This document shows, one piece after another, positions 1 through 25,739 of a stretch of 25,739 bases of DNA. The translations under genes and the position numbers were made by a program. Source of the DNA: a virus (taxonomy: Duplodnaviria > Heunggongvirae > Uroviricota > Caudoviricetes); the IMG/VR virus record IMGVR_UViG_2675903417_000004; one strand, given 5' to 3'. The notes beneath the pieces are model-generated. The model did not search any database. It saw only the letters and a program-made list of their open reading frames with translations, and had not been told where the DNA came from. Within the stretch, counting starts at the first letter, position 1; every line of letters begins with the position of its first letter.

Positions 1-64
1 AGTACCAGCGTACGGCCCACAGAATGATGTCACGCTGAAAATGCCGGCCTTTGAATGGGTTCAT
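1..64 (-). CDS. tnpA: IS26 transposase, N-terminal fragment (continues beyond window start)
   Basis: rc of 1-64 encodes MNPFKGRHFQRDIILWAVRWY..., the known N-terminus of Tnp26. Confidence 0.85.
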   Translation of the reverse strand, partial: MNPFKGRHFQRDIILWAVRWY

Positions 65-127
65 GTGCAGCTCCATCAGCAAAAGGGGATGATAAGTTTA
101 TCACCACCGACTATTTGCAACAGTGCC
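1..127 (-). mobile_element. IS26 (IS6 family), partial copy at window edge; terminal inverted repeat at 114-127, transposase reading leftward out of window
   Basis: Sequence 114-127 TTTGCAACAGTGCC is the reverse complement of the IS26 terminal IR GGCACTGTTGCAAA; positions 1-113 match the IS26 left end including the tnpA start (rc ATG at 62-64). Recognised from memory of IS26, not searched. Confidence 0.9.
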
Positions 128-414
128 AACTGAAGAATATCGCCTTCGATAGTCTCCACGCACTGGACCTGGATTTCCCCAGAGTTTCGAATTGGACCGT
201 GCTGGTTGAACTTCACACCATTCGGACCATAGTCCTCCACATCCTCGCGGGTCATTTCAGGAATTTGCGACGTGCGAACCAGTACGCTGATATCTTCATG
301 GCCTGCAAAAGTGAGCTGGAATTCAGAAGATACCAGTCGTTCGCCTTTGGCCGCGTTGGCAGTATAGCGGCCCTTAATAAATTTACGGTTTCCCTTAGTG
401 TTATTGTGCCCCAT
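128..414 (-). pseudogene. phage hypothetical protein gene, 3' end replaced by IS26 (the track ORF 76..414 takes its last 17 codons from IS26)
   Basis: ORF starts at ATG 414 with an AAGGA Shine-Dalgarno; the reading frame runs straight into the IS26 IR at 127. Confidence 0.5.
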
Positions 415-425
415 ATAAAATCCTT

Positions 426-1007
426 TTACTGGAACGCCCGAACAATATCGGAGCTGTTATATATCGAAGAACCGGTCAACTGGAGGTTGACGGTGTTTTT
501 CAGGAAATGTCCATTGCTGTCCCTGGGCGCATCGAGATCGAAACTTATGTCCTGGATAGCGACATCAATGATGTTGATCCGGCGACCAATGTTTAGCGTC
601 ACACGCTCCGGGATTCGACCACCAATACTGGCATCTTTAAGTTCCGGGCTAATCATCGCTGACAATGCGGCGATAGCTCCTGAAACCTCCGTGAATGGGT
701 CAAACAAAGCGATGAAAGTTACTGGCAGCGTGAAAGTCGGCGGTGTTCCCCCTTCCCAAACCATTAAGCTGTTCCAACGGGCAACCGACGTTGTTTCAGT
801 ACCAACCTGCGCAAAACCACTGAAGGCACCAGCAACAGATCCCATGGACATACCGGTAAACGGCGCTTCCCAATTCTGGGCCATGTTCATTGCCGCTCCC
901 TGGCTGATATATCCGGTAACCTGGTACTGAGAGTTCGTTAAAGTAACTTTCAGATATGGCGATACACCGTCAGCCTGGCTGTAAACCCCATAAGGAATAG
1001 GTGCCAT
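426..1007 (-). CDS. phage structural protein, possibly the tail tube protein (193 aa)
   Basis: Lies downstream of the putative sheath gene in the same operon; size fits the roughly 21 kDa P1 tube protein. Assignment rests on size and position only. Confidence 0.4.
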   Translation of the reverse strand: MAPIPYGVYSQADGVSPYLKVTLTNSQYQVTGYISQGAAMNMAQNWEAPFTGMSMGSVAGAFSGFAQVGTETTSVARWNSLMVWEGGTPPTFTLPVTFIALFDPFTEVSGAIAALSAMISPELKDASIGGRIPERVTLNIGRRINIIDVAIQDISFDLDAPRDSNGHFLKNTVNLQLTGSSIYNSSDIVRAFQ

Positions 1008-1042
1008 TCAAGTTAAAGGCCGGAGTTCTCCGGCCTCCTCCT

Positions 1043-1858
1043 TTAGCCAAGGCGCTTACGGCGCAGTTTCATTGACTTTTTGCGGGCAAGTTTTGCCGCG
1101 CCGGTCTGGGCTTTTCGACGCGCTTTTTTCAGCGCCGATTTTTGAGCCGCAGTCAGACGTTTTTTACGCAGGCGTTTACGGATGAGTTTGATCTCACCGT
1201 TACGAACAACCTTCTTAAATGCTTCAGTCAGCATTTCATCAGAAGTGCCAGCAACAACAAACGCCGCTTCCAGTTCGTCGCGGTCGTCGCTATCTAAACC
1301 AGCGATAGAGGCACCAACATCAGCAGCTGCGTCGTCGTCTTCATCGTCAGCCAGTGCTTCGATCAGGTCATCATCTACACCGCATGCTGCGAGGAAGTCA
1401 GCAACATTTGCCCATGCTTCGTTATAGGCATCGTCCTGTTCTTCTGTAACTTCGGAGTCGTCGTCATCAGAGATACCAGCGATAGCCTGAACGAAACCAT
1501 CAAGGGAGTCGAAAGTCAGATCACCGCTATCAGCCCAGGCGAAAACGGCGTCGGCCGCATCACTCAACGCATTTTGCATAGCACTTCGATTTGCAGCTTC
1601 CAGAATCATCTGGTGCGCCTGTTCGACGGTCCATTCTTTACCGTCTTTCCCTTCCAGGATTTGCTCAGGAGCCTGGGCAGATGGAACGTTATCGTTAGTC
1701 TGTGCCGCCGGTTCCGGATTATTATTAATAATCGGATCTGTTGGCGGTTCAGCGCTTGCTCGGGCAGACTCCATCAGCTGCACAGGATCAGAGTTCAAAG
1801 CGAAACGAGACAGTCCATTCCCCAAAAATGCCCCGGATTGAAAAAAGTTTTTGCTCAT
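1043..1858 (-). CDS. highly acidic protein with a polybasic Lys/Arg-rich C-terminal tail (271 aa), function unknown
   Basis: ATG at 1858 preceded by AAGGGA; D/E-rich body; last ~50 aa KLIRKRLRKKRLTAAQKSALKKARRKAQTGAAKLARKKSMKLRRKRLG. Confidence 0.55.
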   Translation of the reverse strand: MSKNFFQSGAFLGNGLSRFALNSDPVQLMESARASAEPPTDPIINNNPEPAAQTNDNVPSAQAPEQILEGKDGKEWTVEQAHQMILEAANRSAMQNALSDAADAVFAWADSGDLTFDSLDGFVQAIAGISDDDDSEVTEEQDDAYNEAWANVADFLAACGVDDDLIEALADDEDDDAAADVGASIAGLDSDDRDELEAAFVVAGTSDEMLTEAFKKVVRNGEIKLIRKRLRKKRLTAAQKSALKKARRKAQTGAAKLARKKSMKLRRKRLG

Positions 1859-1867
1859 TGTATTCCC

Positions 1868-3457
1868 TTACTTAATAAGCAGCGGTACGCCCTGGATACG
1901 ACGGGCTACGCCAGTCGGGCAGCAGGCCCAGACTACTTCCCATTTATCGAATTCCGCCTGCGTAACTTTCAGCACATACGGTTCTGTACCGTCAGCATCA
2001 GGATCACGAGGAGCCACCAGAGCGCCGGAGGCGACAAAGCGATCTAAAAGTTTGGTCATCCCTTTAGTCAGGCCAGCCGCAGTAATACCGTCCGGGCTAT
2101 GCTTCATCTGTCGGGCTAACTGGACAAAGAAACGGCTGATTGCATTCATCAGGGATGGGACGTGCTGGAAGTGCAGATAGTTATCCTGCGTGCAGCAAGT
2201 TAAAGCATCGTCGATGATCATCTGGCCAGAGGTGCCAACAGATACTTTATTGAGACGGCCCTTGACCATTGCTTCTTCGTCCGGGGTATCTTCCGGATAC
2301 AGCGGTTGAATTGACGCACGAGCAATGACGGCACGTTCTTCACCAGCCGGTGAGTAATGCCAACCGCCGACATCAGAGTTTTTCTTGACGCCACGAGCTT
2401 TCGCCGCATACGCCACGCCAGACAGACCAAAGACCACACGGGATTGGGTCCATTTGTCTTTGCAGGAGAACGGGTAGTGATAGACAGCACAGCTTACATA
2501 ATCGGTACCAAGTAAACCGGTATCTTCAACAGCAGAGATCGCTTCCGTGTACGTCAATGTCGGTTTGACATCAAAGAAGCCATCAATCAGGCGATCTGCA
2601 CAGATTTTACCTAATGCGGTGATAGCCGCATTGTCATAGCAGCCCAGGCCAAGAACAGCGGTGTACATGTACGGCGCATTATTCAGCACTTTAACCGCAC
2701 GCAGGTACGCAGCGGTTGAGATTTTCGACTGATCGCCGTTGGTACCGCCAGTGAACGCCAACGATTTTTTGTTTGTTACTTTCGCTGTCGAAATCAGCTC
2801 TTCATTAACAACCGCGCGCAGATATTTAGAACGGGCTTCCAGAGCCGTAGGCAGATAACACAAGCGGCCCATGTCATCTTTCGCTTCTTCCGCCAAAGAC
2901 ACAGTGTGTGTCTCCAGGGTCGTTACCACGCCGAGCGAAGTCGTCTGGGTCAGTTTTAAGAGGAAGCGTTCATTACCCGCGCTGTCCGCTGTTGCCGTTT
3001 CGATGGTTAACTCACGGGTAGGTGAAATACACGGATCACCATCATCAACGTAGATAGCAAAGGCTTCGCCACTATCAAGTTCAATTTCAGAACCGTATGG
3101 CAACGCACTGTAAGCCGGTTCGCCTGATTCATCGAACATAATAATCGGGAACTTCGCATCATCCGGAACAGCGCGAACAACATAACCAGACGTTTGCTGA
3201 ATAGCTTCGTATACATGGCGAATTGGTTCGAACTGTGAGCCGGAAGACGGCTTCAGCGGTTCGCCGAGAACATCTTCGTAATTGGACTCAGTAACCGCAA
3301 GAACAGTAAACGGCTTGCCACGCGCAAATACGCCAATACCAGCCCATAAGCTGCTATTTAATGCAACACCGGTAGATAACGTCGCATCGGCATTGATCGG
3401 GCTAACCGCGACGCCGGATGCATTACCTAATGACTGTTGAATTGAATATTGAGACAT
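1868..3457 (-). CDS. putative contractile-tail sheath protein (529 aa)
   Basis: Large structural ORF with AGGGAA Shine-Dalgarno, in an operon with the tube candidate; weak resemblance to myovirus sheath proteins. Not verified. Confidence 0.4.
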   Translation of the reverse strand: MSQYSIQQSLGNASGVAVSPINADATLSTGVALNSSLWAGIGVFARGKPFTVLAVTESNYEDVLGEPLKPSSGSQFEPIRHVYEAIQQTSGYVVRAVPDDAKFPIIMFDESGEPAYSALPYGSEIELDSGEAFAIYVDDGDPCISPTRELTIETATADSAGNERFLLKLTQTTSLGVVTTLETHTVSLAEEAKDDMGRLCYLPTALEARSKYLRAVVNEELISTAKVTNKKSLAFTGGTNGDQSKISTAAYLRAVKVLNNAPYMYTAVLGLGCYDNAAITALGKICADRLIDGFFDVKPTLTYTEAISAVEDTGLLGTDYVSCAVYHYPFSCKDKWTQSRVVFGLSGVAYAAKARGVKKNSDVGGWHYSPAGEERAVIARASIQPLYPEDTPDEEAMVKGRLNKVSVGTSGQMIIDDALTCCTQDNYLHFQHVPSLMNAISRFFVQLARQMKHSPDGITAAGLTKGMTKLLDRFVASGALVAPRDPDADGTEPYVLKVTQAEFDKWEVVWACCPTGVARRIQGVPLLIK

Positions 3458-3517
3458 AACTTTCCCTGTTATGCGCCCCGCACGGGGGCGCTATGTTAAA
3501 CGGAGAACTTCCCCTGA

Positions 3518-5245
3518 TTACTCAGAGTCACCGGCATCAATCGTGTCGCCGCTAATGAAGTTAAGCCCGCCTTTTTTGGCCATTGTCAGCGTTACACGAG
3601 TGAAGTAATCAGCGCCGTTGCGTGGGTGCATATCGTTGATAGCCGAACCCCACAGCGTGGTACGGTTGACCAGCGCCGGAGTGGTCGGATGCTGGAACGG
3701 GATGGCCGGGACAGCATCACCAGTCACGAAGCCTGCTTTACCCGGATTTTCATCACGGACGTAGCACAGCACATCCATCGAGCTGAACTGAATGTTCTCT
3801 GTCGTTAAGTTCTTACAAATACCAGCAGGTACTTCGTACACTTTCACGTTACCGAACAGGGTACCGATGTAGTGAACATACGGAGTCTGGATATAGTCTT
3901 CGGCTGGCTGGAAGAAATCCTTCGGCAACTGTTTGAAGAAAGATGCTGCATCAGCACCAGCAAACATCCCCATCGCACCAGAAGATTTAACGCGCTCAAT
4001 AATGTCGCGATATACAGTCTGGAATTTGCCACGAATGATGGTTGCCCATACATCAAAGGACTGGTTAACCGGCAGAGCGATGTCAAAGGTGTCGGTCGCA
4101 AGAGTACGCCAGATCATGATGCGAAGACGCAGCATATCCTGTTCATGAGACAGGTATTCCTTCAGGGTGCGGAACTGTAGGGAACCCAGGTCCAGACCAA
4201 ATTCACGCTGTGCTTCATACGCCGCCTGTACCGTGTGCTCAGCCGCGATAACGAACTGGCTTGGGAACAGGGTGTATTTCTTCATTTCGTGGTTGATCAG
4301 CGGGATCAGCTCAGGAGCGGCTTCAATATTGATTTCCGTCTCAATTGCGATCTCAGTGCCTTTATCCGGCGCTTTGGAGAACGACAGGGCAATCTGACCA
4401 ATGTTGTAGTTCAGAGAGCAGGTAACAGTGATTTGCTCACCAGCAGCATTAGTAAACGAGTGAAGTAGGCTGCCGGAACCGTTATCAACAACAGACTTAA
4501 TACGGTTAACGTAGATATTAGTGCGACCTTTTCGGATTGGTACATTCTGGCCTTCGAAGTCTTCCATCTTGAAGGTTGCGGTTTTGCTGGTGCCATCGGA
4601 GCTTGCCACCAGCACATAGCGGCGGCGTAACTGGCTGTACACACCGACGGATTGCATGTCCAGAACATCACCAGCAGCATAAGAACCAAAAGAGGAACCT
4701 GCCACGTTAAAGACTTCATAGATGTCGGACTGGTCACGCGTAACCGGAATGAAGGTACACGCATCAGCGGTAGCTGCCCCCAACTGAACAGGCAGGATCA
4801 TCGCGAGGAATAAAGGCAGACGCATAACACCGTCAGAAACGCTCATCATCTCTGCTGCGACGGATTCCAGCATCGCTTTATTAGTGGCATCCATGCTATT
4901 GCGGGTGGACTCAATCAGGCAGTTTTCCAGCGTCTGGTGGCAGGAGGCCAGAATTTCCGGACGCGGCATAGATTTATGTGCTGCGGCGTAGTCAGCCAGT
5001 GCACTTGCCCACGCTGTAGCGATTTGAGCGGTGGCATTATCAGAGATACCCGCAAAAACCGGGTCTTTACGTGCAGCTTCAAGGATAGATGCGGCACGCG
5101 CGGCATCATCTTTAATGAATTGGTTATCAGTACCGAACTGCGCAGTGCTTGCCCAGCCAAGCACAGCTTTAGAGCGTTTTGCGATATCTGCAATACGATT
5201 CTGGTATTCGCGTAAGTTACTCAATTTACTCTTCCTTAAACACAA
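3518..5245 (-). CDS. putative major head protein precursor (575 aa by longest ORF; TTG start at 5245, alternative TTG at 5224 with a better Shine-Dalgarno)
   Basis: About 63 kDa ORF immediately downstream of parS, as recalled for P1 gene 23 (62 kDa precursor); no ATG near the 5' end, so the start is uncertain. Confidence 0.4.
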   Translation of the reverse strand: MCLRKSKLSNLREYQNRIADIAKRSKAVLGWASTAQFGTDNQFIKDDAARAASILEAARKDPVFAGISDNATAQIATAWASALADYAAAHKSMPRPEILASCHQTLENCLIESTRNSMDATNKAMLESVAAEMMSVSDGVMRLPLFLAMILPVQLGAATADACTFIPVTRDQSDIYEVFNVAGSSFGSYAAGDVLDMQSVGVYSQLRRRYVLVASSDGTSKTATFKMEDFEGQNVPIRKGRTNIYVNRIKSVVDNGSGSLLHSFTNAAGEQITVTCSLNYNIGQIALSFSKAPDKGTEIAIETEINIEAAPELIPLINHEMKKYTLFPSQFVIAAEHTVQAAYEAQREFGLDLGSLQFRTLKEYLSHEQDMLRLRIMIWRTLATDTFDIALPVNQSFDVWATIIRGKFQTVYRDIIERVKSSGAMGMFAGADAASFFKQLPKDFFQPAEDYIQTPYVHYIGTLFGNVKVYEVPAGICKNLTTENIQFSSMDVLCYVRDENPGKAGFVTGDAVPAIPFQHPTTPALVNRTTLWGSAINDMHPRNGADYFTRVTLTMAKKGGLNFISGDTIDAGDSE

Positions 5246-5275
5246 GGCACTTGTGTGAATCCCTTTTCGGAAGAG

Positions 5276-5302
5276 ATTTTATTGAAAGTCACTTGTTGAC
5301 TT
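5276..5302 (-). promoter_or_regulatory. candidate P1-type late promoter for the head/tail operon: -10 TAAAAT (rc of 5276-5281) with an AAGTGACTT element 4 nt upstream
   Basis: Same arrangement (9-mer containing TGACT, 4 nt, TAAAAT, about 30 nt to the start codon) recurs at 24899-24917 upstream of the baseplate cluster. Confidence 0.35.
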
Positions 5303-5395
5303 TCTCGCTAAAAGTAATTTTTTAAATTTTTTGTGCGGGGGAGGGGGGCAAGTAAAACAGGCGTGAAATCGTGGGAATTTCAGTCTGAAATTTTC
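5295..5395 (-). promoter_or_regulatory. parS: parS-like partition site downstream of parB
   Basis: Heptamers of ATTTCAC/ATTTCAA type (GTGAAAT 5362-5368, AATTTCA 5376-5382, TGAAATT 5386-5392) and hexamers TCGCTA (5305-5310) and TCGTGG (5369-5374) flanking an AT-rich centre; resembles P1 parS boxA/boxB layout with variant boxB. Confidence 0.5.
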
Positions 5396-5490
5396 CATGA
5401 ATATCTATATATATCATATATTTATACATGAAATAGGCGCGGGACATTTTAGACAGGGGAGGGGGCTAAAGCCGCCTCCCACCAGCGGGA

Positions 5491-6456
5491 TTATTCCCCA
5501 GCAGACATTTTCCCAATGATTTTTTTTATTGCTTCGTCAATTTCAGTTTGCACTTCAGACGGGAGTCTGGAGAACTCGTAGGCGACAACCCGTTTTTTCG
5601 GATCGGACTTCTTTCGGGCATATTGGCGACGGTCAGAGAAGTCTCGCAGCTTCTCAACCACCACAGATTTAACCGGCGCGGGCTTCAGGCTTTTGCTTTC
5701 CGCTTTGAAGATAGCCAGTATCTTCGCTTTATCCTCTTTCGCGCCCTCAGTCTCTGCAATTCGTTCGCGCACCGTATCAACCAGCTCTTCAATCGGCACG
5801 CTTTTAGCGTTAGCATCCTCGGCGATCTGGAGCAGTAACTGGTAATCTGGAAGGGCGAGATCGCTGGCTACGGGGAAGACAGCAATCATCTCATCCGGCA
5901 CCGCGGCAGCCTGGAAAGCTCGCGTCACTTTTGCCTTTGAGATGTTCTCAGCTCGGGCGATCTCTTCTTTGGTCATATTCTTACCGTACATAACCTCGAA
6001 GCGTTTACCCAGCTCGCGCAGAGTGTGTTCGCGGGCTGTCTGGATATCAATGGCCAGCTGGCGGGCATCCGCCAGGCTGATCTCATCTTTCGTCACCAGA
6101 ATCTCAAATTTCGTTTCATTGAAGATACACGCAGCGCGGCGACGCGATCCGTCCAATACCTCAATGCGCTCCCCAACCATACGACCGATAGCCGGGAAGA
6201 ACTGTTGCAATTTAATGGTGCGGGAAATATCGCTTACCGACTCAGGGGTGAGCAGAGACTGATCGCGGCCGTTAACTGCCGGGTCAACGAACGTGCGCGA
6301 CTCAATCTCACCACTCAGCACGACGGTAAGCAAGAATTTAGCCTGGCGGCCAGATTTTAGGGTAAAGGTTTTGGTGCCTTCACTGCCTTCAAGCATGCGA
6401 GCAAACTCGGAGCTATTCTTGCCCAGCACTCGTCCACGGGAAACTATTTTTTTCAT
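5491..6456 (-). CDS. parB: ParB partition protein (P1 family, 321 aa)
   Basis: Motifs GRDQ..LTP, ILDGSRRRA, AKVTRA and YEF..RL shared with P1 ParB; start overlaps the parA stop (ATGA). Confidence 0.9.
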   Translation of the reverse strand: MKKIVSRGRVLGKNSSEFARMLEGSEGTKTFTLKSGRQAKFLLTVVLSGEIESRTFVDPAVNGRDQSLLTPESVSDISRTIKLQQFFPAIGRMVGERIEVLDGSRRRAACIFNETKFEILVTKDEISLADARQLAIDIQTAREHTLRELGKRFEVMYGKNMTKEEIARAENISKAKVTRAFQAAAVPDEMIAVFPVASDLALPDYQLLLQIAEDANAKSVPIEELVDTVRERIAETEGAKEDKAKILAIFKAESKSLKPAPVKSVVVEKLRDFSDRRQYARKKSDPKKRVVAYEFSRLPSEVQTEIDEAIKKIIGKMSAGE

Positions 6457-7664
6457 GCCGCCTCACCCCTAACAAACTCAATTCGATCAAACACAGCCTT
6501 AGTGAAACGCTCGGCCTCGGTTCGTGCCTTCTTCAGCGCCTCTGCACTGCCTGGATACGATTGCGGGTTGGCACTGATTACGGTGTCGAAAGACTCGCCG
6601 CATCGCTCAAAGCCATCCAGACGAGGCAGAGAAGAGTCCAGAATGTTGCTGGCGTAAACCTCACGCGCAAGGCTGTGTGATGTCTCATGATCGCGCTTGC
6701 CGGTCATCTTCGACATAAAACCAATGCTGGCGCTTAAACGCGGTTCTACGCCTTCCTCCTCCAGTTGCTCCAGCATTTCTGGCAGACGGGTGAGATATTT
6801 CAGTGTTGAGTGGAAGTCAACCTGGGCTGGTGGGGTAGGGGTAAGCAGCAAATCGCTGGCCGCCAGACCGTTGAGCAGGAACGGATCCAGGTGTGGACCG
6901 GTATCAATAAAGATAAAGTCATAATCATCCGCAACACGATCAATGATATTGCGTCGAAGGATTTCGTACTGATTTTGTCCGGGAAGATGCTCTTCAACCA
7001 GCTCTTTCCATTGGCTGGCAACAAAGCCATCGTCGATAGAGGCTGGAATCACGTCTACGCCAGGAACGATGGTCGGACGAATCACCTCTTTGCGTAGCGT
7101 CTCCGCGTCCAGGTCGTTCAGCATCGCCTGCGCGGCGGTTTCCAGGATGGAACCAATACTGTGAGTATGGTCGAGGAACATTGTGCTGGATGCCTGAGGG
7201 TCAAGGTCAATTACCAGAATGCGCAGATCGTGACGCAGTAAATCCTGATGCACACGCAGAGCGTGCGCCAACGTGACTGTGGAAACCGTTTTGGATACGC
7301 CACCCTTCAGGTTTACGACAAAAATAACGTAAGGCGATTTGTGAATGTCGCGATATTTGGGGATCTTACGGTGGGCATAGATATCAATGACGTTCTGGAT
7401 GGTCAGCGCGTACTGTTCAACGTTACCGACCTGTTTCTTGTTGAACTGGTACCCATCATCTTCCATCTCTTTGATGGCCTGCTCCACAATGCGGCGGCTC
7501 AGCTTCGGCAACTTTGCCACAGCGTTACGAGTGAACGTCTGATAATACTCGGTCTGATTGAACTCTTTGCGCTGATCTTCAATATCCTGACTCATGGCCT
7601 TAAGTAATGCGCTTGCACGAAGAGCTATGGTGCCGACACCGCCGTAATCGCGTTTCATCATCAT
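6453..7664 (-). CDS. parA: ParA partition ATPase (type Ia, 403 aa; three consecutive ATGs at 7664/7661/7658)
   Basis: Walker A NLKGGVSKT, LDPQ, and the C-terminal LPRLDGFERCGESFDTVISANP...AKAVFDRIEF block closely resembling P1 ParA. Confidence 0.9.
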   Translation of the reverse strand: MMMKRDYGGVGTIALRASALLKAMSQDIEDQRKEFNQTEYYQTFTRNAVAKLPKLSRRIVEQAIKEMEDDGYQFNKKQVGNVEQYALTIQNVIDIYAHRKIPKYRDIHKSPYVIFVVNLKGGVSKTVSTVTLAHALRVHQDLLRHDLRILVIDLDPQASSTMFLDHTHSIGSILETAAQAMLNDLDAETLRKEVIRPTIVPGVDVIPASIDDGFVASQWKELVEEHLPGQNQYEILRRNIIDRVADDYDFIFIDTGPHLDPFLLNGLAASDLLLTPTPPAQVDFHSTLKYLTRLPEMLEQLEEEGVEPRLSASIGFMSKMTGKRDHETSHSLAREVYASNILDSSLPRLDGFERCGESFDTVISANPQSYPGSAEALKKARTEAERFTKAVFDRIEFVRGEAA

Positions 7665-7708
7665 CTCCTTATCATTTCGTATGAGTGAATTGTACGTTTG
7701 ATTCTGCT

Positions 7709-7749
7709 ACGTGCAACTTTTTTTGATTCGTGCGTCAATTATTGCACGT
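7709..7749. promoter_or_regulatory. candidate par operator: 8-bp perfect inverted repeat ACGTGCAA / TTGCACGT
   Basis: Arms at 7709-7716 and 7742-7749, 45-85 nt upstream of parA. Confidence 0.4.
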
Positions 7750-7773
7750 AAAGAAATGGCGATGAGGCTATTA

Positions 7774-8060
7774 GATGTGTGCTGGAGGGATGATGCAGGA
7801 CCAGAATGTGCGATAGAGGGAAGTCGCATTGAATTATGTGTTGTGGAGGGATCGCTTGTATCAAATATGTGTGCTGGAGGGAAAGACAGAGAATTACATG
7901 TGCACTGGAGGGAAAAACGGATGGACAGATGTGTGCTGGAGGGAAAGTCTGAGCAAACTGCGGGGCGTCCCCCTCCAGCGCACATCAAAAACGGGAAATT
8001 GGACAAGCCTTCCCGGCAGCACACATTTTTTGAATGCAGCTGCCCTCCAGCACACACTTA
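7774..8060. repeat. incA-type iteron array: nine 19-bp RepA-binding repeats (six in one orientation, three inverted)
   Basis: GATGTGTGCTGGAGGGA-type repeats starting near 7774, 7806, 7834, 7865, 7898, 7928 and inverted copies near 7968, 8010, 8042. Confidence 0.85.
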
Positions 8061-8918
8061 TTCGGGGAGTTTCAGCTTTGGATTGCGAGAATGGACGATT
8101 ACAAAACTTTCCCGGCCTTTCTTCTCAATTGAACAGTCGAGATAGCCGATTGTTTTAAGCTGTTCTATCGCTTTCTTAATGATACGGTTTTGCTCGCCAA
8201 CAGCTGACTGCAAAGCCAGGCGCTCACGGATTCGGGCGAAAGATAGCGGCAACGGATTCTGCGGAAGGCTTTCGATGAAAGTGTAAATGGCTTGTGCAGC
8301 TTCTTTCTTCGGAAGGGCACGCAAGGCGTGGTGTTGCAACAGAACGCGATAATCAAGCTGGAACAGCTCCCACAGCTTCGAATCAGCCTCCAGCTCTATC
8401 AGATCAAGGTCAGCATCAAAACGACCGACCTTTAGCAGACCAGTCTGATAGCCGCCTTTAGCATCTTTTCCGCGCTTAAAAGCGATACCCTTGTTACGTA
8501 AGCGTCCAAGTGATTCATGAATGGTTAAACGCAGTTTCGCATCCAGACGTTTTGAGGGGAAACCACAGGCTTTAGCGAATTCCTGAAACGATAACTGGAT
8601 GGTGTTCGAGGACAAGCCGTATTTGCTGAACGCGTAGATGACACCGATCCACGTTTTGAAATCAGTATCCATATCGAGTCGAGGACCGGTGATTTTAATA
8701 TCATCGTAACCCTCGGCTTTAGCTATCTCCAGCTGGGAAAACGCTTTGGTGGCATCAATCTCTTTACTTTCTCCTTTGCTCTTTGATGGCTTCGGCACGA
8801 ATACCCCCAAGCGCATCAACGCTACAGGCTGCACAGTGTTGTTTGAATTAACTGTTAGTTCTTTTGCCTTACTTTCAATGTCTGCGTAAAGAATATCGGA
8901 TATAAATGATTGATTCAT
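8058..8918 (-). CDS. repA: RepA plasmid replication initiator (286 aa)
   Basis: Flanked by iteron arrays on both sides; sequence MNQSFISDILYADIESKAKELTVNSNN... matches P1 RepA as I remember it. Confidence 0.95.
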   Translation of the reverse strand: MNQSFISDILYADIESKAKELTVNSNNTVQPVALMRLGVFVPKPSKSKGESKEIDATKAFSQLEIAKAEGYDDIKITGPRLDMDTDFKTWIGVIYAFSKYGLSSNTIQLSFQEFAKACGFPSKRLDAKLRLTIHESLGRLRNKGIAFKRGKDAKGGYQTGLLKVGRFDADLDLIELEADSKLWELFQLDYRVLLQHHALRALPKKEAAQAIYTFIESLPQNPLPLSFARIRERLALQSAVGEQNRIIKKAIEQLKTIGYLDCSIEKKGRESFVIVHSRNPKLKLPE

Positions 8919-8975
8919 ATTACTTTTTCCGAATTGTGTAGATAGTTTTTATAAGTGGTGATAACTACCCAGGCT

Positions 8976-25739: not shown

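What the first reader, a model, noticed from the sequence alone, without database searches (positions are those of the whole stretch)
5276..5302. Shared late-promoter-like motif upstream of both structural operons
Upstream of the head/tail operon (rc of 5276-5302: AAGTGACTT-TCAA-TAAAAT) and upstream of the baseplate operon (rc of 24899-24917: AAATGACTA-GCAG-TAAAAT) the same arrangement occurs, each about 30 nt before the first start codon. It is consistent with P1 late promoters, which have a -10 box plus a conserved upstream element instead of a -35 box, and would tie both clusters to Lpa-type control. The element near 5286-5302 overlaps the parS-like region, so partition and late transcription signals may be interleaved.
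Basis: partly seen in the sequence, partly recalled or inferred. Interest (0 to 1): 0.5.

Follow-up and report, generated by a model that had tools for sequence, protein, structure and literature searches.

The report
Two known P1 late promoters
The two matching motifs are real and are the already-annotated phage P1 late promoters LP23 and LP26, which switch on head/tail and baseplate/tail genes when the phage activator Lpa is made, so the finding is correct but ordinary, and its claimed overlap with the plasmid centromere parS is wrong.

Summary
Observation confirmed. On the minus strand, 5294..5276 reads AAGTGACTT-TCAA-TAAAAT and 24917..24899 reads AAATGACTA-GCAG-TAAAAT.

The window is a P1/P7-family phage-plasmid segment. 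The two sites map base for base onto "predicted late promoter LP23" and "late promoter LP26" in the P1 GenBank record AF234172, each with a -10 hexamer and a "-22 region".

A degenerate late-promoter pattern hits the window exactly twice, at these sites, against 0.00 expected. A weight matrix built only from seven other P1 late promoters ranks them first and second (26.1 and 22.4 bits; null maximum 10.6 ± 2.9).

Both motifs persist upstream of the homologous genes in Cronobacter phage JK004 while the flanks have diverged. The boxes are essentially invariant in about 80 IMG/VR contigs.

Interpretation supported: Lpa-type late promoters, with a -10 plus a 9-bp inverted repeat and no -35.

Two details are wrong. 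parS lies at 5363-5445, 68 nt from the LP23 box. The gene 23 start is TTG at 5224, 51 nt from the -10, not about 30.

lpa is not in the window, and no transcription data were available.

Extras: a third, unannotated late-promoter-like motif inside gene 7 (23194-23215), and IS26 ends bounding the window.

Already known; low interest.

The parts
5276..5297 (-). Late promoter LP23: AAC + -22 box AAGTGACTT (5294..5286) + spacer TCAA + -10 TAAAAT (5281..5276)
   Evidence: Coordinate transfer from P1 AF234172 58825-58843 and P7 AF503408 61543-61561, 'predicted late promoter LP23'. Leave-out PWM top hit, 26.1 bits. 21/22 positions identical in JK004 against 49% in the flanks. 79/80 IMG/VR contigs identical.
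128..5224 (-). Operon served by LP23: gene 23 (major capsid, 3518-5224, TTG start), 22 (sheath, 1868-3457), 21 (1043-1858), pmgG (426-1007), and bplB truncated by IS26 at 128
   Evidence: ORFs; gene names by homology to the P1 annotation. Intergenic gaps are at most 60 nt. IS26 end shown.
24899..24920 (-). Late promoter LP26: AAC + -22 box AAATGACTA (24917..24909) + spacer GCAG + -10 TAAAAT (24904..24899)
   Evidence: Coordinate transfer from P1 AF234172 78485-78503, 'late promoter LP26'. Leave-out PWM second hit, 22.4 bits. The box and the TA...T of the -10 are invariant in 79/79 contigs while the spacer varies. In JK004 the box and -10 are kept and the spacer has diverged.
20118..24869 (-). 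Operon served by LP26: genes 26 (24492-24869), 25, 7, 24, 6, 5 (baseplate and tail)
   Evidence: ORFs; P1 annotation. Gaps run from -14 to 9 nt.
24909..24927 (+). LPpmgL, a divergent late promoter annotated in P1 that reuses the same 9-bp box on the other strand (TAGTCATTT-GTTG-AAAATT)
   Evidence: P1 annotation 78495-78513. Its -10 hexamer is weak here (AAAATT) and varies among relatives, including at position 2. It scores low with the PWM.
5363..5445 (-). parS centromere (P7 type: box A/B repeats and an IHF site). It is context, not part of the promoter.
   Evidence: Annotation transfer from P7/P1. ATTTCA heptamer cores at 5364-5369, 5377-5382, 5386-5391 and 5429-5434.
24942..24958 (-). C1 repressor operator O26 (ATTGCACTAATAATTTT), upstream of LP26 (context)
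   Evidence: P1 annotation 78528-78544; sequence read.
23194..23215 (-). Third late-promoter-like motif AACAAGTGACTGGTGATAACCT inside gene 7 (codons 16-23). It is not annotated in P1.
   Evidence: PWM 21.3-21.4 bits, third in the window and tenth in the whole P1 genome, directly after the nine annotated 4-nt-spaced late promoters. It has decayed in JK004.

Best explanation
The two sites are the phage P1 late promoters LP23 and LP26. Each has a sigma-70-type -10 hexamer (TANNNT) and no -35 element. In its place, 4 nt upstream of the -10, sits a 9-bp inverted repeat (consensus AAGTGACTT, usually preceded by A/G-A-C) centred near -22.

By established P1 biology, the phage protein Lpa (gp10) binds this repeat. 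Lpa is made early from a C1-repressed promoter. Together with the host RNA-polymerase-associated protein SspA, it lets sigma-70 holoenzyme initiate at these sites.

LP23 would then drive the 23-22-21-pmgG-bplB cluster (capsid, sheath, tail/baseplate). LP26 would drive 26-25-7-24-6-5 (baseplate/tail).

Shown here: the sequence identity of the sites with the annotated promoters, their statistical distinctness, their position in front of tightly packed late operons, the lack of a -35, and their conservation in diverged relatives that also encode Lpa.

Inferred, not shown: Lpa binding, SspA dependence and the transcription start points in this element.
For: Exact coordinate correspondence with LP23 and LP26 in P1 and P7 records.

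All eleven annotated P1 late promoters share the box-N4-TANNNT layout, apart from LPhot with a 9-nt spacer. LP23 carries the perfect consensus box.

The degenerate pattern gives 2 hits against 0.00 expected. A PWM built without these sites ranks them 1st and 2nd in the window, and 5th and 7th in the whole P1 genome.

No -35/-10 sigma-70 pair is found on the minus strand at either site.

Phylogenetic footprint in Cronobacter phage JK004, whose proteins are 78-86% identical: 21/22 and 15/22 motif positions are kept against 49% and 42% in the flanks. At LP26 the differences fall in the spacer and in the N positions of the -10.

The boxes are invariant in 79/79 (LP26) and 79/80 (LP23) IMG/VR contigs.

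Lpa homologues are present in P1, P7, JK004 (67%) and D6 (31%), and Lpa has its own Pfam family PF25716.

[quoted passage not shown] Lpa is described there as a DNA-binding activator acting through SspA (PMC1891329).
Against: LP23 is labelled only 'predicted' in the P1 record, and I could not read a paper that maps its start site.

lpa is not in the window. The window is bounded by IS26 ends that interrupt bplB and pmgM, so the source element may be defective and the promoters unused there.

Near-identity among P1-family sequences makes most of the conservation evidence weak. Only JK004 is informative.

In D6 no such motif precedes the capsid gene, and the motif near gene 26 points the other way. 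In Salmonella plasmid pCVMN1543 (85% gp26) no good motif precedes gene 26.
Confidence: 0.88

Rival explanations
1. The motifs are intact in sequence but functionally idle relics. The window is a P1 fragment bracketed by IS26, and the host replicon may lack lpa or be a defective phage-plasmid, so nothing activates these promoters.
For: IS26 terminal repeats at 114-127 and 25613-25626 interrupt bplB and pmgM. bplB scored essential in the P1 CRISPRi knockdown screen, where polar effects can confound the readout (PMC10695390). There is no lpa in the window.
Against: Each IS26 piece is exactly 127 nt, which looks like a short-read assembly break at a repeat rather than evidence that the rest of P1 is missing. 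Both promoters and all operon ORFs between the IS ends are intact. This reading concerns current use, not what the elements are.
Confidence: 0.15
2. They are ordinary constitutive or C1-controlled sigma-70 promoters. The upstream box is incidental or acts as a poor -35 substitute.
For: The P1 record also lists a 'predicted sigma 70 promoter P1 23' that overlaps LP23, and sigma-70 promoters and a C1 operator lie near LP26.
Against: The consensus scan finds no -35/-10 pair on the minus strand at either site, and no TG extended -10 is present. The box is conserved as a specific 9-mer across eleven promoters and in JK004, while the bases where a -35 would lie are not.
Confidence: 0.04
3. The element upstream of gene 23 is part of, or interleaved with, the parS partition site and binds ParB.
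For: A TTTCA pentamer at 5283-5287 resembles the core of the ATTTCA box-A heptamer. parS is close, 68 nt away. ParB is known to spread from P1 parS and silence flanking genes (Rodionov et al. 1999, cited in PMC7053999), so indirect influence is conceivable.
Against: All annotated ParB boxes and the IHF site lie at 5363-5445. No full ATTTCA occurs within 5250-5362. P1-, P7- and third-type par cassettes differ upstream of about 5307, while LP23 stays constant.
Confidence: 0.02
4. Chance resemblance between two AT-rich intergenic stretches.
For: None beyond the AT-richness of the regions.
Against: 0 of 100 shuffles gave even one match to the pattern. Only 1 of 500 simulated windows reached a PWM score of 20, whereas these sites score 26.1 and 22.4.
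Confidence: 0.005

Closest known systems
Bacteriophage P1 late promoters LP23 and LP26 (GenBank AF234172, annotation accompanying the 2004 P1 genome paper)
   Same: Same genomic positions, same strand and same downstream genes. LP23 is identical in all 22 positions. The LP26 box is identical.
   Different: LP26 differs from P1 at two positions: spacer GCGG to GCAG, and -10 TAGAAT to TAAAAT. This is a rare allele, seen in 1 of 79 IMG/VR contigs. The neighbouring par cassette is P7 type rather than P1 type.
Experimentally studied P1 late promoters Ps (LPs, tail-fibre operon) and LPdar (from my own knowledge of the work of Guidolin, Lehnherr and Arber; papers not held in the library)
   Same: Same architecture: a 9-bp inverted repeat AAGTNACTT, a 4-nt spacer, TANNNT, and no -35.
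   Different: The central base of the box is T in LPs and LPdar and G here. Direct transcript mapping and mutational data exist for Ps but, as far as I could verify, not for LP23.
Activator-dependent phage late promoters that lack a -35 element (P2/P4 Ogr/Delta-dependent and Mu C-dependent late promoters; from my own knowledge)
   Same: Host sigma-70 polymerase is redirected by a small phage DNA-binding activator. The activator binds an inverted repeat upstream of a -10 box.
   Different: In those systems the activator site lies further upstream (about -55 for P2, and -30 to -55 for Mu C), and the activators are unrelated. P1 uses a site at -22 and needs the host co-factor SspA (PMC1891329).

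Membership tests
P1-type (Lpa-dependent) late promoter | -10 hexamer of the form TANNNT | tested here: met
   TAAAAT at 5281..5276 and at 24904..24899.
P1-type (Lpa-dependent) late promoter | 9-bp inverted repeat (consensus AAGTGACTT / AAGTNACTT) centred near -22 | tested here: met
   LP23 has AAGTGACTT, matching 9/9 and a perfect 4+1+4 palindrome. LP26 has AAATGACTA, matching 7/9 and identical to the LPsit box.
P1-type (Lpa-dependent) late promoter | Fixed 4-nt spacing between the box and the -10 hexamer | tested here: met
   TCAA and GCAG spacers. Ten of the eleven annotated P1 late promoters have 4 nt.
P1-type (Lpa-dependent) late promoter | No functional -35 hexamer | tested here: met
   The sigma-70 consensus scan finds no -35/-10 pair on the minus strand in 5150-5550 or 24800-25100.
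P1-type (Lpa-dependent) late promoter | Located in front of a late (morphogenesis, lysis or packaging) transcription unit | tested here: met
   The sites lie upstream of 23-22-21-pmgG-bplB and of 26-25-7-24-6-5. The genes are tightly packed.
P1-type (Lpa-dependent) late promoter | Orthology to a promoter listed among the eleven P1 late promoters | tested here: met
   Base-for-base correspondence to LP23 and LP26 of AF234172 and to LP23 of AF503408.
P1-type (Lpa-dependent) late promoter | Transcription starts about 7 nt downstream of the -10, only late and only with Lpa (and host SspA) | not testable with these tools
   No transcript data are available. Dependence is taken from the literature (PMC10695390, PMC1891329, PMC8198154).
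P1-type (Lpa-dependent) late promoter | Cognate activator gene lpa in the same genome | tested here: inconclusive
   There is no lpa in the window: tblastn gives only a spurious hit at E=0.37. In P1, lpa lies about 11 kb beyond the window's right end. The closest record over the LP23 region, OP279344 (100% identical over 4900-5700), encodes a 100%-identical Lpa, but the window is bounded by IS26 and is not collinear with that record.
parS centromere of P1/P7 (ParB box A/B plus IHF site) | Box A heptamers (ATTTCAN), box B hexamers and an IHF site within the roughly 83-bp site | tested here: not met
   All of these lie at 5363-5445. The promoter interval 5276-5297 holds none, only a TTTCA pentamer.

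The most novel reading that the evidence does not exclude
The third motif, AACAAGTGACTGGTGATAACCT at 23194-23215 inside the first 70 nt of gene 7, may be a functional twelfth Lpa-responsive site. It is present but unannotated in P1 at 76780-76801.

As an internal late promoter it would boost the distal genes 24, 6 and 5. That could explain part of a published puzzle: CRISPRi roadblocks in genes 26 and 25 are not polar on the genes downstream (PMC10695390).
Probability: 0.2. Interest if true: 0.35.

Novelty: already known. Interest (0 to 1): 0.1.

Why it matters
It matters little as a discovery. These promoters have been in the P1 GenBank record since the genome paper, and the Lpa/SspA mechanism is textbook P1 biology.

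The check is still useful for annotation in three ways:
- It shows that this P1/P7-type phage-plasmid segment retains intact late-transcription signals for its capsid/sheath and baseplate/tail operons.
- It corrects the idea that the late promoter is interleaved with parS.
- It fixes the gene 23 start at 5224.

The by-product, a strong unannotated late-promoter-like site inside gene 7, gives a cheap and testable hypothesis for an unexplained CRISPRi result in P1.

Tried and rejected
- **Primary papers.** I tried to read the 2004 P1 genome paper (PMC523184) and Lehnherr 1991 (PMC208978). Neither is held, so the consensus was rebuilt from the GenBank annotation.
- **IMG/VR relatives.** Relatives of gp26, gp23 and gp7 were fetched to look for diversity. 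All are 98-100% identical, so they give only allele frequencies, not deep conservation.
- **Distant gp26 homologues in plasmids.** In Citrobacter, Klebsiella, Vibrio and Spartinivicinus, gene 26 directly follows a mat homologue and no motif is present. This says nothing about LP26.
- **Salmonella pCVMN1543 (85% gp26).** It lacks a good motif upstream of gene 26. The best match scores 11 bits and lies about 140 nt upstream.
- **Phage D6.** No motif precedes the capsid gene, and the motif near gene 26 is on the opposite strand.
- **Gene 7 internal site as a promoter for a shorter gp7.** Rejected: there is no in-frame start with a ribosome-binding site downstream.
- **One-mismatch pattern hits** at 5214-5232(+), 11815-11833(+) and 24943-24961(+). 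Treated as chance: 1.2 are expected, and they score low with the PWM.
- **parS overlap.** Rejected.
- **OP279344 as the source genome.** It matches 100% over the LP23 region but is not collinear with the window, since the coordinate offsets differ by 860 nt, and it is 99.0% identical at the LP26 region. The source was therefore not identified.

Full report
**What the window is.** The region around the first site is 100% identical to a record named Escherichia phage P1 (OP279344), 98% to P7, and 95.6% to the reference P1 up to the point where the par cassette changes type. The region around the second site is 99% identical to P1 and its relatives. The window therefore covers the P1-family interval from bplB to pmgM, roughly P1 coordinates 53.7-79.2 kb, with a P7-type parB/parS.

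**Check of the observation.**
- On the minus strand, 5294..5276 reads AAGTGACTT TCAA TAAAAT, preceded by AAC.
- On the minus strand, 24917..24899 reads AAATGACTA GCAG TAAAAT, also preceded by AAC.
The first interval (5276-5302) simply includes eight further upstream bases.

**Identity with known features.** I transferred coordinates from the annotated P1 record AF234172.
- Window 5276-5294 is 'predicted late promoter LP23', with the -10 at 5276-5281 and the '-22 region' at 5286-5294. P7 AF503408 carries the same annotation.
- Window 24899-24917 is 'late promoter LP26', with the -10 at 24899-24904 and the -22 region at 24909-24917.
- The same 9-mer is annotated on the other strand as the -22 region of the divergent LPpmgL.
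- The full P1 record lists eleven late promoters: LPmat, LPpro, LPlyz, LPdar, LPs, LPsit, LP23, LP26, LPpmgL, LPhot and LPpac. [quoted passage not shown]
- Extracting all eleven gives the consensus (A/G)AC-AAGTGACTT-N4-TANNNT. LP23 carries the perfect palindromic box, and LP26 has the same box as LPsit.

**Beyond chance.**
- The degenerate pattern AARTKAYTW-N4-TANNNT matches the window exactly twice, at these sites. Expected 0.00; none of 100 dinucleotide shuffles had a hit.
- To avoid circularity I built a 22-position weight matrix from seven P1 late promoters that are not in the window. The window's top scores are LP23 (26.1 bits), LP26 (22.4), a third site at 23194-23215 (21.4), and then 10.3.
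- In 500 first-order Markov simulations of the window the maximum score was 10.6 ± 2.9. Only one simulation reached 20.
- In the whole P1 genome the same matrix puts the nine annotated 4-nt-spaced late promoters in ranks 1-9.

**Promoter anatomy and context.**
- No sigma-70 -35/-10 pair is detected on the minus strand at either site.
- Downstream of LP23 lie gene 23 (major capsid), 22 (sheath), 21, pmgG and bplB, with gaps of at most 60 nt.
- Downstream of LP26 lie 26, 25, 7, 24, 6 and 5, with gaps from -14 to +9 nt. Terminator-like hairpins in both stretches are at chance level.
- The distance from the -10 to the start codon is 29 nt for gene 26.
- For gene 23 the annotated start is the TTG at 5224, preceded by AAGGAAG, 51 nt from the -10. 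The earlier TTG at 5245 has no ribosome-binding site and is CTG in JK004. The 51-nt spacing is constant in 80/80 related contigs.

**Comparative evidence.** Most relatives are too similar to be informative, but they do show where variation is tolerated.
- In 79 IMG/VR contigs the LP26 box and the T, A and final T of the -10 never change. The spacer (GCGG, GCAG, GCGA, TCGG), the third base of the -10 (G, T, A) and the upstream flank do vary. The window's GCAG-TAAAAT allele occurs once.
- LP23 is identical in 79/80 contigs. The one variant has AAGTGATTT, the LPlyz form.
- The informative relative is Cronobacter phage JK004, with gp23 78% and gp26 86% identical. Its motifs are AACAAGTGACTTTCAATAATAT, 51 nt before the gene 23 homologue, and AACAAGTGACTCAGCATACAAT, 28 nt before the gene 26 homologue.
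- In alignments with JK004, 21/22 and 15/22 motif positions are identical against 49% and 42% of the other columns. At LP26 the differences fall in the spacer and in the N positions of the -10. JK004 encodes a 67%-identical Lpa.
- Phage D6 (about 40% identity; Lpa 31%) has a high-scoring motif next to its gene 26 homologue, but on the opposite strand. It has none before its capsid gene.
- In still more distant plasmids, gene 26 follows a mat homologue without an intergenic gap.
- The motif-gene pairing is therefore conserved within the P1/P7/JK004 group, not across the whole wider family.

[quoted passage not shown] P1 Lpa matches its own Pfam family, PF25716. Applying this to the two sites is inference from orthology. 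lpa is not in the window, and I had no transcript data.

**The parS claim.**
- By annotation transfer, parS occupies window 5363-5445: box A4 at 5363-5369, box B2 at 5372-5377, box A3 at 5377-5383, box A2 at 5385-5391, IHF at 5412-5424, box A1 at 5428-5434 and box B1 at 5440-5445.
- All four exact ATTTCA cores in 5200-5500 lie within parS. The promoter holds only a TTTCA pentamer. The gap between the -22 box and box A4 is 68 nt.
- Among related contigs, three par-cassette types differ from about 13 nt upstream of the box outward, while LP23 stays constant. The signals are adjacent, not interleaved.
- ParB spreading from P1 parS is known to silence flanking genes (Rodionov et al. 1999, cited in PMC7053999). 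An indirect effect on LP23 in lysogens is therefore conceivable but untested.
- In the P1 record, what does overlap parS is a merely predicted sigma-70 promoter ('P2 23'), not the late promoter.

**Things noticed on the way.**
- *Third motif.* AACAAGTGACTGGTGATAACCT at 23194-23215 lies in codons 16-23 of gene 7. It is present in P1 at 76780-76801 without annotation. Its score is far above the null, but its box ends in G, unlike all annotated promoters. In JK004 a synonymous ACT-to-ACC change and other changes reduce it to 5.3 bits. No in-frame start with a ribosome-binding site follows it, and variation in 80 close relatives is uninformative.
- *A possible link to published data.* PMC10695390 reports that CRISPRi roadblocks in genes 26 and 25 are unexpectedly not polar on 7, 24, 6 and 5. 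An internal late promoter here could account for 24-6-5 but not for gene 7. The authors' own simplest explanation is ineffective roadblocks.
- *IS26 ends.* The window's first and last 127 nt are IS26 termini, with inverted repeats at 114-127 and 25613-25626. They interrupt bplB and pmgM. The equal 127-nt lengths suggest an assembly break at a repeat.
- *LPpmgL.* Its -10 hexamer (AAAATT here) is weak and variable among relatives.

**Verdict.** The parS-overlap idea and the 30-nt spacing for gene 23 are wrong. Interest is low.

Noticed in passing
window 23194-23215 (-): A third strong late-promoter-like motif (AACAAGTGACTGGTGATAACCT, 21.4 bits; null maximum 10.6 ± 2.9) lies inside gene 7, codons 16-23. 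It is present but unannotated in P1 (76780-76801) and has decayed in Cronobacter phage JK004. It might relate to the reported lack of CRISPRi polarity of gene 25/26 roadblocks on downstream genes (PMC10695390).
   Followed up: partly
window 1-127 and 25613-25739: Both ends of the window are IS26 termini, with the inverted repeat GGCACTGTTGCAAA at 114-127(-) and 25613-25626(+). Each piece is exactly 127 nt. They interrupt bplB on the left and pmgM (a VRR-NUC protein) on the right. The equal lengths suggest a short-read contig broken at a repeat. The element may be a resistance-associated or defective P1-like phage-plasmid.
   Followed up: partly
window 24909-24927 (+): The divergent late promoter LPpmgL annotated in P1 shares the LP26 box. 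Its -10 hexamer is AAAATT here (AATATT in P1), and in 79 IMG/VR contigs it varies even at position 2. The LP26 -10 on the other strand keeps its key bases. This suggests LPpmgL is under weak constraint, if any.
   Followed up: partly
window 24899-24908 (-): The window's LP26 allele (spacer GCAG, -10 TAAAAT) differs from P1 (GCGG, TAGAAT) and is rare, at 1 of 79 related viral contigs. The identical TAAAAT at both promoters is therefore strain-specific.
   Followed up: yes
window 5298-5362 and 5363-5700: The par cassette is P7 type: parB is 321 aa and the region is 98% identical to P7, whereas identity to P1 ends at about 5394. Related contigs show at least three cassette types whose divergence begins about 13 nt upstream of the LP23 box. 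This marks a recombination boundary right next to the promoter.
   Followed up: partly
window 24942-24958 (-): The C1 repressor operator O26 (ATTGCACTAATAATTTT) lies between LP26 and pmgL. The 26/pmgL intergenic region therefore combines C1 repression with Lpa activation, as annotated in P1.
   Followed up: no
L008 1059-1080 (-) (phage D6, MF356679): D6, whose Lpa is only 31% identical to that of P1, carries a near-consensus P1-type late-promoter motif (GACAAGTGACTTTCATTAATCT). It sits next to its gene 26 homologue but points away from it. The box sequence seems to be conserved over a large evolutionary distance.
   Followed up: no

What the first reader, a model, noticed from the sequence alone, without database searches (positions are those of the whole stretch)
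5295..5395. P1-type par locus with variant parS boxes and a divergent ParB
The ParA/ParB pair is clearly of the P1 family, but ParB appears substantially diverged from the P1 sequence as I recall it, and the putative boxB hexamers (TCGCTA, TCGTGG) differ from P1 TCGCCA. In this family boxB and a ParB discriminator region set partition incompatibility, so the locus may represent a distinct specificity group. RepA and its iterons look essentially P1-like, which would make the replicon a mosaic.
Basis: partly seen in the sequence, partly recalled or inferred. Interest (0 to 1): 0.45.

Follow-up and report, generated by a model that had tools for sequence, protein, structure and literature searches.

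The report
Phage P7-type plasmid partition locus
This is the well-known partition (parA-parB-parS) system of phage-plasmid P7 sitting next to the replication module it shares with P1, so it is ordinary and already described rather than a new specificity type.

Summary
The window is a piece of a P1/P7-like phage-plasmid. The par locus lies on the minus strand: parA at 6453-7664, parB at 5491-6456 and parS at 5363-5445.

ParA is 403/403 identical to phage P7 ParA. ParB is 319/321 identical to P7 ParB and only 43% identical to P1 ParB. RepA is 286/286 identical to both P1 and P7.

parS matches the annotated P7 parS at 79 of 83 bases and has the same layout: boxB1, boxA1, IHF site, boxA2, boxA3, boxB2, boxA4. 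Both boxB hexamers are exactly those of P7 (GTCCCG and TTCCCA). P1 has TCGCCA.

- TCGTGG (+5369-5374) is the opposite-strand reading of CCA-CG-A, which spans boxB2 and boxA4. The same string also occurs in P1 parS.
- TCGCTA (+5305-5310) lies about 53 nt outside parS, beside the late promoter LP23.

The locus does belong to a different specificity group from P1. That group is P7's, which has been characterised for decades, and P7 ParA has a solved structure (3ez9). Identical parB-parS DNA occurs in dozens of IncY plasmids, and close copies (at least 90% identity) are in 211 of 5426 complete E. coli genomes.

Already known; low interest.

The parts
5363..5445 (-). parS centromere-like site (incB determinant), P7 type. 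Layout: boxB1, boxA1, IHF site, boxA2, boxA3, boxB2, boxA4.
   Evidence: 79/83 identical to the annotated P7 parS and 50/83 to P1 parS.
5440..5445 (-). boxB1, GTCCCG
   Evidence: 6/6 identical to the P7 annotated boxB(1). P1 has TCGCCA.
5428..5434 (-). boxA1, ATTTCAT
   Evidence: 7/7 identical to P7 boxA(1).
5412..5424 (-). IHF binding site, TAAATATATGATA
   Evidence: 13/13 identical to the IHF site annotated in P7.
5385..5391 (-). boxA2, ATTTCAG
   Evidence: 7/7 identical to P7.
5377..5383 (-). boxA3, CTGAAAT (inverted relative to boxA2)
   Evidence: 7/7 identical to P7.
5372..5377 (-). boxB2, TTCCCA, the specificity-determining hexamer
   Evidence: 6/6 identical to P7 boxB(2). It differs from P1 TCGCCA at positions 2 and 3.
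5363..5369 (-). boxA4, ATTTCAC
   Evidence: 6/7 to the P7 reference (GTTTCAC) and identical to P1 boxA4. The same version is in OP279344 and in many plasmids.
5491..6456 (-). parB, 321 aa centromere-binding protein, P7 type
   Evidence: 319/321 to P7 ParB (differences N160S and A212S) and 43% to P1 ParB. Pfam PF08775 ParB, E 4e-33. Aligns to the P1 ParB structures 1zx4/2ntz.
6453..7664 (-). parA, 403 aa type Ia partition ATPase with an N-terminal HTH, P7 type. It overlaps parB by 4 nt.
   Evidence: 403/403 to P7 ParA and 58% to P1 ParA. PDB 3ez9/3ezf, E 1e-266 over the full length. Pfam HTH_54 and AAA_31.
7708..7750 (.). Perfect 9-bp inverted repeat TACGTGCAA/TTGCACGTA, 25 nt apart, 44-86 nt upstream of parA. 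Candidate par operator/promoter region.
   Evidence: It lies inside the block that diverges from P1. The operator function is inferred, not shown, and no sigma-70 consensus hit was found.
7774..8058 (-). incA iteron array (nine RepA-binding iterons)
   Evidence: 277/285 identical to the P7 annotated incA. Part of the block that is 97% identical to P1.
8058..8918 (-). repA, IncY replication initiator
   Evidence: 286/286 aa identical to both P1 and P7 RepA.
8975..9216 (-). oriR / incC (five iterons, Dam sites, DnaA box)
   Evidence: 235/242 identical to the P7 annotated oriR. The DnaA box is 15/15.

Best explanation
This is the phage P7-type member of the P1par (type Ia ParABS) family of plasmid partition systems. 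It is carried by a P1/P7-like phage-plasmid next to the IncY replicon (repA, incA, incC/oriR) that P1 and P7 share.

Mechanism, taken from established knowledge of P1/P7 par and inferred for this copy:
1. ParB dimers bind parS. Their HTH domains read the boxA heptamers and their C-terminal dimer domain reads the boxB hexamers.
2. IHF bends the AT-rich spacer so that one ParB complex holds both arms.
3. The ParB-parS complex stimulates nucleoid-bound ParA-ATP, and the resulting ParA gradient moves sister plasmids apart.
4. ParA in its ADP form represses the operon through its N-terminal HTH at an operator upstream of parA.

Specificity, and therefore partition incompatibility (incB), is set by boxB positions 2-3. 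These read TC here and in P7, and CG in P1. The matching ParB C-terminal discriminator is identical to P7's here. The element should therefore be partition-incompatible with P7 but not with P1, and replicon-incompatible (IncY) with both.
For: - The whole 4.1 kb rep-par region is 98.4% identical to P7 AF503408 and 99.4% identical to OP279344.
- ParA is 403/403 and ParB 319/321 identical to P7. RepA is 286/286 identical to both P7 and P1.
- parS matches the annotated P7 parS at 79/83. All seven boxes and the IHF site are in register, and both boxB hexamers are identical.
- The ParB C-terminus (residues 213-321) is 100% identical to P7. The residue aligned with P1 D288 is R277.
- ParA matches the 403-residue ParA chain of 3ez9/3ezf at E 1e-266.
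- Pfam finds the ParB family domain in ParB, and HTH_54 plus AAA_31 in ParA.
- Of the 23 nt differences from P7 in parB, only 2 change an amino acid, so the gene is under purifying selection.
- Identical parB-parS DNA is in at least 25 PLSDB plasmids. The three 94-97% variants fetched are typed IncY.
- Copies at 90% identity or more are in 236 plasmids and in 211 of 5426 complete E. coli genomes.
- A published survey already lists 'parAB 99.8% P7 (minimal similarity to P1)' in a P1-like plasmid (PMC6906374).
- The role of boxB and of the P1 ParB aspartate in specificity is stated in PMC10999674.
Against: - Nothing in the sequence argues against it.
- Function is inferred from near-identity and was not tested here.
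- There are four substitutions in parS relative to the P7 reference. One is in boxA4 (G to A, giving the P1-like consensus ATTTCAC), one is in the A2/A3 spacer, and two are in the spacer between the IHF site and boxA2.
- There are two conservative ParB substitutions, N160 and A212.
- No sigma-70 consensus promoter was picked up upstream of parA by the simple scan.
Confidence: 0.96

Rival explanations
1. The locus is a new partition-specificity group, distinct from both P1 and P7. Variant boxB hexamers and a diverged ParB discriminator would make it compatible with both.
For: - ParB is only 43% identical to P1 ParB.
- parS has 4 substitutions relative to the P7 reference.
- ParB has 2 substitutions relative to the P7 reference.
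Against: - Both boxB hexamers are identical to P7.
- The ParB C-terminal region that reads boxB is 100% identical to P7.
- None of the four parS substitutions is in a boxB, and the one in boxA4 restores the family consensus.
- More distant P7-type variants, at 94-97% identity, also keep TTCCCA.
Confidence: 0.02
2. The locus is a decaying or non-functional par remnant carried passively by a phage-plasmid.
For: - The simple scans found no consensus sigma-70 promoter and no canonical terminator in 5200-8100.
Against: - Both ORFs are intact and full length, with the 4-nt parA/parB overlap kept.
- 21 of the 23 nucleotide differences from P7 in parB are synonymous.
- All the parS boxes are intact.
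- The same DNA is maintained at 100% identity in many independent low-copy plasmids of roughly 93-116 kb (one record is 454 kb).
Confidence: 0.02

Closest known systems
Phage P7 par (parA-parB-parS; GenBank AF503408 / NC_050152)
   Same: - ParA 403/403 and ParB 319/321 identical.
- parS 79/83 identical, with the same box order and the same boxB1 (GTCCCG) and boxB2 (TTCCCA).
- Same 4-nt parA/parB overlap.
- Same flanking genes: repA/incA upstream, and LP23 with the capsid gene 23 downstream.
   Different: - Two ParB substitutions, N160 versus S and A212 versus S.
- boxA4 is ATTTCAC instead of GTTTCAC.
- Three spacer substitutions in parS.
- parB differs from P7 at 23 nt, while parA differs at only 2 nt.
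Phage P1 par (NC_005856), the family prototype
   Same: - Same gene order and the same parS architecture (BA, IHF site, AABA).
- The same boxA consensus ATTTCA(N).
- Identical RepA and near-identical iterons.
- The DNA flanking the par block is 96-97% identical.
   Different: - ParB is 43% and ParA 58% identical.
- boxB is TCGCCA in P1, against GTCCCG/TTCCCA here.
- P1 D288 aligns with R277 here.
- The block 5395-7770 is diverged from P1.
- The left arm of parS and a GC-rich hairpin after parB are not alignable with P1.
Other P1par-family ParB proteins on enterobacterial plasmids (clusters at about 69%, 62% and 42-46% identity; VirB of Shigella as a regulatory offshoot)
   Same: Homologous ParB over nearly the full length. 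More than 5000 plasmid records match.
   Different: There is a clear identity gap. The P7 cluster is at 95% or more (231 records), and the next large cluster is at about 69% (only 4 records lie at 80-95%). The window's protein sits inside the P7 cluster.

Membership tests
P1par family (type Ia ParABS) | ParA is a Walker-type ATPase with an N-terminal HTH extension (type Ia). | tested here: met
   Pfam HTH_54 (E 4e-37) and AAA_31 (E 8e-24). Full-length matches to the P7 and P1 ParA structures 3ez9 and 3ez2.
P1par family (type Ia ParABS) | ParB has a central HTH and a C-terminal dimer domain of the P1 ParB type. | tested here: met
   Pfam PF08775 ParB family, E 4e-33, over residues 194-314. Residues 137-316 align to P1 ParB(142-333) in 1zx4/2ntz.
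P1par family (type Ia ParABS) | parS lies directly downstream of parB, with boxA heptamers and boxB hexamers in two arms (BA and AABA) around an IHF site. | tested here: met
   All seven boxes and the IHF site are in register with the P7 and P1 annotations. Four ATTTCA hexamers fall in 83 bp against 0.097 expected.
P1par family (type Ia ParABS) | An autoregulated operon with a ParA-bound operator overlapping the promoter upstream of parA. | tested here: inconclusive
   A perfect 9-bp inverted repeat lies at 7708-7716 and 7742-7750. The simple scan gave no sigma-70 consensus match. Binding was not tested.
P7 partition-specificity group | boxB hexamers of the P7 type, with TC at positions 2-3: boxB2 TTCCCA and boxB1 GTCCCG. 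| tested here: met
   6/6 and 6/6 identical to the P7 annotated boxes.
P7 partition-specificity group | ParB C-terminal discriminator region identical to that of P7. | tested here: met
   Residues 213-321 are 100% identical to P7 ParB, and 319/321 overall. R277 occupies the position of P1 D288.
P7 partition-specificity group | Exerts partition incompatibility against P7par plasmids and not against P1par plasmids. | not testable with these tools
   Needs an in vivo incompatibility assay.
P1 partition-specificity group | boxB is TCGCCA, with a P1-type ParB discriminator (D288). | tested here: not met
   boxB is GTCCCG/TTCCCA. ParB is 43% identical to P1, with R at the aligned position.
IncY replicon (P1/P7 RepA-iteron) | RepA initiator with the incA and incC iteron arrays and oriR. 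| tested here: met
   RepA is 286/286 to P1 and P7. incA is 277/285 and oriR/incC 235/242 to P7. The three 94-97% P7-type parB-parS variants that were fetched are typed IncY.

The most novel reading that the evidence does not exclude
The few differences from the P7 reference might shift binding strength or partial cross-reactivity enough to give a sub-specificity within the P7 group. These differences are boxA4 restored to the P1-like ATTTCAC, the A2/A3 spacer G to A change, and ParB N160 and A212. The resumption of P1-like sequence inside parS, between the IHF site and boxA2, might mark a recombination hotspot through which par cassettes are swapped among P1-like phage-plasmids.
Probability: 0.03. 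Interest if true: 0.3.

Novelty: already known. Interest (0 to 1): 0.05.

Why it matters
It matters little beyond correct annotation. The element should be labelled as carrying the P7-type par (incB of P7) with the shared IncY replicon. That predicts replicon incompatibility with both P1 and P7, and partition incompatibility with P7-type plasmids only. The P1/P7 pair is the textbook case of how two bases in boxB and one ParB residue set centromere specificity, and this window is one more natural copy of the P7 allele.

Tried and rejected
1. TCGTGG is an opposite-strand string spanning boxB2, the spacer and boxA4, and it is also present in P1. TCGCTA lies outside parS, beside LP23.
2. I asked whether the 94-97% P7-type variants in plasmids carry a different boxB, which would hint at subgroups. 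All three that I sampled keep boxB2 TTCCCA. Only the IHF spacer, boxA4 and one base of boxB1 vary.
3. I tried to read the primary papers: Radnedge 1998 (PMC1170934) and Dabrazhynetskaya 2005/2009 (PMC1196149, PMC2632008). None is held. I relied instead on the P7 and P1 GenBank annotations and on PMC10999674 and PMC6906374.
4. One literature search was too broad and returned nothing useful.
5. NCBIfam equivalog models for SopA/SopB-type proteins matched only below their cut-offs. This is uninformative for the P1par subfamily.

Full report
**What is in the window.** The whole 25.7 kb window is a segment of a P1/P7-like phage-plasmid (Punavirus). Bases 128-25000 match OP279344 (a record labelled 'Escherichia phage P1') at 98.5% over 95% of the query. 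They match phage P7 (AF503408) at 97.8% over 94%, and P1 (NC_005856) at 97.7% over 85%.

The replication and partition genes are on the minus strand:
- repA at 8058-8918
- parA at 6453-7664
- parB at 5491-6456
- the centromere site downstream of parB

**Checking the observation.** The 4.1 kb stretch 5200-9300 is 98.4% identical to P7 along its full length. Only 42% of it aligns to P1 at megablast level.

| Protein | vs P7 | vs P1 |
|---|---|---|
| ParB | 319/321 (N160 vs S, A212 vs S) | 129/301 (43%) |
| ParA | 403/403 | 58% |
| RepA | 286/286 | 286/286 |

**The real parS.** The P7 genome record annotates parS box by box, and so does the P1 record. I aligned the window to P7 and mapped each feature across. 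On the minus strand the boxes are:

| Feature | Sequence | Window coordinates |
|---|---|---|
| boxB1 | GTCCCG | 5440-5445 |
| boxA1 | ATTTCAT | 5428-5434 |
| IHF site | TAAATATATGATA | 5412-5424 |
| boxA2 | ATTTCAG | 5385-5391 |
| boxA3 | CTGAAAT | 5377-5383 |
| boxB2 | TTCCCA | 5372-5377 |
| boxA4 | ATTTCAC | 5363-5369 |

- The 83-bp site is 79/83 identical to P7 parS and 50/83 identical to P1 parS.
- Both boxB hexamers are exactly those of P7. P1 has TCGCCA at both positions.
- The four differences from P7 are at 5403, 5395, 5384 and 5369. Only the last is in a box. It changes P7's GTTTCAC to ATTTCAC, which is the P1 and consensus form of boxA4.
- The site is not a chance cluster. Four ATTTCA hexamers fall in 83 bp against 0.097 expected, and no other 83-bp stretch in the window has as many.

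Neither is a boxB.
- TCGTGG is at +5369-5374. Its reverse complement CCACGA is the last three bases of boxB2, the CG spacer and the first base of boxA4. The same TCGTGG string is present on the opposite strand of P1 parS, so it is a conserved string and not a variant.
- TCGCTA is at +5305-5310, about 53 nt past boxA4 and just upstream of the -22 box of the late promoter LP23. LP23 maps to window 5276-5294 and is 19/19 identical to P7.

**The mosaic.** Relative to P1, identity varies along the region as follows:
- 97% from 9800 down to 7771 (oriR, repA, incA)
- a drop across 7770-5395, with only about 65% in the core of parA and nothing alignable at the ends
- back to 96.6% from 5394 onward

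The diverged block holds the par promoter region, parA, parB and the left arm of parS. P7 has the same arrangement and the same RepA. The mosaic is therefore the known P1/P7 relationship and not a new recombinant.

**Specificity.**
- According to PMC10999674, the boxB sequences are the discriminatory elements. BoxB2 is the one essential for specific incompatibility. An aspartate of P1 ParB recognises the second base of boxB2.
- From my own knowledge of Dabrazhynetskaya et al. 2009, whose reference I saw but could not read, that residue is D288.
- In the alignment, P1 D288 aligns with R277 of the window's ParB.
- The whole C-terminal part (residues 213-321) is identical to P7.
- The boxB2 second and third bases are TC, as in P7, and not CG as in P1.
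- Both halves of the specificity pair are therefore P7 alleles.

**Family evidence independent of P7 and P1 DNA.**
- ParA carries Pfam HTH_54 and AAA_31. ParB carries the Pfam ParB family domain.
- ParA matches the 403-residue ParA chain of PDB 3ez9/3ezf at E 1e-266 and the P1 ParA structures at E 1e-156.
- ParB aligns to the P1 ParB(142-333) structures 1zx4/2ntz.
- parB differs from P7 at 23 of 966 nucleotides but at only 2 amino acids. The gene is maintained by selection.

**How common it is.**
- The 1131-bp parB-parS stretch is 100% identical in at least 25 PLSDB plasmids of E. coli and Salmonella. Most are 93-116 kb.
- It is present at 90% identity or more in 236 plasmids and in 211 of 5426 complete E. 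coli genomes.
- A sub-cluster at about 95% identity is the most frequent (131 plasmids).
- Three sampled variants at 94-97% identity are all typed IncY. They keep boxB2 TTCCCA and differ mainly in the IHF spacer. Their ParB proteins are 98-99% identical to the window's.
- At protein level the P7 cluster (95% or more, 231 records) is separated by a gap from the next clusters at about 69% and 62%, and from the P1-like level of about 43%.
- Venturini et al. 2019 (PMC6906374) already report a P1-like plasmid with 'parAB 99.8% P7 (minimal similarity to P1)'.

**Mechanism.** This is inferred from near-identity to the studied systems.
1. ParB dimers bind boxA through the HTH and boxB through the C-terminal dimer domain.
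2. IHF bends the spacer so that both arms are held together.
3. The complex activates nucleoid-bound ParA-ATP and is carried apart from its sister.
4. ParA-ADP represses the operon. A perfect 9-bp inverted repeat (7708-7716 and 7742-7750) upstream of parA is a candidate operator, but the simple promoter scan found no consensus site.

**Verdict.** The locus is the P7-type par system next to the IncY replicon. Interest is low.

Noticed in passing
window 15899-17353: This stretch does not match P7, which has terB, upf69.4 and upf69.6 here. Instead it carries a 275-aa SPFH/Band 7 protein gene (16508-17335, Pfam PF01145, E 1e-30). The stretch is 100% identical in other P1-like elements (MH422554, MH445380) and 99.7% identical in RCS47. 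It is a swappable accessory cassette between the tRNA genes and ban.
   Followed up: partly
window 17363-17438: ARAGORN calls a tRNA with anticodon CAT as tRNA-Met. The P7 record annotates the gene at the corresponding place as tRNA-Ile. This is probably a lysidine-dependent Ile2-type tRNA rather than Met. tRNA-Asn and tRNA-Thr lie at 15405-15558.
   Followed up: no
window 5457-5480 (minus strand): A GC-rich hairpin, GGGAGGCGGC-TTTA-GCCCCCTCCC, starts 11 nt after the parB stop codon. The 61-nt stretch folds at -24.7 kcal/mol with z = -1.97. It is present in P7-type loci and absent from P1, where parS follows parB almost directly. It has no T-run, so it is not a classical terminator. C-rich tracts (CCCCTCCCC) flank parS on both sides.
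   Followed up: partly
window 5491-7664: Divergence from the P7 reference is uneven. parA differs at 2 of 1212 nt, while the adjacent parB differs at 23 of 966 nt, 21 of them synonymous. This suggests a recombination patch from another P7-type lineage within parB.
   Followed up: no
PLSDB loci L005, L007 (plasmids pYLPD7b, pRHBSTW-00312_2): The most frequent P7-type parB-parS lineage (about 95% identity, 131 of 236 plasmids) has a largely different IHF-spacer sequence and a boxA4 reading ATTTAAC or GTTTAAC. It keeps boxB2 TTCCCA. L007 has boxB1 GCCCCG.
   Followed up: partly
window 1-127 and 25613-25739: Both ends of the window fall outside the megablast match to P7. The left end diverges inside the homologue of P7 upf52.7.
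   Followed up: no
window 7708-7750: A perfect 9-bp inverted repeat, TACGTGCAA/TTGCACGTA, with a 25-nt spacer lies upstream of parA. It is a likely ParA operator of the P7-type operon, in the block that is not alignable with P1.
   Followed up: partly
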